Part shown: one piece after another, positions 1 through 64,000 of the stretch
Layout: each line of letters begins with the position of its first letter
Position numbering within the stretch: the stretch's first letter is position 1
Assembly: GCA_003599145.1 (NCBI GenBank)
Contig: QZIT01000005.1
Location: forward strand, 127,961-191,960
Reading direction: 5' to 3'
Origin: Candidatus Woesearchaeota archaeon
GTDB lineage: Archaea > Nanobdellota > Nanobdellia > Woesearchaeales > UBA9642
Length of the DNA stretch: 64,000 bases
Made by a program: the position numbers and the translations under genes
Notes under the pieces: model-generated
What the model was told of the DNA's origin: nothing
What the model saw: the letters and a program-made list of their open reading frames with translations, nothing else
The model's database searches: none

Positions 1-522
1 CGCTCCAATAGAACTTGCATGCAATTCCTCTTCATTTTCCCAGATACCATTGTCTGGGTCTTTCCAGTATTCAATGCTTTCCAAATAGAAAACCAATTTT
101 TGCACAATTCTTCTATCATTATCATCTCGGAATTCTAAGATGCTTTTACCAACAAGGTCTGCAAACTTAAACAGAAAAGCTCCTATCTGGTCGTTCTGTT
201 TATTGCCCCAGTCTTCCCAGAACTCGTTGAATGTTTTAGGGCAGTATCGTGGATGAATATACTGGTACTTATGCGTGGGCTTCTCCTTAATCGCCCAGTC
301 AATTTTGGTCTCGTGCTTCAAAAGGATGTCTAGAATAGCGTAAAAGGCCTTTTTAACCCTTGCGTACTGCTTGGTTTTTTCTAATCCTAAGGCTTCATAA
401 ACATTATCCCTAATCCATGCAGCCCTTCCATAGCCTGTTTCCGTAGCAGGAGCTGCTATAAACAAGCCTGATTTATGCTGCAATTTTTTCAATATTTCCA
501 CTGAATGTTTAACCTTATTCAT
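1..522 (-). CDS. Glycoside hydrolase family 15 (glucoamylase/glucodextranase-like), N-terminal part only; gene runs off the left edge
   Basis: Own reverse-complement translation starting ATG at 522: MNKVKHSVEILKKLQHKSGLFIAAPATETGYGRAAWIRDNVY...DPDNGIWENEEE. W-x-RD and GlWEE-type motifs typical of GH15. Not in the ORF track because the gene is truncated by the window edge. Confidence 0.65.
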   Translation of the reverse strand, partial: MNKVKHSVEILKKLQHKSGLFIAAPATETGYGRAAWIRDNVYEALGLEKTKQYARVKKAFYAILDILLKHETKIDWAIKEKPTHKYQYIHPRYCPKTFNEFWEDWGNKQNDQIGAFLFKFADLVGKSILEFRDDNDRRIVQKLVFYLESIEYWKDPDNGIWENEEELHASSIGA

Positions 523-728
523 AGATCCCCCAATAAGGTTTATGAGCTAAACTAGTATTTAAATCTTTCGTTTTTTCATTACTTAACAGTAGTTACTTTA
601 TAAACAGGCTTTTCAAAAGGTATTTATAAATAAAGGTATTCCTGAAGACCTTGAAAAAAAGCTTCAGGCATTAGAGAAAGCTGCAAATCTTTGAATAACT
701 TTAAAAAAAACCAAGTATTTCTGCAATC

Positions 729-1106
729 ATGTACCAAGGACCATTGGAAGCAAGGGTAGCAACCTACACAGGAGATTTAGCAGAGTTATGCAAGCAGTAT
801 TCTGAGGGTTTTACCCCTGTGCAGACAGCGTTGAATTTGGAAATCTTAGGGCTTGATATACAAAGAAATGAATATACCTATGAACTGAAAATTTCCCGCA
901 GCCCTGCGCACGTAGATGATAACCTCATCATCACCGTTTATCCTCTATCAGATACCTATCAGCCATCTGCGCCAAGGCATATTATGAATGAGTTTGTTCA
1001 AAAAACAGGTTTAAAGGTGAAACCTGCTACTGAAAAAATCATCAATCTTCAAAGGCAATGCCTTGATGATAACGCACCATTAAAATTGCCCATTTCTTCA
1101 AATTAA
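729..1106 (+). CDS. hypothetical protein
   Basis: 125-aa ORF with coding-like composition, no recognisable motif. Confidence 0.4.
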   Translation: MYQGPLEARVATYTGDLAELCKQYSEGFTPVQTALNLEILGLDIQRNEYTYELKISRSPAHVDDNLIITVYPLSDTYQPSAPRHIMNEFVQKTGLKVKPATEKIINLQRQCLDDNAPLKLPISSN

Positions 1107-1309
1107 AAAAACATATAAACAAAATAAACTCTCTTTTTTCTGTGAAGATTTATGAAAAACACCACATTCTGCATTGGCTAGTGTGAGCTTATTCTAGTTC
1201 ATCTTCCTCATACTCATCCTCGACGTAAGCTCTAGAAGAATCACGCTCACGATATAACGAGTCTTTATCAGGCATTATCACAGTAAAGACAATCAAGTAT
1301 TTAAAGATA

Positions 1310-3100
1310 ATGAATCACAAATCAACTATGGCAAAACAAGAGAACAACAAGAAAAACCTTCAACTCTATTGGGGGTTGCTGAGAAACTACAAGCTTTTGA
1401 TAGTTGCACTGCTCTTGGTTATTCTCCTTGTTCAAGTGTCGTATGTTGCAGAGCGATTCTTGTTTAAAGTAATCATAGACAAAGGCACAGCATTTGCTGA
1501 GCAAACAATCACCAAAGAAATCCTGATAGCCAGCCTTATCTTGGTAGGCATACTTTTTGGAGCAATGGTTCTTGTCAGGGCAATTATGAAATGGTTTCAT
1601 ATTCATTTCATCAATATTCTCGATGCCAAAGTGATTTTTGACCTGAAACAAAAATTTTTCAGTCATGTGCTTCATTTGTCCTATAATTTTCACACAACGC
1701 ATAGAACAGGAAGTTTAATCTCAAGGTTAGTAAGAGGAGGAAGTGCTGTAGAACGAATTAACGGCGTTTTTGTGTTTAATGCAGTTCCCTTGATATTCCA
1801 GTTAATAGCAGTTTCCTTATCCATTGTATTTTTTGACTGGGGTGCAGCGCTGGTTGTTTTTATCACCGTTGTTTTATTCATAGCGTACAGTTATTACATT
1901 CAAATAAAACAGCACCCTGCAAGAATAGCATTTAATGATGCAGAGGACTTTGAAAAAGCTAACATTTCAGACATATTTACCAATATTGAATCCATAAAGT
2001 ACTTTGGAAAGGAGAACATCATCAAAAGCAAGTATCATGCATTAAGCAGCAAAACAAAGGAAACTATGCTTGAAAAGTGGAAATACTACAGACAGCTTGA
2101 TGCTGTGCAAACACTTATTTTAGGATTGGGAGTTTTTTTCCTTATCTATTTTCCCTTGATAAACTTTCTCAATAATCAAATGACCATAGGAACCTTGGTG
2201 TTCATTTATACTGTTTACGGAACGCTGACAGGCCCTCTTTACGGATTTGTCCACGGCATGAGAGAATACTTCATTGCCATGACTGATTTTGAAAGTTTAT
2301 TTCAATATGGCAGAATAGAGAATGAAGTAAAGGATGAGAAAGATGCCAAACCCCTTAAAATAAAGAATGGCAAGATAGAATTCAAGAAAGTAACATTCAA
2401 GTACCATGAAAGAAAGCTGTTTGATAATTTCAGCCTTGTGATTGAAAAGAACAGCAAAGTTGCCCTCGTAGGCCATTCCGGCTCTGGAAAAACGACATTT
2501 GTTAAATTGCTTTATAGAATGTACGATTTGCATGAAGGAAGAATCCTTATTGACGGCATAAACATTGCCAAGGTAACGCAGGAATCCCTAAGAAACGAGC
2601 TTAGCATTGTTCCTCAGGAATGCATTTTATTTGATGATACCATTTACAATAACATCGCCTTTTCAAATCCAGATGCAACCTACGAACAGGTCATGCAGGC
2701 AATGAAATTTGCACAGCTGGACAGCATTGTGCAAACCTTTCCTCAGAAAGAAAAAACCATTGTTGGAGAGAGAGGAATAAAACTTTCAGGAGGAGAAAAG
2801 CAGAGAGTTTCCATAGCAAGAGCAATACTTGCCGATAAAAAAATTTTAGTGCTTGATGAAGCAACATCTTCTTTAGACAGCAAAACAGAGCATGGAATTC
2901 AATCAGACTTGAAAAAGCTTATGGAGAACAGAACTTCTATTATTATTGCGCATAGATTATCAACAATCATGCACGCAAATAAAATTGTTGTTTTTGACAG
3001 TGGAAGGATAGTGCAGATGGGAACGCATGAAGAACTGATAAAGCAAAAAGGAACCTATAAGCAATTATGGAACCTGCAGAAAGGAGGGTATATAGAATAG
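1310..3100 (+). CDS. ABC transporter, fused permease/ATP-binding exporter (MsbA/ABCB-like)
   Basis: N-terminal TM helices; Walker A GHSGSGKTT; ABC signature LSGGEKQRVSIARA; Walker B ILVLDEATSSLD. Confidence 0.9.
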   Translation: MNHKSTMAKQENNKKNLQLYWGLLRNYKLLIVALLLVILLVQVSYVAERFLFKVIIDKGTAFAEQTITKEILIASLILVGILFGAMVLVRAIMKWFHIHFINILDAKVIFDLKQKFFSHVLHLSYNFHTTHRTGSLISRLVRGGSAVERINGVFVFNAVPLIFQLIAVSLSIVFFDWGAALVVFITVVLFIAYSYYIQIKQHPARIAFNDAEDFEKANISDIFTNIESIKYFGKENIIKSKYHALSSKTKETMLEKWKYYRQLDAVQTLILGLGVFFLIYFPLINFLNNQMTIGTLVFIYTVYGTLTGPLYGFVHGMREYFIAMTDFESLFQYGRIENEVKDEKDAKPLKIKNGKIEFKKVTFKYHERKLFDNFSLVIEKNSKVALVGHSGSGKTTFVKLLYRMYDLHEGRILIDGINIAKVTQESLRNELSIVPQECILFDDTIYNNIAFSNPDATYEQVMQAMKFAQLDSIVQTFPQKEKTIVGERGIKLSGGEKQRVSIARAILADKKILVLDEATSSLDSKTEHGIQSDLKKLMENRTSIIIAHRLSTIMHANKIVVFDSGRIVQMGTHEELIKQKGTYKQLWNLQKGGYIE

Positions 3101-3880
3101 TTATGCAATAGTGATATTTTGTTTTTTTATCTCTATCAGGTTTTCTTTTTCCATCTTTTTTGCAATGGAAAGAATATTTTTCTCAGGAAAGCTTTTTTTT
3201 ATTTTGTTGATGCTGATTCTTTTTTCTTTAAGCAGTGTCTTAATAATGAAACCTCTTACCTCTCTGTCAGAACCCTTAAATGCAGATTGTTTTGATAAGG
3301 GAGCAATGCCTGTTTTCTTTGCCGTTAAAACCAAAGCGCCATAATCCATGAGTGCATTATGCCATAATCTTGATTTTCCTTTCAGTATGTAAGATTGCGC
3401 TATTTTTTTTAATTTTTTTATATCTATATGTTCAGGCAATGTTAACTCATGCATTAAAACTCTTCTGATATTGGTATCAAGAACAGGAACTTCTTTATTA
3501 AAGGCAAAAGCCAGAACTGCATTGGCAGTATACGCTCCTATGCCGGGAAGCTGTAAAAGCTCTTCTGCTGTTTGAGGAATGCTTTTTTTATTTTTTATCA
3601 AGATTTGCGTTAGTTGCTGAAGGCGCAAGACTCGGTTATTATAGCCTAATCCCGACCAGTGCTGTAAAACTAGTTTTTTATCTGCTTTTGCAAGTGTTTC
3701 TAAATCAGGAAATTTCTTTATAAACTTCAGATAATAAGGAATGACCCTATCAACTTGTGTCTGCTGGAGCATAATCTCGCTGACAAGGATACGATACGGA
3801 TTTGTTGTTTTTCTCCAGGGCAAATCTCTTTTATTTTTTTTATACCAGGAAAGGATTCTTCGTTGAAAAGGCTTCATCAT
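3101..3880 (-). CDS. HhH-GPD superfamily DNA glycosylase (MutY/EndoIII-like, apparently no Fe-S cluster Cys motif)
   Basis: N-terminus LPWRKTTNPYRILVSEIMLQQTQV and helix-hairpin-helix LPGIGAYTANAV typical of MutY/Nth family; C-terminal Cys cluster absent. Confidence 0.75.
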   Translation of the reverse strand: MMKPFQRRILSWYKKNKRDLPWRKTTNPYRILVSEIMLQQTQVDRVIPYYLKFIKKFPDLETLAKADKKLVLQHWSGLGYNNRVLRLQQLTQILIKNKKSIPQTAEELLQLPGIGAYTANAVLAFAFNKEVPVLDTNIRRVLMHELTLPEHIDIKKLKKIAQSYILKGKSRLWHNALMDYGALVLTAKKTGIAPLSKQSAFKGSDREVRGFIIKTLLKEKRISINKIKKSFPEKNILSIAKKMEKENLIEIKKQNITIA

Positions 3881-4015
3881 TATGCTGAAAAGACTTGATT
3901 TAAAAATATTTGCCAGAAAGCAAAAAAAACCAAAACAACAACAAAAAATGCAAAATAATCACTATAAAGTAATAAATATAGAAAAATTTATAAATAACTG
4001 CAGACAACAAAAACC

Positions 4016-4612
4016 ATGCAACTCGAAGAAAGTGTAGAGAAAGAAGCAGAGCGAATGAATCTTACAAGCAGTGTTGCAAACGTCCTTGCACTTCTTACCT
4101 TTCAGCACCAACACCCAGAAAGAAGAACTCCCTTCAGAAGAATGCTCCTCTATCCAGAAGACTGGAAGCTCTATGCAACCATCATGGGATGGTCAAATCT
4201 CAGGCCTGTTGATTTGCAAAAAAACACCGTTCCCAGAGGAAGCGCATTTTATGAAGCGTTGATGGATTATACAAAACAAGAAACCTCAGATCCATACGAC
4301 TGCAGAGCAATAAGACGTATGGTTTTACCAAAAAAAAGAAAAACAAACTCTGCAAAGAAAAAAAAGGAGTCAGACTATGCTTTCAGAACACTCTCTGAAT
4401 GGAGAACAGCTTACTTAGCACATCCTGAATGGCATCAAGAAACAGGTGTTGAAAGAAGAAAAAATCCAGAGTTTAGAGATTTTGATAGGCAGTTTTCTGC
4501 ATATGCGAAAACCCTGCAAGGAAGAGCTTCTCAGCATTATTTCAGAAGAGCTCGAAGATTAGTGTATGCTCCATCATCAACAATCATTATTGAAGAACGG
4601 CATCTTCACTAA
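4016..4612 (+). CDS. hypothetical basic protein
   Basis: 198-aa ORF, K/R-rich segment KKRKTNSAKKKKE, no recognised domain. Confidence 0.4.
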   Translation: MQLEESVEKEAERMNLTSSVANVLALLTFQHQHPERRTPFRRMLLYPEDWKLYATIMGWSNLRPVDLQKNTVPRGSAFYEALMDYTKQETSDPYDCRAIRRMVLPKKRKTNSAKKKKESDYAFRTLSEWRTAYLAHPEWHQETGVERRKNPEFRDFDRQFSAYAKTLQGRASQHYFRRARRLVYAPSSTIIIEERHLH

Positions 4613-4619
4613 AAACAAC

Positions 4620-6383
4620 TTAATCAAGTTGATAAATATCCCTATATCTTTGCAAAGCTTGCCTGGTATTTGTTGTTATGCTGTCTATGACTTCTTCTGT
4701 TTGAGAAATTGCATTGCCTAAAAGATGCTTTCTATGTTCAACATCTGCATTTCCTTTGTGCATTTTATGAATAACCGCATCAATGAAAGACGTGCCTTTT
4801 AAAAGATAGTCAAGATTTCCATCCATATCCATTACAGAAAAAAGCATGTCCTTAACAGAATCGCCTACGCGTCTATCAATTCTCTTGTCACGCACTAAAC
4901 CATCAACATAATCAATCACTTCACTAGGCTTTACCACTGGCTTCATAACAATATCTTTTAATCCATCATAAGCATCTTCAACTCCATGCGCTCTTAAATA
5001 GCTCTGCACAGCAGAAGAAGCAATTTTAGGTCCTTGCTGATAGATTGCAGTTTCTATTCCGATAATATCAGGCTCATAGCGCTCAAGCTCTTTCGTCAAT
5101 CGTTTCATTCCTATGATAGAAAGCATGACAGGATGGAATGCTTCTCTCAAGGTAAACGATCTTCTCAAATCCCCCTGCGTTCTGTAAGCAACCAGCATTC
5201 GCTTAATAGGAAGCGTCATGCCTTCTGCGATGGCAAGTGCTGCTTCAGCGCCTTCTGCAAAATAAGGATTGATTTTCTGGGGCATTGCAGAGCTTCCTGA
5301 AACCCCTTTGGGATTTGCTTTTGCCAACATTCCATTTGAGGCATATAACCAAACATCAGTTGCTGCTTTTTGCATTACTAATCCTACATTAGTCATGACA
5401 TCTAAAAATTGAGAGAATTTTGCATACGTTGAGCTTTGGTCCATGCCCAATTCATAATGGCCCAGGCCAAAAACATGAGTAATGATTTCATGATAAAGAT
5501 CAAAGGTTTTCAACTGCGGAAATGCGGCTTTCATATCGACGTCAGTTCCTGTAGCTCCCGCAATTTTTCCCTCAAGCATAAACAGGTGAGGGCTTACTAA
5601 AGGTTCAAGATGCTTCACGAGCTGCATGGCAAGATTTGCATAAATATGTTCTAAGGCATCTAATTGGGCAGGCTGTCCGTGGGTTTCTGCAATGCAAGTT
5701 ACATTCCTGTGTTTTTTTGCCTTGTCGATAAGTGCTCTTAACAAATCAGAAACCGTAGACGTCCATTCTGCAATCGCCTTCATGTACAGATTTCCCGTCA
5801 CATTAGCATTAACATCGTCAGATGTTCTTGCAAAATGAACAATTCTTCTCATCAGCGATTCATCAAAGCCTAATTGCTGCGCTCGTATGGTTGCCCATGT
5901 GTTTGCAGAGACAACATCGTGGTCTGTTTTCCTCTCAATGAGCTTTACTGCAAGATAATCCTGAACAGAAAAAGTTTTGTAAATAGAACGCAACGTCAAT
6001 TTTTCATCGTCGGTAAACTTTCTTCTTACCAATGCATTGACAGGAATTTGGTTCACCAATTCATCGGAAAGAGCAATGACATATTCAACAGCAAACTTCA
6101 TTCTCCCTTGTACCAAAGCCTGTTCAGAGCTAATATCGTGAAATCTTTCAACCAAGGAATGATATCTTCCCTCAGTAATTTCCAGGGCATCTCCTAATTC
6201 AATTTCTTTCTGAACCCAATTGGTTGTTCTTGATTCGCTGAAGGTCTGACGTCCGATTTGTAAAATTTCATTTAACCTTGCATATTCAGGCTCTTCAAAT
6301 CCTCTATCTTCTAGAAGTTTAATGCTTCCTGCCGAAAGTCCTCTTTCTGTTTGTAATTCCTGAACAATATCAGTCAGCGTCAT
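4620..6383 (-). CDS. purB: adenylosuccinate lyase (fumarate-lyase family, long form with C-terminal extension)
   Basis: Fumarate lyase signature GSSAMPQKINP; 587 aa; 4-nt overlap with purA upstream. Confidence 0.8.
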   Translation of the reverse strand: MTLTDIVQELQTERGLSAGSIKLLEDRGFEEPEYARLNEILQIGRQTFSESRTTNWVQKEIELGDALEITEGRYHSLVERFHDISSEQALVQGRMKFAVEYVIALSDELVNQIPVNALVRRKFTDDEKLTLRSIYKTFSVQDYLAVKLIERKTDHDVVSANTWATIRAQQLGFDESLMRRIVHFARTSDDVNANVTGNLYMKAIAEWTSTVSDLLRALIDKAKKHRNVTCIAETHGQPAQLDALEHIYANLAMQLVKHLEPLVSPHLFMLEGKIAGATGTDVDMKAAFPQLKTFDLYHEIITHVFGLGHYELGMDQSSTYAKFSQFLDVMTNVGLVMQKAATDVWLYASNGMLAKANPKGVSGSSAMPQKINPYFAEGAEAALAIAEGMTLPIKRMLVAYRTQGDLRRSFTLREAFHPVMLSIIGMKRLTKELERYEPDIIGIETAIYQQGPKIASSAVQSYLRAHGVEDAYDGLKDIVMKPVVKPSEVIDYVDGLVRDKRIDRRVGDSVKDMLFSVMDMDGNLDYLLKGTSFIDAVIHKMHKGNADVEHRKHLLGNAISQTEEVIDSITTNTRQALQRYRDIYQLD

Positions 6384-7918
6384 GCATCCTTCACCACATA
6401 CTGATCTCGTTTAGGGCCTGTTGATACAACCAGAATATTTCCTTTGGTGAATTGCTCAAACTCTCTGAAGCTTCTCAGCAGGTCTGGAGGGAAATCAGAA
6501 AAATCTTTTGCATCAGAAATATTCCCACATCCTTCATAGATGCTGAAAACTGGTTGCATCGATTCTAAAAATCCAGGAGAGCGATTAAAGTCTGTATGCA
6601 CTGTTCCTGATGCATCTTCATAGCCGTAATTTATTTTAAACTCATCAACACCGTCAAGACAGTCTGCTTTTGTTAAAATGAAATGAGGGCCGTTGATGGA
6701 AACAGCATAGCTTGCCATCACTGCATCTGTCCATCCTGTTCTTCTTGGACGTGATGTTGTTGCACCGTATTCATATGCTGCTAATCTGATTCCAATACCC
6801 TGAAAGAATGGGTCCGAGCTGTTTGCAAGCTCAAGAACTCTTGTTCTGTTTTCTTTAATAAATTTTACCGTGTCTGATTTATATTTTTCCAATGCTGCTT
6901 CAGCATCTATAGTTCTTGTTTTTTGCAACCTTCTTATTTCGTCCAAATCTATGCTCATGTCTAAAAAAGTTTTTGCTTCATAAAACATGTCATGCTCTGT
7001 TCCTCCGGCACAATAATTTTCAGACGCAACTCCTCCCAATTCTGAAGGAAATGGCCCTCCTCCAACTCTCGTCATGAAAGGATATTTTACAATACCAAAA
7101 GTAATGTCCACATCTTCAGGAGAAAGTCCTACTCCATAGGCTAAACCGCGAATAGAACAATCTGAAGAAGTAACATAAGGATAGGTTCCATATTCTATGC
7201 TCAATCCCAATCCCTGTGCTCCCTCAAGCAGTATTTTTTTCCCTTGGCTGATAAAGTTTTTTAATTCCTTGTCTGTATCCTTGATAAACGGGTTTATTCT
7301 ATCGAGATGAGGCTGCAAGTCCGTTAGAAGTTTGTCAAGGTATGCAGAGACATCAGGAATTGCACCAGGAAAAAGGTTTGCAACTCTTTTCACATTCTTA
7401 TCCAATTGTTTGAGGAGTTTATCCCTATCTCCCAAAAGCATTTCAATGGTTATTCCTCTTCTTGCAGTTTTATCTGCATAGCAAGGTCCTATTCCCCTGC
7501 CTGTAGAGCCAATGCCTCCGTTAGATAAAGATTGGTTTTCAAGTTTATCTTCAAGAATATGATAATCAAAAACAACATGAGCATCTTTGCTTATCATTAA
7601 ATTATTATACGTTACCCCCGCTCTGTCAAGCATGTCTAATTCTTTTGTTAATGCGGAAAGGTCGATGGCCATGCCATTGCCCAACATATTTACTTTTCCT
7701 TCTTTGTCATAAAGAATTCCTGCAGGAATAAGATGCGTGATGATGCTTAAATCTCCGACTTCAATCGTATGGCCTGCATTTGCTCCGCCTGTTCCTCTTA
7801 CAATAACATCTGCCCACTGCGCAAGCAAATCTACAAATTTGCCTTTGCCTGTATCTCCAAATTGATTGCACACTATTGCAGCAATCTGTTTATCTTTTAA
7901 AAGAACATCAAGCGTCAT
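6380..7918 (-). CDS. purA: adenylosuccinate synthetase (long form with insertions)
   Basis: N-terminal GDTGKGK P-loop-like motif and GGANAGHT motif characteristic of AdSS. Confidence 0.85.
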   Translation of the reverse strand: MTLDVLLKDKQIAAIVCNQFGDTGKGKFVDLLAQWADVIVRGTGGANAGHTIEVGDLSIITHLIPAGILYDKEGKVNMLGNGMAIDLSALTKELDMLDRAGVTYNNLMISKDAHVVFDYHILEDKLENQSLSNGGIGSTGRGIGPCYADKTARRGITIEMLLGDRDKLLKQLDKNVKRVANLFPGAIPDVSAYLDKLLTDLQPHLDRINPFIKDTDKELKNFISQGKKILLEGAQGLGLSIEYGTYPYVTSSDCSIRGLAYGVGLSPEDVDITFGIVKYPFMTRVGGGPFPSELGGVASENYCAGGTEHDMFYEAKTFLDMSIDLDEIRRLQKTRTIDAEAALEKYKSDTVKFIKENRTRVLELANSSDPFFQGIGIRLAAYEYGATTSRPRRTGWTDAVMASYAVSINGPHFILTKADCLDGVDEFKINYGYEDASGTVHTDFNRSPGFLESMQPVFSIYEGCGNISDAKDFSDFPPDLLRSFREFEQFTKGNILVVSTGPKRDQYVVKDA

Positions 7919-9363
7919 TTTACCAATCCGTGAGGGTTTCTGTTGATGTATCCTGCACCATCTGAATTCAATTCAATAACTGCCTTTTTCCTAAATTCTT
8001 GTAAATTCATTGCTCCTGCATTTGCCATGGCTGATTTTATTTTCAAAATATCTCTTTTCAGATTTGGCTTTAATCTTCCCGCATAGGGCACTCTTCCTTC
8101 TTCGCCCTCAGCAAAAAAAGTTACAAACCCTCCATGACCGTATCTTCCTAAATTTCTTGCACGTATAGACCCTTCTCCCCACGATGCCACATAAGCAATA
8201 TCATCATCATGCAGGGTAATTCCTCCTCTATCATTGATTTTCTCTCCTGCAGCCTCGAAAAACCTGTTAAAATAACCGCCTAGCATCAAAGCATCTGCAA
8301 CCGTCAAGGCAATAATCATTTCTGCAGAACCAGGAATTCCTCCGTCGGCAATAACAGGAACATAAAGCAAACTTGCATTTTTTTTCAAAAAATCATTTCT
8401 TGCCCTGTCAACTTCAAGCAAGGCAGTCATCGACCCTCTTCCTGTTGATTTTTCCCTGAAGGTTGTACAGGTAGAACCAGGAGACATGCCTACTTTAATC
8501 ATATCTGCGCCTTTTTCCATAAGATACATTGCACCATCGTAGGTTATGACATTGCCTGCACAAATAGGCACAGGAATTTTCATTTTTTTATATTCATCTA
8601 AGACATCTCCCTGAAACTCAGTAAATCCGTCGGAACTGTCAATAACAAACAAGTCAACTCCTGCTTGATGGCCTGCACGAACTCTATTCTGCCATCCTGC
8701 ATGGGTTGTTATGGCAAGCCCTACTTTTAATTTTTCTTTGTCTTTTTTAAAGGCAAGCTTTACTAATCGTCTATTTTCATCCAGAACAACGAGATGCGGT
8801 TGTTTTTCTTTTTCCAATAAAGCAACCGTTTCATCAACAGAAATAGCTGGATTTTGCACGCACAAAACAACAGGATCATACAACATTGCCGTTGTTATAT
8901 TTTCATTCACAGGAATACCCCGTGCAAGATATTCACTATGAATAAACATGCCTAGAAAAACATTATTTCTATCAACAACAGGAATGCTAGAATGGCCGTA
9001 TTTTTCAACAAGTCTCAATGCCTCATCGATAGTTGCGGTTTCTCTTACGGTAATAGGGTCTTCAACAAAGGTCATTTCAGTAGATTTTATTCTTTGGACA
9101 ATGTCAATTTGCTCTTCCAAACTCATGCGCGCAGGCAAGATAGGAAGTCCTCTTTCCTTTGCAAGCGCAAGAGCTAAGTCATATCCTGTTACTGAAGTCA
9201 TTGCTGCACTTAACAGGGGAACTCCCAAAGTAACTCCTGCAAGCGTTGTTTCCAAACTGATACTGCTCATCGTGCAGGTTCTCGGAGTTAAACCTGGAAG
9301 AAGAGAAAACTGCTGAAAAGCATATGCCTGTTTATCAATAACTTTTTTTACCATTAAATCCAC
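7915..9363 (-). CDS. guaB: IMP dehydrogenase with CBS pair
   Basis: Catalytic loop GMSPGSTCTT (IMPDH signature GxGPGSICTT), internal CBS domains, C-terminal GGI... Confidence 0.85.
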   Translation of the reverse strand: MDLMVKKVIDKQAYAFQQFSLLPGLTPRTCTMSSISLETTLAGVTLGVPLLSAAMTSVTGYDLALALAKERGLPILPARMSLEEQIDIVQRIKSTEMTFVEDPITVRETATIDEALRLVEKYGHSSIPVVDRNNVFLGMFIHSEYLARGIPVNENITTAMLYDPVVLCVQNPAISVDETVALLEKEKQPHLVVLDENRRLVKLAFKKDKEKLKVGLAITTHAGWQNRVRAGHQAGVDLFVIDSSDGFTEFQGDVLDEYKKMKIPVPICAGNVITYDGAMYLMEKGADMIKVGMSPGSTCTTFREKSTGRGSMTALLEVDRARNDFLKKNASLLYVPVIADGGIPGSAEMIIALTVADALMLGGYFNRFFEAAGEKINDRGGITLHDDDIAYVASWGEGSIRARNLGRYGHGGFVTFFAEGEEGRVPYAGRLKPNLKRDILKIKSAMANAGAMNLQEFRKKAVIELNSDGAGYINRNPHGLVK

Positions 9364-9445
9364 CCAATGACAAGAACCAAAATGCTCTTATATAGTTTTC
9401 TATTTTGTTATTTTAAGATAAAATTAAAAAATAAGTATAAAAAAA

Positions 9446-11074
9446 TCAGTACTCAGGCATTCCGCCCATTCCCTGAGGAGGACTATCATTGCCTCCTGAA
9501 GTTCCTGCAATGACATCATCAATTCTTAAAATCATGACAGCAACTTCTGAAGCAGAGCTGATGGCTTGGGTTTTTATTTTTAAAGGCTCAATAACTCCTT
9601 CTTTCCATGCGTCCATGGTTTTTCCTGTGAATACATTGATTCCCTGCCATTTAAGATTTTTATCATGCGCTGCTTTTAATTCTGTCATGACGTCTATCGG
9701 ATCTAAGCCTGCATTTTCAGCCAATGTTTTGGGAATGACTTCCATAGACTCAGCAAATGCGTTAACTGCCAATTGTTCCCTGCCTGAAAGAGATTCTGCA
9801 TATTTTTTCAATTGCTTTGCAAGTTCCACCTCAACAGAGCCTGCTCCTGCAACAACTTTATTATTTTTTAATGCTGCCGCAACATCTCCAAGAGCATCAT
9901 CCATTGCTCTTTTAATTTCGTCAACAACATGCTCTGTGCTTCCATGCACTAATATAGTGACTGCTTTTGGGTTTTTGCACTCTCGAACATAAGTCATGGC
10001 CTCTTCATCCTTATGCTTTACTTCTTCAACAATACCTGCGTTTCCCAAATCTTTTACCGTCAATTCATCCAAATTAGTAACAATGCTTGCACCTGTCGCC
10101 TTAGCCAAATTATCCATGTCGCTTTTCTTTACTCTCCTGCATGCATAGATTCCTTTTTTAGCCAAAAAATGTTGGGCCATATCATCAATACCCTTTTGGC
10201 AGAAAACAACATTTGCACCAGACTGCTCTATCTTGGAAACCATTTTTCTGAGCATGTTCTCTTCCATATCCAAAAATGCCTGCATTTTTTCAGGGTCGCT
10301 TATCTGGATTTTCGTTTCAATCTCCGTATTTTTTATTTCAAGCGCAGAATCTATCAAGACAATTTTTGCATCTTTAATTTTTTTTGGCATTGCACTATGA
10401 ACTTTTTCTTTGTCAACAACAACGCCTGATATTAATTCAGAGTCTTCAACGCTGCCACCAACTTTTTTCTCTATTTTGATGGAATCCATGTCAAAAGAAT
10501 GTCCAGTGTTGCTTTTTTCCATGACTGATTTTACTGCTTTAACCGTTAAATCCGCCAATTGCTCCTTTGCATTCTCAGCGCCTTTTCCGGTCATTGCAGT
10601 CATGGCAATTTTTTTTAAGACATCAGCATTATCTTCAGTAATCGTTTCTGCTATTCTGTTTAAAATTTCCTGCGCTTTTTCATTGGCCATTCGGTAGCCT
10701 TTTGCCAAAACAGTAGGATGAATGTTCTGATCTAAAAGAGCTTCTGCCTTTGCAAGCAGTTCTCCTGCAAGAACAACGGCTGTAGTTGTTCCATCGCCAA
10801 CTTCATCTTCCTGCGTTTTTGCTATTTCAACAATCATTTTCGCAGAAGGATGCTCTATCTTAATTTCCTGCAAGATGGTAACGCCATCATTAGTTACGGT
10901 AATATCTCCTAAAGAATCAACAATCATTTTGTCCATGCCTTTTGGGCCTAGTGTTGTTCGTACTGTTTCTGCAACCATTTTAGCAGCCATAATGTTTGTT
11001 TTTTGCGCGTTCTTTCCTGTAGTTCTTTGCGTACTTTCAGGCAAGATAAATATAGGTTGTATTTGATTTGTCAT
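9446..11074 (-). CDS. ths: thermosome subunit (group II chaperonin)
   Basis: [27 protein letters not shown]-terminal GGMGGMPEY tail. Confidence 0.95.
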
Positions 11075-11145
11075 TATTCCACCCCGATAATTATTAGATT
11101 ATGATGAGAGAAAAGGGGGGTCTTTATATAATTTATGAAAAAAAA

Positions 11146-11850
11146 CTAAATGAGCACAAAATACAGTCTTCTTCTGTCTTTACCCTTGTTTTCCAGCTGG
11201 ATTATTTTTATCTGCCCTATTTCCTTCAAGTTTTTAACATGCGTTCCCCCACATGCCTGTATGTCTACGCCCTGAATGTCCAATACTCTGATGGTTTGTA
11301 TGGACGCATCAAAGGCTTTTCTTAATTTTACCAAAGAAGGAATTTGAAATGCCTCTTCTCTCGGCAGAAATTTTGAAATAACAGGAATATCTTTTCTTAA
11401 AATCTCGTTGGTTTTTTCCTCAAATCCCATCATTATATCTCTGTCAAAGCTTTCCAGAGAGAAATCAACTCTGCTTTTTTCTGTGTCTAATTGGTTTCCT
11501 GTAATTTCTGCTCCTGTTTCTTTATGAATTAAAGAGCTTAAGACATGGCTTGCCGTATGATATCTCATCAAAATATATCTTCTCTCCCAAGCTATGCTGC
11601 CTTTTACGGTTTGGCCTGCTTGTAATCCTTCTTTATCCACTTCATGGCTTATTTCACCGTTAAATTTGCCTACAAAAACAACCTGATAGGTATTGCCCTC
11701 TTCATCAGTCAATGTTCCTGTATCAAAAGGCTGGCCTCCTGAATTTGGATAGAATAATGTTTGTTCAAGAACAATAAATTTTCCATTGGCAGATTTTACG
11801 TTTGAAGTGAACTCCTTTTCATAGGGTTTTTCTAAATAAAGGGCTTGCAT
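11146..11850 (-). CDS. alaX: alanyl-tRNA editing protein AlaX-M
   Basis: HxxxH zinc motif HTASHVL and CGGTHV motif of AlaX/AlaRS editing domain; 234 aa. Confidence 0.8.
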   Translation of the reverse strand: MQALYLEKPYEKEFTSNVKSANGKFIVLEQTLFYPNSGGQPFDTGTLTDEEGNTYQVVFVGKFNGEISHEVDKEGLQAGQTVKGSIAWERRYILMRYHTASHVLSSLIHKETGAEITGNQLDTEKSRVDFSLESFDRDIMMGFEEKTNEILRKDIPVISKFLPREEAFQIPSLVKLRKAFDASIQTIRVLDIQGVDIQACGGTHVKNLKEIGQIKIIQLENKGKDRRRLYFVLI

Positions 11851-11886
11851 AAAAAAAGTATGCTGAAGAAATATAAAATGGTTTCG

Positions 11887-12459
11887 CTAGCGACTTTGTT
11901 TAAGTGAATCCAGCGCTGCTTTAGCTTGGCCTGTACATAACGTAAACAAGCTATCTTGAGCAGAAGTAATGCTTGAAGAATGCGTTACGCTTGTTTTTGT
12001 ATATATGGGCAAATCAGATGCATCGTAAACAAATTCTGCGCCATAATCAGGTTTTAAATCAACATCTGCATCAATAATCCAATCCATATATACTAAGGAA
12101 TCAACCTGCTTATATCCTATCACGCTTAAGAAGGGTTTTGGAGCTTCTGTAACAATATCAATATGTACACCGTCATATTTTAAAATTCCTCTCGTGTCAA
12201 TTTTAAAAGCATAAGGCCCTGTGCGCTCTAAAAGAGCAACCATGTCCACGCTATACTCATTAAAAATTTTCTGAGAAAGACTGTCTATTGTTGGATTTGC
12301 AACAAAAAGCGTTTCTGCCTGCGGCTGGATTTTTTGCACTGTTGCAGCAAGATCATAATAGTTTACATTGCCATCTTTAGGCGTTGAAGAATTTCCTTGA
12401 GAAACATTTGCTGCTAAACCAACCAATGCAGCTATACCAAACCATGTTGCGGTTTTCAT
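11887..12459 (-). CDS. hypothetical secreted protein
   Basis: N-terminal signal peptide MKTATWFGIAALVGLAANV; no domain recognised. Confidence 0.5.
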   Translation of the reverse strand: MKTATWFGIAALVGLAANVSQGNSSTPKDGNVNYYDLAATVQKIQPQAETLFVANPTIDSLSQKIFNEYSVDMVALLERTGPYAFKIDTRGILKYDGVHIDIVTEAPKPFLSVIGYKQVDSLVYMDWIIDADVDLKPDYGAEFVYDASDLPIYTKTSVTHSSSITSAQDSLFTLCTGQAKAALDSLKQSR

Positions 12460-12530
12460 AAAAACGCATAATAAGAACAGCTATTTAAATGTTGCTATTT
12501 TATTGTCTCTCAAGAGTGATAATTATACTG

Positions 12531-12887
12531 TTATGACTGCATTGCACGAGAAGGAAGAGTTGCAACATAGTCTTTTATTTTATTGCTCCCATACATAACG
12601 GTCGCATGATGCCAATTGCCTTGTGCAGCAATGCTTGTCCACGTCATTTTTAAGCCAGTTCTGCAAACATAATAGAACCCCTGTCTCCAAGTAACTAAAG
12701 GCTCATATCTTCTATGGCCTAATAATTCCTCTTTTGAAATATTTCCTGCATTGCAAAGTTGTTCAACGGCAGTATCAAGAGTTAAACCTGATTGATGAAC
12801 AAGCACATTAACCGTTCCTGCAATATGGTTCATCTCTTTATCAGTCATGCGCGGCTTAACAGATGTGCGATGCTTGGATGGCGCCAT
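12531..12887 (-). CDS. hypothetical protein
   Basis: 118-aa ORF, no motif recognised. Confidence 0.4.
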   Translation of the reverse strand: MAPSKHRTSVKPRMTDKEMNHIAGTVNVLVHQSGLTLDTAVEQLCNAGNISKEELLGHRRYEPLVTWRQGFYYVCRTGLKMTWTSIAAQGNWHHATVMYGSNKIKDYVATLPSRAMQS

Positions 12888-13139
12888 AGTGAGAGAACTG
12901 TTTAAACTTATTTAAAGTTTCTTAATACTACCTCAAACTCATAACAAATTACAGCAAGGTTTATATACCTCCTGAACTTAAAGAGCTTATGGGTGATGTC
13001 ATGGGTTATTTTCAAACCCTGTCCAAGGATAAATTAATGGCGTGGATTGCCGTTGTCATTGGATTTTTGCTGATAATTATTGCCCTCTTGATTTGGTAAA
13101 AAACCAAAGGTTTATATAGGAAAACAGGTAAAGATTACT

Positions 13140-13337
13140 ATGGGCCAACAAGAAGTGTATGATTTTTTGTGCAAGCACAAAGGCAAGTGGTATACGAGCA
13201 GGGAAATTTCTGAAAAACTCGGCGTTTCTATCGGTAGCGTTACTATGTCCTTAAAAAAATTAAGAAAAACCAATATTATCAAATACAAAAACACTGGTAA
13301 GAGAAACACCTTTAAGTATAAAGTGGATAGGCGTTAA
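13140..13337 (+). CDS. small winged-helix DNA-binding protein
   Basis: 65 aa; YTSREISEKLGVSIGSVTMSLKKL resembles HTH recognition helix region of small archaeal wHTH regulators. Confidence 0.5.
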   Translation: MGQQEVYDFLCKHKGKWYTSREISEKLGVSIGSVTMSLKKLRKTNIIKYKNTGKRNTFKYKVDRR

Positions 13338-13531
13338 ATTTCTTCTTCCTCTTCTTCCTTCACTTTCTTGACACTTTTACGACGAGTGTTTTCTGAGTCT
13401 TCATCGTAGCCTTTCAAAAAGGCATCTTCTCGGTCATCTATTTCGTCATCTTCTCTTAAGTCATCAACATCTTCACTGTCGTAATAGTCTTCTTCTTTTT
13501 CCGCCATGGTGCTGTTAGTTTTCAAAATCAT
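13334..13531 (-). CDS. small highly acidic protein ending in a poly-Glu tail (KEEEEEEI)
   Basis: 57-65 aa (alternative start MAEKEE); about 50% D/E, no Cys, predicted disordered; lies 37 nt downstream of the ATP-grasp-like gene on the same strand. Confidence 0.45.
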   Translation of the reverse strand: MILKTNSTMAEKEEDYYDSEDVDDLREDDEIDDREDAFLKGYDEDSENTRRKSVKKVKEEEEEEI

Positions 13532-13568
13532 TTATATAGTTTTCGCATTGATAATATATACTGAGAAT

Positions 13569-14927
13569 CTACAACGTGCTTTTTGCTTCTTTGATTTTTT
13601 GCTCTAGTTTTTCTGGAGTAAGGGAAGATAGAGTAATCATTCTTTTTCTTGGAATGCACCCTTCTTGCCATGAAAGGACCCAAGGATGCAATCTTGCTCC
13701 GTAATGAAGCGTTGACATTCCCTCCATAGCATCATAAACATAGATAGGAAGTCTTTTGCTGATAATTGCAATTTCAGGTTGTTGCAGCAAAATCATTTTT
13801 TTATAGGTTTTCAAACTTATATCTCCTAAAAAATCATAGTGAGACATACGGAGAATACCCATACCATCGTCAAATCCCCACCATTGTGGCTCGTACATTG
13901 CCCATCCATCAAATTCTCTATCTAAAACAGCATTTCTTTCGTCTGTTTGATCAGGAGATCCGCCCTGCCCGCCTCTGACGTTTGATAAATTAAAAACGTA
14001 AGGCTTTTGCAAAAGATCAGACATAGCAAATGTTCCCTTTGCTCTCCCAACGATTTCAGAAAATAATTTTTTAGAGTGTGCTTCTAAAACATCAGCCATT
14101 GCATCTGACACTGGTTTTTGAACAGCAGGATTTCTTGTTGAAGCAACATTCACTTTGAGCGTAGTGTCTGGGTCGTCTCTATTAATAGGAAATGATGAAA
14201 CTCTCGCGTAGGTTGCTAAAGGAACTAACGTTGGAATACCATTTTTCATACCTACAAAGAATACAGACCTATAAATGCCTGCGTATTCTTGGCCATTGCA
14301 TCTAAACGGCTCGGGTTCAATAAATGCTTCATAAAAATAGTTATTCCTTGGCTGGCCCTTAACAGATCTATTTTTTGGATTTTCTAAATGCTCTTTTGCT
14401 GAAAGAATATGCACTGTTGTTCCTGCAGCGCCATATGATTTTTTTCCGACAACAAGTGTATCAGAAGGGAGCGTTTCTGGGTTCACAAGTTGTGGCATGT
14501 AATCAGAAAACAAATCGTGAGTCAATCGTTTTTCATCTGCAATAACCGTTAAGTGATGTGCAAAAGGTACAGGCACATTGTCAAAGGAAGACCATGTTTG
14601 CATCAAAGTATCAAGGCTGACAAAATTATTAAATCCTCCTGAAACGGTTCCAAAATCAAATCCAGCATCCCGTATCGCAATATGTTTTAGGATGCTTCCA
14701 GGATAAGACTCCAGTTCAAGCAACACAGGTTTCCGTGTTTCTTTTTGCACGATATAATCAAAACTGATGACCATAGGAGAAGGCGTTGCTCCATATGCTT
14801 CATCTTTTGGCAATCCAAATGTTTTTAGAAATCTATTCACGGTTAAACCATCAAATCCTCTAAAACCGTTGGTGACGTAATCTTCGCTTAAAACAGCATC
14901 AGCTAGTGATTGATAAGCAGGATCCAT
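13569..14927 (-). CDS. hypothetical protein with possible ATP-grasp-like ligase core
   Basis: Segments VVGKKSYGAAGTTVHIL (Gly-rich loop after Lys), FYEAFIEPE (compare QEYI), RSVFFVG and FNLSNVRGG resemble the RimK-type ATP-grasp motif order. Alignment is by eye only. Confidence 0.4.
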   Translation of the reverse strand: MDPAYQSLADAVLSEDYVTNGFRGFDGLTVNRFLKTFGLPKDEAYGATPSPMVISFDYIVQKETRKPVLLELESYPGSILKHIAIRDAGFDFGTVSGGFNNFVSLDTLMQTWSSFDNVPVPFAHHLTVIADEKRLTHDLFSDYMPQLVNPETLPSDTLVVGKKSYGAAGTTVHILSAKEHLENPKNRSVKGQPRNNYFYEAFIEPEPFRCNGQEYAGIYRSVFFVGMKNGIPTLVPLATYARVSSFPINRDDPDTTLKVNVASTRNPAVQKPVSDAMADVLEAHSKKLFSEIVGRAKGTFAMSDLLQKPYVFNLSNVRGGQGGSPDQTDERNAVLDREFDGWAMYEPQWWGFDDGMGILRMSHYDFLGDISLKTYKKMILLQQPEIAIISKRLPIYVYDAMEGMSTLHYGARLHPWVLSWQEGCIPRKRMITLSSLTPEKLEQKIKEAKSTL

Positions 14928-15215
14928 ACTTTAGAAAAAAATCTTGCCTTTATAAATTTTTCTATTTTTATTACTTTAAAGTTACAACAATTTTTAATCT
15001 TCCACAGCAGTCAAATTTTTCAGATGAACCTCTGCATGGGCAAGTTGCTTCCTTGTCGTACGTTATTTTCATTTAATTTTTTTATGTATTATTTTATTTT
15101 TAAATTTTTGGTTTATATTCTTTGAAACAGGTATCGATAACATCAAAATAAGTTAAAATCACAATATTTATAAATAAGTTATCTTTACCTGTAGTATTCT
15201 TCTCAGTGATGAAAA

Positions 15216-15848
15216 ATGGGAAAGTTAGAAACATTGAATACGGGAACAACAACCCTGGGTATTGTCTGTAAAGACGCTATTTTATTTGCAGCAGACAGAA
15301 GGGCAACAGCAGGGAATTTTATTGCCAACAAAAATATTTCTAAAATCATGCAGATTAACGAGCATATGGCATTGACTGTTGCAGGAACCGTAAGCGATGT
15401 ACAGTTAATGGTTAAATACCTTAAAGCTGAATTAAAATTAAAAAGTGTCAGAACAGGCAGAAATAATACCGTAAAAGAAGCTGCAAATTTGCTTGCTGGC
15501 ATGGTCTATAATAACATCAGAAAATTCTCAGCAATACCAGGAATCAGCCACTTTTTATTTGGCGGCTATGATAATACCGGCTGCCAGTTGTATGAAATTT
15601 ATCCTGACGGCTCAATAACGAAAATAGAAGACTTCGTGAGCAGCGGAAGCGGAAGTGTCATGGTGTATGGAGTTTTGGAAACATCATATAAGCCAGACAT
15701 GAACGGAAAGGAAGCCGAGGAACTAGCCCTGAGGAGCATGAAAGGCGCATTGTTAAGAGACAGCGCTTCAGGAAACGGCGTTGACATTATCACGATAAGC
15801 AAAGCAGGCGTTAAGCAAACGTATGAAAAAACTATTCCAGGATTTTAG
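15216..15848 (+). CDS. psmB: proteasome subunit beta
   Basis: Propeptide followed by TTTLGIVCKDAILFAADRRAT (Thr1 active site region). Confidence 0.95.
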   Translation: MGKLETLNTGTTTLGIVCKDAILFAADRRATAGNFIANKNISKIMQINEHMALTVAGTVSDVQLMVKYLKAELKLKSVRTGRNNTVKEAANLLAGMVYNNIRKFSAIPGISHFLFGGYDNTGCQLYEIYPDGSITKIEDFVSSGSGSVMVYGVLETSYKPDMNGKEAEELALRSMKGALLRDSASGNGVDIITISKAGVKQTYEKTIPGF

Positions 15849-15879
15849 TTCTCTTACCAAAAAACATTAAGGTGCAACA

Positions 15880-17766
15880 TTGCCAAGTGAAATCATTAAA
15901 GAAATACTGAAGGACTTACCGACAAATTCCATCAGCGATGCTGTCTTTGAAGGAGCCAACATAGTGCTCTACACCAAAGACAAGGAATTTTTTCTCGATA
16001 ATAAAGGCATTATTAAACAGATTGTTGACAAAATAAAGAAAAGAATCGAATTGCGCCCTGATCCCAGCATTTCTTTGGAGCAGGAAAAAGCAGAAAAAAT
16101 TATAAAAAAAATCATTCCTGAAGATGCAAAAGTTGACAAAATTATTTTTGACCCTCAACGGTCCATGGTTGTTATAGAAGCAGAAAAACCCGGCGTTGCC
16201 ATCGGCAAAAACGGAGAAATCCTTCAGGAAATAAGGGAAAAAACGCTTATGGTTCCTTTGATAAGAAGAACACCTCCTATCAGGTCTCAAATCATTGAAA
16301 ATATCCGAGAAGTTTTGTATCAGAATAACGATTACAGAAGAAAATTTCTTCATAAAACAGGAGAAAGAATTTACAACGGATGGTTAAGGCAGAAAAAGGA
16401 AGAATGGGTTAGATTAACCTATTTAGGAAGTGCAAGAGAAGTCGGCAGAAGCTGCTTGTTTTTGCAAACTCCTGAATCTCGAATTTTGCTTGACTGCGGG
16501 ATTAATGTTGCCGATGCTGACCAGATGTATCCTTATCTTGAAGCTCCTGAATTTGACATTAAAGAGTTAGATGCAGTCATTGTTTCTCATGCACATATAG
16601 ACCACTGTGGTTTAGTTCCATATTTATTTAAGTTTGGTTATCGCGGTCCTGTATACTGTACTGCACCAACAAGGGACATGATGTCCTTAATTCAATTGGA
16701 TTTTGTAAAGATTCAAAGAGATGATGGAAAAGAACCTATCTACAACAGCGATGAAGTCAAAGAAATGGTCAAGCACACCATTGTTCTAGACTTTGAAGAA
16801 GTTTCGGATATTACGCCAGACGTCAGAATAACGTTTTACGATGCAGGACACATTTTAGGAGCTGCCATGGTGCATATTCATGTTGGCAATGGCTTGCATA
16901 ATCTGCTTTACACTGCAGATATCAGATATGCAAAAACAAACATGTTAAGCCCTACGGTCACTAATTTTCCAAGGCTGGAAACCCTTGCCATTGAAGCTAC
17001 GTATGGAGGAAAAGACAATATCAACCCTAATCCGGGACAGGAAGATGAAGAGTTATCTGAAATCATCATCAATACAGTCAACAGAAACGGAAAAGTGCTT
17101 ATGCCTGTTTTGGGAAGCGGAAAGGCACAGGAGATTATTGTGCTGATTGAAAGGCTTATCAGGCAAAAAAAAATGCCAGAAATTCCTGTTTATATTGATG
17201 GCATGGTATGGGATATTACTGCCATTCACACAGCGTATCCTGAATATTTAAATAGCTCGGTAAGACAGCAAATTTTCAATAAAGACAACAATCCATTCCT
17301 TGCAGACAATATAAAAAGAGTAGGCAGTGGAAAGGAAAGGCAGCAGATTATTGATGAAACAGGAGCATGCATCATCCTTGCAACATCCGGCATGTTAGTG
17401 GGAGGTCCAAGTGTTGAATATTTAAGGCATTTAGGCGACAACCCTCATAACAGCCTTGTTTTAACCTCATACCAGGGTCCTGGTTCTATGGGAAGAAGAA
17501 TCCAGAACGGAGAAAAAGAGTTTAATTTTAACGGCGGTAAAGAAGTTTTGCAGCTAAAAATGGAAGTTTCAAAAATAGTCATTTCTGGCCATAGCGATAG
17601 AAAAGAGCTGATGAATTTTGTCAGCAACTGCAACCCACGCCCTAAAAAAGTCCTGGTGAACCACGGAGAAAACATTCGCTGTCTCGATCTGGCAAGCTCT
17701 ATCCACAAAGCATTGCATATAGAAACAGCCGCTCCAAGAAATTTAGACACTATTAGATTAAAGTAA
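15880..17766 (+). CDS. aCPSF1 / FttA (KH domains + metallo-beta-lactamase + beta-CASP RNase)
   Basis: N-terminal KH region, HAHIDHCG metallo-beta-lactamase motif, about 630 aa; conserved neighbour of psmB in archaea. Confidence 0.9.
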   Translation: MPSEIIKEILKDLPTNSISDAVFEGANIVLYTKDKEFFLDNKGIIKQIVDKIKKRIELRPDPSISLEQEKAEKIIKKIIPEDAKVDKIIFDPQRSMVVIEAEKPGVAIGKNGEILQEIREKTLMVPLIRRTPPIRSQIIENIREVLYQNNDYRRKFLHKTGERIYNGWLRQKKEEWVRLTYLGSAREVGRSCLFLQTPESRILLDCGINVADADQMYPYLEAPEFDIKELDAVIVSHAHIDHCGLVPYLFKFGYRGPVYCTAPTRDMMSLIQLDFVKIQRDDGKEPIYNSDEVKEMVKHTIVLDFEEVSDITPDVRITFYDAGHILGAAMVHIHVGNGLHNLLYTADIRYAKTNMLSPTVTNFPRLETLAIEATYGGKDNINPNPGQEDEELSEIIINTVNRNGKVLMPVLGSGKAQEIIVLIERLIRQKKMPEIPVYIDGMVWDITAIHTAYPEYLNSSVRQQIFNKDNNPFLADNIKRVGSGKERQQIIDETGACIILATSGMLVGGPSVEYLRHLGDNPHNSLVLTSYQGPGSMGRRIQNGEKEFNFNGGKEVLQLKMEVSKIVISGHSDRKELMNFVSNCNPRPKKVLVNHGENIRCLDLASSIHKALHIETAAPRNLDTIRLK

Positions 17767-17830
17767 GTTAAAATAGAAAATTATATAAAGCCCCAGCTCT
17801 CTCATACTACTAGCAAAAAGAGGTGTTACT

Positions 17831-18589
17831 ATGGGTGATGATCAGAAGAATTCTAAAGATTTACTCACAGCCATCACTGAGCTGAATACGTCCATCAATA
17901 AAATGATTAAGATTTTTGAGGATGCCAATCAGGAAATGATCGAAGATTACCAGAACACAAGATTGCAGATCAAAGACAAGCTCGATGAGGTAAGCGATCA
18001 GAATGAAAAGATTGCAGAAGGTATTGTAAGCTTGGCGGATATGCTTAAAAAGCCAGAAGAGCATCTTGATGAAATTCATGAACAATATCCTGTCGATACT
18101 ACCAAGCTTCAGGAAGTTTCTTTTAATAACAGAACGGGAATAATGCCTCAGCAGGAACTGCCTGAGCCTCAACAGTACGATTTCAACAGCGACGATCCCT
18201 TTGCAGGAGACCCCTTTGCACAGCAGAATGCGCCTGATAATTTTTCACAGCCTACTCAGCAAAATTACCCTCCTGCTTCGCAAAGCTACAGCGATCCCTT
18301 TGCACAGCCGCGACAATCAGCAAAAAATACACCTGATCCTTTTAGCCAACCAAAGCCTTCCCAACAGCAATATGCTCAGGATCCGTTCGCTCAGCAGGAT
18401 CCCTATGCGCAAAAAGACCCTTTTGCACAGCAGGATTTTTCTGATGGGCAATTCATGCCTCCTCGAAGGCAGGATCCGTTTGCAGAGCAAGACCCTTTCG
18501 CAAAAGGAAATCTTGACATGCCTCCTCTGCCTGATGCTCCCCAAGCACCGGAAAAAAGAGGCTTGTTTTCAAAGCTGATGAAAAAATGA
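17831..18589 (+). CDS. coiled-coil N-terminus + about 9 degenerate DPFAQQ repeats (low-complexity P/Q/F-rich protein)
   Basis: Repeats DPFAGDPFAQQ, DPFAQP, DPFSQP, DPFAQQDPYAQKDPFAQQ, DPFAEQDPFAKG; underlying roughly 18-nt DNA tandem repeats at about 18194-18505. Confidence 0.6.
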   Translation: MGDDQKNSKDLLTAITELNTSINKMIKIFEDANQEMIEDYQNTRLQIKDKLDEVSDQNEKIAEGIVSLADMLKKPEEHLDEIHEQYPVDTTKLQEVSFNNRTGIMPQQELPEPQQYDFNSDDPFAGDPFAQQNAPDNFSQPTQQNYPPASQSYSDPFAQPRQSAKNTPDPFSQPKPSQQQYAQDPFAQQDPYAQKDPFAQQDFSDGQFMPPRRQDPFAEQDPFAKGNLDMPPLPDAPQAPEKRGLFSKLMKK

Positions 18590-18957
18590 CGTCTGAAGCA
18601 GCAAAGGAGTATTTTGTTTCTTTAGTAAAGGCAGCGCAGAAATACAAATCAGCGCCAGCCGTTGAGATTATTCCAAAAGACGACGCTGTTATGATAGGAA
18701 GTGAACCTGCAGAAAAGACTGCCGTAACACAAAAAACAGGAAAGACTTCTTCAGAAGCGTCTTTGCAAAAAAAGAAAAAAAGTTTGTCAAAGAAAAAAAG
18801 AATACATAAGAAAAGCAAAAAAATAGAAAAAAAACATGGCGTACTAAAAAAGAAAACAGCCAAACTGCATCATAAAAAAACTATAAAAAAAACACAGCAT
18901 CACCATAAAACTCAAAAACATAAACTGGCAAAAAAATCACGCAAAAAAAGAGTATAA
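18586..18957 (+). CDS. lysine/histidine-rich basic protein (histone H1/Hc1-like tail)
   Basis: C-terminal about 70 aa is almost all K/H/T (KKKKSLSKKKRIHKKSKKIEKKHG...HHKTQKHKLAKKSRKKRV); ATGA start/stop overlap with the DPFAQQ protein. Confidence 0.55.
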   Translation: MTSEAAKEYFVSLVKAAQKYKSAPAVEIIPKDDAVMIGSEPAEKTAVTQKTGKTSSEASLQKKKKSLSKKKRIHKKSKKIEKKHGVLKKKTAKLHHKKTIKKTQHHHKTQKHKLAKKSRKKRV

Positions 18958-18963
18958 AAAAAA

Positions 18964-19134
18964 TTATAAGTCTTTTGCCATAACAGTTTTTCTTCCGTTT
19001 GCTTCTGCTCTCTTGATAGCATCCTTGATTAACTGCTTTGCTTTCTCATCAAGAGCGTCTGCAAAATCGCCTGCAACATTATAACCCTGAGCAAGCTCTT
19101 TTATTTTTGCCTTGACAATAACTGCATCTGCCAT
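18964..19134 (-). CDS. small histone-fold-like / DUF1931-like protein (not in ORF track)
   Basis: Own translation: MADAVIVKAKIKELAQGYNVAGDFADALDEKAKQLIKDAIKRAEANGRKTVMAKDL (56 aa). C-terminal ...ANGRKTVMAKDL mirrors the archaeal histone end ...HAGRKTIKAEDI. Confidence 0.5.
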   Translation of the reverse strand: MADAVIVKAKIKELAQGYNVAGDFADALDEKAKQLIKDAIKRAEANGRKTVMAKDL

Positions 19135-19190
19135 ACAACCACCTCCAAAAATTCTTAATGTACAAAGGAATAAGAACTTTAAAAAACTTG

Positions 19191-19550
19191 TTATTTTTTC
19201 TTGGGAAGATACTCTTCAACTATTTTCATGATTTTTTTTATGTTTTCGCTGGTAATCGTCAAGGGATATGCAGATAACAGCAATTTCAACTCCTCATCAT
19301 TTCTTGGAAGAATGTCAACAATCTTATCAACGTATTCTTTTTTAAATCGTGGAATTTTTAACTTGTCTATTGCCTCAGCCAATTCTTCTGCTTCCTTTAC
19401 TTTAAGAATGTGAAAATTATCAAGATATTCTTCTGTCTTGGTTGCCCTGAAGCTTAACTCTTCATCTCTTTTCTTAATGGCTTTCAATGCTTCTTTCAAT
19501 TCTGCCATGGAAATGGATTGTTCTTCAAGTACTTCAGGTTTCATAGTCAC
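19191..19550 (-). CDS. rpoF: RNA polymerase subunit Rpo4/RpoF
   Basis: About 119 aa alpha-helical protein directly downstream of, and 4-nt overlapping with, L21e, the conserved archaeal L21e-rpoF arrangement; Rpb4-like composition. Confidence 0.65.
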   Translation of the reverse strand: MTMKPEVLEEQSISMAELKEALKAIKKRDEELSFRATKTEEYLDNFHILKVKEAEELAEAIDKLKIPRFKKEYVDKIVDILPRNDEELKLLLSAYPLTITSENIKKIMKIVEEYLPKKK

Positions 19551-19837
19551 GCCTTTTTTAAATGGACAGGATGCACAATGAATTTTCTTGTTGCATTCAT
19601 ATGCTTGATGGTAACTTCATAGCATCGTCCTTTTTTTCCTGTAATAATGCCGCTTGCGCCATAAAATCTCAAAGGATATTTTCCTTTTTGGACTCCTGGC
19701 TCCATGAGCATATAGACTTTTTCGTTGACTGTAAATTCCTGCAGAAATTTGGTCAAGCTGATTTTTCCCTTTTCAGTCAAGGGCTTGCTCATCTTGTGTC
19801 TGCTCTTTCTTCTGTATCCGCCTTTGCGATGAACCAT
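19547..19837 (-). CDS. rpl21e: 50S ribosomal protein L21e
   Basis: MVHRKGGYRRKSRHKMSK...GKKGRCYEVTI matches L21e. Confidence 0.9.
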   Translation of the reverse strand: MVHRKGGYRRKSRHKMSKPLTEKGKISLTKFLQEFTVNEKVYMLMEPGVQKGKYPLRFYGASGIITGKKGRCYEVTIKHMNATRKFIVHPVHLKKA

Positions 19838-19884
19838 AGGTTAAAGAAATTAGGAACTCTTTAAAAAGCTTTCGCCAAAGGAAA

Positions 19885-20418
19885 TTACGATTTGGCTTCT
19901 TGCAGAACAGTATCAACAGGCAGTTGCAAAAATTGTTCATAATCTGCAATCGCTTTATTGATCATTGCATAGGCAGCGGTTTCCGCACTTTTGAATTCAA
20001 GGGAAGTTAAAACAAAAGACTCTGTCACTTTGTGGTTCATAACTACAGGAACAGACTTAGGAACGTGAATAATAGCATGCAATCGTCGTTCATACACTTC
20101 CGGTTTGACAACCCGGCCATAGTCAATATGAATCCAATTTAAATTACCTTCTTTAACAGGACGATAAACAAAAACATCCTCTGTTTTATCTCTTGGGCTT
20201 TTTAACCCCCTTTCCTGATAAAATCTATCGCTCCTCTCAGAAGAAATACCCAGATCTCCCTGAACTGTTCCAATAGCAGGAACGTCTAGAGTCATAGTAT
20301 AGGACATATACGTCAGATACAAGGTAAGAGCTATCCTTTCTCCAAAATCTCCTGTTAATGGAAAACCTTCCAGTTTAATTTCCGGCTTTCTACTAACAAT
20401 AACTGCATCTAACGTCAT
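19885..20418 (-). CDS. hypothetical protein, paralog A (177 aa)
   Basis: Starts MTLDAVIVSR; shares length, N-terminus and C-terminal AYAMINKAIADYEQ motif with the neighbouring gene. Confidence 0.55.
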   Translation of the reverse strand: MTLDAVIVSRKPEIKLEGFPLTGDFGERIALTLYLTYMSYTMTLDVPAIGTVQGDLGISSERSDRFYQERGLKSPRDKTEDVFVYRPVKEGNLNWIHIDYGRVVKPEVYERRLHAIIHVPKSVPVVMNHKVTESFVLTSLEFKSAETAAYAMINKAIADYEQFLQLPVDTVLQEAKS

Positions 20419-20456
20419 AAATCTGCAGAACTGTTTTTGCGTTTAAAAAGGTTTAC

Positions 20457-20990
20457 TTAAAGCGGTTTAGGGATGCTGTCCTTTATGTCCTTAAAAGAAA
20501 CTTTGATTGCTCGTTTTTTGAGCCGCTCGTAATCAGATATCGCTTTATTAATCATGACGTAGGCAGCATCCTGAGCAAAAAGAAAGTTTTTATCTGTGTC
20601 ATCAAATTTCTCTATACCCTTTTTATTGTATGGAATTGCAACGATTACTGATAAATTGTCAATATATTCTGGATGGCGCATTTTTCCAGCATCTAAGGAA
20701 ATTCTTCCTTCCGGACGAGTGTCTTGTTGATGGTAGATTATATGTTCATCACGCTCAAAGGGCATATCCTTAAAATCGTCAGCGATTATCTCTATGTCTG
20801 CAGTAAGGGTGCCAAGAAAAGGAACTTGAACTTTCAGTCTATAATCAACCTTTGCGCGTGTGATAGTAAGTTTTAAGCCTTGATTGCTCGTAAGTACTCC
20901 CCCTTCATACTTGCAGTCATGAATATATCTGCCTCCTGTTGATAGCACAAGGCTGATTTCTCTAGATTCAATAACCGCATCCAAAGTCAT
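20457..20990 (-). CDS. hypothetical protein, paralog B (177 aa)
   Basis: Starts MTLDAVIESR; C-terminal AYVMINKAISDYER; tandem with paralog A, 38-nt spacer. Confidence 0.55.
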   Translation of the reverse strand: MTLDAVIESREISLVLSTGGRYIHDCKYEGGVLTSNQGLKLTITRAKVDYRLKVQVPFLGTLTADIEIIADDFKDMPFERDEHIIYHQQDTRPEGRISLDAGKMRHPEYIDNLSVIVAIPYNKKGIEKFDDTDKNFLFAQDAAYVMINKAISDYERLKKRAIKVSFKDIKDSIPKPL

Positions 20991-21030
20991 AAGCGGGAGA
21001 ATTGTTTATAGATTTATAAATGTTTAGAAA

Positions 21031-21576
21031 CTACTTTTTCAACTTTTCTTTTTTTGCCTTATCGCTGATAATGGCAGAATTTCCTGTCGGATCTTCAAGA
21101 ATCAATTTGGCTTTTTCCTGTCCCCACAGTATCTTTGTTATTTTTTTCGCCAGATTTTTTGCCTTTTTTCTTTCTTCTTCATCATCGCTATTGTCCCGTA
21201 TATTTTCAACCTGCTTCTGCATTCTGTTCAAAATGCCCTCGACATTGGTTACATAGCCATTTGATGAAGGGCCAGATTCAATGTCCCCTACAAAAGGAAT
21301 CTTGATGGTTGCATTGCTTGATTTTGCAACGCGTATTTTCATATCTGCTTCTGAAGTAATCTCAAGTGTATATTTGCATGGCTCCTTGTCTTCGTCGTTT
21401 TCAATGTCTGCTTTATGATAGCCGCATTTATTGCAGTCCATGGAAAAGAAATAGGTTTTGCCAAAGTAAGGAATATCTTTTTGATAGTCCATCAGCGTCA
21501 ATCCTTTTTGACTGCATACAGGACATATTTGCTCTTCAAGCACTTCCATTTCTTCAGCCATTTGCGCCATAGTCAT
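21031..21576 (-). CDS. ZPR1-type zinc-finger protein (archaeal)
   Basis: CPVCSQKG...IPYFG...MDCNKCGY zinc ribbon followed by beta-rich domain, about 180 aa. Confidence 0.7.
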   Translation of the reverse strand: MTMAQMAEEMEVLEEQICPVCSQKGLTLMDYQKDIPYFGKTYFFSMDCNKCGYHKADIENDEDKEPCKYTLEITSEADMKIRVAKSSNATIKIPFVGDIESGPSSNGYVTNVEGILNRMQKQVENIRDNSDDEEERKKAKNLAKKITKILWGQEKAKLILEDPTGNSAIISDKAKKEKLKK

Positions 21577-21669
21577 TTCTGTGATTGCGTGCTTTAAATA
21601 CTTTGTTGTCAGGCAATATATAAACTAAAACAAGTATAAAAAGAAAGTATATGATGTAATTGTTGAAAA

Positions 21670-22071
21670 TTATTCTTCAGACACTTCTTTTGTCTGGCCT
21701 TTTGTCTTGTAAATCTGGGCAAAATTAGGCACAGCAACAACCATGTCTTCACTGAATCCTGCAACATCGCCTTCAATGGCGTCACAGGTTTTCTTAAGCT
21801 TGTTAATGGCTCTTTTCAATTCAACAATGTCTTTTTCTTTTAATGGCCTGATGTTGATTAAGGCAATCGTGTTTCCTTCTCTCAAGGCATCGATAATGGT
21901 TTTAATGTCAGAGAAATCTTCCATAGTAAAAGGCCTTACGATGACCTTCGTTGGCATGTCTCCCTGTTCTGTATCCAGTTCAACATAATCCTCATTAGGC
22001 GTGCCTTCTTCATCATCTTCAAAATCAGTACGGGTAAATGTTTTTTTCAATCCTGCGAAAAACTTTTTCAT
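21670..22071 (-). CDS. sepF: SepF-like cell-division protein
   Basis: VIVRPFTMEDFSDIKTIIDALREGNTIALINIRPL resembles the SepF/DUF552 core. Confidence 0.6.
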   Translation of the reverse strand: MKKFFAGLKKTFTRTDFEDDEEGTPNEDYVELDTEQGDMPTKVIVRPFTMEDFSDIKTIIDALREGNTIALINIRPLKEKDIVELKRAINKLKKTCDAIEGDVAGFSEDMVVAVPNFAQIYKTKGQTKEVSEE

Positions 22072-22130
22072 GAGTAATCCCTCCGCGTATGGTATATAAA
22101 CTTCTTAGTTATATATAAAGTTTTCTTTTT

Positions 22131-23120
22131 TTATAAATAGGGACCCATTTCTTTCTTCAATTCCTCTATATAATCAACAGGCGACGGGTCTATCCTGTAG
22201 CGCAAGGCCAAAAAGTAGGTGGTTAAATCGCCTATATGGATAGCGGTAAAAAGCTGTGAAAGATAATTTTCCCCTTTGATGTTTAAGGAAGTCACGGTTG
22301 TTTTTCTCCTGATGAGCTTTTCCGTGATGTCCATTCTTTTTTGTATTCTTTTATGGTCAAGATCGCTTTTCAAAAAGATAACATGAAAATGCCCTATGAG
22401 ATGCTCAAAGCCCATGATGGCGTTATGATCTAATTCAGGAAATGCATGGGAGAAAGCCATGACCTTTGCATTTTCATTGAACTGTGTTTTCCATCTGTAC
22501 GCTATGCTGGAAAATTTATTTGAAGAGTAAATGATGGGAATTTTATTGTAGTTTTTTTCTAGTAAATCCTTTGCAATTTTTTCATAGCCTTCTTTTTTCA
22601 GCGCATTGATGGTTTGCCTTACGGCAGTATCCTGGCTTTTCAGGAGTTTTGCGTTTTCTAAAGCACTTAACATAGGGAAGAACATGTAAGCAACGGCGTT
22701 TCTTGGCTGCATGAATTTGGGTATTAACACAATCTGGGTCTTTTCATCCTGAGCAAGCTTTAGCAATCTGCCTCCTGAAGTGATAACCACAATGAGTGCT
22801 TTTTTCTTTCTTGCTTCCCTGTAGGCAGAAATGGTCTCTTCTGTATTTCCGCTGTAAGAACTGGCAAAAACCAACGTCTTTTCATCAATCCAGTCAGGAA
22901 TGTTATAATCTCTGATAACCGTAACAGGAACATTGGCAATATAGCTTTGCAGAATGTCTCCTGCAATGGCACTTCCGCCCATGCCAATAATGACGATTTT
23001 GTCTACAGGCTTATCAACCCTTATATAATCGCCCATTTTATAAGCTTCAGCAATTTGGGATGGCAATTGATCAATTGCCTTTTTCATATCCTGGCTGTCT
23101 AAATTAATCTCCTTTCCCAT
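22131..23120 (-). CDS. bifunctional phosphoglucose/phosphomannose isomerase (SIS domain)
   Basis: IIGMGGSAIAGD SIS motif, about 330 aa, archaeal PGI/PMI family. Confidence 0.75.
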   Translation of the reverse strand: MGKEINLDSQDMKKAIDQLPSQIAEAYKMGDYIRVDKPVDKIVIIGMGGSAIAGDILQSYIANVPVTVIRDYNIPDWIDEKTLVFASSYSGNTEETISAYREARKKKALIVVITSGGRLLKLAQDEKTQIVLIPKFMQPRNAVAYMFFPMLSALENAKLLKSQDTAVRQTINALKKEGYEKIAKDLLEKNYNKIPIIYSSNKFSSIAYRWKTQFNENAKVMAFSHAFPELDHNAIMGFEHLIGHFHVIFLKSDLDHKRIQKRMDITEKLIRRKTTVTSLNIKGENYLSQLFTAIHIGDLTTYFLALRYRIDPSPVDYIEELKKEMGPYL

Positions 23121-23199
23121 ACTTCTTTCAATAGCATAAGGAGTATTTAAAGTTTGTTGAAATGGTTAGCTATATAAGGAATTATGCAATTCTGAAGGC

Positions 23200-23640
23200 A
23201 TGAGTGATATTGCAATCACCGTAATTAAAGCAGAAGAAGACCTCATAGACCTAATTTCTTTAAAGCAGGCATGTGATGAACTGTATGTGGGTCCTATTTC
23301 TGAAGATTCGGCTTTGCATAAATTGCTGAATATGAACGCATATAGTGACTTTTATGTTGCCAGAAGAGGGCAACAACCGATTGGTTATGTGCAAGGAAAT
23401 GCTGTTGGAGAAGCATATTATTCAGAAGAAATGTACGTCATGCCTGAGTTCAGGCGTCAAGGCTGTGCAAGTGCGTTGATAAAAGCCCAAATTGAATTTG
23501 CAAGAAAGTCTGGATTAAAAACAGTACAGACAGTCCTCAGCAAGGAAAATAGTACAGGAATTAAACTTTATGAGCAATGCGGTTTTCAATGTGCAGCACA
23601 TTCTGACACCATGCTTACTTTAGCGTATGGTATTTCCTAA
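23200..23640 (+). CDS. GNAT family N-acetyltransferase
   Basis: VMPEFRRQGCASALIKAQIEFARKSGLKTV acetyl-CoA binding motif A. Confidence 0.8.
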   Translation: MSDIAITVIKAEEDLIDLISLKQACDELYVGPISEDSALHKLLNMNAYSDFYVARRGQQPIGYVQGNAVGEAYYSEEMYVMPEFRRQGCASALIKAQIEFARKSGLKTVQTVLSKENSTGIKLYEQCGFQCAAHSDTMLTLAYGIS

Positions 23641-23661
23641 TTTTCCATAATCTTTAAATAG
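23638..23661 (+). promoter_or_regulatory. 24-nt promoter repeat copy 1 (taattttccataatctttaaatag) with TATA-like ctttaaata
   Basis: Identical 24-mer occurs again at 24317-24340; each copy precedes a membrane-protein gene. Confidence 0.5.
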
Positions 23662-23735
23662 ACTGTCATCAAATGCCTGTTAAGATGCGTTTAGACACTT
23701 TTATAAAGAATAAATAGCCAATTTAGGTTGTTAAT

Positions 23736-24260
23736 ATGTTAAATGAAAAAATAATAAATTTGAAGTTTGGCTATCTTTTTTTATTTTCTAATCTTATCAT
23801 TTTTGCAGCATTTATTCTCGTAGCTTTAGCATTGTCTTCTCTAGAAAGAAGTATTTACCCTTCTTTCCTAGTACTTGGCATTTTATTGCTTATCTCCTGC
23901 AGATACTATCTAATAAAACTGGGAAAAACAGAAAAAAATAATAAATTGAACAAAATAGGAAAAATATTTTTCTGGATAGGGATATTCCTGGCAATACTAG
24001 CCTATATTGTAATCGTAACTATTGCAACAAATGCCTGTAAATATACTAGCCATGCTGAATGTGGTTTTGGATATGGAATTCTTCTGATACTTTTTGAAAT
24101 AATAAGTCTTTTAACAATACTCATAGGAACAATCTTATGGATAAAGTCAAATTATGGGGGCAAAAACACTTTTAAGTTATCTTTAATGTTCATAGCATCT
24201 TTAATTATGCAATGGATTCTCATGAAGATATTGGGATATGTCTATTTTAAAATTATCTAA
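23736..24260 (+). CDS. hypothetical integral membrane protein
   Basis: Multiple hydrophobic helices, 174 aa. Confidence 0.55.
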   Translation: MLNEKIINLKFGYLFLFSNLIIFAAFILVALALSSLERSIYPSFLVLGILLLISCRYYLIKLGKTEKNNKLNKIGKIFFWIGIFLAILAYIVIVTIATNACKYTSHAECGFGYGILLILFEIISLLTILIGTILWIKSNYGGKNTFKLSLMFIASLIMQWILMKILGYVYFKII

Positions 24261-24316
24261 ATTCAAAAGAGACACTATCTAACGCATATAAAAAGAGACT
24301 AAAATGTGCTCTCGAA

Positions 24317-24340
24317 TAATTTTCCATAATCTTTAAATAG
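24317..24340 (+). promoter_or_regulatory. 24-nt promoter repeat copy 2
   Basis: Exact copy of 23638-23661, 20 nt upstream of the ATG at 24361. Confidence 0.5.
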
Positions 24341-24360
24341 CCATCAATCTGCAAAAGAAT

Positions 24361-25104
24361 ATGAATCAGCATTTTAAGACCTTATTTAAATCATTCAGTC
24401 CAAAATCTTATCCAGAACTGACTGCAAGGCCGTTAAAAGATGCCTTCAGGTATTTTTTCTTTGTCATGCTTCTTGCAATCATTCTGCTTGCAGTATTATT
24501 CATTCCCGCAACGATAAGCTTTTCAAAGCATCTTGACTCTATGTTAAGCAGTTTTGACACGCTTGAATTAAAGTTTAATGCAGTGCAAAATGCACCGGTA
24601 ACTGTTTTTTCAAAGCCTTTAGTGGTTATAGACCTCAATAAAACCAACATGTCCAATGAACAGGTATTAATTACGCAAAAAGATTTTTTCTACAAAAAGT
24701 ATTTTGCCTTCGGCAAAGATGAAAAGTCATTGAAAACAATAGGCAACATCAAAAATTATGACAATCTCCTGCTTTACGCATTCATTTTTATGATTCCAGC
24801 GTTTCTTCTCTTGATATTTATTGCCTATACTTTAAAAAATTTGGCGCTCGCAGTGATACTTTCACTCATAGGATTCATTATTTTCAAAATCCTCAGCTAT
24901 GAAATTCGTTTTGGGCAGGTATTCAAAACAGCAATCTATTCGGCAACTATCATGATTCTTTTAGAAATTCTTTTGTTATTGTTTTTTCCGCTATTTTTAA
25001 TTCCTATGGTACTCTATATCCTTCTTTTTAGTATAGCCTGCTGGTTTGTTGGCCAGAAAAAATTCTCAGTCAAAGATGATTCTAACTCTAAGAGCAAACG
25101 TTGA
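24361..25104 (+). CDS. hypothetical integral membrane protein
   Basis: Several TM helices, 247 aa. Confidence 0.55.
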   Translation: MNQHFKTLFKSFSPKSYPELTARPLKDAFRYFFFVMLLAIILLAVLFIPATISFSKHLDSMLSSFDTLELKFNAVQNAPVTVFSKPLVVIDLNKTNMSNEQVLITQKDFFYKKYFAFGKDEKSLKTIGNIKNYDNLLLYAFIFMIPAFLLLIFIAYTLKNLALAVILSLIGFIIFKILSYEIRFGQVFKTAIYSATIMILLEILLLLFFPLFLIPMVLYILLFSIACWFVGQKKFSVKDDSNSKSKR

Positions 25105-25108
25105 AATC

Positions 25109-25420
25109 ATGGGCAGAAAAATGCTCAGGGAACACAGCATTGAAATAGATAAATATACAAAAGTATCAGAAATGCCTTTATTATATGGCATCAGCCTTCC
25201 CAAAAACAGCTTGGAATCGAAGTTAGTGCAGGGATCAAAAGTTTTTGCCCTTAACGTCGTGAAGCATGCAAAAAAAGAAACCCTAGAGTGCAAAAAAATT
25301 GACTGCTTTTGCTTTGCGTCAGCAGAAGTTATAGAGTGTGAAGTTGTTCAGGAAATAGAAGCGGGAGACCATCTGTTCTTTGTGGGAAAAGTTCTGCACG
25401 AAACCAAAAACTATAAATAG
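25109..25420 (+). CDS. short flavin-reductase-like domain protein (start trimmed to MGRKML)
   Basis: C-terminal GDHLFFVGKVLH resembles the FMN-binding split-barrel motif; track start 25046 would overlap the preceding gene. Confidence 0.35.
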   Translation: MGRKMLREHSIEIDKYTKVSEMPLLYGISLPKNSLESKLVQGSKVFALNVVKHAKKETLECKKIDCFCFASAEVIECEVVQEIEAGDHLFFVGKVLHETKNYK

Positions 25421-25440
25421 GGACCGCCTTTTATAGAACC

Positions 25441-25980
25441 ATGGAAACAATTTCTGAAAAAGAGAAAAAAATTGAAACACTGGCAAAAACCCTCAGATTA
25501 ACAGGCTTTGCAAGTTCTGATACTCAAGCAAAGAAAATGGCAGAAGAAATGTTAGGTATAGATGAAAAAATCCAGAAGCAATATGCAGACGCAGATAAGG
25601 CAGTGAAAAAGCCTCAAGTTATTCCTGAAAAAATGCCAGAAGCTATTAAAACAGCTGAAACATCTGATTTTCCTGAAGACACGCCTTTAGGAGAGTTAAT
25701 GCGGGCATCAGAAAACAAAAAAGAGGTTTCTGCAGAAGAAGAACAAACAGAAGAACCTCAAAGGCAAGAGCAGGCTGAAAAAATAAGCTTGGACGATGAA
25801 GCGCCTGAAGAAGTGACCGCTGAAACAGAAAGCTCTGAAGAGCCTGAAATGCAGAAAGAGAATACTGAAGAAGAAACAGAAAAAAAAGAAGAAACTGCTC
25901 CAGAACCAGCAAAAAAAGAACAGCCAAAAGAAGAAAACAAAGTAGATTTAAGCGAAATTTTTAATTTCGGGAAACGATAA
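25441..25980 (+). CDS. acidic low-complexity protein
   Basis: E/K/T-rich, 179 aa, no domain. Confidence 0.4.
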   Translation: METISEKEKKIETLAKTLRLTGFASSDTQAKKMAEEMLGIDEKIQKQYADADKAVKKPQVIPEKMPEAIKTAETSDFPEDTPLGELMRASENKKEVSAEEEQTEEPQRQEQAEKISLDDEAPEEVTAETESSEEPEMQKENTEEETEKKEETAPEPAKKEQPKEENKVDLSEIFNFGKR

Positions 25981-26099
25981 AATTCTCATTATTTTTTACG
26001 TATCTTTTTTTCTATTTATGTGCAAAGCCCCAAAAACCACAAACTTTATAAATAATAAATTACTGCTGAGTGATGACAATCGTATGGAGGGTTTAGAAA

Positions 26100-27704
26100 A
26101 TGAAAAACGTACTTATCTTTAGCGTTGTTTTACTATTATTGACAGGTTTTGTCATGGCTGTACCAAATGCAGTCATCAGCGCAAATCCAACCAATGGCGT
26201 TGCACCATTGACTGTTGCCTTTGACGGGACAGGAAGCACAGGCAACATAGTGAGTTATTCTTGGGATTTTGGAGACACAAGCACGGCAAATACTGCTGCA
26301 GTGAATCATCAGTTTGCCAATCCTGGAACGTACAACGTTGTATTAACCGTTACCGACAATGAAAGCGCTACGGATACGGCAACAGAAACAATAACCGTTA
26401 CACCTTCTGCAAGCTCAGGCATTGCCATTGAAGGAGATTTAGATTTCGGAGATGAAAACCAGGTTAGAGAAACAACTCTTACGAAAACAATCACTATCAA
26501 GAACACAGGTTCCAATACACTTACAGATATAGTACTCAGCTCAACAGCAGCAACCAAATACGGCGTAACCTTTAGCCCTGCAACGATTGCATCATTAAAC
26601 TCATTGCAAACTGCCCAGGTAGTTGTTTCCCTTACTGTTCCTGATGATCAGGATGCAGGACAGGCAAAAGCAGGCATTGTTGCTGCAACAGGAACTGCTT
26701 CTGGACAAACAGTTACCGCACAGAAAGATATTTTAGTCAGTGCAGAATCAAACTTGAGAATTGAAGATGTTGATTATGAAATTGATGGAGGAGATTCAGG
26801 GGATTTAGATAATGGAGAAGACTTTGACAGTGCTCCTGGAGACCAAATAACCTTAACCATCAAAGTTGAAAATACGTTTAGCGACGACATTGACATTGAA
26901 GATATAACCGTTACCGTTGAAGGAGAAGGCGATGTTGATGTTGATGAAGAAGAGAATATTGATACGTTAAGAGACGATGACTCAGATACCGTCACCATAA
27001 CCTTTGATGTTGACTCTGATGCAGACGAAGATGAATACGACATCGACATAACGGTTGAAGGAGAAGACGAGAATGGTGCAAGCCATGATGACCAATGGAC
27101 CATAACCGTCAATGTTGAAAAAAAGACGCACGACATTCAAATCATCAATCTCGAATTGAGCAAGACAACCGTTACCTGTGAAAACAGCATAACCCTTGAA
27201 GCAGAATTGAGCAACGAAGGAACCAAGGATGAAGGAAGCGTTGTTATTGAAGCAGAATCTGCATTGTTTGACTGGAAAGGAAGACTGGTCAATATAGACA
27301 TTGATGAAGGCGATGAATACACGGCAAGATTTACCATTGCACTTCCAAAAAACCTTGAAGAAGGCGAATACCCAATCGATGTTACTGCATTTTACAAGCC
27401 AGATGAAGAAACAGATACTCAGTCAGTAAGCTTTACTGCAAACGGATGCAACCCTGAACCTATAGTGCAAACGCACATGGTATGCAGAAGCAATGCATGT
27501 GTTGAAGTTTCAGGTTCTGGCAATGACGAATGCCTTTTGAACAGCGATTGCATTGTTGAAGAACCAGAATTCCCAGACGGAAATGTTGTCTATGGCAATT
27601 CAGGACAGGCAATTCCTAACTGGATGCTCCTTGCATTGTTGGGAGTTGGCGTTTTAATTGCAGTCGTCTTGATTATCGTCTTGCTTGTACGATTGGCAAG
27701 ATAA
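26100..27704 (+). CDS. cell-surface protein: signal peptide, PKD domain, D/E-rich region, C-terminal TM anchor
   Basis: PTNGVAPLTVAFDGTGS...YSWDFGDTS...HQFANPGTYNVVLTVTDN is a PKD domain; C-terminal WMLLALLGVGVLIAVVLIIVLLV TM helix. Confidence 0.8.
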   Translation: MKNVLIFSVVLLLLTGFVMAVPNAVISANPTNGVAPLTVAFDGTGSTGNIVSYSWDFGDTSTANTAAVNHQFANPGTYNVVLTVTDNESATDTATETITVTPSASSGIAIEGDLDFGDENQVRETTLTKTITIKNTGSNTLTDIVLSSTAATKYGVTFSPATIASLNSLQTAQVVVSLTVPDDQDAGQAKAGIVAATGTASGQTVTAQKDILVSAESNLRIEDVDYEIDGGDSGDLDNGEDFDSAPGDQITLTIKVENTFSDDIDIEDITVTVEGEGDVDVDEEENIDTLRDDDSDTVTITFDVDSDADEDEYDIDITVEGEDENGASHDDQWTITVNVEKKTHDIQIINLELSKTTVTCENSITLEAELSNEGTKDEGSVVIEAESALFDWKGRLVNIDIDEGDEYTARFTIALPKNLEEGEYPIDVTAFYKPDEETDTQSVSFTANGCNPEPIVQTHMVCRSNACVEVSGSGNDECLLNSDCIVEEPEFPDGNVVYGNSGQAIPNWMLLALLGVGVLIAVVLIIVLLVRLAR

Positions 27705-27772
27705 TTTTTTATTTTTTTATTTGTTTTTTCTTGATTAATAAGTTATTTTCTTTATGTTGCTATTTTTTAAAA

Positions 27773-28348
27773 TCATAAAACAATGAGCGCTTTTTTCAAT
27801 GCAGAAAGCCTTTTGCTATTTGCTCTAAACTTCACATTGGCAACAGCAACAAGGTATTTGACATACGTATCATCAACGAGAAGCTTTCCTTTTTCAGAAA
27901 GGGGAATTTCCATTCGTTCGCTCCCCATAATTTCCACCATAATTTTATTGCTTGTTGCAAAAATGCCTGTTCGTTTAAATCCCACAGTTCTCGCCAGCAT
28001 AACGAGCTTTTCAGCATGCTGCAACGTTCTGCAGGCAACGTGAAGTATTAAACCTTCTTGCCTTAGCCAGACGGTTTGACTAGGCATATTTTTTAAGGCG
28101 CGTTGTATTTTTTGAAACGTTACTGCTTCATGGCTCATAAACAGCCATTGAGGTTCATACTTTTTCATGTTTTCCTCTGCAGCCATCACATAAATTCTTC
28201 CTGAACAGCTGCTCGTAGTAACATAGTCTTTCTTCTTATTAAGGATGTTCAGTAAAGGAAGTATTGGCTTATCCAGAGACCCTTTTCTGCTTTTGTCTAT
28301 GGTCTGTAATTTATGGAGAATGTCTTTCTTATTTTTGTCAAAGTCCAT
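27773..28348 (-). CDS. tRNA wybutosine-synthesis protein Taw3/TYW3-like methyltransferase
   Basis: DKSRKGSLDKPILPLLNILNKKKDYVTTSSCSGRI matches the TYW3 N-terminal signature. Confidence 0.75.
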   Translation of the reverse strand: MDFDKNKKDILHKLQTIDKSRKGSLDKPILPLLNILNKKKDYVTTSSCSGRIYVMAAEENMKKYEPQWLFMSHEAVTFQKIQRALKNMPSQTVWLRQEGLILHVACRTLQHAEKLVMLARTVGFKRTGIFATSNKIMVEIMGSERMEIPLSEKGKLLVDDTYVKYLVAVANVKFRANSKRLSALKKALIVL

Positions 28349-28380
28349 ACATCAATGAAGCATAACGTATTTTTATTATT

Positions 28381-28722
28381 TTGTATTTTAAGAAACTATT
28401 TATACCTTTAACCTTTTCTGCAAGCATGGTCACCACCTATACGCTAAACATTCCTCAGGAGGTTATGCCACAGAATAAAGCGCACATAGCTCAGCATATT
28501 GCAGCATACTTAGCCTCTCAGTTCGAAAGAAGTAACATAATTTATGCAAATAAGCAGTATGAAGTTATAGATTCTGATGACAACTTGCTTGCAGCAATAC
28601 AAGCAGTGCAGGAAACCATGGTAACTATAAAAACCCAAACTCCTTGGCAGGGAGGGAAAAAAGATCTTGAAAAGCGCATTTTTGAATACCTAAAACAACC
28701 TGTAGCTTCTTTACAAGCCTAG
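28381..28722 (+). CDS. hypothetical protein
   Basis: 113 aa, no motif. Confidence 0.4.
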   Translation: MYFKKLFIPLTFSASMVTTYTLNIPQEVMPQNKAHIAQHIAAYLASQFERSNIIYANKQYEVIDSDDNLLAAIQAVQETMVTIKTQTPWQGGKKDLEKRIFEYLKQPVASLQA

Positions 28723-28804
28723 CAAAGTTTTTATGCATTCTTACAGACATCATAGAAAACCATTCTCAGTAAAGTATATAAATAAAAGGGCGTTCATCAA
28801 AAAC

Positions 28805-29767
28805 ATGTTTGACTTGAAAATTATTTCAGGAAATTCTCATAAATCGTTGACAGAGAGCATTGCAAAATATTTGAATATTCCGGTAACGCAGATTGTTTCA
28901 AAACAGTTCAAGAACGGAGAGATTTATGTGAAGATTCTTGAAAGCATCCGAGGCGATGATGTTTTTGTCGTACAAACATGCTGCAATCCTGTCAATGATA
29001 ACCTGATGGAATTGTTATTGTTGATTGATGCACTGAAAAGGGCAAGCGCAGGAAGAATTACTGCTGTTATCCCAAATTATTTTTATGCCCGACAGGATAG
29101 AAAAGCAGAGGCAAGAGAGCCTATCAGCGCAAAGTTAATTGCAGATTTATTGACTGCTGCAGGCGTCAATAGAATTTTAACCATTGATTTGCATGCTTCG
29201 CAAGTGCAGGGCTTTTTCAATGTTCCTGTTGATGAACTGACTGCAGTTTCGCTTTTTGTTGAAGATATCCTTGCAAGAAAAATTCCTGACTTGATGGTTG
29301 TTGCTCCTGATTTAGGCGGCGTGAAAAGAGCAAGAATACTGAGCAATATTTTAGAAGTGCCTTTGGCCATTATCGATAAGAAAAGAAGCAGACACCATGA
29401 AACGGAAATTCATCATGTTATAGGCGATGTCAAAGGGAAAAACTGCATTTTGATAGACGACATGATTGATACAGGCTCAACGATTATTCCTGCCTGCATT
29501 GCTTTAAAGGAGCATAGATGCAAGGATATTTACACGTGCATAACGCATCCTGTCTTTTCAGGAAACGCCATAGACAACATTGAGAAAAGTTTGGTAAAAG
29601 AAGTTATCTGCACAGACACCATACCTCCAAAGAAAAGCGAAAAAATAAAAGTTATTTCTGTTGCGTTTTTATTGGGAAGAGCCATTCAAAACATTCACAA
29701 CAATGAATCAACATCAACTTTGTTTGATAAAATGGTTCAGCAGACGTTGAAGAAGATTAATCACTGA
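28805..29767 (+). CDS. prs: ribose-phosphate pyrophosphokinase (PRPP synthetase)
   Basis: DLHASQVQGFF and PRPP-binding IIDDMIDTGST motifs; start set at MFDLKIISG (track start 28733 is an upstream in-frame extension). Confidence 0.85.
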   Translation: MFDLKIISGNSHKSLTESIAKYLNIPVTQIVSKQFKNGEIYVKILESIRGDDVFVVQTCCNPVNDNLMELLLLIDALKRASAGRITAVIPNYFYARQDRKAEAREPISAKLIADLLTAAGVNRILTIDLHASQVQGFFNVPVDELTAVSLFVEDILARKIPDLMVVAPDLGGVKRARILSNILEVPLAIIDKKRSRHHETEIHHVIGDVKGKNCILIDDMIDTGSTIIPACIALKEHRCKDIYTCITHPVFSGNAIDNIEKSLVKEVICTDTIPPKKSEKIKVISVAFLLGRAIQNIHNNESTSTLFDKMVQQTLKKINH

Positions 29768-30015
29768 ATCTTTACTTTCTGTCCTATAGCCTGTCCCGGC
29801 AATCCAGTCTCAAAAACAGCCCTGACAGCGCCTTTATTGCCGTGGAAGTTAGAAATAGTTCCTATCATGTCTTTTTTTCCCGTATTCCAGACAACTTTCT
29901 TGCCTATTAACTTTGCAGCTTCTTCTTTTTTAGAAAGTCCTTCTACCTTGACCACAATCTGGTTGGGAGTCTGATGATGCCTTCCCATTCGGTAATTGAC
30001 AATAACGCCATTCAT
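29761..30015 (-). CDS. rpl35ae: 50S ribosomal protein L35Ae
   Basis: 84 aa; GKKVVW...GTISNFHGNKGAVRAVF pattern of L35Ae. Confidence 0.8.
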   Translation of the reverse strand: MNGVIVNYRMGRHHQTPNQIVVKVEGLSKKEEAAKLIGKKVVWNTGKKDMIGTISNFHGNKGAVRAVFETGLPGQAIGQKVKIQ

Positions 30016-30046
30016 GGTAAAAGGAAAAAGCAGGGGTATATAAAGA

Positions 30047-30376
30047 TTATGCTTTAGTGAAGATAGTACAGAGTGCGCCTTCTACTTTTTTTATTGTTTT
30101 TTCCTTTATATGCCCTATTTTATAGGAAATAATAGCTGTATCCGCTGTGAACAATCTTGCAGGTTTAATAAAACTATCAAGAGGAAGTTTTCCGTGTTGA
30201 AAATCAGTTTGCTTTAAAGCAATAAGGCCTTCATCCTCTTGACTGGTAATAAGCGAAAGAATAACATCATTTCCCTGCAGGACTGCAACAACTAGGCTTG
30301 GCCTTTTTTTAGTCGCTGTCAAGTCTGAAAATGGAAAAGGCAAAACAACAACGTCTCCTTTCATAAGTCTTTCCAT
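30047..30376 (-). CDS. PemK/MazF-like toxin
   Basis: GDVVVLPFPFSDLTATKKRPSLVVAV typical MazF/PemK N-terminus. Confidence 0.7.
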   Translation of the reverse strand: MERLMKGDVVVLPFPFSDLTATKKRPSLVVAVLQGNDVILSLITSQEDEGLIALKQTDFQHGKLPLDSFIKPARLFTADTAIISYKIGHIKEKTIKKVEGALCTIFTKA

Positions 30377-30612
30377 GCTTCATCTTCCTTTTTTGTATTC
30401 CAATCCTTAGCAAGTACTTTTTCGCTTGCAAGTGCAGTTTCCAATGATTCACTTATCTGTTTCATGGGCCTAAGTTCAATGTGGTCATGAAAAACCAAAA
30501 TGCTTACTTTTGAACCGTTTTTGAATCCCTGAGGCCTAAAGGAAGAGGGTATGCAAATTTGACCTTTTTCTGTCAGCGTTGCAGTCTTTATTTCCAGAAG
30601 TTCTTTTTTCAT
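30361..30612 (-). CDS. AbrB/MazE-type antitoxin
   Basis: KGQICIPSSFR swapped-hairpin (SpoVT/AbrB) motif; 16-nt overlap with the downstream toxin gene. Confidence 0.65.
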   Translation of the reverse strand: MKKELLEIKTATLTEKGQICIPSSFRPQGFKNGSKVSILVFHDHIELRPMKQISESLETALASEKVLAKDWNTKKEDEAWKDL

Positions 30613-30647
30613 CTTACTTATAAGAATAGTAAGAAATATATAAACTT

Positions 30648-31115
30648 TTGCATTATAATGCTTATAGCGAGCACATATTTTTTAAAGCCGAAAGAGATTT
30701 TGAAACAATGCAAGGCCAATTTACTTTTGAAAACAACGACCCTGATTTAGAAAGAATAATCAAAGCGCTTCCTATCAAAGCACACTTGAATGCAGATGAT
30801 GTTGAAGCAGACATTAAAGCAACAGTTATGCAATACCGTATAGAGCAAGATTCCAATGATCCAACAGAATACGCAATCATTCCTGTCAGAACAGCCAATG
30901 TTCCTGGAATTATCAGATACAGCTATATGCCTGCGTTAGATGCACAGAACGAGTTTCAGTATGTTGAATCATCGCCTGGGGAAGTGTACGTTTCATTTCG
31001 CGGCATGAAATTCGTATTAATTTATAATATCTATGTTGACATTGACTCCCTGACAGATAATTCTAGATCAGACTTTGATACTGATGACTCTGATTTAGGC
31101 GATGACGACATATAA
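30648..31115 (+). CDS. hypothetical protein with poly-Asp C-terminus
   Basis: 155 aa (possible start at MQGQFTF); ends DFDTDDSDLGDDDI. Confidence 0.4.
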   Translation: MHYNAYSEHIFFKAERDFETMQGQFTFENNDPDLERIIKALPIKAHLNADDVEADIKATVMQYRIEQDSNDPTEYAIIPVRTANVPGIIRYSYMPALDAQNEFQYVESSPGEVYVSFRGMKFVLIYNIYVDIDSLTDNSRSDFDTDDSDLGDDDI

Positions 31116-31194
31116 GCACAATCAACCATAAACTATATAAATAAGCCATATTTCTCTTAAAAATAATAATAAAAGACAAAAACACTGATGAAAA

Positions 31195-31602
31195 ATGATT
31201 GGAAAGACAAAATCAAGCGAATTGATTCAAAAAGCGGCAATTGAACTTAAAAAAACAATAAAAAAGCCAGAATGGGCTTCTTTTGTAAAAACAGGGACAT
31301 CTAGAGAGAGACCTCCTGTCGATGAAGACTGGTGGTATATGAGAGCAGCATCCATCTTAAGAAGAATTTACATTAAAGGACCAATAGGCGTTTCAAAATT
31401 AAAAACACTCTACGGCGGTAAAAAAAACAGAGGCTATAAGCCTGAAAAGTTTTTCACAGGCTCAGGAAAAATCATCAGAGTCATATTGCAGCAATTGGAA
31501 AAAGCAGAACTCATCAAGCAGGGAAGCAAGGGCGTTCATAAAGGAAGAATGGTTACTCCAAAAGGAAAAAAATTTTTGGATGCCTTAGTCAAAAATGGAT
31601 GA
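31195..31602 (+). CDS. rps19e: 30S ribosomal protein S19e
   Basis: PEWASFVKTGTSRERPPVDEDWWYMRAASILRRIY matches S19e. Confidence 0.9.
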   Translation: MIGKTKSSELIQKAAIELKKTIKKPEWASFVKTGTSRERPPVDEDWWYMRAASILRRIYIKGPIGVSKLKTLYGGKKNRGYKPEKFFTGSGKIIRVILQQLEKAELIKQGSKGVHKGRMVTPKGKKFLDALVKNG

Positions 31603-31912
31603 GCTTGAACAGTTAAGAAAAAAAAAGCTTGAGCAGCTTCAGAATCAACTGCAACAACAGCACATGCAGGAACAGGCAGTTTATGACGAAATAGAAAAAA
31701 TCGAGACTGCCGTTAAACAGCGATTAACCAAAGAAGCACTGGCACGATATGCAAACATCAAGCTTGCACATCCAGAACTTGCGATGCAGGTGCTGGGCAT
31801 TTTAGTTCAATTGATGGAAAGAACAAAGGAAAAAATAGATGACCAGCAGTTAAAAAGAATGCTGGAGTTATTGCACAAACAAAGAAAAGACATCACGGTT
31901 AAACGAAAATGA
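31595..31912 (+). CDS. PDCD5/TFAR19-like DNA-binding protein
   Basis: Conserved archaeal S19e-PDCD5-L39e-L31e synteny; coiled N-terminus and LAHPELAMQV motif. Confidence 0.7.
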   Translation: MDELEQLRKKKLEQLQNQLQQQHMQEQAVYDEIEKIETAVKQRLTKEALARYANIKLAHPELAMQVLGILVQLMERTKEKIDDQQLKRMLELLHKQRKDITVKRK

Positions 31913-32082
31913 GCAAATACAAACACTTAAGCAAAAAATTGCGATTAATCCATAAACGAAAGCAAACCAGATGGGCTCCCTTCTGGACAGTTTTGAAAAT
32001 TTATGGAAAGAATAGAAAAATCCATCCAGGAAGACATACGGTCATTAAACGATCTTGGAGAAGAACAAAATTAAAGGTGTAA
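31909..32082 (+). CDS. rpl39e: 50S ribosomal protein L39e (57 aa; below ORF-track size cut-off)
   Basis: Own translation MSKYKHLSKKLRLIHKRKQTRWAPFWTVLKIYGKNRKIHPGRHTVIKRSWRRTKLKV; ATGA overlap with the preceding gene; expected position in the cluster. Confidence 0.75.
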   Translation: MSKYKHLSKKLRLIHKRKQTRWAPFWTVLKIYGKNRKIHPGRHTVIKRSWRRTKLKV

Positions 32083-32084
32083 AC

Positions 32085-32504
32085 ATGTTAGAAAGAAGCT
32101 ATACTGTTCCATTAAGACGAGGATTTGTCAAAGTTCCAAAATACAAAAGAGCGCAAAAGGCAATGGCAACGCTCAGGGAATTTATGGCAAAGCATATGAA
32201 AAGCGATGACATCAAGATAGGCCCTGAATTAAACAAAAAAGTTTGGGATAATGGCATGCGCAATCCTCCTCATCATGTTAAAGTAACTGCAAAAAAGGAC
32301 GACGAAGGCATTGTCAGAGTAGAGCTTGCAGGCTTTGAGTATGTAGAGAAGAAAAAAGAAAAGAAAGAGAAAAAAGACGACTCTCCTATGATGGAAAAAA
32401 TCAAGAAGATGACTGGTGTTGGAAAAGAAAATAAAAAAGAAGACATCAAGGAAGAAAAAGCCAAAAAAGAAAAAGAAGTCGAAGAAGAGTTAAAGGGAGA
32501 GTAA
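32085..32504 (+). CDS. rpl31e: 50S ribosomal protein L31e with K/E-rich C-terminal extension
   Basis: MLERSYTVPLRRGF...NKKVWDNGMRNPPHHVKV matches L31e; start re-set to the ATG right after the L39e stop. Confidence 0.85.
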   Translation: MLERSYTVPLRRGFVKVPKYKRAQKAMATLREFMAKHMKSDDIKIGPELNKKVWDNGMRNPPHHVKVTAKKDDEGIVRVELAGFEYVEKKKEKKEKKDDSPMMEKIKKMTGVGKENKKEDIKEEKAKKEKEVEEELKGE

Positions 32505-33509
32505 TTATTCAGGATATTTGACGTCATATAAATAAGAAGAAATTTTTTCTAATTTTTGTTTATCCATTCCTAAGGCAAGCAATGCATCAGGAGATGTGCG
32601 AATGCCCTTTTTTAACAAATCACCAAAAGTTCTAAAAGCATAGTCTAATGTTCTCGTTCTGATAAGCTCAGAAGCAACAACAAAGCCATCGATATGAGGC
32701 GTATCTCCCTCTTCAAGAAACTGCCTGAATTTTAGTTCGGCAGTAATAGCAAGAGTATCGTTTCTCTGGGCATATCTTGCAAAATAATAGGATTTTGCAC
32801 TATCAACACCCTGTGTTGCCATATAGTAAACCATCGTTGCAACTTCATGAATGAGCAGTTTACGCATTTCTAAAAGAGATTTCTCTATTTTTTTGCTATA
32901 AGGCTTTTTTTCCTCAAGAAATAATGTTCTCAAGTCAAATGGCACATGGTGAAAGAGTGCAAAAAGGTCAAGGGTTTCCTGCAAGCCAGAGTGAACTCTT
33001 TGTTGTCCGTAAACTTTATGAGCAACCACATGAGCAGTTTCACTTGCCAGCCCTCTGATTTCTGCATAGTCTCCATAGCAGTTTGCTACTTGATCAAGAT
33101 CTATCAGCCCGTGCCTCACGTAAGAAAGGTACGCTAAAGACTCTTCTGTCAGAGTCGTTAGAGGAACATACATGTGGCTTTCTGTCGTGCTTTCGGATGC
33201 GAATTCTGTTATGTCATCCATAGCTATGAGTGTTGCAATATTGCGCTCAACGATAGCTTTTAAAGATTCATCAGTGATTTTTGCAGCAGCGTGAGACTCC
33301 CTGTCTAAAAATGCCTTTTTTTCCTCCGGAGTTATCATCACTTCATCAGGAGTGATAGAGACTTTCGCATCTATTCCTAATCTATCAAGAAAGCTTGCAG
33401 CAAAATCAGTAGCACGAACAGCGACATCTGCTTTTGTCAGGGTATCCGCCAAGGATGCAGGAATAATCATAGCAAGGAGAACAAAATGAACATTTATAAG
33501 TTTAATCAT
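32505..33509 (-). CDS. hypothetical secreted protein
   Basis: Signal peptide MIKLINVHFVLLAMIIPASLA; no clear catalytic motif. Confidence 0.5.
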   Translation of the reverse strand: MIKLINVHFVLLAMIIPASLADTLTKADVAVRATDFAASFLDRLGIDAKVSITPDEVMITPEEKKAFLDRESHAAAKITDESLKAIVERNIATLIAMDDITEFASESTTESHMYVPLTTLTEESLAYLSYVRHGLIDLDQVANCYGDYAEIRGLASETAHVVAHKVYGQQRVHSGLQETLDLFALFHHVPFDLRTLFLEEKKPYSKKIEKSLLEMRKLLIHEVATMVYYMATQGVDSAKSYYFARYAQRNDTLAITAELKFRQFLEEGDTPHIDGFVVASELIRTRTLDYAFRTFGDLLKKGIRTSPDALLALGMDKQKLEKISSYLYDVKYPE

Positions 33510-33545
33510 AAAACTTAATAAACAACCGACGTTTCTTTAGATTGC

Positions 33546-33629
33546 GCCGTGGTCGCATAACCTGGTATTGCGCGAGTTTCGAAAACTCGTTTCCGCAAGG
33601 AGTTCTCGGTTCAAATCCGAGCCACGGCG
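33546..33629 (+). tRNA. tRNA-Ser (anticodon CGA), class II with long variable arm
   Basis: Hand-folded: acceptor GCCGTGG/CCACGGC, D-stem GCA/TGC with GG in the loop, anticodon stem CGAGT/ACTCG, loop TTCGAAA, variable arm about 15 nt, T-stem CTCGG/CCGAG, T-loop TTCAAAT, discriminator G, CCA not encoded. Confidence 0.85.
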
Positions 33630-33687
33630 TTTTTTTCAATTACATCGCATCTTCTTCAAGGAAAAGAAAAAAAAAATTTAATATTGA

Positions 33688-34236
33688 TCAGTGTCTTTCC
33701 CATATAAATTTCTGTATTTGTTCTTCTAGTTTAAGAGCTGAATCTGCTTTTGCTTGTAATGCAACTGGAATCGGAGAATACACGGGCATTTCTTCTCTCA
33801 TTCTTGGCCAAGATATTTCGTCTGCATATCCATCGTTATTAGTATCTTTGACAGAACACAGCCAATAGAATTCTTGATGGGCGCCTGCATATGCTGAAAA
33901 CTCGTTTTTGAGTTCCCGAACTTGGCAAGCTGCAGCAAATGCACTATCTCCTTCTAGTGATCCTTTTGCTCGTGGATCATAAATGATATGACGAGGAGCA
34001 TCCAATCGATCTCGCGTTCCATCTCCGTCAGAGTCCACAACGTACCATGACACTCTGTATCTGGTGTTGATAGTTTCTACCGGAATGTAATCCTCACGTT
34101 GTTTAGGCTCTCTTAATACTGAAAGGCCAATAGCGCCTAAAGTTAGTGCATATATCGCCAATCCTGTCAATGCTACTTTGCGTTTTTTGACTTCATCACT
34201 CCCTATTTCCTTTTTTTGTGTTTCCATCGGCATCAC
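33688..34236 (-). CDS. membrane-anchored protein with Asp-rich calcium-binding-like repeats
   Basis: TM helix LAIYALTLGAIGLSVL; DSDGDGTRD and DTNNDGYAD motifs. Confidence 0.5.
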   Translation of the reverse strand: MMPMETQKKEIGSDEVKKRKVALTGLAIYALTLGAIGLSVLREPKQREDYIPVETINTRYRVSWYVVDSDGDGTRDRLDAPRHIIYDPRAKGSLEGDSAFAAACQVRELKNEFSAYAGAHQEFYWLCSVKDTNNDGYADEISWPRMREEMPVYSPIPVALQAKADSALKLEEQIQKFIWERH

Positions 34237-34333
34237 CTAACTACTTATTAGTTGCTACACTTTATTAATTTTTGTTGCTACCTACTATGACAGCAAACAT
34301 AAGATTTTTAAACAAGCTTGCCATAATAGGAAT

Positions 34334-35074
34334 ATGGAGTTACAAGATCTTCAGAATATAGGGTTTGCAAAAAATGAAGCATTAGTTTATTTAACCCTTC
34401 TCCAAACAGGCAGTGTTCCAGCTGCAGTGCTTGTTAAGCGCTTAGGAATCCATAGAAACATTATTTATGATAATCTTGAAAAGCTCATAGAAAAAGGACT
34501 TGCATCATTTATAGTTGAGGGAACCCGGCGCATATTTACAGCAACTACTCCTGATAATATTCTTGAGTACTTAGAGCAAAAAAAAGATGCACTCAACAAA
34601 GAAATCCTTCTTGCAAATAAAATAATACCTCAAATAAAACTATTACGAGAAGGAAATAGAGAGCAAGAAGCACAGATATTTAGAGGCATCAAGGGTATAA
34701 AAAAAGTCCTCGCTGAAGTCCTTAAAGCTAAAGAAAACTGGGTATTAGGCATGACAAATCGATCAACAGAACTTTTGGGGGAAACTTACTGGAAAAATTA
34801 CAATGTTAAAGTTGAAGCTAACAAAATTAAAGAAAGATTTCTGATAAATCATGACTTCAAAGATGTTTATAATTTTAAGCATATGAGAAATGTAACCGCA
34901 AGAATTCTTCCTCAAGAACTTAATCAAATTACAGAAATCATACTTTTCAATGGTTACGTTGCCATTTTCATTTATTCACAACAGCCCATCGTATTTCTTA
35001 TCAAAGATACCAACCTCTTTGAAACATATCAAGGACAATTTGAATTTCTTTGGAGACTTTCAAAACCTAAATAA
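34334..35074 (+). CDS. TrmB-family transcriptional regulator
   Basis: N-terminal wHTH LTLLQTGSVPAAVLVKRLGIHRNIIYDNLEKLIEKGL, about 246 aa with C-terminal effector-domain length. Confidence 0.7.
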   Translation: MELQDLQNIGFAKNEALVYLTLLQTGSVPAAVLVKRLGIHRNIIYDNLEKLIEKGLASFIVEGTRRIFTATTPDNILEYLEQKKDALNKEILLANKIIPQIKLLREGNREQEAQIFRGIKGIKKVLAEVLKAKENWVLGMTNRSTELLGETYWKNYNVKVEANKIKERFLINHDFKDVYNFKHMRNVTARILPQELNQITEIILFNGYVAIFIYSQQPIVFLIKDTNLFETYQGQFEFLWRLSKPK

Positions 35075-35163
35075 ATAACACAGTTGCATGTGCTCCTCTT
35101 GTAACTGAGCCACGGCGTATTCTAAATACGCATCTTTATATTACAGACCGTTCTCTCAACAGT

Positions 35164-35922
35164 ATGGCAAGTTATTGGAAAATTATTCATGAAGTTTTGC
35201 GTAAAGCAGACATTCTGCTTATGGTGCTAGATGCACGCATGGTTTCAGAGACCAGAAACCTAGAGATTGAAGAAAAAGTACAGCAAACAGGCAAGCCTTA
35301 TCTGTATGTAATCAACAAAGCAGATCTTATAGACATTCAGACAGCGAAGGCATACAAGCAAAGCATTCCTCATGCTGTTTTCATTTCTTCTAAAAATCAT
35401 CAGGGAGTATCTAAATTGCGAGAAAAAATTCAGGTGTATGCTGCACGTGCAAATCTTCATGAGCAGATTAAAGTCGGTGTTCTCGGATACCCTAATGTTG
35501 GAAAATCATCCATCATCAATGCCCTTTCAGGCAAACATGGCGCTTCTGTAAGCGCCTTAAGCGGGCATACCAGAAGCCTGAAAAAAATTCGCGCGACATC
35601 CAAAATAATGCTCTTAGATACTCCCGGAGTCATTCCCTACAAAGAAAACGATGAGATAAAACACGCAATGATCGGCAGCACAGACTACAGCAAAGAAAAA
35701 GAACCTGATGTTATTGTTATGTTTCTCATGGAAGAATTTCCCCGCATCATAGAAAAATATTATGGCGTGCCCTATCTGGATGATAAAAGCGACACCTTGG
35801 ATGCTATAGCAGCAAAAAGAAATATGAAAAGCAAGGGAGGGCTTGCAGACATTCAGCGTACAGCGACAATGATTTTGAAAGACTGGCAGACAGGAAAGAT
35901 AAAAGGCATTTCACATCGCTGA
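35164..35922 (+). CDS. circularly permuted GTPase (YlqF/RbgA/HSR1-like ribosome-biogenesis GTPase)
   Basis: G4 NKADL precedes G1 GYPNVGKSS and G3 DTPG, the permuted motif order. Confidence 0.8.
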   Translation: MASYWKIIHEVLRKADILLMVLDARMVSETRNLEIEEKVQQTGKPYLYVINKADLIDIQTAKAYKQSIPHAVFISSKNHQGVSKLREKIQVYAARANLHEQIKVGVLGYPNVGKSSIINALSGKHGASVSALSGHTRSLKKIRATSKIMLLDTPGVIPYKENDEIKHAMIGSTDYSKEKEPDVIVMFLMEEFPRIIEKYYGVPYLDDKSDTLDAIAAKRNMKSKGGLADIQRTATMILKDWQTGKIKGISHR

Positions 35923-35940
35923 TTTGAGAAAAAGTAAATG

Positions 35941-36231
35941 CTATCGTTCTTCTTCATAATTCAATCCAAACGAATCAACAAATTCCAGAATGAACTTATA
36001 TTTGCTTAAGTAATCAAATCCCTTTTGCGTCAAAGAATACGTCTTTCCTTTTTTTTCCTGATGCTCAACAATAAATTCTTTGGTAATCAAATCAGTAAGG
36101 TATTCGTTGAACATCTGACTCGAAAGATTTGCCTTATACAGAATATGCGTGGGCTTAATTCTGCCATTTTTTTCTTGAATAACTCGCAAGATATCATAGA
36201 TGACTTGTAGTCTTTCTCTTTTCAGATTCAT
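35941..36231 (-). CDS. winged-helix DNA-binding protein
   Basis: 96 aa, wHTH-like; start overlaps the upstream membrane-protein gene (operon). Confidence 0.5.
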   Translation of the reverse strand: MNLKRERLQVIYDILRVIQEKNGRIKPTHILYKANLSSQMFNEYLTDLITKEFIVEHQEKKGKTYSLTQKGFDYLSKYKFILEFVDSFGLNYEEER

Positions 36232-36904
36232 GGTTGACGCCTTTCTTCATGGCAATGAGTAGATTAAAAAGTATCAGCAAATACGCTATTAACTCGAGAA
36301 AATGCCCCAGCACATAAAACAAGGCGTTGTTAATAGAAAAAATAAAATGCACCCTTCCTAAAAAAAGAAAAAAGAACGCAACGAAAATAATCGTGTTGCT
36401 TGTGTGCCTGTTCACTCTGAAGCATTTGAAATAATACCAGACAATGAAAATAAGGATGAGCGAAGAAAAAATATAAAACAGGAAAAGCTTGTTTAAAATA
36501 AAGACCAGCGCAATCAAAAGAGGCAGCAACAGCAACCAGTAGATTCTTGTTTGGTAAACATTAAGGGTCATATATAAAATAGCGGTAAGGCCTGCTAAAA
36601 ACAGAACAATGTACAGGTAAACTCCTACATTATTGAGAATGATGAGCTTTTGAAGGGATTCCCAAAAAATAACAGGCGCCTTGACAACCGTAACCAGTGT
36701 TGCTATATTAGTAATAAACAACACAACATACGCTAAAGCCATGAGCAAAAAGCTTGTAGCCAAGAGTTTAATTCTTCTCTCAGAAGTCAATCTATACAGC
36801 TTAAACGCGATAATGCTCACGGCGATGGTGATAACTGCAAAAATAATCTCTAATGCAATATCAAATCCCTGAAACCACAATGGTTTAATAAAGAGCATGG
36901 CCAT
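36194..36904 (-). CDS. polytopic membrane protein (about 7 TM)
   Basis: Highly hydrophobic 236 aa. Confidence 0.55.
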   Translation of the reverse strand: MAMLFIKPLWFQGFDIALEIIFAVITIAVSIIAFKLYRLTSERRIKLLATSFLLMALAYVVLFITNIATLVTVVKAPVIFWESLQKLIILNNVGVYLYIVLFLAGLTAILYMTLNVYQTRIYWLLLLPLLIALVFILNKLFLFYIFSSLILIFIVWYYFKCFRVNRHTSNTIIFVAFFFLFLGRVHFIFSINNALFYVLGHFLELIAYLLILFNLLIAMKKGVNHESEKRKTTSHL

Positions 36905-37125
36905 GCTGCCGTAAAGAAACTGCTCTTTTTAAAACTTACGCATGTGGCATCAGATTGTATCTCTTAAGTTGCCTTTAACAAGGCATATAGGCAAACTGCT
37001 CTTTTCATTTCTTGAGGTGATCGCATGACCGATATTGAAAAAGATGCTGAAGAAGCATTGCTTTGGAAAGAGTTACGAGTGCACCATTGGGAAACTCATG
37101 GCAAAATATTGACGCTGAAAGAGCT

Positions 37126-37437
37126 TTAGCGCCGTTTTGTGAAATCATCCTGCATATCGCAGAACATAGCAACAAACTTTTTCGTTGCAACAACGAGCTC
37201 TTTTTTTCCTTTTTGGGTCAGCGCATATTTTTTTTCCTTTCCGCCGTCAGAAATCTCTCTGATGAACTCAGATTCATGTAACCCCTTGAGGACAGGATAG
37301 ACAGTGCCGGGACTTGGCTTGGTGCCTTTGCGCCTTTCAATTTCCTGCCTGATATCCTCTCCAGACATGGGCTTTTTGCTAATGAGGCGTAAAACAAGAA
37401 ACGTAAGATAGCCTCTCATGTCGCAGCAGGTTTTCAT
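37126..37437 (-). CDS. PadR-family transcriptional regulator
   Basis: GYLTFLVLRLISKKPMSGEDIRQEIERRKGTKPSPGTVYPVLKGLHESEFI is the canonical PadR wHTH. Confidence 0.85.
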   Translation of the reverse strand: MKTCCDMRGYLTFLVLRLISKKPMSGEDIRQEIERRKGTKPSPGTVYPVLKGLHESEFIREISDGGKEKKYALTQKGKKELVVATKKFVAMFCDMQDDFTKRR

Positions 37438-37485
37438 AGTGCTTCAAAGCAGAGCATCTATTTATAGTTTGTCATTATCGCATAA

Positions 37486-37553
37486 CCGATACTATATATC
37501 GGAAAACCGATAAGCTTATATACTTGCACAGGTTTACTATCGGATACCCGATA
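37486..37553. promoter_or_regulatory. putative PadR operator: two inverted repeats with CCGATA half-sites (37486-37502 CCGATA-N5-TATCGG; 37538-37553 TATCGG-N4-CCGATA) plus a lone half-site at 37507-37512
   Basis: Seen directly in the divergent intergenic region between PadR and a small Cys-rich ORF. Confidence 0.5.
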
Positions 37554-37570
37554 CGGGTGGAGGTGCAAGC

Positions 37571-37717
37571 ATGCACGATTGTTGCGGAGGAAGCTGCAGC
37601 CCAAGAAGCTTTCTGACCAAAGAAGAAAAAATTGAAATGCTCAAGGAGTATAAAAAAAGCCTTGAACAGGAAGCAAAAGGCGTTGCAGAGCGCATTAAGG
37701 ATATGGAGAAAAATTAA
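37571..37717 (+). CDS. small Cys-rich/coiled-coil protein (48 aa; not in ORF track)
   Basis: Own translation MHDCCGGSCSPRSFLTKEEKIEMLKEYKKSLEQEAKGVAERIKDMEKN; divergent from PadR. Confidence 0.4.
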   Translation: MHDCCGGSCSPRSFLTKEEKIEMLKEYKKSLEQEAKGVAERIKDMEKN

Positions 37718-37776
37718 TTTTTTTTCTTTTTTTACTTCAGCCATAGCTTTATAAATCCTAAAAGAATCCTGCAGGC

Positions 37777-38601
37777 ATGAACCTCAATCAGGTTTTCATT
37801 GAAAACATCGTAAAGCCCTATTTTGAACAAGGATTTAATATGCCCTTCGATCAGTCAGTAGTTACCGCCATGCGAAAGGTAGACAGAAAAGACTTTCTGC
37901 CAAAAACGCCAATAGGCATCTACATTATTGATGCGGAGCTTCGCGATGAGGCAATGCGAGAAATAGCGCGCCTTGAGCAATCAGATGACGCTGAAAAAAC
38001 TGAAAAGGTAACAGAACTCTGGAAACAATACACGAAGGATGTCCATGAGCACATTTTCAGACAAACTGCGCCAGCATTAGTAACGGTAAGAGATGTAGCA
38101 TACATGAACAGTCCTATTTCCATTGGGCACGGCCAAACGTGCTCTCAGCCTTCGATGGTCGCTTATATGAGCCATTGCTTGAAGCTGTCAGAAGGAATGC
38201 ATGTTCTTGAAATAGGAACAGGCTGTGGCTATCATGCTGCAATAACAGCAGAATGCATAGGAGCAGCAGGGCATCTGACAAGCATAGAGATTATTCCTGA
38301 GCTTGCCGCGATGGCCAAAAAAAACTTACAGCATCATTTTCATGCATCCTTTGAATCTCGCATAACACTGGTAGAGGGAAACGGCAGGGCAGGCTTTCCT
38401 CAAAACGCTCCTTACGACTGCATCTACTTCACTGCAGGAGCAAACGGCGATGGCTTTATCGGAGGTTTAAGCGCACAATTGAAAGAGCATGGCAAAGTTC
38501 TTCTGCCTCCTGAACAAGGCAATATTGCAATCTATACGAAAACTGATGAAGGATTCTCGTTAGAGCAAGGAACAGACGTGATGTTCGTCCCTCTTCAGTA
38601 A
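37777..38601 (+). CDS. pcm: protein-L-isoaspartate O-methyltransferase (with an insertion)
   Basis: AMRKVDRKDFLP, GHGQTCSQPSMVA, VLEIGTGCGYHAA SAM-binding motif. Confidence 0.8.
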   Translation: MNLNQVFIENIVKPYFEQGFNMPFDQSVVTAMRKVDRKDFLPKTPIGIYIIDAELRDEAMREIARLEQSDDAEKTEKVTELWKQYTKDVHEHIFRQTAPALVTVRDVAYMNSPISIGHGQTCSQPSMVAYMSHCLKLSEGMHVLEIGTGCGYHAAITAECIGAAGHLTSIEIIPELAAMAKKNLQHHFHASFESRITLVEGNGRAGFPQNAPYDCIYFTAGANGDGFIGGLSAQLKEHGKVLLPPEQGNIAIYTKTDEGFSLEQGTDVMFVPLQ

Positions 38602-38670
38602 ACTTTATAAACAAGCCATTATGCCAAATTTCTATAAAAATATATAAACAAAAACGTCTTACCTAAAACC

Positions 38671-39672
38671 ATGGGGGATAACACTATTACGGAAAGAGCA
38701 AGAGCTGCTGTTGCAAAAAGCCTTGACTGGCTAGCGCAGCAAGACATTCAGCTAGATAGATTTCCAACAGTAAGATATATCCCTCACTATCATCCAGAAG
38801 ATAGCAATATCAAAGCGTCAGTCGACGTTGAATCGCCTATTTTAGGCAGGGAACTTACCATGCTTCCAAAACTCTATCTGCAGGTTTTAAATCAGCTAAC
38901 AGGCTTACAAGCTTCTCCTGAGCTTATAGAACAGATTTTCGCAGAAAACCGTACAAGATTCATGCAACATCAAGCAAAACAAAATGCAGACATTCAGCTC
39001 TATAAACCGCTCGATGGAGCTTCCCAAAGCGATTTGGAGGGAAAAATGACTCATGAAGTCTGGCATTTGGTTGATAAACAATATGGCTTGATTACTGATG
39101 GAAACAGGTTGCTGTATGAAGGCATGGCAAGTTTTGTGCAGTACCGCTACGGCAAAGAGCATTATAATGCTGATTGGACGTCCTTTGAAGGAAATCATAC
39201 TCTAGAAGCGTATGCAGATGTTGCAAAAATGATTGCACACATGCTCAAAGAGGATGTTCCTTTAACAACATTGCTTGATCCTGCTATACGAAGGAAAATT
39301 TCGTCTGCATCAGACAAAAAAAGCGTTGAGTTTTTACGAAGAAAGCTTCAACAGCCAATAGAAGATGAGCTGAAAAAACTTATCCCTGAGCATAAGGAGG
39401 GAGTCATCTATCAAGGAGCATGGCAGGGTTTTTCAGCAGAATTCAGGGCGCCATCATTTTTTGCAGTAGCAAAACAACAGCGGAACTTGCGTATTTATTT
39501 TGATAAAGACGAAGTAGAAGGCAAAGCAAATGCAACAGCCGTATCCTTTAACATTCCCTGTGATGCTGGAGAAGTAACCTTTCGCGGAAGAGCCTATAGC
39601 CAAGGTTATAGAGGACAAGTACAGATAGGCCCAGAACCTATAGGCATTTTTTCTATGAAGCAAGTTGCCTAG
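38671..39672 (+). CDS. hypothetical protein with HExxH motif (possible zinc metallopeptidase-like)
   Basis: MTHEVWHLVD contains HEVWH; otherwise unrecognised. Confidence 0.4.
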   Translation: MGDNTITERARAAVAKSLDWLAQQDIQLDRFPTVRYIPHYHPEDSNIKASVDVESPILGRELTMLPKLYLQVLNQLTGLQASPELIEQIFAENRTRFMQHQAKQNADIQLYKPLDGASQSDLEGKMTHEVWHLVDKQYGLITDGNRLLYEGMASFVQYRYGKEHYNADWTSFEGNHTLEAYADVAKMIAHMLKEDVPLTTLLDPAIRRKISSASDKKSVEFLRRKLQQPIEDELKKLIPEHKEGVIYQGAWQGFSAEFRAPSFFAVAKQQRNLRIYFDKDEVEGKANATAVSFNIPCDAGEVTFRGRAYSQGYRGQVQIGPEPIGIFSMKQVA

Positions 39673-40355
39673 TGCAGCATTTTCTTCTTGATAACGTTTC
39701 CTTTATAGTCTATATGATAAACAACAGGAACGCCTGTAGGCAATTCTAAAGACGGTATGGTTGCTTCAGGTATGCTTTCCAAGAACATAATAATAGAGCG
39801 CAGGCTGTTGCCATGGGCAGCAACCAAGACGTTTTGCCCTTTTTTGAGCTTTGTTAAAATTTCTTTCCTAAAATAAGGAATGGTTCTTTTTGCCGTGTCC
39901 TTCAAGCTTTCTCCTTCAGGAGGTCTTATCTCAAAACTTCTTCTCCAGATGCGGACTTTTTCTTTTCCATATTGCCTTGCAGTTTTTTGCTTGTTCAATC
40001 CCTGCAATGCACCATAATAGCGCTCATCCAACGCGTCGTGTTCAAAGACGGGAATTTCTTTTTTTACATCTCCTTTGTATGCTGCCCACGTGTGCAACTT
40101 TCCTTCTGTATGATGGATAATGGGAACTTTTTGCGTTTTTGATTCGTTAAAGATAAAGTAAAGCGTTTCTATGGCACGTATTAGCGTAGAAGTGTAAGCA
40201 ACATCAAAATCGTAATGCTTAAGCAATTTTCCTGCTTTCTTTGCTTCCTGAATTCCCTTTTTTGACAGGGGAACATCAACCCAGCCAGTAAACCTATTTT
40301 CTAAATTCCAGACAGACTGTCCGTGCCTTACCAGAACAAGAGTTCCTGTTTTCAT
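39669..40355 (-). CDS. gpmA: 2,3-bisphosphoglycerate-dependent phosphoglycerate mutase
   Basis: LVLVRHGQSVWNLENRFTGWVDVPLS histidine-phosphatase signature RHGxSxWN. Confidence 0.85.
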   Translation of the reverse strand: MKTGTLVLVRHGQSVWNLENRFTGWVDVPLSKKGIQEAKKAGKLLKHYDFDVAYTSTLIRAIETLYFIFNESKTQKVPIIHHTEGKLHTWAAYKGDVKKEIPVFEHDALDERYYGALQGLNKQKTARQYGKEKVRIWRRSFEIRPPEGESLKDTAKRTIPYFRKEILTKLKKGQNVLVAAHGNSLRSIIMFLESIPEATIPSLELPTGVPVVYHIDYKGNVIKKKMLH

Positions 40356-40390
40356 AAGCTCTTCTAGAATGAGGGCATTTATAAGTTTTT

Positions 40391-41539
40391 TTATTCGTGA
40401 ATCAGCGAAGTTAATTTTTCAAGCTCTTTTTTGAATACGAACCTTTTTTTGTCCAAGTCTGTGAATTTTTTTTCTAAATCACCAACGTAGCCTTTGATAT
40501 CTGCATTTTTGGAGATTAAGTCAAAAGCAGTTGCCTTTTTAAGCAGAAAATCCATTTCTGTTTTCAGGCCGTTTCTGTCAGCATCAATCTGCTGTATAAG
40601 CTTATCAACTTCTGCTTTGCGCTCAAAAAACTTTTTGAATTTCAGGGCTACTTCTCTTGCTGCAGCCTCGTCTTTTTCTATTTTAGTTTTGGTTTCCTCA
40701 ACTTTCTTCACTATCTTTTCCTGAATATCATTAATTTTCTGCTGCTGTTCGTTGCTGAGCTGCATCAATGGCGCAATTTTCCTGCTTTTTCTTTCTTCGA
40801 TGTCTTTCTCTATTTTTTGCGCATACTCTTCAAGCTCATCAAGCATTTTATTGCTTTCTTTCATTGCCGATTCTTCAACGTCGATTTTTTTTCTGATGGT
40901 TTCGATGATAGACGTGAGGGCATTGAATCGCTGTTTTAATACCTGCTCGTTTTCTTCAAGGCTTTGCATTTCTTTTTTCTGCAGTGCAATTTTCTGTTCC
41001 TCTGCTTTAATGCCTTTCAGCACTTCCCTGAACCTCTTTTCCTCAACATCAACCTGTTCATGGGAAGCGTCGATAATTTTTTTGTACTCCAGTTTCTGTC
41101 TTGCAATATCTTCATCGATTTTTGATTTTAAATCCTGAAATTTCTTCAACTCTTCAAGCTCTTTCTCTACTTTGTCCATATCTGCGCCAATACCTGTTTT
41201 CAACCCTGAAAATTCATTCTTAACATTGTCAAACCATTCTGATTCTTTCTCAAGCGATTTCATGGACGTTTCAACTTTTCTGATAAAGGATTCTTTTTTG
41301 GTATCATATTCCTTTACTTTAGTCGCCACCTCTGTTTTCGTGAGTTTTTTTGGCTTGAGCCATACTTTAGAAAGGCTGTATTCAACAGTAATGACGCCTT
41401 GCTCTTCAAGAAAGTCTGCCCACTCCTGGACAACAATGGTGCTGACTCCTAATTCTTTTGCTGCTTCATCAAGAGAAACTTTGTCATATTTGTTTACGAG
41501 ACTTACTAATTTATCTACACCGGTCTCTATATCTTTCAT
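40391..41539 (-). CDS. N-terminal wHTH + long coiled-coil protein
   Basis: First about 60 aa wHTH-like (LDEAAKELGVSTIVVQEWADFLEEQGVI), remainder heptad-rich K/E coiled coil, 382 aa. Confidence 0.5.
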   Translation of the reverse strand: MKDIETGVDKLVSLVNKYDKVSLDEAAKELGVSTIVVQEWADFLEEQGVITVEYSLSKVWLKPKKLTKTEVATKVKEYDTKKESFIRKVETSMKSLEKESEWFDNVKNEFSGLKTGIGADMDKVEKELEELKKFQDLKSKIDEDIARQKLEYKKIIDASHEQVDVEEKRFREVLKGIKAEEQKIALQKKEMQSLEENEQVLKQRFNALTSIIETIRKKIDVEESAMKESNKMLDELEEYAQKIEKDIEERKSRKIAPLMQLSNEQQQKINDIQEKIVKKVEETKTKIEKDEAAAREVALKFKKFFERKAEVDKLIQQIDADRNGLKTEMDFLLKKATAFDLISKNADIKGYVGDLEKKFTDLDKKRFVFKKELEKLTSLIHE

Positions 41540-41579
41540 ATGCTTATTTTTAAAGGTCTGTATTTAAATATTTTCCCAA

Positions 41580-41915
41580 TTAGAATTTCCAAACATCTCC
41601 AATCTTTATTTTTTTGCGTTTGATTGTTCCAGAAGGCATTTCCAAAAGATACTGAAACTTATTTTGAGGAAGATAATTCCTAAAAGGCTTCAAATGCTCT
41701 TTAAGCTCAATGACCTTTTTTTTATCATCCAGAAAAATGAGGTCTAACGGATAAAAAACCATAAACATGGTTATCATTTCCCTTCTTGGAAAAGAAAAAG
41801 AAAAAAGAACAGGTTTGGGCTTTTGCAGCATCAAGCCAATGCCTTGTGCAAAAGGATTGGCGAGATTTTTGTAATGCTCTGTTATCACTGCGTTTGTTTT
41901 TTTGTTGACAATCAT
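41580..41915 (-). CDS. DUF192 (COG1430) family protein
   Basis: GLMLQKP...MFMVFYPLDLIFLDDKKKVIEL...YLLEMPSGT...IGDVW matches the DUF192 motif order. Confidence 0.7.
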   Translation of the reverse strand: MIVNKKTNAVITEHYKNLANPFAQGIGLMLQKPKPVLFSFSFPRREMITMFMVFYPLDLIFLDDKKKVIELKEHLKPFRNYLPQNKFQYLLEMPSGTIKRKKIKIGDVWKF

Positions 41916-42544
41916 ACGGTTGCTTCGAGCTGCTTAATCCTTTCCTTGATGAACTCAATGGTTCTCTTGTTGTCCTGTTCCTGCATGATTTCGCCGCATT
42001 CAGGGCATTTAAAGTTAAAATCAACTGCTTTATCAAAGTCCATTCTTACACAGGCGGATTTGCACATGTAAAAAATGCTGGTGTATTCTTTGCCTAATCT
42101 TTCCCTCAGGCTGACTATTTTATGGTCAGTCATTTTCGTTTTTAAATAGGGAAAAATCTGGTCGTTTAAGTCCCAGTAGCAGATATACCACCCCTTGATT
42201 TTATCTTTTTTTCTCTTGAAAAAGACAATGTTATGCTCCAAAAGCCTATAAAGGATGTTTCTTGTTCTGTGGATTTCTTCATTGACATCTTCTGCAATCT
42301 TGAATTCAGAGATGTTTTTCTTTCCTTTAAGATAATGCACAATAGGCAGTGCCTCATCGCCAACAAGCTCCGAAACAACTTCTTCCATTAATTTGATGGT
42401 TTTAGTCTGCCTTGGTTTTTCTTCTACTTTCGTTGGAATTGTTTTTGCTGCTTTGACTGGCTGTTTAGCAACTTTCGTTATTTTGGTTTTCAAAGGTTTT
42501 GTTTTAACAGGTTTTGTTTTCATAGGCTTTTTGGTTTTTTTCAT
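41912..42544 (-). CDS. tfe: transcription factor E (TFE-alpha) with lysine-rich N-terminal extension
   Basis: wHTH IVHYLKGKKNISEFKIAEDV...ILYRL and C-terminal zinc ribbon C...C...FKCPECG; N-terminal KTKP repeats. Confidence 0.7.
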   Translation of the reverse strand: MKKTKKPMKTKPVKTKPLKTKITKVAKQPVKAAKTIPTKVEEKPRQTKTIKLMEEVVSELVGDEALPIVHYLKGKKNISEFKIAEDVNEEIHRTRNILYRLLEHNIVFFKRKKDKIKGWYICYWDLNDQIFPYLKTKMTDHKIVSLRERLGKEYTSIFYMCKSACVRMDFDKAVDFNFKCPECGEIMQEQDNKRTIEFIKERIKQLEATV

Positions 42545-42744
42545 GTTAGATTGAGATCTCTCGGTAAAAAAGATCTTACCCCCGACATTTTATAATGATA
42601 AAATGCGACGTATATGTAATATATACCCCCACTCCATTTCTGAAATTACACCTATTTAAATCTTTCGCTTTTACCGACGAGGAATTTGATTATAAAAGAA
42701 CACCAATATACCTTTTAGTATTCCAGTATATTTAAATAAAAATA

Positions 42745-43194
42745 TTATCGCACAGTGGTAAGCAAAGCTCCCTGTGCAACATGGCTTGCTGTTCCGCCAA
42801 CCCGGGTATAGTTAATAAGAATATTTACAGTGCTTTTTGAGCTTTGAGTAAACGCAGGACTTGCAAAGGTGCAGGTAAAATTCGCATTTTGGCTTATGAA
42901 AATAACTTGAGGAGCATTGCAATTCACGGTAAAAATGCCTGTGTCATCATTCGAAACGCGTATAGAGTTCACCGTAATATCCCGCTCAAAGCCGTTTCTC
43001 AGCTGCAGCTTTACCTGAGTTTGATTTAAAGAGTATTCAGTACAGGGCAATTCTGGAATAGTGTCACAGTAATCTTTTTGCAGGGTATTGACATCTAAAA
43101 ATCCAAAGTAGACAATGGCGCCAATGGCAGTTATTACTACCAGCAATGCCCAGCCATAGGTTGTCATAAATTCCAAAGATGCCTGTGCTTTCAT
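42745..43194 (-). CDS. archaeal type IV pilin-like protein (class III signal peptide)
   Basis: MKAQASLEFMTTYGWALLVVITAIGAIVYFG: K-A|Q cleavage context, Glu at +5, hydrophobic helix. Confidence 0.7.
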   Translation of the reverse strand: MKAQASLEFMTTYGWALLVVITAIGAIVYFGFLDVNTLQKDYCDTIPELPCTEYSLNQTQVKLQLRNGFERDITVNSIRVSNDDTGIFTVNCNAPQVIFISQNANFTCTFASPAFTQSSKSTVNILINYTRVGGTASHVAQGALLTTVR

Positions 43195-43260
43195 AAGAAC
43201 CTCTTTTTCTTCAATACACGAGTAGAATACTTAAATGTTTCCATTGAAAAGAAAAAAAAA

Positions 43261-43788
43261 TTATGGAACGTTGATATACACTTCCCCTTTTTGCTGTTTA
43301 GGATAGTTCACGTCAGTGTAATAGTTGATGGTGAACTCGAATTTTGTTTTTCGTCCAGCTTCAAGAAACGATCCAGTTGTACAGTCAATTTCCACTTCTG
43401 TTTCTGCGTTAATAGCAAACGTTGCAGTACCTGCTCCTGCCAAATTCGTAGCTCCAAAGAAGGTAGTACATGTTCCCAATCCACCTGCGCCTGTTGGAGG
43501 ATCATTAATGACAACATCGTCAATAGTTACCTGTTTTCCCAGCTTGTTTTTAAGCAAAAATTTCACATTATAGCTTCCGCCATCTGCAGGTGCTACTATA
43601 TTAACACTCGTAGCAAGCATCTTGTCCTTATCGCACAAGAATTCAATACCGAAATTGCATCGTTCAGAAACAAATGCATCGGGCCTTAATACTCCAAAAT
43701 ATGCCAATGCTCCAATCATGACCAGAATAACTAAAAACGCCCAACCATAGGTTGTCAAAAATTCCAAAGCTGCCTGCGCTCTTTTCAT
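43261..43788 (-). CDS. archaeal type IV pilin-like protein (class III signal peptide)
   Basis: MKRAQAALEFLTTYGWAFLVILVMIGALAYFG (start re-set from the track's 43923 to this Met); paralog of the adjacent pilin. Confidence 0.7.
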   Translation of the reverse strand: MKRAQAALEFLTTYGWAFLVILVMIGALAYFGVLRPDAFVSERCNFGIEFLCDKDKMLATSVNIVAPADGGSYNVKFLLKNKLGKQVTIDDVVINDPPTGAGGLGTCTTFFGATNLAGAGTATFAINAETEVEIDCTTGSFLEAGRKTKFEFTINYYTDVNYPKQQKGEVYINVP

Positions 43789-43926
43789 TACAACACCTCT
43801 TTTAAAATAATACAGTGATTTCTGAATATCTGTATATATAAAGTTTTTGCTTTTGGAAAAGTTTTTATAATAAAGAACGAAACTCAATTTATGACATTTC
43901 CGCAATTCAAGAACAAACACCAATTC

Positions 43927-44619
43927 ATGCCTTTGTTTTCTGCAGAGGAGTTTATCAGCTATAGCAAAGCAAATTTAAAAATAAAGAAATGCATCATTAT
44001 TTTCCAGAACAGCACCTTGAACTATTTTATTAAAAAATACCACGCTCAAAAAATCCCTCTTAAAGGATTATTCAAAATATACAGGCATAAACATATCTGC
44101 CTTGTGCGGGTAAAAGGCATTGGAGCTCCAAACGCAGTTGCTGTTTTTGAAGAGATGATTGCGCTAGGAGGAAAAGAATTTATTGTTGTAGGAACTGCAG
44201 GCGGTTTGCAGGATTTTGGCACGTTTTTATGCACAAAAGCCATACGAGATGAAGGAACAAGCCATCATTATGTGAAGCATGGAACTTTTTCTTATCCTGA
44301 CAATCTGCTGACTGAACGGCTGGGAAAAAACCTAAAGAAAAATAAAATAGCATTTGAAAGAGGAGCATCCTGGACTATTGATGCTCCGTATAGAGAAACA
44401 AAAAAGGAAATAGAGCATTATCGAAAACAGGGCATTGCAACAGTAGAAATGGAAGCTTCTGCGTTGTTTGCTGTTGCAAAAATAAGAAAAGTAAACATAG
44501 CTGCTGTATTCGTTGTTTCAGACGTTCTGGGAAAAAAATGGAACCCGCAATTTCATTCTGGAAATCTTAAAAAAAAGCTTAACAAAGTCTTTGACGCCTC
44601 TTTTAAGTGCTTACAGTAA
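43927..44619 (+). CDS. nucleoside phosphorylase, PNP/UDP family 1 (purine/uridine/MTA phosphorylase-like)
   Basis: GIGAPNAVAVFEEMIALGGKEFIVVGTAGGL and VEMEASALFAVA motifs; start ambiguous (43891 or 43927). Confidence 0.75.
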   Translation: MPLFSAEEFISYSKANLKIKKCIIIFQNSTLNYFIKKYHAQKIPLKGLFKIYRHKHICLVRVKGIGAPNAVAVFEEMIALGGKEFIVVGTAGGLQDFGTFLCTKAIRDEGTSHHYVKHGTFSYPDNLLTERLGKNLKKNKIAFERGASWTIDAPYRETKKEIEHYRKQGIATVEMEASALFAVAKIRKVNIAAVFVVSDVLGKKWNPQFHSGNLKKKLNKVFDASFKCLQ

Positions 44620-44657
44620 AACGAAAGATTTTTATACTTTACAGCTAAAAAATCACT

Positions 44658-45050
44658 ATGGCAGAATTCATGATACTTCCTCCTTTGGTAATAGGAGTTA
44701 TTCTTGGTATTGTTGAATTATCCTTTGTTCATGCAGATGAACGAGGCATGAGCTGGCTAACCCATGGACTGCACGCCATTCCCGTCATGTTTATCTTTAT
44801 TTTTATCAGCATGAATATTACTTGGGCATTAAGCCTTGCAAATTTGCATAATACCTTATGGATTTCCATTGGAGTAAGAGCATTAATAGGCATCATCGCC
44901 ATGGTAAAAATAGGCTCTGCTGCTGCAATTGCAGGAAGAGTTGGCGAGAAAAAATTTCACGTGTTGATTATTGGCCTGCTGGTTATTGCAGCTCCGTATA
45001 TCTGGGATTACCTGTTAAAAGGTCTTGTGGGCAAATATTTGCCATTCTAA
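44658..45050 (+). CDS. hypothetical membrane protein (4 TM)
   Basis: Hydrophobic 130 aa. Confidence 0.5.
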   Translation: MAEFMILPPLVIGVILGIVELSFVHADERGMSWLTHGLHAIPVMFIFIFISMNITWALSLANLHNTLWISIGVRALIGIIAMVKIGSAAAIAGRVGEKKFHVLIIGLLVIAAPYIWDYLLKGLVGKYLPF

Positions 45051-45092
45051 AATAGAAAAGTTTAAATATATTCTTCAGCAGAGATAGGTTTA

Positions 45093-46871
45093 ATGAGATA
45101 TACCTCTACAGTGAAAGCTGCAACTATCGCATTCATGCTTCTTTTATTCATTCCAGGAGTGCTTGCAAACATGTTTGATGACATGTTACGGCCATTTCAG
45201 GGAGTTGATTTTGGAGCAACCTATCAAACCTATGCGCCTTTTATTGATGGATTGCTGTTCTTTTTCATTTTCTATGGATTATCGAAATTTGTTTTCCATA
45301 AAAAATTTGGCGCTCAAGCAAACATGATCGGGATAGGCATTTCTCTTGCACTGGCATTTTCAGCAGCAGTGTTTGAATTGCGCACTGGCTTCAGAATGGG
45401 AGATTTAGGACCTATTGCTATTTTGCTGTTTTTTGGATTTATTTTTTATACGGTATACACCTTAACAAAAGGCTTAGGCAGCGGAAAGTGGATAGCTTTT
45501 GGCGTTACCTTTCTGTTATTATTTGGCATACTGCAAAACATTTTAGGAAGCTTTTTCCAGCAGAATGGGTGGATTCAAGCGTTAATGGGCATCATGCTCA
45601 TTGCAAGCGTTATAGGAATTATTGTTGGATTAGTTGGATTATTCAAAGGAAAAGGCAGTTCATCAAACAATGTAAATACAGAAGTAAGGCAGGAAAGAGA
45701 ACAGATAAGGAATGCAGATAAAGAACAGAAAAGACAGGTGCAGCAGTTTATGCAAGATGAAAATAAACTACAGCAATTAAACCAGCACCTTGCAAATTTA
45801 GAAGCAGCAGATACGCAATTAGCCCAGCAAATACAGGTAGATACCAGCGATGAATATAGAGAATATGAAGATATAAGAAAAATAGTGCGAGATATGGGCT
45901 GGATGCTGCAAAATCACGTTTTGCCTGCCTATAAATATGCTGAACAAAAACAAAGAGAACTGCAAAAAGGCAATATTCTTGACCCAAATCAAATGCAGCA
46001 GTATCAAACAGGCATTCAAAATGCATTTACCTACATTAGAAATATCCTTACGAGAATCAACCAATCTTTGGGAACCTACAACGCACGATTGATACAACTG
46101 CAGGAATCTCTTTATAAAAAAGACAAGGAAGTTGAACAGCGCAGAATTGCCTTTAGAGAAGAGCAGAGAGATGAATTAGGACAGATGGGTGTTGATGTCC
46201 AATTAACCGAATTAGGAAAAGATGCCCAGAAGTTGTTTAAAGAATATATGAATATTAAGAACAAGATTAAAAAAATTGCAGGAATTTTAGCAGTAGTCCT
46301 GAGAAGCAAAAAGTACGGGCCAGAAGATGATGCATCTGCATTCAGAAAAGCAGAACAATATTCTATTGATGCCAACAGATTAATACAAACCATCAATGCA
46401 GAACAGCAGAATGTCATTGAAGGAGAAAGAAGCATTAAAAAAGATGTTGACATGATGTGGAAATTGATGAATGCAGAAGGTGAAAATGTAAGGCAGCAGG
46501 AAGCACTTTTAAAATCTGCATTTGATGTTTCGCAGGATTTAGCAGCTGCATTAAACCAGCCTATTAGCCAGAAAATGGTTGACCAAGTGAAAAATAAACT
46601 GATGGAACTGTACCAAAAAACAGAAATTGCAGGAACAAAATTAATGGAAGAAGTAGACATCGTAAAAAGAGTGCAGGAAATCAAGCAGGATAAGGAAAGC
46701 ATGGAGCAAAGAATTAAAATTCTTGAAGACAAATACAAGAATTATCTCGCAAGATTGTTTAAAGACTTTGAAAGATATGAAGATATTCTTAAGGGTGTCC
46801 AGAATGCTGCAGGTGCAAACGCTCAACAGGTACAACAAAACAACATGATAGGCCAACCGCCTGTTTCTTAA
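45093..46871 (+). CDS. membrane-anchor module (about 190 aa, 4-5 TM) + about 400-aa coiled-coil domain
   Basis: N-terminal module homologous to that of 47724..48851 (shared FIDG-containing block); rest Q/E/K-rich heptads. Confidence 0.6.
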   Translation: MRYTSTVKAATIAFMLLLFIPGVLANMFDDMLRPFQGVDFGATYQTYAPFIDGLLFFFIFYGLSKFVFHKKFGAQANMIGIGISLALAFSAAVFELRTGFRMGDLGPIAILLFFGFIFYTVYTLTKGLGSGKWIAFGVTFLLLFGILQNILGSFFQQNGWIQALMGIMLIASVIGIIVGLVGLFKGKGSSSNNVNTEVRQEREQIRNADKEQKRQVQQFMQDENKLQQLNQHLANLEAADTQLAQQIQVDTSDEYREYEDIRKIVRDMGWMLQNHVLPAYKYAEQKQRELQKGNILDPNQMQQYQTGIQNAFTYIRNILTRINQSLGTYNARLIQLQESLYKKDKEVEQRRIAFREEQRDELGQMGVDVQLTELGKDAQKLFKEYMNIKNKIKKIAGILAVVLRSKKYGPEDDASAFRKAEQYSIDANRLIQTINAEQQNVIEGERSIKKDVDMMWKLMNAEGENVRQQEALLKSAFDVSQDLAAALNQPISQKMVDQVKNKLMELYQKTEIAGTKLMEEVDIVKRVQEIKQDKESMEQRIKILEDKYKNYLARLFKDFERYEDILKGVQNAAGANAQQVQQNNMIGQPPVS

Positions 46872-46910
46872 GCGAAACATTTATAAATAAATTAACTACT
46901 ATTAAGTAGT

Positions 46911-47525
46911 ATGTCCTTAGATTACACGCTAGAACATGTAGAAAGGCCGTTTAGACCTACGCCTAGCTATAGAAGCGGCAGAGGCCTCGGAGATTTGGTT
47001 GCAAATGCCTATACAGGACTTAGCCATGCAAGACAGAGTTTTAGCGACGGTTTCTATATAGCTACCGATAAAATTCCCTACTTATTAAAACCAGTAAACT
47101 ATGCTGCTAAATTTTTTAGGGATGCTGTATTATTTGGTGTTTTGCCTGGTGCAGTCCAGATAAATCTTGCCCATAAAAGAAGAGATCCTATCAATAAGTA
47201 TTTCTACAGGTCATGGACAAAAGGATTTGCAGAAAATATGTTCGATATTTACTGGTCGAGCAAATTAGCCACTGCTCCTGCAGCTGGAATTTTTGGGTCT
47301 TTGTTGCACGGCTTTGGCGCAGGATATTTACTGTATACATACTGGGGCATGGCAGAATTAGGGGCAAGAATGGCCATTCATTTAGCAACAGGAAAGCCTG
47401 TTGGCTTATTAGTTCCTAATCTTTTGTACAGAGGGTATAAAGGCATTAAAAAAACCTACAACAGCATTTTTAACAAGCATCATTCAACGTATGCTCCTTC
47501 TTGGCGAACAATGCAGTTTGCATAA
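46911..47525 (+). CDS. hypothetical protein
   Basis: 204 aa, G/Y/A-rich, no motif. Confidence 0.4.
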   Translation: MSLDYTLEHVERPFRPTPSYRSGRGLGDLVANAYTGLSHARQSFSDGFYIATDKIPYLLKPVNYAAKFFRDAVLFGVLPGAVQINLAHKRRDPINKYFYRSWTKGFAENMFDIYWSSKLATAPAAGIFGSLLHGFGAGYLLYTYWGMAELGARMAIHLATGKPVGLLVPNLLYRGYKGIKKTYNSIFNKHHSTYAPSWRTMQFA

Positions 47526-47582
47526 CAAAAACCGTGCAATCTTCGCAGTGCGCAGTTTTTAATCATGTGGTTTTTGGAACAA

Positions 47583-47627
47583 AGAAACCCTAAAGGGTTT
47601 CTGGTTCAAGAAATGCTATGCATTTCT
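47583..47627 (+). terminator. two consecutive perfect hairpins (GAAACCCT-AA-AGGGTTTC and AGAAATGC-TAT-GCATTTCT)
   Basis: Seen directly, about 60 nt after the stop of 46911..47525. Confidence 0.3.
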
Positions 47628-47723
47628 TTGAATTGAAAATTGCTTGAGAGTCTAAAACCTCTAATATGCAATTTTCAATAATTACCAAAAAGCTTATAAA
47701 TAAATCATCCAATAAATAGGTGA

Positions 47724-48851
47724 ATGAAGAAGATATCAGTATATTTAGCAGTACTGCTCCTTTTTTCGTCTTTAGCATTGGCGTTTGACCCTTTAACAAC
47801 CATTATAGATCCTTTTAGGGAAATAGATTTTGCATCGTTCTATTTAGGAGCGTATTATTTCATTGACGGCATTATCTACTTGATGATTTTTTTAGGGTTG
47901 GGAATGTTTGTTTTCAAGAAATATTACCAGCAAAATGCCAAGCCTATTGTCATAGGTGTTGGTTTAGCTTTAACTTTCGCAGCGACATATTTTGAATACC
48001 TAACAGGATTTAATTTAGGCCAATTGTATCCTATAGCTGCCATCATCATCTTATTTATCATGATTTTCTTGATTTATGAATTCATGCATTCGTTCATCAA
48101 TGACGTTGGAGCATCTGCTTCCATCGCAATGCTTTTGGGAGCAGCAATGCTGATGAGCATCTTCACAGGCATTTATGATTGGTTAGTCCAGAATTCTCCT
48201 TTAGGCGCTGCGTTAGTGCATTTGGCAGTTGTCTTTGCGTTTGTTTTATTGATTATCAGGTTATTCAGATTATTTGGAAATGGACAGAATGCTGGAACAC
48301 CTGGACAACAAGGACCTGCAGGTCCCCAAGGACCACCTGGAAATCAAGGAATACCAGGACAAGGAGGCGGACCAGGAATGCCTGGACAGCCAGGACCTAT
48401 TGGACCGCCAGGGCAAGGAGGAGGAAACCCGCCAAATCCACCAGGACAACCATTAACAGTGCAAATTGCAGTGCCTGGAAGAAACGGACAGCAATTCCAG
48501 CAAGGGCAATTGCCTCATCTTGAAGCAGTTATTCGAGGAGGAACATCTCCTTATTATTTTAGATGGACAATCAATGGTCAGCAGGCAGGACAAGGGCAAA
48601 CTAACGGACATGCACGCACTCAAATCAATCCATTGCCCCCTGGAAGATATCACGCGATTATTGAAGTGACTGATACAGCAAACCATATTGCTGCAGACCA
48701 AAGAGATTTTGTTATTACAGGAGGTAATCCTTTGCAAGTACAAGTGCAACCTATCACACATCCCGTAGCACCAAACGGAAACGTTACGGTTAACCTTAAT
48801 ATTCAAGGAGGACAGCCTCCTTATACTATACAACCAATCATCAATCCATAA
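47724..48851 (+). CDS. membrane-anchor module + collagen-like Gly-X-Y repeats + Ig-like (GxPPY) repeats; probably the N-terminal part of a split gene
   Basis: 17 uninterrupted G-X-Y triplets ([57 protein letters not shown]); [10 protein letters not shown] and [10 protein letters not shown] Ig-like repeat motifs. Confidence 0.6.
48282..48451 (+). repeat. collagen-like G-X-Y coding repeat (DNA level)
   Basis: gga/ggc-cca/cct triplet periodicity across about 170 nt. Confidence 0.6.
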
Positions 48852-48852
48852 C

Positions 48853-51657
48853 ATGGCATACAAAATAAAAGACGACGGAAAACTTCCCAAAGAGGGAAAC
48901 GCAGAGGTAGATATTAATTTAAGTAAATTTAACAATATCCGTGCGGATAAACCAAATGCTTTGGTATTTAGAGTTACTGACAGCGCAGGGAATGTTGCCG
49001 TAAGCGATCCTGTTTATTTTACTATTAGACAGCAGTTTTCTGTAAAAATAGTCCATCCAAAAGGAGAATATCCTGAAGGAGAGCTTGTTCCTTTAAGAGC
49101 AGAGATAAATCAGGGAATGTCTCCGTATACTTATGAATTCTTTATTGATGGAAATGCTTTAGGACCAAGAAGACAGACTAATGATGCAATCATTCAAAGT
49201 CAACTGCCTCCTCAATTATTTGCTCCAAATAACTTAGGACCTGGAAAACATGAACTGACCATAACCGTTGAAGACCATCAGGGAGCAAAAACAGCAGACA
49301 GAGCAGAATTTGAAATAAAAACAGGAACGGCAATGGACTTTGATATTATTTCTCCGACTAAAAAAGAGTGGAATGAAGGCGAAGAAATTCCCTTTGCAAT
49401 TCAGATTAAAAATGGAAAGGAACCGTATGCAATATTTGCCTATGTCAATAGCGAGACAAGAACTAGTGAGAACGCCATTTTTGCCAAAATTGATATTCAA
49501 GGGCTTACGGACAATACATTCGCTTTAGAGCATGCGTATGCAAAAATCCTTGACATGCTGAAGAGAGGAGTTCTTAAAAGAGGAAAGGAATTTGTCGTTT
49601 ACATCGAAGTGAATGACGGCGTCAATAGCCAAGAAAATAAAGCAAGATTCCAGAGAATAAAGCCTATTACCTTAACGATTGCTCCTTCTGGCAAACTCAT
49701 GATTAATGTAGTGGCTCCTGCAGAAAATCAGCTCATACCTCAAAACGAACCTATATCTTTTGACTTCACCATTGTCAATGGACAGCCTCCTTATCAATAT
49801 GTTATCAGGGCAAGAAACCAAAGAAGAAGCATTGACTTCAGCAAAGAAGGAGAAAACATAACAAATCCTCATTTCGATTTCGCCATAGCGCACAGCTTTC
49901 CTGAAGGTGATGAACGATTGACTATTGCCGTCATTGACAGCTTAAAAAGAACTGTGCAGGTTGACCGAAACATCAAGATTGTTTCTCCTGTTGATATTCT
50001 TACCGTGAATATTGCGTCTCCAACAGAGGAACAGGTAGTGCAAAAAGAATTGCCTGTTGACCTAGAATTCACTGTTCTAGAGGGCAAAGAACCGTATACC
50101 TGCGAACTTTTGATTGTTGGTGAGGGCAGAAGAGAAGTGTATAAGAAAAGCTGGAAAGCAAACAATGCTCTAGTCCACGAGCAAGTATTATTGACAACCT
50201 ATGAAGGAAAAGCAGAAATTCTTTTAAGAATTACCGATGCAAATCAGAGAAAAGGCATTGCGCGCAGAAAGTTTGTTGTTTTCAGCATGTATAAGCCAAC
50301 ACCACCCTTATTGCCTCCTCCTCCAGGAACAGACGATACTATTCCCCAGGACCCTGATCAAAAAAGTCCTTTCAGAATTACCGATGTAAAAAGCGGAGCA
50401 GCAATACAAAAGCTGCTCAAAGACTATCAGGCAACAGAAGAACGATTGCGAAAACATAGAGCATATCTAGATTCATTCAGCAGCGACGAAGAACTCATGC
50501 AAGACCCTGCGCTGCAGGTTTATTTGAAAAGAATAATCGAAGCAGAGCAAAGAGTGCAGCAGGGTTATGAACTCATAAGGGGAAAAAGATATGCTGAAGC
50601 AGAAAATCAGCTTAAAATCATCCAAAGAATACTTGGTTTTCTTGACGACAGTTTAGAAAAAGTAAAGAGCATCGTGAAAGCGTTCAGAGAAACCAAAGGA
50701 CCGGAAGAGTTAGTCAGGGCATTGCAGCAGATTGAAGAAAAATTGAATTATCATCAAAAATTAGTAACAGAAGTTGAAACGCACGAAGACATAAAAAAGA
50801 GCCATGTAGTCATACAATACGCACTAAATTTAAGGGATGCATTTACCAAATTAAGAGAGTGCAAAGAACTGGTGCGAGGCAAGAATTACCAGTATGCCCA
50901 AAGAAGGTTCAGGCTTTTACTGCATCGCGTTCAATATCTCGACAGGGCTGAGCAAAAAATAAGAGTAATACTGCAGGCCAAGCTGACACAACAAATTGAA
51001 GAACTGACAAATGTAAAGCTCACTCAAAGAGATCTATCAAAAGCAGTGAATAAAATCATACAACAACTTACGTTTTATGGGACGCTTTTCTCTGAATTGA
51101 CCAGAGAGCATCCTGAAGTAACAAGCAATGAGCTTTATGCAAGTTTAAGAACAAACATCGACCAAGGATTGAGATTGGCACAGGAAACAAGAGAACTTAT
51201 TGCACAAAATAATTTTGAAAAAGCAAAAGACAACATAGGACAATTCAGGGGAAGACTCCAGTATATTCAAGAACTGTATGACCGGATTCTCAATGGCATT
51301 GCCTTACCAGAAGCATGGAACGGGAATGTTGCAGATTTAGAGGAAGAATTAAGAATTAATTGGCAAGGCTTGGGATCAGTAAAAAGATTAATCACTGATT
51401 TACGCAATAAATACAGAGACATTGATAGCAATCCTTCATTTAAAACGTTCACCAGATTATTTGATGACGAAGCAGAGCCAAAAGTAAGAAGAGCGAGAGA
51501 TTTACTTGCTGAAAAAAGATATGCTGAAGTACGAAAATACCTCGATGACTTGGTTCCTCTCTTTGACCAGCTGAATACATTCTATGAGATGTTCATGAAG
51601 CAGATTAATCCTCGACATACACCGAGCAACAGGCCTCCGTTCGTCAAGAAAAAATAA
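48853..51657 (+). CDS. large protein: 5 or more Ig-like (SPYTY/EPYA/PPYQY) repeats + about 450-aa alpha-helical C-terminal region; no signal peptide of its own
   Basis: Starts 1 nt after the stop of the collagen-like ORF in the +1 frame; shares the GxPPY-type repeat with it. Confidence 0.55.
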   Translation: MAYKIKDDGKLPKEGNAEVDINLSKFNNIRADKPNALVFRVTDSAGNVAVSDPVYFTIRQQFSVKIVHPKGEYPEGELVPLRAEINQGMSPYTYEFFIDGNALGPRRQTNDAIIQSQLPPQLFAPNNLGPGKHELTITVEDHQGAKTADRAEFEIKTGTAMDFDIISPTKKEWNEGEEIPFAIQIKNGKEPYAIFAYVNSETRTSENAIFAKIDIQGLTDNTFALEHAYAKILDMLKRGVLKRGKEFVVYIEVNDGVNSQENKARFQRIKPITLTIAPSGKLMINVVAPAENQLIPQNEPISFDFTIVNGQPPYQYVIRARNQRRSIDFSKEGENITNPHFDFAIAHSFPEGDERLTIAVIDSLKRTVQVDRNIKIVSPVDILTVNIASPTEEQVVQKELPVDLEFTVLEGKEPYTCELLIVGEGRREVYKKSWKANNALVHEQVLLTTYEGKAEILLRITDANQRKGIARRKFVVFSMYKPTPPLLPPPPGTDDTIPQDPDQKSPFRITDVKSGAAIQKLLKDYQATEERLRKHRAYLDSFSSDEELMQDPALQVYLKRIIEAEQRVQQGYELIRGKRYAEAENQLKIIQRILGFLDDSLEKVKSIVKAFRETKGPEELVRALQQIEEKLNYHQKLVTEVETHEDIKKSHVVIQYALNLRDAFTKLRECKELVRGKNYQYAQRRFRLLLHRVQYLDRAEQKIRVILQAKLTQQIEELTNVKLTQRDLSKAVNKIIQQLTFYGTLFSELTREHPEVTSNELYASLRTNIDQGLRLAQETRELIAQNNFEKAKDNIGQFRGRLQYIQELYDRILNGIALPEAWNGNVADLEEELRINWQGLGSVKRLITDLRNKYRDIDSNPSFKTFTRLFDDEAEPKVRRARDLLAEKRYAEVRKYLDDLVPLFDQLNTFYEMFMKQINPRHTPSNRPPFVKKK

Positions 51658-51777
51658 GCGTTGATGGATATTCTTTTGCGTTTTTTCATAATTTTTCCTT
51701 GTTTTTTCCATAGTTTTCTCTTTATAAAACTTTTCAGCAATACTTAAATAGTATAGAAACTATGTCTATTAAAAACT

Positions 51778-51849
51778 TTAAGCACTGCTTATATATTTTA
51801 AAGCATTATTTTTATATAAGTTTTAAGCTTTACTTATATATTTTAGATG
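51778..51849. repeat. AT-rich imperfect direct/inverted repeats (TTTAAGC-N3-CTTATATATTTTA twice; CTTATATA/TATATAAG arms) in the convergent spacer next to xer
   Basis: Seen directly in the 254-nt intergenic region. Confidence 0.4.
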
Positions 51850-51911
51850 ATTATTTTTTAGAAAAAAAATTAAAAAAAAGTAATAAAAAAATAAAACTAA
51901 TAAAAGAATAA

Positions 51912-52712
51912 CTACAAATCATCCAGAGGAGATTTAATCTTTTTCTTCTGGTCGTTGCTGATTTGCGTGTACAATTGCGTCGTCTGCAAATTGCTATGGC
52001 CTAATAATTCCTGAATCATCCTAATATCGGTTCCTTTTTCCAGCAAATGCGTAGCAAAACTGTGCCTCAAGGTATGGGGAGAAACCTTTTTTTGTATGCC
52101 TGCTTTCCGTGCAGATTTCTGGATGATTTTTTGCACGTTTCTTGGGCTGAGCGTGCCTGTTTTTCCAGGAAAAACATAATCCGTTATCTTCGATAAGTAA
52201 GGCCTTAAATCAGTAATGACCGCATCTGATAAGATAGCCATCCTGTCTTTTCCGCCTTTTCCTCGTCTTACCCAGGCAAGCTTATTGTCCATTTCTACAT
52301 CTTTCTTTTTCAATTGCAAGAGTTCAGAAACCCTCAATCCTGAAGAATACAGCAGCTTAATCATCAATTTGCTTTTTAAGGTTGGCGTAGATTCAATAAG
52401 CTGTTTTACCTCTTCTTTGCTCAAGATAGAGGGCAATTTTCGCGCTATTTTAGGAGTTTTGACATTGACAATGTTCTTTTTTAACACATCCCCGTAATAG
52501 AATTTCAAGGCAGACCTTGCCAGTGCCACCGTCGATGCATTGAGCTTTTTATCGGCAATAAGATACGCCAAATATTTCTTAATATCCTCTTCCAAAACAA
52601 CATCAGGCGTTTTTTTTGCAAAATGCAGGAACAATTGATTGTGAAACACATACGTTTTGATAGTTGTTGGACTGCAGCCTCTTAATTTTAATTCTGTTTC
52701 AAGATTTTCCAT
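51912..52712 (-). CDS. tyrosine recombinase, XerA/XerC-like (phage integrase family)
   Basis: Core-binding SPTTIKTY...; catalytic region LRHSFATHLLEKGTDIRMIQELLGHSNLQTTQLYTQI (R, HxxR, Y). Confidence 0.85.
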   Translation of the reverse strand: MENLETELKLRGCSPTTIKTYVFHNQLFLHFAKKTPDVVLEEDIKKYLAYLIADKKLNASTVALARSALKFYYGDVLKKNIVNVKTPKIARKLPSILSKEEVKQLIESTPTLKSKLMIKLLYSSGLRVSELLQLKKKDVEMDNKLAWVRRGKGGKDRMAILSDAVITDLRPYLSKITDYVFPGKTGTLSPRNVQKIIQKSARKAGIQKKVSPHTLRHSFATHLLEKGTDIRMIQELLGHSNLQTTQLYTQISNDQKKKIKSPLDDL

Positions 52713-52989
52713 GCTTTTGCAAGGTGTTGCTTATATATAAAGGTTCGTAAAACGTGAAAAGCGTATAAAAACAGAAAGAAAAGAAGAGTAGACATTCAGC
52801 GTTAACTTTATATATAAGCTTTCTCAGAAATCAGTTAATGGAAAAAGAGGATTTTCAATTGGCAGTTGTTGCCTTATTTTCTATTTTAGCTATTTTTTTA
52901 ATCACAGTATTTGTTGTTCGATATCAACTATTTTGAGGTGAAAAATGGAAGAAAAAAATACGTTTTGAATTGTTGCGATTATTGCAGTC

Positions 52990-53538
52990 GTGGCAATGGT
53001 TTCTTTGGTTGTCGTTGCCTTTTTTGGAGTAACCGAAGGAGCAGCAATAAGAAGAATAAGTGTTCCTTCACAGCCAGTGCAAGAAACTACAGCACCAGTT
53101 TGCTCTCTTTGCGGAGATGTCAATGGAGATAGGACTGCGTTTAATATTCAGGATAAAATGATTTTTGATAGTTATGCAAAGAATAATGGACCAGCACCTT
53201 CCTGCATGGCCCAAGCAGACTTGGACGGAGATGGCGTTGTCGGCAGTCTTGTAGACATAAGAATGTGGGAAGATGCCTATGCAGGCCGCATTACTCCTAC
53301 CTGTCAGCAAACTCCATTAACAGCAATAAACTGCCAAAAATGCGGAGATCTCAATGGAGACAGTATCGTCAATATCGTAGATGAAATGCTGATGGATGAC
53401 TTTGTTTGGAGAGGCGGAGCAGCGCCTGCATGCTTAAGCAAGGCTGATTTAAATCAGGATGGCATTATCAGCGACACTTCAGATGCGCTTTTATTGAAAA
53501 GCTATCTTTGGAAAGCAGGGCCTGAACCTGTTTGCTGA
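52990..53538 (+). CDS. secreted protein with four dockerin/EF-hand-like calcium-binding repeats (GTG start)
   Basis: GDVNGDRTAFNIQD, ADLDGDGVVGSLVD, GDLNGDSIVNIVD, ADLNQDGIISDTSD...LLKSYLWKAG; N-terminal hydrophobic segment. Confidence 0.55.
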   Translation: MAMVSLVVVAFFGVTEGAAIRRISVPSQPVQETTAPVCSLCGDVNGDRTAFNIQDKMIFDSYAKNNGPAPSCMAQADLDGDGVVGSLVDIRMWEDAYAGRITPTCQQTPLTAINCQKCGDLNGDSIVNIVDEMLMDDFVWRGGAAPACLSKADLNQDGIISDTSDALLLKSYLWKAGPEPVC

Positions 53539-53547
53539 GGTGCAACA

Positions 53548-53853
53548 ATGGAACAAAAAATGATGTACTATAGTTTAATAGCAGTAGTAGGCATGGTTGC
53601 CGTGGTCAGTTTAGTAGTCATACTTGTTGGAGCGAAGCAAAACTCATTAGCGGCAAATGCTGTCGCTCCATTAACCTATGAACAAATAGATCCTGATGGA
53701 GATGGGCCACTTCCGGTTTCCCGATGTGCCAGAGCATATGCGAGATATTATGACTCAACAACAGATGAAAACTGTGTTGACACGTACCTTATCTGCGGTG
53801 ATGTTGGCATGTTTAGGTTTTCACACGATTGTTACTCTGCAAAAGACTATTAG
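53548..53853 (+). CDS. small secreted/membrane Cys-containing protein
   Basis: TM/signal MMYYSLIAVVGMVAVVSLVVILVGA; DPDGDGP motif; 5 Cys. Confidence 0.4.
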   Translation: MEQKMMYYSLIAVVGMVAVVSLVVILVGAKQNSLAANAVAPLTYEQIDPDGDGPLPVSRCARAYARYYDSTTDENCVDTYLICGDVGMFRFSHDCYSAKDY

Positions 53854-53989
53854 TTATTACGTATAATATGCATTTTACGTACTAGTCATGCGTAAGTACG
53901 GCTAGAACGCCTTATTTTTGCTAAAAAGTAGGGGTTTTTTGATAAAACACTTCTAAATCTTTATAAACCTGAAAACAGTTCTGCAAAAC

Positions 53990-54511
53990 ATGGCATTAAG
54001 CAAGTACTTACGATTTGCAGCTGCGTATGATTCTTTAGCAGATATTTGTGGAAACGAACCTCCAACAAAGCAACTGGTAATAGCCCATATGGCGAGAAGA
54101 TTTGCGGAAGAAGAATTTAAAATGCGTTCTGGAACCACTACGGATAGAAAGGCTACCGAAGAAGCATATGTAAGCGCCATGCTCCAAAGAGAAGGCCTTG
54201 TAACAACAGGCGTTGGTTATGGCGTAGCTTTGCCTCATGGAGTAGTTGAAGTGCAGAGTGGTGTTTTACAGCCCCAGCTTGATTTGGGAGTGTATATCAT
54301 TCCAGAATTAGATTGGGAATCTTCTGACAAAAAACCTGCTCAGCTCATCTTTGCCACGTTATGCCCCAGAGATATCATTGGGGGTCATTTAAACGTTCTG
54401 GCAAGGTTAAGCTACACTTTAAAAACTGAAAAAATGAGAACCTTAATAAGGGATTCGGTAATTTCAGGAAATGAACTAGAATTAAAAAAGCTTTTAGACT
54501 ATCAACCTTAG
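53990..54511 (+). CDS. PTS EIIA type-2 (PtsN/fructose-IIA-like) domain protein, standalone
   Basis: LQREGLVTTGVGYGVALPHG (compare REKMGSTGIGNGIAIPHG with phosphorylatable His) and PAQLIFATLCPRD...HLNVLARLS match the EIIA-2 fold signature. Confidence 0.65.
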   Translation: MALSKYLRFAAAYDSLADICGNEPPTKQLVIAHMARRFAEEEFKMRSGTTTDRKATEEAYVSAMLQREGLVTTGVGYGVALPHGVVEVQSGVLQPQLDLGVYIIPELDWESSDKKPAQLIFATLCPRDIIGGHLNVLARLSYTLKTEKMRTLIRDSVISGNELELKKLLDYQP

Positions 54512-54548
54512 CAAAACATTCTTATAGACTAGATTATTAACTTTTTCA

Positions 54549-55106
54549 ATGAAAGAAGACGATATTCACAGAGAAATCTTAAAAGAAGCCCTTGCTGAGA
54601 AAGAGGAAAAGCCATCAAAAGTATGGCCTTATATTTGGGTAGGCATAGGCTTATTGATTATTATTTTGCTTATTTTAGCCTATACAGGAGGCATCTCAGG
54701 CATTTATTTCATCAAAGGAAGAACTGCAAGCGGAGAAATTCAAAATTTTCAAGTGGATTTTGAAGAGGGCAAGGTCATTTTTGAGCCTTCTGTCTATGAA
54801 GCGTTAAAAAACCAGTTTTTGGCAAATTACACAGCGGAATTTAAAGTCTGCCTATTGGGAGAAAAGCAGGGAAAGAACTATATTATAACAAGTTTTTACA
54901 CACCAATCATTTTCTCGCAGGATTTTACCAGTGTACACAGCGTACAGTGCAACAGCTCAACCATCATTCCCTTGCACAGCCATCCTGTAGATAGTTGTTT
55001 ATTTTCAGATCAGGATAAGGCATCATTTAAAGCATTTAAAGAGGTAAATCCTGATGCGATCTATGGATTGATGTGCTCGGCAAATCGATTTTCATTCATA
55101 AAATGA
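54549..55106 (+). CDS. membrane-anchored JAB/MPN (JAMM) metalloprotease-like protein
   Basis: N-terminal TM helix; LHSHPVDSCLFSDQD fits the JAMM motif H-x-H-x7-S-x2-D. Confidence 0.55.
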   Translation: MKEDDIHREILKEALAEKEEKPSKVWPYIWVGIGLLIIILLILAYTGGISGIYFIKGRTASGEIQNFQVDFEEGKVIFEPSVYEALKNQFLANYTAEFKVCLLGEKQGKNYIITSFYTPIIFSQDFTSVHSVQCNSSTIIPLHSHPVDSCLFSDQDKASFKAFKEVNPDAIYGLMCSANRFSFIK

Positions 55107-55152
55107 ACCTGTTAAAACATTCTATTTTTGCTTAAAGGTTTTAGAATATTCT

Positions 55153-55452
55153 TTAGAAATAGCCTTTCATGCCTTTGAAATATGTTTTGATTTGGACATA
55201 GCATGATTTCAACTCTTTTTTTCCTAAAGCAGTAAGGCTATAGTGCTTTTTTCTGCCGTCCTTTTTCCACGTTACTAGTTTTTGTTTTCTGAGCCTTTTG
55301 AGCGTAGGATAAATCGTTCCTGGCGTTAAAACCTCTCCTTTGCGCATGCCAATGCTTCTGGCAAGTTCATCACCGGAAAACGGTTTTTTTGACAATTCGT
55401 GCAGAATGAAAAAAGACAAAAAACCCTTGATTTCTATTTTTGCTTTAGGCAT
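55153..55452 (-). CDS. PadR-family transcriptional regulator
   Basis: GFLSFFILHELSKKPFSGDELARSIGMRKGEVLTPGTIYPTLKRLRKQKLV. Confidence 0.85.
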   Translation of the reverse strand: MPKAKIEIKGFLSFFILHELSKKPFSGDELARSIGMRKGEVLTPGTIYPTLKRLRKQKLVTWKKDGRKKHYSLTALGKKELKSCYVQIKTYFKGMKGYF

Positions 55453-55502
55453 TTTGCTTTTAAGTGCTTCTGCTATATAAATATTGCGCTTTATTAGAAG
55501 AA

Positions 55503-55624
55503 CTAAATAATATAGCTTTTGCTTAAATTATTTAGCATATTTTTTATTAAAAGCGGTTATATTTACTTATTGATTAAACTATATATTGTTTATTCTATAT
55601 ATCTATTGTTCAATATATTGAACA
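55503..55624. promoter_or_regulatory. inverted repeat CTAAATAAT-N15-ATTATTTAG (55503-55535) and perfect 18-bp palindrome TGTTCAATATATTGAACA (55607-55624) upstream of PadR
   Basis: Seen directly. Confidence 0.45.
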
Positions 55625-55629
55625 CACTA

Positions 55630-55985
55630 TAAATGAAAAGAAAAAAAACAATCAAAAGATCTATGAAAAAAGAAAAAAAGAGCTGTAAAAAAAACAATAA
55701 AAAAAGAAAGAAAAAAGAAGAGAAAAACAGGTGAAAAATCATCAAAAAAAGAATGGAAAATGCAATACTCCTGTATAAGACAGGGCAAAAGTGAGGGTTT
55801 TATACTGAAGAGAAAGAAAAAAAAGCTATAAAAAAAGACAGAAAAATACGTTAAAAAGAAAGATAAGCAAAAGAGCGTTAAAAAAGGAGTAAGGAAAGAT
55901 ACTAAAATAGAGAAATGAAAAGGCAATAAAACAAAAGAGTAAGCAAAACTAAACGGAAATACACTCTATAAAGCGAAAAAAAAGA
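55630..55985 (+). repeat. about 360-nt purine-only (A/G, mostly A) low-complexity tract, non-coding
   Basis: Top strand almost devoid of C/T runs; only stop-riddled K-rich micro-ORFs; the 99-aa antisense F/L/S-rich ORF in the track is a compositional artefact. Confidence 0.6.
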
Positions 55986-55996
55986 AAAAGTGAGAC

Positions 55997-56482
55997 TTAC
56001 AACACTGCCTGTGCATACGCAGGATTGCTGTTTAATACATTCTGCTTTGCCTGAACACGCTTAAAATTGCTGTCGAGTGTGTAATAAACAATGCTTTTCA
56101 AAGATTGCTGCTTTAAGACAGGTATGCCTTTATTGATTAAGTCCTCAATATACGTTATAACCAATGCTTCTGAAAGGTTCAGCTTGTGGGCAACATCAGA
56201 TGCAGACAGCAAAAAGTCAGATGCATACAATAACATGAGAATTTTCTTTTCTAATACGCTTAAAGGCACGTTTAAATGGAAAAAGTGAGAGTTCCCAAGC
56301 ACCATGGATAATTCTTCCTGATGCTCCTGAAATTTATCCATCATAGCATAGAGTTCTTTTAATTCTTCATCATGCTGGTTTAAGAGTTCACGGTAATCAT
56401 CAAGCTCCCGAAGCACGTCGCTGTTGGTAATCGTGTGCTTTTTAATGAGCTTCTGCAGTGCTAAGCGTAGTTTCAATAGCAT
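55997..56482 (-). CDS. putative transcriptional regulator with C-terminal wHTH
   Basis: LSVLEKKILMLLYASDFLLSASDVAHKLNLSEALVITYIEDLINKGI. Confidence 0.5.
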   Translation of the reverse strand: MLLKLRLALQKLIKKHTITNSDVLRELDDYRELLNQHDEELKELYAMMDKFQEHQEELSMVLGNSHFFHLNVPLSVLEKKILMLLYASDFLLSASDVAHKLNLSEALVITYIEDLINKGIPVLKQQSLKSIVYYTLDSNFKRVQAKQNVLNSNPAYAQAVL

Positions 56483-56587
56483 GTAAACACCCCCAAACTA
56501 ATAACTAATCATGCCTTTAAAAAGTTTTTTATCTTGCAAACTATATTTCGAAACCTTTTTATAGCTGTAAAACGCAAAAGTGAGAGT

Positions 56588-57211
56588 ATGGCAAAGGTAG
56601 AAAAAGTGCTTGAAAAAATTGAAAAGAGGCTTTCTGCTATTGAAAAGAATCAAAAAAAGTTGCTTGCTGTAGAAAACACTATAGAAAAAGAAGAAGAACA
56701 GGAATTAACAGGTGAAAGTGAAGAATTAAGTACGCAAAAAAAAGAAATGGATGAGCTTAAAGAGCTTGAAAAAATAGAGCACAACATTGAAAAAAGCGTT
56801 AAAATCAACCCTTTAACCAGAGTTACCTTAAAGGACTTTTCAAAGGCAATCATTGGAGCGTTTATAGGCATTATAGGACATTTTTCATTTTTTTACGGCA
56901 TAGAAATCGCAGAGCACATCTCCGTAGTGAGAGCCATTGTACTGTATATTGCTTCTTTTCTTATAGGCATGATTTATCTCTACTTTGCAGGATTCAGGAA
57001 AGTAGTTGATATGGACATTGCAAAATTTGTTCCTGTCCGTCTAGCTGTTATTTATATTACGGCAATAGCAGTCATTGTCATCGTACTGTATCTATTTGGC
57101 TTTATCACCACTCATACAACATTTTTAGAGATATTCAAATCAGTCTCTACCATCAGCATATTGGCAGTGTTAGGAGCAACAACGGCTGATTTAATAGGAG
57201 GCAAAGAATGA
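56588..57211 (+). CDS. coiled-coil N-terminus + 4-TM membrane protein
   Basis: Start set at MAKVEKVLEKIEKRL; C-terminal TM helices. Confidence 0.5.
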   Translation: MAKVEKVLEKIEKRLSAIEKNQKKLLAVENTIEKEEEQELTGESEELSTQKKEMDELKELEKIEHNIEKSVKINPLTRVTLKDFSKAIIGAFIGIIGHFSFFYGIEIAEHISVVRAIVLYIASFLIGMIYLYFAGFRKVVDMDIAKFVPVRLAVIYITAIAVIVIVLYLFGFITTHTTFLEIFKSVSTISILAVLGATTADLIGGKE

Positions 57212-57594
57212 CCTTTGACAGAAAAAAATGCATTGCAATTTTGGAAAAAATCAACAGTGTTTTTAAAAATGTAGAGCAGATGGTTAAAAACTATGAACAG
57301 TTTGTACTGCAAAACATGGACGATGATGAGGTTCTTGAGCTCAGAAAAACAATCATAGACACGCTTAAAAAACTCAGAGATGTTGAATTATCCGTAAGGA
57401 AGGATGATTTGGAAGGAAAAGTCATTCCTTTGGTCAAATTTCAAGACGAGGAAATTGCTATTTTAACAGCTATTGCCGCTTTTCTTACGCAGCTTAAGGA
57501 AAATCCCGAAAGAAAGAAAGACATAGAAGTGCTTATGCGGCGTTTTGACAAGGAAATTATCGAGGAAATCACTGCACTGTCAAAGGCAGCTTAG
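57208..57594 (+). CDS. hypothetical alpha-helical protein
   Basis: ATGA overlap with the upstream gene; no motif. Confidence 0.45.
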   Translation: MTFDRKKCIAILEKINSVFKNVEQMVKNYEQFVLQNMDDDEVLELRKTIIDTLKKLRDVELSVRKDDLEGKVIPLVKFQDEEIAILTAIAAFLTQLKENPERKKDIEVLMRRFDKEIIEEITALSKAA

Positions 57595-57759
57595 CGTTTC
57601 ATGCAGGTTTCGCAGTAGTACTTATTGCCGTTTTCTGGAAAGAATCTGATCTTGCAGGCAACACATTTTCTGACGATACGATAGCATTTAACCATTTTAA
57701 AGTGGTTAACCCTATGTCCTATATAAATATTTCGTTTTTTAACTATTAGCAAGTGGTGA

Positions 57760-58665
57760 CTAATAGAGATTATAGACTATGTTACTCATACAGCGTATGC
57801 CTCCTGCAAGACCTCTTTTGCCATAGTTAGGGAAATCTGAACCGCAAGTCAGAATACGCTCTTTGGGTAGATGTTTTTGCAGAAAGCTCCTGGTTTCTCT
57901 GCATACTTCAGGCAACAGCACTTTTCCGTCAGGCAAAACAAGCATATTGACTGCTAAAAGCTCATAATCAGGACTAGGCATAGGAACAATAAATGATTCT
58001 GAGTGCAAACGATAGACAAGATCAATCATAGCCTCAACGTGTTCAAAAGCATAGTCAGGATCTATCAACAATAATGGTTTTTCAGCAGGAATGAATGAAA
58101 TTGCCGTATCTATATGGCGATGGTCAAATTGCGTAGGCGTAGGCAAAACATGAATATCATAACGAGCAGAAAGAACTTGTAAAATCTTTGCATTCTGTAC
58201 TCCTTCAGAAATAAAAAGAGCGTTGCCTGCAGATATTGCCATCCCGCCTTCTCCCAAAGAAGATCTCACCGTATGCTCAGGCAGCGGAATCCCAAGAGCA
58301 TCAAAGATCTTTTTTGTAATTTTTTTTCCTCTTGGCGCAATACACAGAACATCACCATAGAACTGAAAAGTATCTCTTGGCCATCTGATTTCTGCAAGTT
58401 CAAAGCAATGATCTAAAGGTAAACGCAAAACAGAACCTGATCGCGCAGTTTCCAAAGCAGAGATATATCTCCACATTTTTCTTGAAAGGACATTTTCTTC
58501 TTCAGGTCCAAGAATTTTTACAGTATAGCCGTTTTCAGAGAGCATATCGTACGTTCTTAAGCAATCATCAAACGCATCTTTAAAAAAGCTGGGAGTTGCA
58601 TCTGGCAATTCCAACGGTGCAAAGAGCACAACGCTTTTTTTAACGACATCATCGAGCATGCTCAA
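57760..58665 (-). CDS. amidinotransferase-superfamily enzyme (agmatine/arginine deiminase or DDAH-like)
   Basis: C-terminal GLAGGIRCMSN matches the GGGxxHC(M/I)T catalytic-Cys motif of the superfamily. Confidence 0.5.
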   Translation of the reverse strand: MSMLDDVVKKSVVLFAPLELPDATPSFFKDAFDDCLRTYDMLSENGYTVKILGPEEENVLSRKMWRYISALETARSGSVLRLPLDHCFELAEIRWPRDTFQFYGDVLCIAPRGKKITKKIFDALGIPLPEHTVRSSLGEGGMAISAGNALFISEGVQNAKILQVLSARYDIHVLPTPTQFDHRHIDTAISFIPAEKPLLLIDPDYAFEHVEAMIDLVYRLHSESFIVPMPSPDYELLAVNMLVLPDGKVLLPEVCRETRSFLQKHLPKERILTCGSDFPNYGKRGLAGGIRCMSNIVYNLY

Positions 58666-58772
58666 GGATTTTTCCAGCAGTATTTAAATATTTTCTTTAC
58701 TTATAAGTAATAAAATAAATCAGTCAATAAAAACACCATAACCTTTATAAACACCCTCTTGTTCCTTAAACC

Positions 58773-59051
58773 ATGGAAATAGAGGTTATTGAGCAATCAA
58801 AAAAGAAGCTTATTTTCAAGTTAAAAGGCGCTGACCATACGTTTTGCAATGCCCTGAAAAGAGAATTGTACAGTGATGAATCAGTAAAAATTTCTTCCTA
58901 CACCATAGAACATCCATTAATCAATATTCCAAAATTTATTGTCGAAACAGACACCAGCAAGACGCCTGAAAAGGCGTTAAGCGCCGCTGTGAAAAGGCTA
59001 CAGGGAACCAATGCAAAAGTCCTTGAAGCGTTTAAAAAAGCAAAGCTCTAA
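58773..59051 (+). CDS. rpoL: RNA polymerase subunit Rpo11/RpoL
   Basis: GADHTFCNALKREL...EHPLINIPKFIVETD (compare GEDHTLGNLL...HPL). Confidence 0.8.
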   Translation: MEIEVIEQSKKKLIFKLKGADHTFCNALKRELYSDESVKISSYTIEHPLINIPKFIVETDTSKTPEKALSAAVKRLQGTNAKVLEAFKKAKL

Positions 59052-59052
59052 T

Positions 59053-59595
59053 ATGGATAATTACAAGAGAACAAAACTTCTTACCCTGGCAAGAGAAGCC
59101 ATTGCTTTAGCATTTGAAAACAAAAAGCCAGATTTAGAATTCTACAAAGATGTTGATGAAAGCAAGGGCTGTTTTGTAACGCTCCACAGAAAAAAACAAT
59201 TACGAGGCTGTATAGGCTATATCCAAGCAGAACCTTTGTATGAGCTTGTACCGCGCGCAGCAGTTGCAGCCGCATTGTATGACGATAGATTCAAACCAGT
59301 AACCAAAGATGAATTGGAATTAATCACGATTGAAATTTCATTGTTAACAGAACCAAAACAGATAACAGGAGATTCTGAAGACTTTCCAAAAAACATCATT
59401 ATTGGAGAAGACGGGTTGATCATTCAATCACGAGAAGGTTCTGGATTATTATTGCCTCAGGTGGCAGCTGAAAACTTTTGGGACGCTCATCAATTCTTAA
59501 ATGCATTATGCCAAAAAGCAGGAGTTTCTTTTCAGGCATGGAAAGAAAAGCACACGAAAATTTTCAAATTTCAAACAGAAATATTTCGCGAATAG
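59053..59595 (+). CDS. AMMECR1-domain protein
   Basis: GCFVTLH...LRGCIGYI AMMECR1 signature; start re-set to the ATG just after the rpoL stop. Confidence 0.8.
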   Translation: MDNYKRTKLLTLAREAIALAFENKKPDLEFYKDVDESKGCFVTLHRKKQLRGCIGYIQAEPLYELVPRAAVAAALYDDRFKPVTKDELELITIEISLLTEPKQITGDSEDFPKNIIIGEDGLIIQSREGSGLLLPQVAAENFWDAHQFLNALCQKAGVSFQAWKEKHTKIFKFQTEIFRE

Positions 59596-59642
59596 TTTCT
59601 TCAACCGTAAAACTTTTAAATAATGCCTTTCATAAATAGAGC

Positions 59643-60263
59643 ATGTTCGGATTTAACGACGAAGAATTAAAAATTTTGAAATCACTAAATACACCAAGAA
59701 AAATTCAGGATTTTCTCAACGGGTTGAAAATTAATTTTGAGGAAGAGGGAGATACCTGCATGAGCCCGAGAATGGTTTTGAAAACAGGAAAGGCTCACTG
59801 CATGGAAGGCGCCATGCTTGCAGCTGTTGCATTGCGCTTGCAGGGACATCCTCCTTTAGTTGTCGATTTAGTATCAACTCCCAACGACGATGACCATGTC
59901 CTTACGGTTTTTAAGCAGCATGGCCATTGGGGTGCAATAACCAAAACAAATCACGCAGTATTGCGCTATCGAGAGCCCATTTACAAAACCATCAGGGAAT
60001 TAGTCATGTCTTATTTTCATGAATATACCTTGGATGATGGAAGAAAAACTTTGCGCTCTTACTCGATGCCCTTGAATCTTGCGAAATTTGACAGCAAAAA
60101 CTGGATGACTTCAGAAGAAAATGTTTGGTACATTCCTGAGTATTTAGACAACATCCCTCATAAAAAAATTCTCAACAGGGCGCAGATTATCACCTTACGA
60201 AGGGCAGATATCATTGAACGAGAAGTAGGAAAAATTGTCGAGTGGAAAAAACTCATGCACTAA
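59643..60263 (+). CDS. transglutaminase-like (Cys-His-Asp) domain protein
   Basis: GKAHCMEGAMLAAVALRLQGHPPLVVDL...DDDHVLTVF resembles the transglutaminase-core Cys and His regions. Confidence 0.45.
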   Translation: MFGFNDEELKILKSLNTPRKIQDFLNGLKINFEEEGDTCMSPRMVLKTGKAHCMEGAMLAAVALRLQGHPPLVVDLVSTPNDDDHVLTVFKQHGHWGAITKTNHAVLRYREPIYKTIRELVMSYFHEYTLDDGRKTLRSYSMPLNLAKFDSKNWMTSEENVWYIPEYLDNIPHKKILNRAQIITLRRADIIEREVGKIVEWKKLMH

Positions 60264-60973
60264 TGTCCAAATCGCCTTACTCTTGCCTTGTAATCATTGA
60301 TGCATTTAAGAAAATCTTCTTTTTCAAATTCAGGCCATAGCTTTTCAACATAAAAAATATACTCGCTGTAGCTTGACTGCCATAGCAAAAAGTTTGAAAT
60401 TCTCTGCTCTCCGCCTGTTCTGATAACCAAGTCAGGCTCTCCTTGCATGTACAAATAGCCTGCAAATTTCGTTTCATCAATATCTTTAGGATTCAGTTTG
60501 CCATCTTTCACATCTAAAGAAAGCTGGTGAACAGCATCAAGAATTTCCTCTCTGCCTCCATAACCGAAAGCAATATTGACACTAAAGTTTTCATTGTCTC
60601 TTGTCTTCTCCATCAGTTTTTGCATTGCTTCCTGTATATCGTTGGGAAACAGCATAAGCCTGCCTATAAAACGAATTTTTATGCCGTTTTTCATAATCTG
60701 ATCATCGTTCAACAAGCGATTGGCTTCTTCTTTCAATAAGTTCATCAAGTAGGCAAATTCATCTTTTGGACGGTTAAAATTCTGAATAGAAAAGGCATAC
60801 AACGTCAGTTCTTTTATATCATACTCGACGCACCATTCCAACAGCTTCTGCAGCTTTTTTGCGCCAAATTCATGGCCCTGCCATGGCTTCATCATCAAGC
60901 GTTTGGCAAACCGCCTATTTCCATCAAGGATGATGGCAATGTGCTTTGGAACAGGACTCTTTGTTGGTTCCAT
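60260..60973 (-). CDS. uppS: cis-prenyltransferase (undecaprenyl/dehydrodolichyl diphosphate synthase)
   Basis: HIAIILDGNRRFAK, ELTLYAFSIQNFNRPKDE, RTGGEQRISNFLLWQSSYSE. Confidence 0.9.
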   Translation of the reverse strand: MEPTKSPVPKHIAIILDGNRRFAKRLMMKPWQGHEFGAKKLQKLLEWCVEYDIKELTLYAFSIQNFNRPKDEFAYLMNLLKEEANRLLNDDQIMKNGIKIRFIGRLMLFPNDIQEAMQKLMEKTRDNENFSVNIAFGYGGREEILDAVHQLSLDVKDGKLNPKDIDETKFAGYLYMQGEPDLVIRTGGEQRISNFLLWQSSYSEYIFYVEKLWPEFEKEDFLKCINDYKARVRRFGH

Positions 60974-61012
60974 AACTATAAGGTAAAAAGCGAGATTTAT
61001 AAAGCTTATGAA

Positions 61013-61477
61013 TCAAATAAGCTCGGAGCGAACTTGCTTTTTTACTTTGATGAAGCTATTGCGCATGGCATATTTATCCGATAAAATATCAAACAACTCT
61101 GGCTGAATTTTCAGAATATCCTTCATAGTAATAAACCCGTACAACTTTCCTTGCTCAACCACAGGCAAGTGCCTAATGTCATTATCCCTCATAATAATCA
61201 TGGCTTCATAGAGATCTTTTTTTCGCTGGGTCGTTACCATATTCTTTTCCATGATTTGCTCTGCAGTAACCGTCTCAGGATTTAAACCAAGTGCAACAAG
61301 CTTTCGCACAATGTCTTCATCAGTAATGATTCCTAAAAGATTTTGGCCGTCGGCAATGATGACGCTATTCACGTCGTGCTTTTTCATGACATTGCTCGTT
61401 TCCTTAAGAGAAGTGTCTTTCGTTACGGTAACGGGTTTATTGGTCATGAAATCTTCAACAACATATCCTGTTCTCAT
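61013..61477 (-). CDS. CBS-domain pair protein
   Basis: Two CBS repeats (VTVTKDTSLKET...IIAD; MVTTQRKKDLYEA...LPVVEQGKLYGFITMKDIL). Confidence 0.75.
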   Translation of the reverse strand: MRTGYVVEDFMTNKPVTVTKDTSLKETSNVMKKHDVNSVIIADGQNLLGIITDEDIVRKLVALGLNPETVTAEQIMEKNMVTTQRKKDLYEAMIIMRDNDIRHLPVVEQGKLYGFITMKDILKIQPELFDILSDKYAMRNSFIKVKKQVRSELI

Positions 61478-61532
61478 CTTCCACCAATAACAGTAATGGC
61501 TTTCCTATATAAAAAGGTTGCGTATTTAAGAA

Positions 61533-63416
61533 TTAATAATTGACCAATATCTCAACGTCTTTTCCAAAAATGCTCTTTAAATCTTCAAAGGTTTTTTCCT
61601 TGATGAACGTTCGAGAAGGTATTTCTACTTTAACAAGGTGCTTTTCCATTTCTTCAATGCTGCTTTCCTGCACATGATGCAATCTTCCATCTTCAGAAAT
61701 TTCAGACTTGGTTATTTCCTTTTGCTCATTGTCTATATCATGAATAATAAATGCAATCTTATCCAGCAAAATCACTTCTCCAAATTTATTTCCATGCTTG
61801 ACTCTTAGTTTTGCCCTTTCTAATTCTCTGCCTCGTTTTCTCTGCAAGTGCTCAACCAAAAACTTAATCAGGTCATTGCTCTTTTTCAAAACATTCTGGA
61901 CTTCTAGTTTATTGAGCTTATTTGCATCATAATCTTCTTTTGCCTTTGAAATATCTTTTAATAATCGAAGGTATTTCTCAGGTATTCTTCCCTGATGGAT
62001 AAGCTCTTTTTCAAAAACACCTATCATTTCCTTGTCAGAAACCTTTTCAACGCCTTCCAGCTTTAAAACATCCCTGACAATAGTAACTACATTTTCATAG
62101 ACGTGAACAACAGACTCTTCTTCTTTTAATTTCTGAATTTCCTTAAACAACTGCTCTAATCGTTTGATATAATCCTGCGCATTTTTGAAAAACTCATCAA
62201 CTTCTTTTCCCGTAAGCACTTTTTTCGTTCCGTGCTCCAGTTCTTTCCTTACAGTTATTGCTTTTTCAAGAATGCCTACTTGAGCTTCTGTAAGCAGCTT
62301 TTCCTTCTTGACGAACAAGTCCCTCATCACAATAGGCGTTTCTTTTGGTGTCGGAGGAGGAACCCCATAGAGCATGATTGCTGCCTGCGAAGGCGTTAGT
62401 AATGCATAAAATAAGTCTTCCATGACAATTTCCTTCAATTTCCAGTTCACTCTTTCCATGATTTGAGAGCCAGAGTGCATGAACATATCAATAGCTTCTG
62501 GCGATGGCTTAATTCTTCCCATCTGAAGTAATTGTTTCCAGGGCATGAAAATTCCCCTGTCATAAAAAGGAACGCCATCTCTTAAGAAAGTAAAGATAAT
62601 AGGATTGGCTTCTTTAATGAATTCCCAGAAATCAGTTAAAATATACACTTGAATGTTGATTTTGTTTTCTATACCAGTCATTTTTCCTGCATCAATGCCC
62701 ATGCCTATGATAATAGCCCTTAATTTGTCTTTTAACTCTGCTCTGGTCATTCTTTTGACATCAGTATCATCAATGACAATGAACACATCAATATCTGATT
62801 GAGGTGTTGCTAATCCCTGCACTAAAGAACCAGCAAGTACATAGCTTACAATGTATTTTTCAAACTTTTTCAGCACCATACTTTTATGTAGTTCTGAAAT
62901 TTTTATGGCTGCCAACATTCCTTTATCATAGACAGGAGCAGCCATGGCGATAGTCTGCAATAATTCATACTTTGCATCATAGCAGCTCTGCCACACTTCT
63001 GTTAAGATAACAGTCTCAGGAGCTAAATCCTTGTCAATTTCCTGAGCATAACCAGAGATAATATCTGCAAGTTTTTGCCTTAACTCCTCTTTGGTCATCT
63101 TTTTGCTATCTCGGTCATCAATAAGAATAAGCACATTAATCTGATTTTTCAGGTTTTCTTCCTCTTCCTTGGTTAAATCTCTGTTTTCAGTTTTTTTTAC
63201 TGCAGAACGCTCCTCCTCGATGTTTTTGGGAGGCAATAAAGCAATACCTAAGACGTAATCTTCAAACTTCGCAAGAATTTTTTTCTTGAGCTTTTCAAGC
63301 TTGTCTTTAATCTGCTCAAGTTTTTTTTTGGCATCATCAGGAATATTGGCAAGTAAATGGTCAAAAGGGTCTTTTGCTTTTGGCTGTTCTTTAATTTTGT
63401 CTTTCACATATGCCAT
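61533..63416 (-). CDS. large protein with internally duplicated minimal nucleotidyltransferase (pol-beta-like) domains and helical regions
   Basis: GSLVQGLATPQSDIDVFIVIDDTDVKRMTRAELKDKL (GS-x9-SDIDxxxV NTase motif) and a degenerate earlier copy NVLILIDDRDSKKMTKEELRQKL. Confidence 0.5.
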   Translation of the reverse strand: MAYVKDKIKEQPKAKDPFDHLLANIPDDAKKKLEQIKDKLEKLKKKILAKFEDYVLGIALLPPKNIEEERSAVKKTENRDLTKEEEENLKNQINVLILIDDRDSKKMTKEELRQKLADIISGYAQEIDKDLAPETVILTEVWQSCYDAKYELLQTIAMAAPVYDKGMLAAIKISELHKSMVLKKFEKYIVSYVLAGSLVQGLATPQSDIDVFIVIDDTDVKRMTRAELKDKLRAIIIGMGIDAGKMTGIENKINIQVYILTDFWEFIKEANPIIFTFLRDGVPFYDRGIFMPWKQLLQMGRIKPSPEAIDMFMHSGSQIMERVNWKLKEIVMEDLFYALLTPSQAAIMLYGVPPPTPKETPIVMRDLFVKKEKLLTEAQVGILEKAITVRKELEHGTKKVLTGKEVDEFFKNAQDYIKRLEQLFKEIQKLKEEESVVHVYENVVTIVRDVLKLEGVEKVSDKEMIGVFEKELIHQGRIPEKYLRLLKDISKAKEDYDANKLNKLEVQNVLKKSNDLIKFLVEHLQRKRGRELERAKLRVKHGNKFGEVILLDKIAFIIHDIDNEQKEITKSEISEDGRLHHVQESSIEEMEKHLVKVEIPSRTFIKEKTFEDLKSIFGKDVEILVNY

Positions 63417-63506
63417 GATAACGCCTCTTTTATAAAGGTGTCAGGGCAGTTTTATAAATGTTGCGATACTGAAAAAGAGAATAGAGTAAAAAAAAGTAAG
63501 AAAGAA

Positions 63507-64000
63507 CTATTTTTTTTGCTTTTTTTCCTTTACATACTGGCTCTTAGAAAGGTAGTCTCTCGTAAACTTTCCACCAAGACTTGCATACTGTCTATAAATA
63601 GAGGTTGCAGCCCTGACATTTGTTGCCTTAGACAGCTCATACCCTGCTTTTTCAAGTTCACCGCCCACATGCTTAAGGAAAGACTCGTGATGACCTATAT
63701 CAGATTCTAATTCAGCAGTAACATGCTGTTCTTCAATAACATCATCGATAGTTGACTGCGCCAATGCCTCTTTAAACTTTTGAAATGCTTCTGATTTTCG
63801 CACATTGCGTCTATTCTGGATTAAATCATTTCTCAGCTTATAGAAATCAAGCTCCTCTCCTGTTTGAGCAGCCTTAAGACTAATATACTGTTTTAATTGA
63901 TGGGGATTTTTTTTATAGACTTTTACAGCATCTTCACCCAATTCCTGCTTTATGCCTTCAAGTGCTACTCTGTACAACAATTCTGTTGCTTCTTCCTTTG
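63507..64000 (-). CDS. hypothetical protein, probably 5'-partial (continues beyond the right edge)
   Basis: Track start corresponds to a TTG, and the reading frame stays open to the window end (..ATELLYRVALEG); ends with a K-rich tail. Confidence 0.4.
   Translation of the reverse strand, partial: KEEATELLYRVALEGIKQELGEDAVKVYKKNPHQLKQYISLKAAQTGEELDFYKLRNDLIQNRRNVRKSEAFQKFKEALAQSTIDDVIEEQHVTAELESDIGHHESFLKHVGGELEKAGYELSKATNVRAATSIYRQYASLGGKFTRDYLSKSQYVKEKKQKK

Follow-up and report, generated by a model that had tools for sequence, protein, structure and literature searches.

Gene layout and transcription signals

The window, the 64,000-nt stretch of a Candidatus Woesearchaeota MAG analyzed here, carries a gene for a 452-aa ATP-grasp-like protein, a gene for a small acidic protein, and a gene for a basic winged helix-turn-helix (wHTH) protein preceded by a tiny membrane peptide (Table 1). 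The three longer reading frames occupy the positions given in the original prediction: 13569–14927 (452 aa) and 13334–13531 (65 aa) on the reverse strand, and 13140–13337 (65 aa) on the forward strand. The 452-aa and acidic genes are adjacent on the same strand and 37 nt apart, or 61 nt when counted to the probable start codon at 13507. The predicted convergence of the wHTH gene on the acidic gene was confirmed, with the two stop codons overlapping in the palindrome TTAA at 13334–13337. Neighbors in the window include genes for thermosome, AlaX, proteasome beta, and aCPSF1-like proteins, and genes for lysine or arginine biosynthesis were not found near the acidic gene.

Table 1. Features of the locus (positions in the window)
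Feature	Position	Strand	Detail
36-aa predicted membrane peptide, MGDVMGYFQTLSKDKLMAWIAVVIGFLLIIIALLIW	12989..13099	+	Translation; just upstream of the wHTH gene
65-aa basic wHTH protein gene, RJQ16909.1	13140..13337	+	Pfam HTH_24; convergent with the acidic gene
Small acidic protein gene, 57 aa, MAEKEED...KEEEEEEI	13334..13507	-	Mechanical ORF extends to 13531 (65 aa)
Acidic protein, C-terminal tail KEEEEEEI	13337..13360	-	Varies in the family
Acidic protein, conserved core LREDDEIDDREDAFLKGY	13406..13459	-	Residues 17–34 of the 57-aa form; alignment A3
BRE-like element GCGAAAAC and TATA box TATATAAA	13531..13546	-	Center ~27 nt upstream of ATG 13507
452-aa ATP-grasp-like protein gene, RJQ16911.1, C4573_02515	13569..14927	-	NCBI "hypothetical protein"
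C-terminal region with FNLSNVRGG and alpha/beta domain	13572..14030	-	Residues 300–452; probably accessory
Long beta-hairpin with R220 and R242, then N260 (KVNVAS) motif	14142..14291	-	R220, R242, and N260 invariant
Hinge motif YFYEAFIEPEPF	14304..14339	-	Residues 197–208; E200 invariant
ATP-binding Lys strand and Gly-rich loop LVVGKKSYGAAGTTVHILS	14400..14456	-	Residues 158–176; K162 invariant
N-terminal beta-hairpin ISFDYIVQKETRKPVLLELESYPG	14697..14774	-	Residues 52–77; candidate Mg-binding D57...E71-x-E73...P76, circularly permuted position
TATA-like box TTTATAAA	14949..14956	-	Center ~26 nt upstream of the 452-aa gene ATG; enrichment test

A TATA-like 8-mer centered 22–32 nt upstream of the ATG was present at 37% of the window's 62 long ORFs versus 1.2% of random positions. 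By this test, the 452-aa, 57-aa acidic, and 65-aa wHTH genes each have a TATA box of their own, as does the membrane peptide gene. For the acidic ORF, the 57-aa start passes this test and the 65-aa start does not; because the 8-mer suits the second ATG and not the first, translation most likely begins at the second, at 13507. The acidic homologs, all of which begin M-A/T-K/E, agree with this shorter form. The TATA box and the BRE-like element, the latter read by eye, lie at a distance from ATG 13507 that suggests a separate promoter and a leaderless transcript for the acidic gene. A gap in accessions and locus tags between RJQ16909 and RJQ16911 further suggests that this gene is annotated as C4573_02510. 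The region would comprise three independently transcribed genes and one tiny membrane ORF, rather than a module.

Motifs and affinities of the 452-aa protein

The original prediction described four motifs reminiscent of RimK/LysX-type ATP-grasp ligases: VVGKKSYGAAGTTVHIL (residues 159–175), FYEAFIE (198–204), R220-SVFFVG, and FNLSNVRGG (312–320). All four strings occur in that order, and three of them fall in register with RimK K141, Q177-E-Y-I, and R189. Residues 158–176 align to the corresponding loops of RimK (LVVKLVEGTQGIG), the biotin-carboxylase-type 7kc7 (VLLKASAGGGGRG), and glutathione synthetase (GS; VLKPQREGGGNN), and hinge residues 197–208 align to RimK VQEYI (compare ILMEKIEPEPF at 396–406 of human GS). 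K162 and E200 also align to GS K364 and the GS hinge, and the R220/R242/N260 stretch aligns to RimK DIRCLVVG and FRSNLHRGG. The protein is predicted to combine the two alpha+beta domains that grasp the nucleotide in this fold with a Lys strand and Gly-rich loop and an E-x-[FY]-[IV] hinge. The ATP-grasp part of the prediction is therefore retained, with three of four motifs in register, whereas membership in the RimK, LysX, or TTL families was reached by no sequence test.

Searches place the protein far from any described family. The window protein had no match in Pfam or NCBIfam; the best family-wide Pfam matches were below cut-offs (TTL, E = 0.021; ATPgrasp_ST, E = 0.025), and Pfam RimK (PF08443) gave none. 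Profile comparison by hhalign with a RimK/LysX alignment gave E = 0.14 at a probability below 1%, and across RimK/LysX, human GS alone, and a four-sequence GS family E ranged from 0.08 to 0.19, all nonsignificant. Foldseek returned no PDB match at E ≤ 1e-3. PADLOC and PHROGs gave nothing for either the 452-aa or the acidic protein, so a defense or phage origin is without support. The family itself consists of eight singleton clusters, and its model was built on only these eight sequences; a word-indexed homolog search with the 452-aa protein recovered only the query, a profile search added one further member, and a metagenome scan with the three closest members found no relative.

The fourth motif fared differently from the other three. 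In FNLSNVRGG, the acidic residues that mark an E-x-N motif are missing, and the string is not conserved: at the classical Mg position D304, N313, and S315 vary, and members read FNLS, FTYS, or FLYT. A second, TTL-like element, D...KPYxFNLS, is also observed at the classical position and fits no part of the permuted model described below.

With the classical-position Mg triad absent, candidate Mg ligands are found in the N-terminal hairpin, where D57-x13-E71-x-E/N73-x2-P76 is conserved in P0001–P0006, a location assigned by sequence only. This hairpin is predicted with a block pLDDT of 93–94 (single-sequence AF2 of the 452-aa protein gave pLDDT 31), and residues 60–77 aligned to RimK 249–266 (PLVMEVNASPG) at hhalign E = 0.076. 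If residues 52–77 are indeed the Mg motif, the order would run from Mg-binding hairpin to Lys strand and Gly-rich loop, hinge, Arg residues, Asn, and a C-terminal accessory region. GspS and 3n6x are permuted ATP-grasp proteins, and the literature on circularly permuted ATP-grasp yielded nothing directly usable. De-permutation tests were weakly positive: De-permuted P0006 matched ATPgrasp_YheCD across the junction (E = 3.5e-4) and TTL on the hairpin (E = 3.5e-3), both below the gathering score, and the de-permuted profile aligned to ITPK1 across the junction. The motif order of the 452-aa protein would be that of human GS (sequence verified as identical to 2hgs_A), whose Mg- and ATP-binding site includes Glu144 (PMC10106969). 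The hhalign comparison with the four-sequence GS family (E = 0.085) did not match the hairpin to GS residues 125–146, and the alignment to human GS alone was rejected as spurious.

These features bear on whether the family is catalytic. A noncatalytic ATP-grasp-like scaffold, having lost E-x-N (N313-L-S315) and with a hairpin unrelated to catalysis, would accommodate the variable, acid-free classical position and the subthreshold scores of all Pfam ATP-grasp models, and the hairpin was itself placed from sequence. However, every member whose sequence spans these positions keeps K162, E200, R220, R242, and N260 (alignment A1) despite pairwise identities of only ~26–39%, and, with D57, E71, and E/N73 conserved in P0001–P0006, the full set for an active permuted ATP-grasp enzyme is present. 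In P0005 and P0008, which are short but complete, the chain stops directly after the N260 helix; short members entirely lack the classical Mg-motif region yet keep the hairpin, which in P0005 has the canonical form IEMN..P. We consider a scaffold role unlikely.

An enzymatic reading is preferred: The protein looks like a very divergent ATP-grasp ligase and would belong to a very rare, uncharacterized family of that fold. It is most likely an ATP- and Mg-dependent carboxylate–amine ligase acting through an acyl-phosphate intermediate, probably on a small-molecule or peptide substrate. The closest known enzymes are the ATP-grasp acid–amine ligases of the eukaryotic GS type and glutathionylspermidine synthetase/YgiC/YjfC, although there is no significant sequence similarity, the GS substrate-binding domain is not recognizable, and most family members carry an extra C-terminal region of ~150 residues. 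In contrast to RimK/LysX/ArgX ligases and their acidic-tailed partners (S6, LysW), the family lacks an Mg motif at the classical C-terminal position and a conserved partner; the window acidic protein has neither a Zn ribbon nor a terminus of the EDWGE type, and a biosynthetic cluster is missing. TTL/TTLL proteins (PF03133) differ as well: the window protein has no match and two family members reach only E ≥ 0.021, below the gathering score; the E-x-N-equivalent position reads N-L-S and is not conserved; and there is neither a tubulin-like substrate nor, outside the window genome, a link to an acidic-tail protein.

The acidic family and the wHTH gene

The acidic ORF is the most acidic of the window's 174 ORFs of at least 50 aa. 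It is Cys-free and ends in KEEEEEEI, as predicted; the predicted D/E content of roughly 50% is 41.5% in the 65-aa form and 47.4% in the 57-aa form. Should the frame be a chance product of the spacer, its low-complexity composition and the absence of both the 65-aa and the 57-aa sequence from a 15-billion-protein collection would be unsurprising. Conservation refutes this, leaving it practically no probability: Homologs occur in at least 69 protein clusters (profile search, E from 2.7e-23 to 9.4e-3) and share a conserved core, their genomes span 31–49% GC, the gene is preceded by a suitably spaced TATA box of its own, and the numbering gap suggests annotation. The ORF is a genuine, conserved gene.

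The core LRDxDEIxDxEEAFMxGY is the defining feature of the family across the 69 clusters. The window protein, 41–54% identical to five homologs, has LREDDEIDDREDAFLKGYDE, consistent with the membership pattern [DE]L[RLV][DE]xD[ED][ILV]xxx[ED]EAF[LIM]xGY[DE] in proteins of 50–90 aa. All six sequences of alignment A3 share L17, R18, D21, I23, D25, E27, A29, F30, G33, and Y34, and wider homologs vary at several of these positions. This AFMxGY family is unnamed and is defined in the present analysis; searches of Pfam, NCBIfam, PADLOC, and PHROGs gave no match to its core, and AFMKGY/AFMEGY returned nothing in the full-text literature. Members were found in 12 genome-collection loci, most labeled Woesearchaeota or Nanoarchaeota, and the gene is usually found in a housekeeping neighborhood with ThyA and ThrRS.

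The poly-Glu tail with its terminal Ile, central to the original prediction, did not prove to be a conserved feature. Tails in the family read DEFDI, EEF, or EDFE, are basic, are fused to a Zn ribbon, or are absent, and the closest homolog, P0093, has none. (A 155-aa ORF ending in GDDDI, considered and rejected as aIF1A, carries no such annotation and adjoins S19e.) The tail would thus be a variable, genome-encoded extension that is neither product nor target of the neighboring enzyme. LysW has an N-terminal Zn ribbon with Cys pairs, an acidic tail ending in Glu, and a place in a Lys/Arg biosynthesis cluster; the window protein, by contrast, has no Cys, ends in Ile, and has neighbors unrelated to Lys/Arg biosynthesis. 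An analogy, implying no sequence relationship, is with DSS1/Sem1, the small intrinsically disordered acidic binding proteins of eukaryotes, which resemble the window protein in size (~55–70 aa), in their extreme acidity, and in having one or two conserved short hydrophobic/aromatic motifs. The 57-aa protein is a member of a conserved Woesearchaeota (DPANN) family with a short amphipathic core in a low-complexity acidic chain, and its most likely role is to bind a basic protein or act as its chaperone.

The 65-aa basic protein is a wHTH (Pfam HTH_24, E = 8.7e-6, above the gathering score). It falls in a 68-member cluster at 90% identity or more and is 82–92% identical over its full length in eight relatives (91–92% in seven of them); two of these alignments span 63 residues at 94%. 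Genomes with wHTH relatives range from 31 to 49% GC. Upstream of the wHTH gene, ORFs of 44–48 aa resembling the membrane peptide (YF..L..D...AW.V..G) occur in L010–L013 and L015, and a similar reading frame occurs in L017. The wHTH is an exceptionally conserved basic DNA-binding protein of the window lineage.

The acidic protein could be imagined as partner, chaperone, or DNA-mimicking antagonist of the wHTH, with the ATP-grasp gene a bystander. The two genes are convergent within ~0–4.5 kb in the window, L017, L010–L013, and L015, with intervening genes that differ between the window, L017, and the others; their charges are complementary (17 K+R in 65 aa versus 27 D+E in 57 aa), and their stop codons overlap in the window. 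Against this, L014 and L016 have the wHTH and no acidic gene within 5 kb, and no wHTH lies within 4–5 kb at 14 acidic-gene loci in L018–L033 (12 with a recognizable acidic ORF). The arrangement may be residual synteny of one subclade in the ThyA...ThrRS neighborhood, and we regard a functional acidic–wHTH pair as doubtful.

Pairing across genomes and its implications

The original prediction joined the enzyme and the acidic protein in a carrier or tail-modification module, by comparison with RimK and S6, LysX and LysW, and TTL and tubulin. In such a pair, the 452-aa enzyme would attach an amino acid or an amine to the poly-Glu tail with its terminal Ile, or would lengthen that tail. With the two genes adjacent on one strand and enzymes that act on acidic C termini among the structural neighbors of the 452-aa protein, a lineage-specific functional link keeps a small probability. 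Conservation of the pair was not borne out, however. The acidic ORF was absent from all 11 loci (L001–L009, L034, and L035) that hold six other members of the 452-aa family, which represent only ~6 independent contexts, most of them short contigs; conversely, none of the 24 loci with an acidic or wHTH gene has an ATP-grasp-like gene.

Further observations weigh against an enzyme–substrate or enzyme–carrier pair. The acidic family, in at least 69 clusters, is far wider than the eight singleton clusters of the enzyme family; poly-Glu and the terminal Ile are genome-encoded in relatives that lack the enzyme, and the closest homolog is tailless; the acidic gene has its own promoter; and both the Zn ribbon and Cys of LysW and nearby lysine or arginine biosynthesis genes are missing. 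We judge such a pair very unlikely, and we give equally little credence to a variant in which a permuted ATP-grasp ligase was recruited beside the acidic protein and modifies its tail by glutamylation or by placing an amine on the tail carboxylate. Because both genes occur apart in every related genome examined, we read their adjacency as most likely chance; as far as the compared sequences indicate, it is specific to the window genome and most simply incidental. The explanation that we consider probable as a whole is one of independent genes without a module: a putative permuted ATP-grasp ligase, a candidate acidic binding protein, and a conserved wHTH.

The enzyme family has a different recurrent neighbor. 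A ~310-aa protein recurs in three of its contexts, accompanied in two of them by a HAD hydrolase and an HTH_24 protein; the window contains none of these three. The ~310-aa protein had no Pfam or PDB match, and a Nudix-like box glimpsed in it by eye was not confirmed and was dropped. Since this uncharacterized protein is the recurrent neighbor elsewhere, the enzyme family may mark an undescribed small-molecule ligation pathway.

An archaeal tail-tagging or carrier module, if true, would have introduced a new kind of system for modifying proteins, and tail modification by the 452-aa enzyme would have placed a TTL/RimK-like system of this kind in DPANN archaea; the comparative data argue against it. 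What remains are three families, none of which opens a long-standing question, and which are reasonable annotation targets in the DPANN "dark matter": a very rare, unannotated ATP-grasp-fold family with an apparently permuted motif order; a DPANN-specific small acidic family with a sharply conserved AFMxGY core; and a 65-aa wHTH, beside a tiny membrane peptide and far more conserved than its surroundings, that possibly serves Woesearchaeota as a core chromatin or regulatory factor.

Genes of the region and their transcription

In this stretch of a Candidatus Woesearchaeota MAG, the ORF listing contains all three originally predicted genes at the coordinates proposed: a 452-aa ATP-grasp-like protein, a small acidic protein, and a wHTH protein. 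Four motif strings cited for the 452-aa protein occur in the order claimed. The small wHTH gene, confirmed by a Pfam match, converges on the acidic gene, and the stop codons of the two share one TTAA. The acidic ORF is Cys-free and ends in KEEEEEEI as described; its D/E content, put at about 50%, is 41.5% over 65 aa and 47.4% over 57 aa, the most acidic of 174 window ORFs of at least 50 aa. The only other window ORF with a tail of acidic residues and a final Ile (DTDDSDLGDDDI) is an unannotated-looking frame of 135–155 aa at 30648-31115 (+), beside ribosomal protein S19e.

Promoters were scored as a TATA-like 8-mer centered 22–32 nt 5′ of the first ATG, present for 23 of 62 long window ORFs (37%) versus 1.2% of random positions. 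The 452-aa and wHTH genes both carry one. The acidic gene is negative at its first ATG and positive at its second (13507). Because the element occurs only at 13507 and all homologues start M-A/T-K/E, the gene most likely encodes 57 aa, with its own promoter and a leaderless mRNA; cotranscription with the 452-aa gene need not occur. Neither the exact 65-aa nor the exact 57-aa sequence is in a 15-billion-protein collection, and the accession numbers jump from RJQ16909 (wHTH) to RJQ16911 (452-aa protein), which suggests that the acidic gene is annotated as C4573_02510.

Locations of the genes, the protein segment, and their counterparts at homologous loci (L numbers)
Feature	Location	Strand	Basis or remark
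452-aa protein, RJQ16911.1 (C4573_02515), NCBI "hypothetical protein"	13569-14927	-	ORF listing
Small acidic ORF, 65 aa	13334-13531	-	ORF listing
wHTH ORF, 65 aa	13140-13337	+	ORF listing; Pfam HTH_24, E = 8.7e-6
Predicted single-pass membrane peptide, 36–48 aa across loci	12989-13099	+	Directly 5′ of wHTH gene
Membrane-peptide counterpart	L010 4378-4512		
Membrane-peptide counterpart	L011 4717-4851		
Membrane-peptide counterpart	L012 4639-4785		
Membrane-peptide counterpart	L013 4699-4845		
Membrane-peptide counterpart	L015 2272-2406		
Membrane-peptide counterpart	L017, upstream of 7868		
N-terminal β-hairpin of 452-aa protein, candidate Mg site	Residues 52-77		FDY-x11-LLE-L-E-xx-P; block pLDDT 93–94
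310–327-aa neighbor protein	L001 6337-7269	-	
310–327-aa neighbor protein	L005 4016-4951	+	
310–327-aa neighbor protein	L034 8940-9923	-	

Fold and motif order of the 452-aa protein

The 452-aa protein has no match in Pfam, NCBIfam, PADLOC, PHROGs, or PDB sequences, and exhaustive HMMER searching of 1.84 billion representatives returned a family of only eight members, each a singleton cluster. AlphaFold2 gave a usable model from these eight sequences (pLDDT 78.9, pTM 0.84) and an unusable one from the single sequence. Foldseek against the PDB placed glutathione synthetases, YjfC, biotin carboxylase, PurK, LysX, and TTLL11 at the top, although none reaches E ≤ 1e-3; against BFVD, giant-virus TTL-family and ATP-grasp proteins lead (best E = 1.5e-3, probability 1.0). 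Sequence signals are subthreshold: the family profile meets a biotin-carboxylase-type chain exactly where the Lys loop and the hinge lie (E = 1.7), and two members each match Pfam TTL and ATPgrasp_ST weakly. Alignment to RimK/LysX by hhalign is not significant (E = 0.14), with K162, E200-x-F-I, R220, and N260 opposite K141, Q177-E-Y-I, R189, and N213 of RimK (sequence 100% identical to 5zct_A). These residues and R242 are invariant among members only 26–39% identical to the window protein. Together, the Foldseek lists, subthreshold signals, and invariant residues in the RimK register support ATP-grasp at the level of fold; the more specific placement in RimK, LysX, or TTL is unsupported. The context of one member, P0005, holds a sigma-54 activator, and the family is therefore not confined to archaea.

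At the classical Mg-binding position, the region of the FNLSNVRGG string of the original prediction, the expected D...E-x-N reads D304...N313-L-S315 and varies among members (FTYS, FLYT). A candidate Mg site lies instead in the N-terminal hairpin, where six members conserve D57, E71, E/N73, and P76; the canonical E-M-N and E-I-N are found in P0005 and P0006. When hhalign compares this segment with RimK, its best local alignment falls precisely on PLVMEVNASPG (E = 0.076). When the hairpin was attached behind the central domain before searching (de-permutation), member P0006 matched Pfam ATPgrasp_YheCD across the junction (E = 3.5e-4) and TTL on the hairpin (E = 3.5e-3), and the family profile aligned across the junction to the ATP-grasp kinase ITPK1 (E about 0.7). 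P0005 and P0008, which are complete at 321 and 346 aa, respectively, stop right after the post-N260 helix, the classical strands being wholly missing. Human glutathione synthetase (GS; sequence 100% identical to 2hgs_A) has the same motif order—RSDYMF...QIE144-I-N146, then VLK364PQREGGGNN and ILMEKIEPEPF—and its Glu144 is reported to fall within the site that binds Mg and ATP (PMC10106969). Against the GS family, hhalign aligned the central motifs and not the hairpin (E = 0.085). Each sequence statistic is weak singly; hairpin conservation, de-permutation matches, short members, and GS motif order nonetheless make it probable that the protein is permuted in the manner of GS and that its C-terminal region is accessory. 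Given the fold and the conserved residues for binding nucleotide, phosphate, and metal, the best-supported reading is that the protein would be an ATP- and Mg-dependent carboxylate-amine ligase.

Gene neighborhoods and the proposed enzyme–acidic pairing

The original prediction proposed checking related genomes for the pair; it does not recur at the loci examined. No acidic or AFMxGY-motif ORF (the core motif of the acidic family) occurs in 11 loci holding six other enzyme-family members (L001–L009, L034, L035), and tblastn found no enzyme relative in 24 loci with the acidic or wHTH gene. The acidic gene usually sits in a ThyA ... HTH_45 ... ThrRS housekeeping neighborhood. The recurrent enzyme-family neighbor, adjacent or near, is another uncharacterized protein of 310–327 aa (31–58% identity) without Pfam or PDB match; a HAD_2 hydrolase and an HTH_24 protein of 315–325 aa are further common to L005 and L034. 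This is probably the true functional setting of the enzyme family, and the window contains none of the three. Across the available loci, comparison thus shows the adjacency of the 452-aa and acidic genes to be incidental, and an enzyme–substrate relationship special to this one lineage is very improbable.

At L001, the locus of the closest enzyme homologue, genes for NAD synthase, an NMNAT-like CTP_transf_like protein, and a LigD_N phosphoesterase precede the ATP-grasp-like gene on the same strand (3337-6368, +), with overlaps of 4–10 nt or a 34-nt gap and a NAD kinase gene nearby. This run may represent an operon context; the arrangement was not seen at the other loci.

The acidic family and the wHTH gene

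Acidic homologues were reached via loci of the wHTH, itself in a 68-member cluster at ≥90% identity. Proteins of 58–62 aa, 41–54% identical to the window protein, occur in L010–L013 and L015, and a profile search returned 69 clusters at E values of 2.7e-23 to 9.4e-3. Each of these is unnamed or "hypothetical," with lengths of 43–107 aa (53–75 aa in 66). A genome scan found the family at 12 loci of the GTDB species-genome collection, most labeled Woesearchaeota or Nanoarchaeota. With 69 homologous clusters and a conserved core, LRDxDEIxDxEEAFMxGY(D/E), the ORF is a genuine gene rather than a spurious one. The poly-Glu plus Ile tail does not define the family, and relatives encode such a tail themselves. 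The C-terminus varies, most members ending EEEEEEK-x-EDEFDI and others in EEF, EDFE, a basic stretch, or a fused CPxC...CPxC zinc ribbon, and P0093, the closest homologue, ends ...SSKGDGRHA without any poly-Glu. Zinc-ribbon fusions (CPNCGE...CPVCRQD; L023 3944-4213, +, and L032 402-671, +) and members with a C-terminal KKSRRSKRK stretch indicate an AFMxGY core joined to different C-terminal modules. On the best-supported reading, the acidic protein is a conserved, largely low-complexity polypeptide in which the single conserved amphipathic segment would bind a probably basic partner.

A weaker alternative takes the wHTH, which is convergent and very basic, as the partner of the acidic protein: in the window and six other loci (L010–L013, L015, L017), 0–4.5 kb separate their genes, even with differing intervening genes, but several loci have only one of the two. 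The 65-aa wHTH is 82–92% identical full-length across L010–L017 (91–92% in seven of eight relatives; two alignments span 63 residues at 94%), in genomes with local GC of 31% to 49% whose neighboring proteins are only about 40–55% identical. Conservation at this level would fit a general factor or a core chromatin protein better than a regulator of local scope. The membrane peptide, with the motif YF..L..D...AW.V..G, a hydrophobic tail, and its own TATA box, looks like a conserved pair with the wHTH.

Nearby, a 118-aa protein (12531-12887, -) of this archaeal genome exceeds the gathering score for the C-terminal HTH domain of bacterial DnaA (Pfam Bac_DnaA_C, E = 4.8e-10) and is a singleton cluster. 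Between it and AlaX, a 190-aa protein (11887-12459, -) has an N-terminal signal or TM-like segment and no family match, and is likewise a singleton.

The acidic family and the wHTH–membrane-peptide pair are undescribed, if mechanistically unsurprising. The enzyme represents a new, rare family inside a known superfamily in which permuted ATP-grasps are already known.

What the first reader, a model, noticed from the sequence alone, without database searches (positions are those of the whole stretch)
17831..18957. Operon of a DPFAQQ-repeat disordered protein and a lysine/histidine-rich H1-like basic protein next to aCPSF1
Gene 1 is a coiled-coil head followed by about 9 degenerate DPFAQQ repeats, encoded by roughly 18-nt tandem DNA repeats at about 18194-18505. 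Gene 2 overlaps it (ATGA) and has a globular N-terminus followed by a roughly 70-aa tail almost entirely K/H/T (KKKKSLSKKKRIHKKSKK...HHHKTQKHKLAKKSRKKRV), like eukaryotic H1 or chlamydial Hc1 tails. The acidic/aromatic repeat partner and the polybasic partner look like a charge-complementary pair, possibly chromatin or condensate-forming proteins.
Basis: seen in the sequence. Interest (0 to 1): 0.5.

Follow-up and report, generated by a model that had tools for sequence, protein, structure and literature searches.

The report
DPANN acidic–basic coiled-coil gene pair
Two overlapping genes in a Woesearchaeota genome encode an acidic scaffold protein with DPF repeats and a lysine-rich partner. 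They are a derived version of an unannotated gene pair found across many DPANN archaea, usually beside a small DNA-wrapping histone gene, so they may organise DNA at the cell membrane.

Summary
Both ORFs are real, and the ATGA overlap, nine DP[F/Y] motifs and a 44% lysine tail are as described. Two details fail. The DNA is not a clean 18-nt tandem array, and gene 2 has no globular head, only an 18-residue helix. Neither protein matches Pfam, NCBIfam, PHROGs or PDB sequences, and neither is an H1 or Hc1 homologue. Gene 1 belongs to a large unannotated DPANN family (at least 486 clusters at 50% identity). The family has a helical core (DQNxKIAEGI), a Pro/Gln-rich linker and a C-terminal KKKGLF-type peptide. 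In 69 of 69 testable loci a second gene follows immediately. It is usually a basic coiled-coil protein, and only this small clade carries a polybasic tail instead. In 40 of 52 loci a face-to-face (HTkC-like) histone gene lies next, in 39 of them convergent. The linker and the C-terminal peptide sit on either partner in different lineages, and the two net charges anticorrelate, so the proteins probably form a complex. My best guess (0.35) is a membrane-anchored acidic scaffold plus a polyanion-binding partner that links chromatin to the membrane. The adjacency to aCPSF1 is incidental. Function remains inferred.

The parts
17781..17788 (+). TATA-like box (TTATATAA), 43-50 nt upstream of the gene 1 start codon. 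It suggests a promoter separate from aCPSF1.
   Evidence: Read directly from the sequence. Its function is inferred, not tested.
17820..17825 (+). Shine-Dalgarno-like GAGGTG, 5 nt upstream of the gene 1 ATG.
   Evidence: Read directly from the sequence.
17831..18589 (+). Gene 1 (protein A, NCBI tag C4573_02530): 252 aa, pI 4.4, net charge -19. It belongs to an unannotated DPANN family.
   Evidence: ORF. Homologues P0002-P0007 at E 9e-20 to 8e-8. A profile search finds 995 clusters at E<=1e-3 and 486 at E<=1e-10. No Pfam, NCBIfam, PHROG or PDB family match.
17843..18049 (+). Helical core of protein A (residues 5-73), including the family signature SDQNEKIAEGIVSLADMLKK.
   Evidence: AlphaFold2 gives one helix, residues 5-73, with pLDDT above 96. 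Invariant columns are D56, Q57, N58, K60, I61, A62, G64, A69 and D70.
18194..18508 (+). Disordered Pro/Gln-rich linker carrying nine DP[F/Y] motifs (DPFAQQ type).
   Evidence: Motif positions. Nine observed against 0.3 expected. DNA pattern found 6 times against 0.44 expected. pLDDT is about 45-56 here. TRF is negative.
18536..18586 (+). C-terminal peptide APQAPEKRGLFSKLMKK. This is the family-wide basic/hydrophobic end motif and a candidate amphipathic membrane anchor.
   Evidence: The motif [KR][KR]G[LFIM][LFIMG] is found in 39 of 79 family C-termini and 2 of 461 control C-termini. G244 and F246 are invariant. It resembles the SepF N-terminus of the same window, MKKFFAGLKK. Membrane binding is inferred.
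18586..18957 (+). Gene 2 (protein B, C4573_02535): 123 aa, pI 10.5, net charge +30. Its start overlaps the gene 1 stop (ATGA).
   Evidence: The frame stays open in 2 of 20000 shuffles. Syntenic counterparts with the same N-terminal helix and a polybasic tail are in L003, L004 and L005.
18595..18648 (+). N-terminal helix of protein B (residues 4-21, EAAKEYFVSLVKAAQKYK), conserved in the polybasic clade.
   Evidence: AlphaFold2 helix 4-21, pLDDT about 88. Compare MTSEAVKDYFAALVRAARDYK in L004, MSSDAVKDYFVALARATRNYK in L005 and MSSALAREYLLALAEASRK in L003.
18748..18954 (+). Polybasic K/H-rich tail of protein B (residues 55-123). It has no proline and shows a 7-residue hydrophobic periodicity.
   Evidence: Composition. 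Period-7 power is reached by 7 of 20000 shuffles. AlphaFold2 models a helix at 55-122 (single sequence, possibly over-predicted).
18964..19134 (-). Convergent neighbour: a 56-aa face-to-face (alpha3-truncated) histone, HTkC-like. It is positionally linked to the pair across the family.
   Evidence: Profile A5 against PDB: 9F2C (HTkC) 2.2e-15, HBb 8FVX 5.8e-13, DUF1931 9QT0 1.5e-10. Present in 40 of 52 loci, on the opposite strand in 39. R42 is invariant and aligns with HTkC R45, which is critical for the tetramer (bioRxiv 10.64898/2025.12.06.692711).

Best explanation
Genes 1 and 2 are the local, derived version of a two-gene module found across many DPANN archaea. I call the products A and B, and they probably act as one complex.

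Protein A is acidic. It has a long helix that probably oligomerises or binds B. A flexible Pro/Gln-rich tether follows, and the protein ends in a short basic/hydrophobic peptide (EKRGLFSKLMKK). That peptide most likely lies on the cytoplasmic face of the membrane, as the terminal amphipathic helices of MinD, FtsA and SepF do.

Protein B is the basic partner. In most lineages it is a coiled coil of about 180 aa, often with a lysine-rich end. In this Woesearchaeota clade the coiled coil has been reduced to an N-terminal docking helix plus a polycationic helix or tail of about 68 residues. That tail most likely binds a polyanion. DNA is the leading candidate, because a DNA-wrapping face-to-face histone gene is positionally locked to the pair.

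Together the pair would hold or organise chromatin at the membrane. The nine acidic-aromatic DPF motifs are an expansion of a short linear motif present in 1-3 copies in relatives. They could recruit a partner multivalently, or bind the K/H tail by charge and cation-pi contacts, which would buffer it or condense with it.

Shown: the gene pair and its conservation, the architecture, module swapping between the partners, the charge pattern, the histone linkage and the absence of known domains.

Inferred: the A-B contact, membrane binding, DNA binding and the cellular role.
For: - Tight coupling: 69 of 69 loci have a downstream same-strand gene. 19 have a 4-nt overlap and 22 a 1-nt gap.
- Module swapping between the partners: in L063 and L083 the Pro-rich linker and the ...KKKGLFGRLFGK end sit on B while A is only the helical core. 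In L077, L079 and L084 the Pro-rich tail is on B. This is what one expects if the two act as a single unit that needs one tether.
- Charge pattern: A is acidic and B is basic across the family, and the net charges anticorrelate.
- C-terminal motif: enriched at 39 of 79 family C-termini against 2 of 461 controls. It follows a disordered linker and resembles the N-terminus of the SepF encoded in this window. Terminal amphipathic helices after a linker are the established anchors of FtsA, MinD and SepF (bioRxiv 10.1101/2023.08.29.555414).
- K-rich C-termini recur in canonical B proteins, and L007 has a docking helix, a coiled coil and a polybasic tail together.
- Histone linkage: a face-to-face histone gene is linked in 40 of 52 loci while the outer flanks vary. 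HTkC-type histones wrap and compact DNA (bioRxiv 10.64898/2025.12.06.692711).
- DPF motif: enriched about 7-fold in the linkers of other family members, 34 observed against 4.9 expected.
Against: - There is no direct evidence for an A-B contact, membrane binding or DNA binding.
- The hydrophobic moment of the family C-termini is not higher than that of control protein C-termini (median 0.50 against 0.46, p=0.31). Many members end in only KKKGFFG. The peptide could therefore be a partner-binding motif rather than a membrane anchor.
- An HMM of canonical B proteins does not detect the window's gene 2. The equivalence rests on position plus a helix of about 20 residues.
- The histone gene is convergent, so it is not in the same operon, and published work describes alpha3 histones as single-gene units (PMC11390915).
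- The charge anticorrelation is not corrected for phylogeny.
- Polybasic tails also bind RNA, polyphosphate (AlgP, PMC9239181) and acidic lipids.
Confidence: 0.35

Rival explanations
1. Membrane cytoskeleton or division scaffold. A and B would form a coiled-coil lattice under the membrane, comparable to DivIVA, PopZ, or tethers of the ZipA and EzrA kind. The polybasic end of B would bind acidic lipids, or a partner such as FtsZ or SepF, rather than DNA. The histone adjacency would be inherited gene order only.
For: The parts list fits known membrane scaffolds: coiled coils, a Pro/Gln-rich linker and a terminal basic/hydrophobic peptide. SepF lies 2.7 kb away in this window. Canonical B matches only generic coiled-coil families. 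A conserved N-terminal DDxYELLPH peptide in most A proteins looks like a partner-docking motif.
Against: No division gene is a recurrent neighbour in 82 loci. The recurrent ones are the face-to-face histone, GluRS, the thermosome, a canonical histone and a HIT protein. SepF proximity is specific to this window. There is no sequence link to any known cytoskeletal family.
Confidence: 0.2
2. A and B would be a soluble, charge-complementary chromatin or condensate pair. B would act as a linker-histone-like DNA compactor. The acidic DPF-rich region of A would act as its chaperone or co-condensing partner, as prothymosin-alpha does with H1. No membrane would be involved.
For: Net charges are -19 and +30 here, and -27 to -32 against +63 to +96 in L003-L005. 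The anticorrelation holds across the family. The DPF motifs and Gln-rich spacers have a sticker-and-spacer layout. A DNA-wrapping histone gene is adjacent.
Against: This model ignores the conserved C-terminal KKKGLF peptide, which has no role in it. Most family members have neither DPF motifs nor a polybasic tail. B is not homologous to H1 or Hc1 and has no globular DNA-binding domain. The linker of A is only mildly acidic: net -12 over residues 108-235.
Confidence: 0.15
3. Accessory of a type IV filament or secretion ATPase. The pair would dock to, or regulate, a FlaI/GspE-like ATPase at the membrane.
For: In L080 the gene downstream of a short A homologue fuses a B-like N-terminus (MSIEF...) to the N-terminal domain of GspE/FlaI ATPases (PDB 2OAP E=1.8e-11, FlaI 4IHQ 2.6e-6). 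By eye, L082 carries a similar domain.
Against: This appears in only one or two distant loci. L082 gives no significant PDB or Pfam hit. No pilin or ATPase gene recurs near the pair in 82 loci. The window's gene 2 has no such domain.
Confidence: 0.07
4. Chaperone cofactor. The coiled-coil pair would work with the thermosome in a prefoldin-like way.
For: A thermosome gene lies immediately upstream in 23 loci, on the same strand in 21 of its 24 copies there, and is the most frequent upstream neighbour.
Against: In this window the thermosome gene is 6.7 kb away on the other strand. There is no prefoldin match in Pfam for A or B. The Pro-rich tether and terminal peptide are unexplained by this model.
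Confidence: 0.05
5. Gene 2 is not a functional protein but an A-rich open frame left after decay of the ancestral coiled-coil partner.
For: An HMM of canonical B does not detect it. It is low in complexity, and only the sequence itself was found by the word-indexed protein search.
Against: The frame stays open in only 2 of 20000 shuffles of a region that is 50% A. The ATGA coupling and the N-terminal helix are conserved in L003, L004 and L005, and a 145-aa gene with the same 4-nt overlap follows the homologue on the P0002 contig. Tail lengths differ widely among these loci. The tail has significant heptad periodicity.
Confidence: 0.03

Closest known systems
Bacterial nucleoid-membrane tethers: RacA-DivIVA and Noc (from established knowledge, not tested here)
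   Same: They share the logic of a DNA-binding basic component coupled to the membrane, through either a coiled-coil scaffold or a terminal amphipathic helix.
   Different: There is no sequence or domain homology. Here the proposed DNA binder has no folded DNA-binding domain, and the anchor sits on a separate acidic partner at the end of a disordered tether of roughly 150-160 residues. The function is not demonstrated.
Terminal membrane-targeting amphipathic helices of MinD, FtsA and SepF
   Same: All are short basic/hydrophobic peptides at a protein terminus after a flexible linker. GLFSKLMKK places its hydrophobic residues at i, i+1, i+4 and i+5. The peptide resembles the N-terminus of this genome's own SepF (MKKFFAGLKK).
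   Different: The peptide is attached to an unrelated protein. Many family members carry only KKKGFFG. The hydrophobic moment is not above that of control C-termini, and membrane binding is untested.
Linker histone H1 with its acidic partner prothymosin-alpha; bacterial K-rich proteins (Hc1, the HupB/MDP1 tail, AlgP)
   Same: All involve a very lysine-rich segment of 60-70 residues expected to bind polyanions. The pairing with an acidic disordered partner also recurs.
   Different: There is no winged-helix or Hc1 domain. The tail lacks the proline and alanine typical of H1-type tails and has heptad periodicity. The tail is a lineage-specific replacement of a coiled coil.
PopZ-type hub proteins
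   Same: Both are acidic, combine helical oligomerisation with a Pro-rich disordered region, and carry short docking motifs.
   Different: The domain order differs and there is no homology. Protein A carries a terminal basic/hydrophobic peptide and has an obligate operon partner.
Face-to-face alpha3 histone HTkC (PDB 9F2C), for the neighbouring gene only
   Same: The 56-aa neighbour matches it at E=2e-15. It ends right after the RKTxxxxD loop and keeps the Arg (R42) that aligns with HTkC R45.
   Different: It is a neighbour, not part of the operon. The literature describes alpha3 histones as single-gene units (PMC11390915) and does not report this linkage.
Eukaryotic DPF/DPW endocytic motifs that bind the AP-2 appendage
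   Same: Both are repeated D-P-F tripeptides in a disordered, Gln/Pro-rich region.
   Different: The resemblance is limited to the motif. No AP-2-like appendage domain was found here, and none was specifically searched for. The motif context (DPFAQQ, DLLGDPF) differs.

Membership tests
Linker histone H1 | Winged-helix globular domain (Pfam Linker_histone) | tested here: not met
   No Pfam hit for gene 2 at E<=0.01 apart from a sub-threshold UPF0449 match. AlphaFold2 shows only helix 4-21 before the tail.
Linker histone H1 | Disordered K/A/P-rich C-terminal tail with S/TPKK-type motifs | tested here: not met
   The tail is 44% K but has no proline and 3% alanine. It shows a period-7 hydrophobic pattern.
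Chlamydial Hc1 | Sequence match to the Hc1 family | tested here: not met
   No Pfam or NCBIfam hit.
Unnamed DPANN protein A family (gene 1) | Helical core with the DQNxKIAxGI..LADM.K signature | tested here: met
   The window protein finds P0002-P0007 at E 9e-20 to 8e-8. The signature residues are invariant. The family has 486 clusters at E<=1e-10.
Unnamed DPANN protein A family (gene 1) | Pro/Gln-rich disordered linker ending in a [KR][KR]G[LF][LF]-type peptide | tested here: met
   Residues 108-252 are 18% P and 17% Q, with pLDDT about 50. The protein ends in EKRGLFSKLMKK.
Unnamed DPANN protein A family (gene 1) | N-terminal acidic-aromatic peptide DDxYE(L/I)xP plus a helix | tested here: not met
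   The Tyr is at least 90% conserved in 137 sequences. The window protein starts MGDDQKNSKDLL and lacks it. Close relatives keep D-x-D-[YF].
Canonical DPANN protein B family (gene 2) | Position immediately downstream of A, with overlap or a gap of 10 nt or less | tested here: met
   A 4-nt overlap here. 69 of 69 loci have such a gene.
Canonical DPANN protein B family (gene 2) | Profile match to the conserved N-terminal helix and coiled coil | tested here: not met
   HMMs built without the polybasic clade do not detect the gene 2 products of the window, L003, L004 or L005, even at E<=100.
MinD/FtsA/SepF-type membrane-targeting amphipathic helix | Terminal basic/hydrophobic peptide after a flexible linker, with above-background amphipathicity | tested here: inconclusive
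   Location and motif conservation are met (39 of 79 against 2 of 461). The hydrophobic moment is 0.57, in the range of this genome's SepF N-terminus (0.63), but it is not different from control C-termini.
MinD/FtsA/SepF-type membrane-targeting amphipathic helix | Binds lipid bilayers | not testable with these tools
   Needs liposome co-sedimentation or localisation of a fluorescent fusion.
Face-to-face alpha3 histones (neighbour gene 18964-19134) | Histone fold with a truncated alpha3, similarity to HTkC, and the conserved tetramer Arg | tested here: met
   PDB 9F2C at 2.2e-15. The protein ends at ...RKTVMAKDL. R42 is invariant and aligns with HTkC R45.
ESCRT-III / PspA, prefoldin, SMC-like coiled-coil families | Significant profile match | tested here: not met
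   Only scattered sub-threshold generic coiled-coil hits for A, and for 51 B proteins scanned one by one.

The most novel reading that the evidence does not exclude
The A/B pair is a dedicated accessory system of face-to-face-histone chromatin in DPANN archaea. B would act as a linker-histone analogue that neutralises and bridges DNA wrapped on HTkC-like tetramers. A would be its acidic chaperone and, through the terminal peptide, a lamina-like tether that fixes this chromatin to the membrane. In this lineage the system would have shifted from coiled-coil pairing to multivalent DPF/poly-Lys condensation. If so, it would be the first linker-histone-plus-tether system described in archaea.
Probability: 0.12. 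Interest if true: 0.85.

Novelty: new variant of a known kind. Interest (0 to 1): 0.55.

Why it matters
DPANN archaea have very small genomes, so a two-gene module kept in many lineages is likely to matter for basic cell organisation. This one has at least 486 sequence clusters, no annotation, no Pfam or NCBIfam model and no solved relative. Its persistent placement next to a DNA-wrapping face-to-face histone gene gives a concrete, testable lead on how these ultra-small cells arrange their nucleoid relative to the membrane. I found nothing published on that question. The window's version is also a natural experiment: a coiled-coil partner replaced by a polylysine helix, alongside a nine-fold expansion of an acidic-aromatic short linear motif in the other partner.

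Tried and rejected
- Tandem DNA repeat or assembly artefact: TRF is negative, and the units are short, dispersed and differ in synonymous codons.
- H1 or Hc1 homology: no domain hits.
- Known families for A or B: Pfam, NCBIfam, PHROGs and PDB sequence searches, with single sequences, profiles and 51 B members scanned one by one, gave only generic coiled-coil noise.
- The word-indexed search with gene 2 found only itself. Its relatives were recovered through synteny instead.
- HMM link between the window's gene 2 and canonical B: negative. The only window hit, ORF 56534-57211, is a coiled-coil and transmembrane protein and was dismissed as a coiled-coil artefact.
- Hydrophobic-moment test of the C-terminal peptide: not discriminating.
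- Fold searches were not run, because both models are single helices plus disorder and matches would be meaningless.
- aCPSF1 as a functional partner: rejected, because the adjacency is not conserved.
- Literature searches for the pair, for DPANN lysine-rich nucleoid proteins and for DPANN conserved coiled-coil proteins found nothing relevant.
- The JGI name 'chromosome segregation ATPase' on one canonical B protein was treated as a coiled-coil mis-annotation.
- Repeat-number variation between strains could not be assessed, because no close relative exists in the databases.
Full report
**What is there.** The window comes from a Candidatus Woesearchaeota MAG. Genes 1 and 2 carry NCBI tags C4573_02530 and C4573_02535 and lie on a 576-kb contig. 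Gene 1 (17831-18589, 252 aa) and gene 2 (18586-18957, 123 aa) overlap by ATGA. A TATA-like TTATATAA (17781-17788) and a GAGGTG (17820-17825) precede gene 1. By inspection, this suggests the pair has its own promoter, separate from the aCPSF1/FttA gene upstream (15880-17766; Beta-Casp, KH_TffA and RMMBL domains). Gene 2's frame stays open in only 2 of 20000 shuffles of a region that is 50% A, and the other five frames contain 3-9 stops.

**Checking the observation.**
- Gene 1 has exactly nine DP[F/Y] motifs between residues 122 and 226. Composition-matched shuffles predict 0.3.
- At the DNA level, the degenerate back-translation of DPFAQQ occurs six times in 64 kb, all inside this region (expected 0.44).
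- Tandem Repeats Finder reports no array. Only runs of two or three units are adjacent, and the units use different synonymous codons. This is a peptide motif maintained by selection. It is not a recent slippage array or an assembly artefact.
- AlphaFold2, with a 137-sequence alignment, models residues 5-73 as one helix (pLDDT above 96). Everything after about residue 85 is disordered.
- Gene 2, modelled from a single sequence, gives a helix at 4-21, a low-confidence linker, and a long helix at 55-122. There is no globular head.
- The tail is 44% K and 13% H and has no proline. Its hydrophobic residues recur every seven positions (L60, L67, I73, I80, L87, L94, I100, L114). Only 7 of 20000 shuffles reach that period-7 signal.

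**Known families.** Neither protein reaches the curated threshold of any Pfam or NCBIfam model. Neither has a PHROG hit or a significant PDB relative. H1 and Hc1 membership is therefore rejected.

**The family behind gene 1.**
- The window protein finds six relatives at E 9e-20 to 8e-8.
- A profile of these, scored against 1.84 billion cluster representatives, gives 995 hits at E<=1e-3 and 486 at E<=1e-10. Most of the listed hits match through the first ~100 profile positions.
- The members that carry a source name are labelled Woesearchaeota, Nanoarchaeota or DPANN archaea. Three genome records are labelled 'uncultured Methanosarcinales', but two of them (L006, L007) sit in the MutL or GluRS context seen at other loci of the family.
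- The common architecture is:
  - an N-terminal acidic-aromatic peptide, M(A)DDxYELLPH, plus a helix;
  - a helical core with the signature DQNxKIAEGI..LADM.K;
  - a Pro/Gln-rich linker of roughly 40 to 270 residues;
  - a C-terminal KKKGLFGxLKK or KKKGFFG peptide.
- The window protein has lost the N-terminal peptide but keeps everything else.
- The terminal motif [KR][KR]G[LFIM][LFIMG] occurs in 39 of 79 family C-termini and in 2 of 461 control C-termini.

**The partner gene.** I analysed 89 related loci from the genome and metagenome scans and the contig look-ups, plus the window itself. Of these 90 loci, 82 are non-identical.
- All 69 non-identical loci with at least 450 nt downstream have a same-strand ORF of at least 100 aa. 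In 57 of them it starts within -11 to +10 nt. 19 have a 4-nt overlap and 22 a 1-nt gap.
- In 48 loci these products fall into one BLAST cluster. They are about 180 aa and basic (median pI 9.8). They have a conserved N-terminal helix (consensus ...LRRFLRHLALAAKKHEERKSAREEL...), a long coiled coil, and often a K-rich end.
- These proteins match only generic coiled-coil families.
- The coiled coil is replaced by a polybasic tail (K+R 0.32-0.54) only in the window, L003, L004 and L005. The closest homologue's contig (P0002) also carries a 145-aa gene with the same 4-nt overlap, but its sequence could not be read. L007 carries the helix, the coiled coil and a polybasic tail together.
- HMMs of canonical B do not detect the polybasic versions. 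Their equivalence therefore rests on position plus a short helix of similar character.

**Evidence that A and B act together.**
- Translational coupling is universal in the testable loci.
- The Pro-rich linker and the KKKGLF end move to the second protein in L063 and L083. The Pro-rich tail does so in L077, L079 and L084.
- A is acidic (median pI 5.3, net -5) and B basic (net +13). The net charges anticorrelate (rho -0.51; -0.41 without the window clade). This test is not corrected for phylogeny.
- In the window clade the trend is extreme: A is -19 to -32 and B is +30 to +96.

**DPF motifs.** Among 98 other family members, the linkers contain 34 DP[FYW] motifs against 4.9 expected. They often occur as a doublet (DPFANQDPFA, DPFADDPFA, DLLGDPF), and 23 of those 98 members have at least one. 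The window's nine copies are therefore an expansion of a pre-existing short linear motif. Its binding partner is unknown.

**The histone link.**
- The 56-aa gene convergent with gene 2 (18964-19134) belongs to a family present in 40 of 52 loci with room. It lies on the opposite strand in 39 of them, and within 400 nt of the end of B in 35.
- The outer flanks vary. The thermosome gene is upstream in 23 loci and GluRS downstream in 26. Others include MutL, a tRNA methyltransferase, EF-1alpha and, in this window, RpoF and L21e.
- A profile of the family hits the face-to-face histone HTkC (9F2C, 2.2e-15), HBb (5.8e-13) and a DUF1931 protein (1.5e-10).
- The protein ends right after the RKTVMAKDL loop, so it is alpha3-truncated. 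It keeps the Arg (R42) that aligns with HTkC R45, which is required for the toroidal tetramer that wraps DNA (bioRxiv 10.64898/2025.12.06.692711; classification in PMC11390915).
- The published survey describes alpha3 histones as single-gene units and does not mention this linkage.

**Interpretation.** The best-supported reading is a two-protein complex. Protein A contributes a helical core, a long flexible tether and a terminal basic/hydrophobic anchor. Protein B contributes a basic surface that binds polyanions. In this lineage B's coiled coil has been reduced to a docking helix plus a polylysine heptad helix, and A has gained multivalent acidic-aromatic motifs.
- The histone linkage makes DNA the most likely ligand. 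A membrane-chromatin tether is therefore my preferred mechanism (0.35).
- The anchor inference rests on analogy with MinD, FtsA and SepF (bioRxiv 10.1101/2023.08.29.555414) and with this genome's own SepF N-terminus. The hydrophobic-moment test did not separate the family from control C-termini, so a partner-binding role for the peptide stays open.
The ATPase idea is suggested by a fusion of a B-like N-terminus to a GspE/FlaI N-terminal domain in L080.

**Novelty and verdict.** The finding is real. It is not an H1-like oddity next to aCPSF1. It is a derived member of an uncharacterised gene pair that is widespread in DPANN archaea and positionally tied to a face-to-face histone. I found no literature on it. 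Function remains inferred, so interest is moderate to high (0.55). A bolder chromatin-accessory reading remains possible (probability 0.12).

Noticed in passing
window 18964-19134 (-); also L023:6858-7220, L024:4320-4694, L034:6443-6805, L035:6384-6758, L038:2885-3247: The 56-aa neighbour is a face-to-face alpha3-truncated histone (HTkC-like, PDB 9F2C at E=2e-15). In five related loci the gene is a fused doublet of about 120 aa, resembling the DUF1931 pseudodimer arrangement. The 3' ends of this gene and gene 2 overlap tail-to-tail (-4 or -20 nt) in nine loci.
   Followed up: partly
L080:2646-3485 (+); L082:5399-6082 (+): Downstream of a short gene 1 homologue, the partner protein carries a B-like N-terminus (MSIEF...) fused to the N-terminal domain of GspE/FlaI secretion ATPases (2OAP at E=1.8e-11). 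It stops where the ATPase domain would begin. L082 looks similar by eye but gives no significant PDB or Pfam hit, and no ATPase domain follows it.
   Followed up: partly
L063:4929-5968; L083:1974-2977; L077:4914-5676; L079:4902-5643; L084:4917-5669: Modules are redistributed between the two partners. In L063 and L083 the Pro-rich linker and the KKKGLFGRLFGK end sit on the second protein, and in L077, L079 and L084 the Pro-rich tail does. The first protein is then only the helical core of 104-133 aa.
   Followed up: yes
window 19885-20418 (-) and 20457-20990 (-): Two adjacent paralogous 177-aa genes, both starting MTLDAVI..., lie between L21e and ZPR1. Neither has a Pfam or PHROG match.
   Followed up: partly
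window 21670-22071 (-): A SepF homologue (Pfam SepF, 1.1e-10) has the N-terminus MKKFFAGLKKTF. This peptide resembles the C-terminal peptide of gene 1 in composition and pattern.
   Followed up: partly
L006, L007, L009 (genome records CAZOOV010000001.1, CAZPJY010000010.1, CAYVNN010000001.1): Three MAG records titled 'uncultured Methanosarcinales archaeon' carry the same gene 1, gene 2 and mini-histone triad. L006 and L007 also share the MutL or GluRS neighbours seen at other loci of the family. The taxonomic labels look doubtful.
   Followed up: no
window 56534-57211 (+): A 225-aa protein with an N-terminal coiled coil and a multi-pass membrane C-terminus gives a weak hit (E=0.0025 in a database of 3516 ORFs) to the N-terminal-helix profile of canonical gene 2. 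I judged it a coiled-coil artefact.
   Followed up: partly
23 related loci, e.g. L033:2523-4148; window 9446-11074 (-): A thermosome gene lies immediately upstream in 23 loci, mostly on the same strand, and is the commonest upstream neighbour of the pair. In this window it is 6.7 kb away on the opposite strand.
   Followed up: partly
P0157 (= L025:5474-5977): JGI/IMG labels one canonical partner protein 'chromosome segregation ATPase'. The protein is 168 aa of coiled coil with no ATPase domain, so this is probably an SMC-type coiled-coil mis-annotation.
   Followed up: no

Follow-up and report, generated by a model that had tools for sequence, protein, structure and literature searches.

The window, by which we mean the whole 64,000-nucleotide stretch of Candidatus Woesearchaeota DNA that was analyzed, carries on its minus strand two open reading frames of identical length arranged in tandem. 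Gene B (20457..20990) lies upstream and gene A (19885..20418) lies downstream with a spacing of 38 nt, and each encodes 177 amino acids beginning with an ATG. This ATG is the earliest start available in both frames, since the stop-to-stop frames extend upstream by no more than a further 8 and 5 codons. At NCBI, both products are labeled as hypothetical proteins of a Candidatus Woesearchaeota archaeon, encoded on a 576-kb contig (C4573_02560, RJQ16920.1, for B and C4573_02555, RJQ16919.1, for A). The two proteins share the N-terminus MTLDAVI(V/E)SR, and both contain AAY(A/V)MINKAI(A/S)DYE about 20 residues ahead of the C-terminus. The initial annotation had described a tandem, same-strand pair of 177-residue proteins with common terminal motifs, and the coordinates of that description proved exact, the strand being minus. 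Both products are soluble, with mildly acidic pI values of 5.8 and 6.4, and lack a signal peptide as well as any membrane segment; the GC content of the region is unremarkable and host-like.

A and B aligned by BLASTP with 32% identity (E = 6e-17), and their Smith-Waterman local alignment score stood 23 standard deviations above that of shuffled sequences. When the conserved termini were cut off, the middle portion still scored 9 standard deviations above the shuffles, none of 500 of which scored as high; the homology is therefore full-length and goes beyond the two motifs. Identity between the genes was 53% at codon positions 1 and 2 and 30% at position 3, which is about random. The NG86 method gave a dN of 0.79 and a saturated dS of 4.3, and different synonymous codons were found at 34 of the 56 residues that are identical in A and B, both motifs included. 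These values bear out the earlier proposal of an ancient duplication whose products were kept as a pair. Synonymous codon differences are frequent at the identical residues of both motifs and rule out gene conversion, at least a recent one, as an explanation for the conserved termini. The codon usage of B is typical of the window (its distance lies at the 17th percentile, that of out-of-frame controls at the 98th or higher) and that of A is native; relative to the window as a whole, both genes are mid-range, and out-of-frame readings are outliers. No signal of an internal duplication or repeat was obtained within either protein. Because of the conservation at the protein level, the saturated synonymous sites, and the native codon usage, we conclude that A and B are real, native protein genes derived from an old tandem duplication, and the substitution pattern shows that both copies have been retained under purifying selection.

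The initial annotation had been unable to place the pair in any family, and the libraries and databases that we searched led to the same outcome. Neither A nor B matched a Pfam or NCBIfam family at E values up to 1, the best PHROGs matches had E values of 0.05 to 0.08 and none was usable, and the PADLOC defense models gave zero matches. Searches of the PDB sequences with the single proteins and with a profile found no relative, the sole match being gshAB at an E value of 1.3. Among 5.8 billion clustered proteins, queried through a word index, A found A alone and B found B alone, each forming a singleton cluster. When 1.84 billion representatives were searched exhaustively with an HMMER profile, A, B, and one repeat protein were recovered and nothing else. 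The latter, a 1454-residue Ig-like repeat protein (P0003), was rejected as spurious, since its E value of 1e-4 results from the summing of eight weak matches to one beta-hairpin. Scans of genome, metagenome, and viral contigs with back-translated patterns revealed no relative, in collections that lack the source contig and hence provide no self-match control, and tblastn against phage records gave a best E value of 0.03 over one third of the protein. A derivation of the pair from the ZPR1 jelly roll was likewise rejected: hhalign against a 40-sequence ZPR1 alignment gave a probability of 1.6%, and the sole overlap comprised 15 columns around VP.[IL]G.

The host lineage is itself isolated, as the top identity among 2083 ZPR1 relatives is 71%; the orphan status of A and B may for this reason reflect sparse sampling and fast evolution as much as true novelty. 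At the sequence level, the two constitute a new two-member family that appears restricted to a poorly sampled Woesearchaeota lineage. The vast majority of DPANN lineage-specific families are without function predictions (Castelle et al. 2021, PMC8204110), and an orphan family in a DPANN genome is therefore not unusual in itself. A and B resemble such families in being confined to a DPANN lineage and in having neither a function prediction nor detectable relatives elsewhere. They differ from them in that there are two members, located in tandem in one genome, and they go beyond them in the strikingly conserved termini and in promoters that carry a common element.

On the minus strand, the genes follow one another in the order of a PGI/PMI-type sugar isomerase (22131..23120), SepF (21670..22071), a ZPR1 homolog (21031..21576), B, A, L21e (19547..19837; Pfam E value 1.6e-19 and an NCBIfam equivalog), RpoF/Rpb4 (19191..19550, with a 4-nt overlap with L21e), and a 56-residue histone-fold or DUF1931-like ORF (18964..19134; weak Pfam and NCBIfam matches). 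The pair thus lies directly upstream of L21e-RpoF and on the same strand, as first described, with L21e the next gene after A. On the plus strand, between aCPSF1 and the histone-like gene, are two further genes: one for a 252-residue protein (17831..18589) with an N-terminal coiled-coil-like region, a Q/P-rich tail with about ten DPFAQ-like motifs, and no significant Pfam family (a THOC7 match at an E value of 6e-4 is below the cut-off), and one for an extremely lysine-rich protein of 123 residues (18586..18957), also with no significant Pfam family, whose start overlaps the stop of the 252-residue ORF.

We compared this arrangement with that of 21 related loci from other Woesearchaeota and Nanoarchaeota, 18 of them anchored on ZPR1 (13 from species-representative genomes and 5 from metagenomes, with ZPR1 identities of 55 to 71%) and 3 anchored on L21e. 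Neither tblastn nor an unfiltered hmmsearch (--max) on all six-frame ORFs of the 21 loci detected a relative of A or B. SepF and ZPR1 are conserved as a pair in these loci, often after PGI and glucokinase, and L21e and RpoF are conserved as another; the two pairs are joined in this genome only, ZPR1 being followed by L21e in none of the 21 loci. The genes downstream of ZPR1 vary between relatives. In the closest relatives (L014-L018), the genes after ZPR1 form a convergent block of PhoH/PIN, an unrelated protein of 194 to 204 residues, a metallophosphoesterase, TFE, and TFB; in L004, L005, and L011, L21e-RpoF is divergent and lies upstream of SepF on the opposite strand. In L019-L021, a 117-residue ORF unrelated to A and B lies ahead of L21e, and RpoF, a DUF655-like gene, and S13 lie behind it, so that in these more distant DPANN loci the gene after RpoF is DUF655-like, whereas it is the histone-fold-like ORF here. 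The ORFs behind ZPR1 in the 18 loci were considered as hidden homologs of A and B and turned out to be unrelated, including the 194- to 204-residue genes of L014-L017. The latter, a conserved gene without a Pfam family (around 7180-8375, minus strand) between PhoH/PIN and the metallophosphoesterase, is another uncharacterized lineage-specific family. TFE, which is part of the block in L014-L018, is found at 41924-42388 in the window.

These comparisons contradict one part of the initial annotation, namely that a conserved translation/transcription neighborhood suggests a housekeeping role for the pair. That annotation had itself named absence or loss of synteny in all relatives as evidence against its proposal, and the pair is absent from each of the 3 L21e-anchored and 18 ZPR1-anchored loci. 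By gene order, A and B are a lineage-specific insertion at a rearrangement junction between SepF-ZPR1 and L21e-RpoF, and they do not belong to a conserved ribosome or RNA polymerase gene cluster.

Each gene of the pair has its own promoter-like sequence on the minus strand. A TATA-like box, TTTATAAA, begins 30 nt ahead of the ATG of B (21013..21020), another, TTTTTAAA, begins 31 nt ahead of the ATG of A (20442..20449) within the 38-nt gap between the genes, and TTTTTAAA also occurs about 30 nt ahead of the ATG of L21e (19860-19867). Since A, B, and L21e have TATA-like boxes of their own, co-transcription of A and B with L21e-RpoF is unnecessary. We counted the forms TTTATAAA, TTTTAAA, or TTTAAA beginning between -40 and -20, and found such a box in 26 of the 51 ORFs of at least 170 residues in the window, where about 6% would be expected by chance; among these 26 ORFs, the box most commonly begins at -29 or -30. 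A peak at this distance from the ATG is a signature of leaderless transcription. It implies that mRNAs in this Woesearchaeota genome are mostly leaderless, and, judging from the box positions, the transcripts of A and B are probably leaderless as well. A minority of genes have a GGAGGTG-like Shine-Dalgarno sequence instead, for example ahead of 18964..19134 and 43261..43788.

The promoters of A and B have a second feature in common, a 10-mer of the form AAACARTTCT located between the TATA-like box and the ATG. In B it reads AAACAATTCT (20998..21007, minus strand; -17 to -8 from the ATG), and in A it reads AAACAGTTCT (20427..20436, minus strand; -18 to -9). The copy of A lies within a 14-mer, AAAACAGTTCTGCA, that recurs identically at 53972-53985 ahead of an EIIA-like gene, a PTS_EIIA_2-domain gene (53990..54511, plus strand; Pfam PTS_EIIA_2, 1.3e-16) whose 10-mer occupies 53973..53982 on the plus strand, -17 to -8 from its ATG. 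The fourth copy (12894..12903, minus strand; -16 to -7) precedes a 118-residue DnaA_C-type HTH gene (12531..12887, minus strand; Pfam Bac_DnaA_C, 4.8e-10). The motif was defined from three sites, for which it is post hoc; the site of the HTH gene was found afterwards and is therefore an independent match. The window contains four exact matches, where 0.84 would be expected, and none of 100 shuffles yielded as many; each of the four is placed after a TATA box and ahead of an ATG, with its first base at -16 to -18. Across 183 kb of sequence from related loci, six occurrences of the 10-mer were found, none of them in a promoter context. Since the 10-mer has been kept ahead of both paralogs despite the saturation of synonymous sites, we suggest that it is under constraint. 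Possible roles are those of an operator or of a promoter-proximal element defining a small regulon, and the 118-residue HTH gene may either share the regulation of A and B or code for their regulator.

The surroundings of the EIIA-like gene contain further genes of note. Just upstream are two genes for Cys-rich proteins (52990..53538 and 53548..53853, plus strand) with repeated CGDxNGD and DLDGDG motifs that resemble dockerin or calcium-binding repeats. Downstream by 37 nt is a gene (54549..55106, plus strand) for a 185-residue protein that is predicted to have a single membrane segment and carries an HSHP...S..D motif similar to a JAMM/MPN metalloprotease site; the protein had no Pfam match at E values up to 0.01.

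Structures were predicted with AlphaFold2 from an input alignment consisting of the two paralogs alone. The model of A is moderately confident (pLDDT 62.9, pTM 0.62), with confidence peaking in the segments conserved between the paralogs; it has strands at residues 6-20, 29-46, 50-59, 80-90, 93-105, and 108-119, a short helix at 64-69, and, after a low-confidence linker, helices at 145-164 and 168-175. The model of B is poor (pLDDT 40.8) but has the same order of elements. With low confidence, the models place in each protein a six-stranded antiparallel beta-sheet, built from two three-strand meanders, against a conserved amphipathic C-terminal helix.

Foldseek comparisons of the A model with the PDB and BFVD yielded nothing at an E value of 1e-3 or below and no TM score above 0.35 (for BFVD, a best E value of 2e-3 and TM scores of at most 0.31). 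The top-probability matches, below significance, were UTRA and chorismate-lyase-like domains. Structural matches, each over about half of the protein, included RnfG, MucB/RseB, twelve GntR-UTRA domains, START domains, Mdm12/Mmm1, Aha1-N, and SecB, and common to these weak matches is an antiparallel sheet packed against or around a long helix. Such a sheet-plus-helix architecture is typical of many ligand-, lipid-, or peptide-binding modules, and the predicted architecture of A and B looks like a variant of them.

The UTRA/chorismate-lyase-like structures (3cnv, 3f8m, and 2nwi/DUF98) reach TM scores of at most 0.34 with A and show no sequence signal; UTRA regulators (GntR/HutC) carry an HTH domain, whereas none is attached to A or B, and UTRA consists of two alpha2-beta3 repeats, whereas the helices of A and B are placed elsewhere in the chain, such that a circular permutation would be needed. 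The UTRA/chorismate-lyase-like unit is moreover duplicated, while no internal repeat is detectable in A or B. The TULIP modules (botulinum OrfX3/P47, BPI/SPLUNC, and the SMP domains of Mdm12 and Mmm1) align with about half of A at 4 to 13% identity, in matches that Foldseek did not recover, and this family is otherwise eukaryotic and bacterial, whereas A and B are archaeal. START/Bet v 1 (SRPBCC) domains resemble the A/B model in having an antiparallel sheet that grips a long C-terminal helix in a domain of 150 to 200 residues; they show high sequence plasticity, and archaeal members, including Aha1-type domains, are known. The START order is beta-alpha-alpha-beta6-alpha with a seven-strand sheet, and that of A and B is beta3, a short helix, beta3, and two helices, which would correspond to it only after a circular permutation; no START-superfamily profile in Pfam or NCBIfam matched at E values up to 1.

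Three other readings were tried and rejected. An Ntn hydrolase (proteasome beta/HslV), prompted by the conserved Thr2 and the 177-residue length, and a levivirus-like coat protein had no profile support and weak structural scores. For the heterotetrameric tRNA-splicing endonuclease EndA (alpha/beta paralogs, about 180 residues), structural scores were likewise weak, and there was no tRNA_int_endo or tRNA_int_endo_N match in Pfam or NCBIfam at E values up to 1; EndA ends in C-terminal beta strands, while the predicted order of A and B ends in helices.

Several explanations of the pair have to be weighed against these data. A view of the two ORFs as accidental or decaying frames, without function as genes, would agree with the absence of homologs outside the genome, but identical length, full-length protein similarity (z = 23), saturated synonymous sites, codon usage that is typical in frame and atypical out of frame, and canonical TATA boxes at -30 in both genes leave this reading with almost no probability. 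It is very improbable that A and B act in translation or transcription as a heterodimeric housekeeping factor that is co-expressed with L21e and RpoF: the ZPR1-L21e junction at which the pair lies is unique to this genome, none of the 21 related loci has the pair, no relative turned up in any other archaeon in the databases searched, and the TATA boxes of A, B, and L21e are separate. The neutral-to-acidic pI speaks against nucleic acid binding based on charge, and an Rpb8/Rpo8 fold was rejected, since the matches span 77 residues at TM scores of 0.20 to 0.26 and Pfam gave no Rpb8 match. We think that A and B are not components of the translation or transcription machinery.

The variability of the region behind ZPR1, which differs in nearly every relative, together with the confinement of the pair to one genome, could instead point to cargo of a mobile element, virus, or defense island inserted downstream of ZPR1. 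We regard such an origin as improbable, because GC content and codon usage are host-like, the promoter architecture of A and B is genome-typical, the flanking genes are ordinary cellular ones, and an integrase, transposase, tRNA, or flanking repeat is absent nearby, the only tRNA of the window being at 33545; in addition, PHROGs gave E values above 0.05 only, PADLOC gave nothing, and the phage records and viral contigs contained no relative. A more serious, though still rather unlikely, alternative is that A and B belong to the UTRA/chorismate-lyase-like, START/SRPBCC, or TULIP superfamilies but have diverged to an extreme degree, their homology being hidden only because the lineage is isolated and evolves fast. 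Against this, there is no HMM signal even at E values up to 1, the order of elements fits neither START nor UTRA unless the chain is circularly permuted, an internal repeat signal is absent, and all structural scores fall under the usual homology thresholds.

The explanation that we favor, tentatively and at slightly less than an even chance, is that these real, old, and native orphan paralogs form an accessory, regulated binding or adaptor module with a sheet-plus-helix fold, possibly as a hetero-oligomer. The proposal of a binding or adaptor module follows from the predicted sheet-wraps-helix architecture, which resembles that of small-molecule, lipid, and peptide binders (UTRA/chorismate-lyase-like, START/Bet v 1, TULIP, and SecB), and from the conserved termini. 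A and B differ very little in their N-terminal strand and C-terminal helix, and these two elements could represent either a shared folding core or the interface of a pseudo-symmetric A-B association. Through AAACARTTCT, the pair would putatively be co-regulated with the HTH gene and the EIIA-like gene.

A bolder version of this proposal, which we consider a long shot, is that A and B are the founders of a new family: a heteromeric, sheet-wraps-helix carrier of a hydrophobic or host-derived ligand, for example a lipid or cofactor, that would be assembled via the N-terminal strand and C-terminal helix and switched by AAACARTTCT together with the EIIA-like and HTH genes. Such a carrier would be a functional analog of lipid-transfer modules of the SMP/TULIP or START type, having either arisen anew in a DPANN symbiont or diverged there until it is no longer recognizable.

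The main practical value of these results is a correction. A and B are near L21e-RpoF through genome rearrangement and not as part of a conserved functional neighborhood, and annotation of the pair as a translation or transcription factor should therefore be avoided. The AAACARTTCT element and the sharp leaderless promoter architecture offer small, testable handles on how genes are regulated in a Woesearchaeota lineage that is uncultivated. Orphan families are commonplace among DPANN genomes; DPANN archaea rely on hosts for their lipids and metabolites, and the majority of their lineage-specific proteins are uncharacterized. Should the weak structural lead hold, such an archaeon would possess in A and B a binding or carrier module specific to its lineage.
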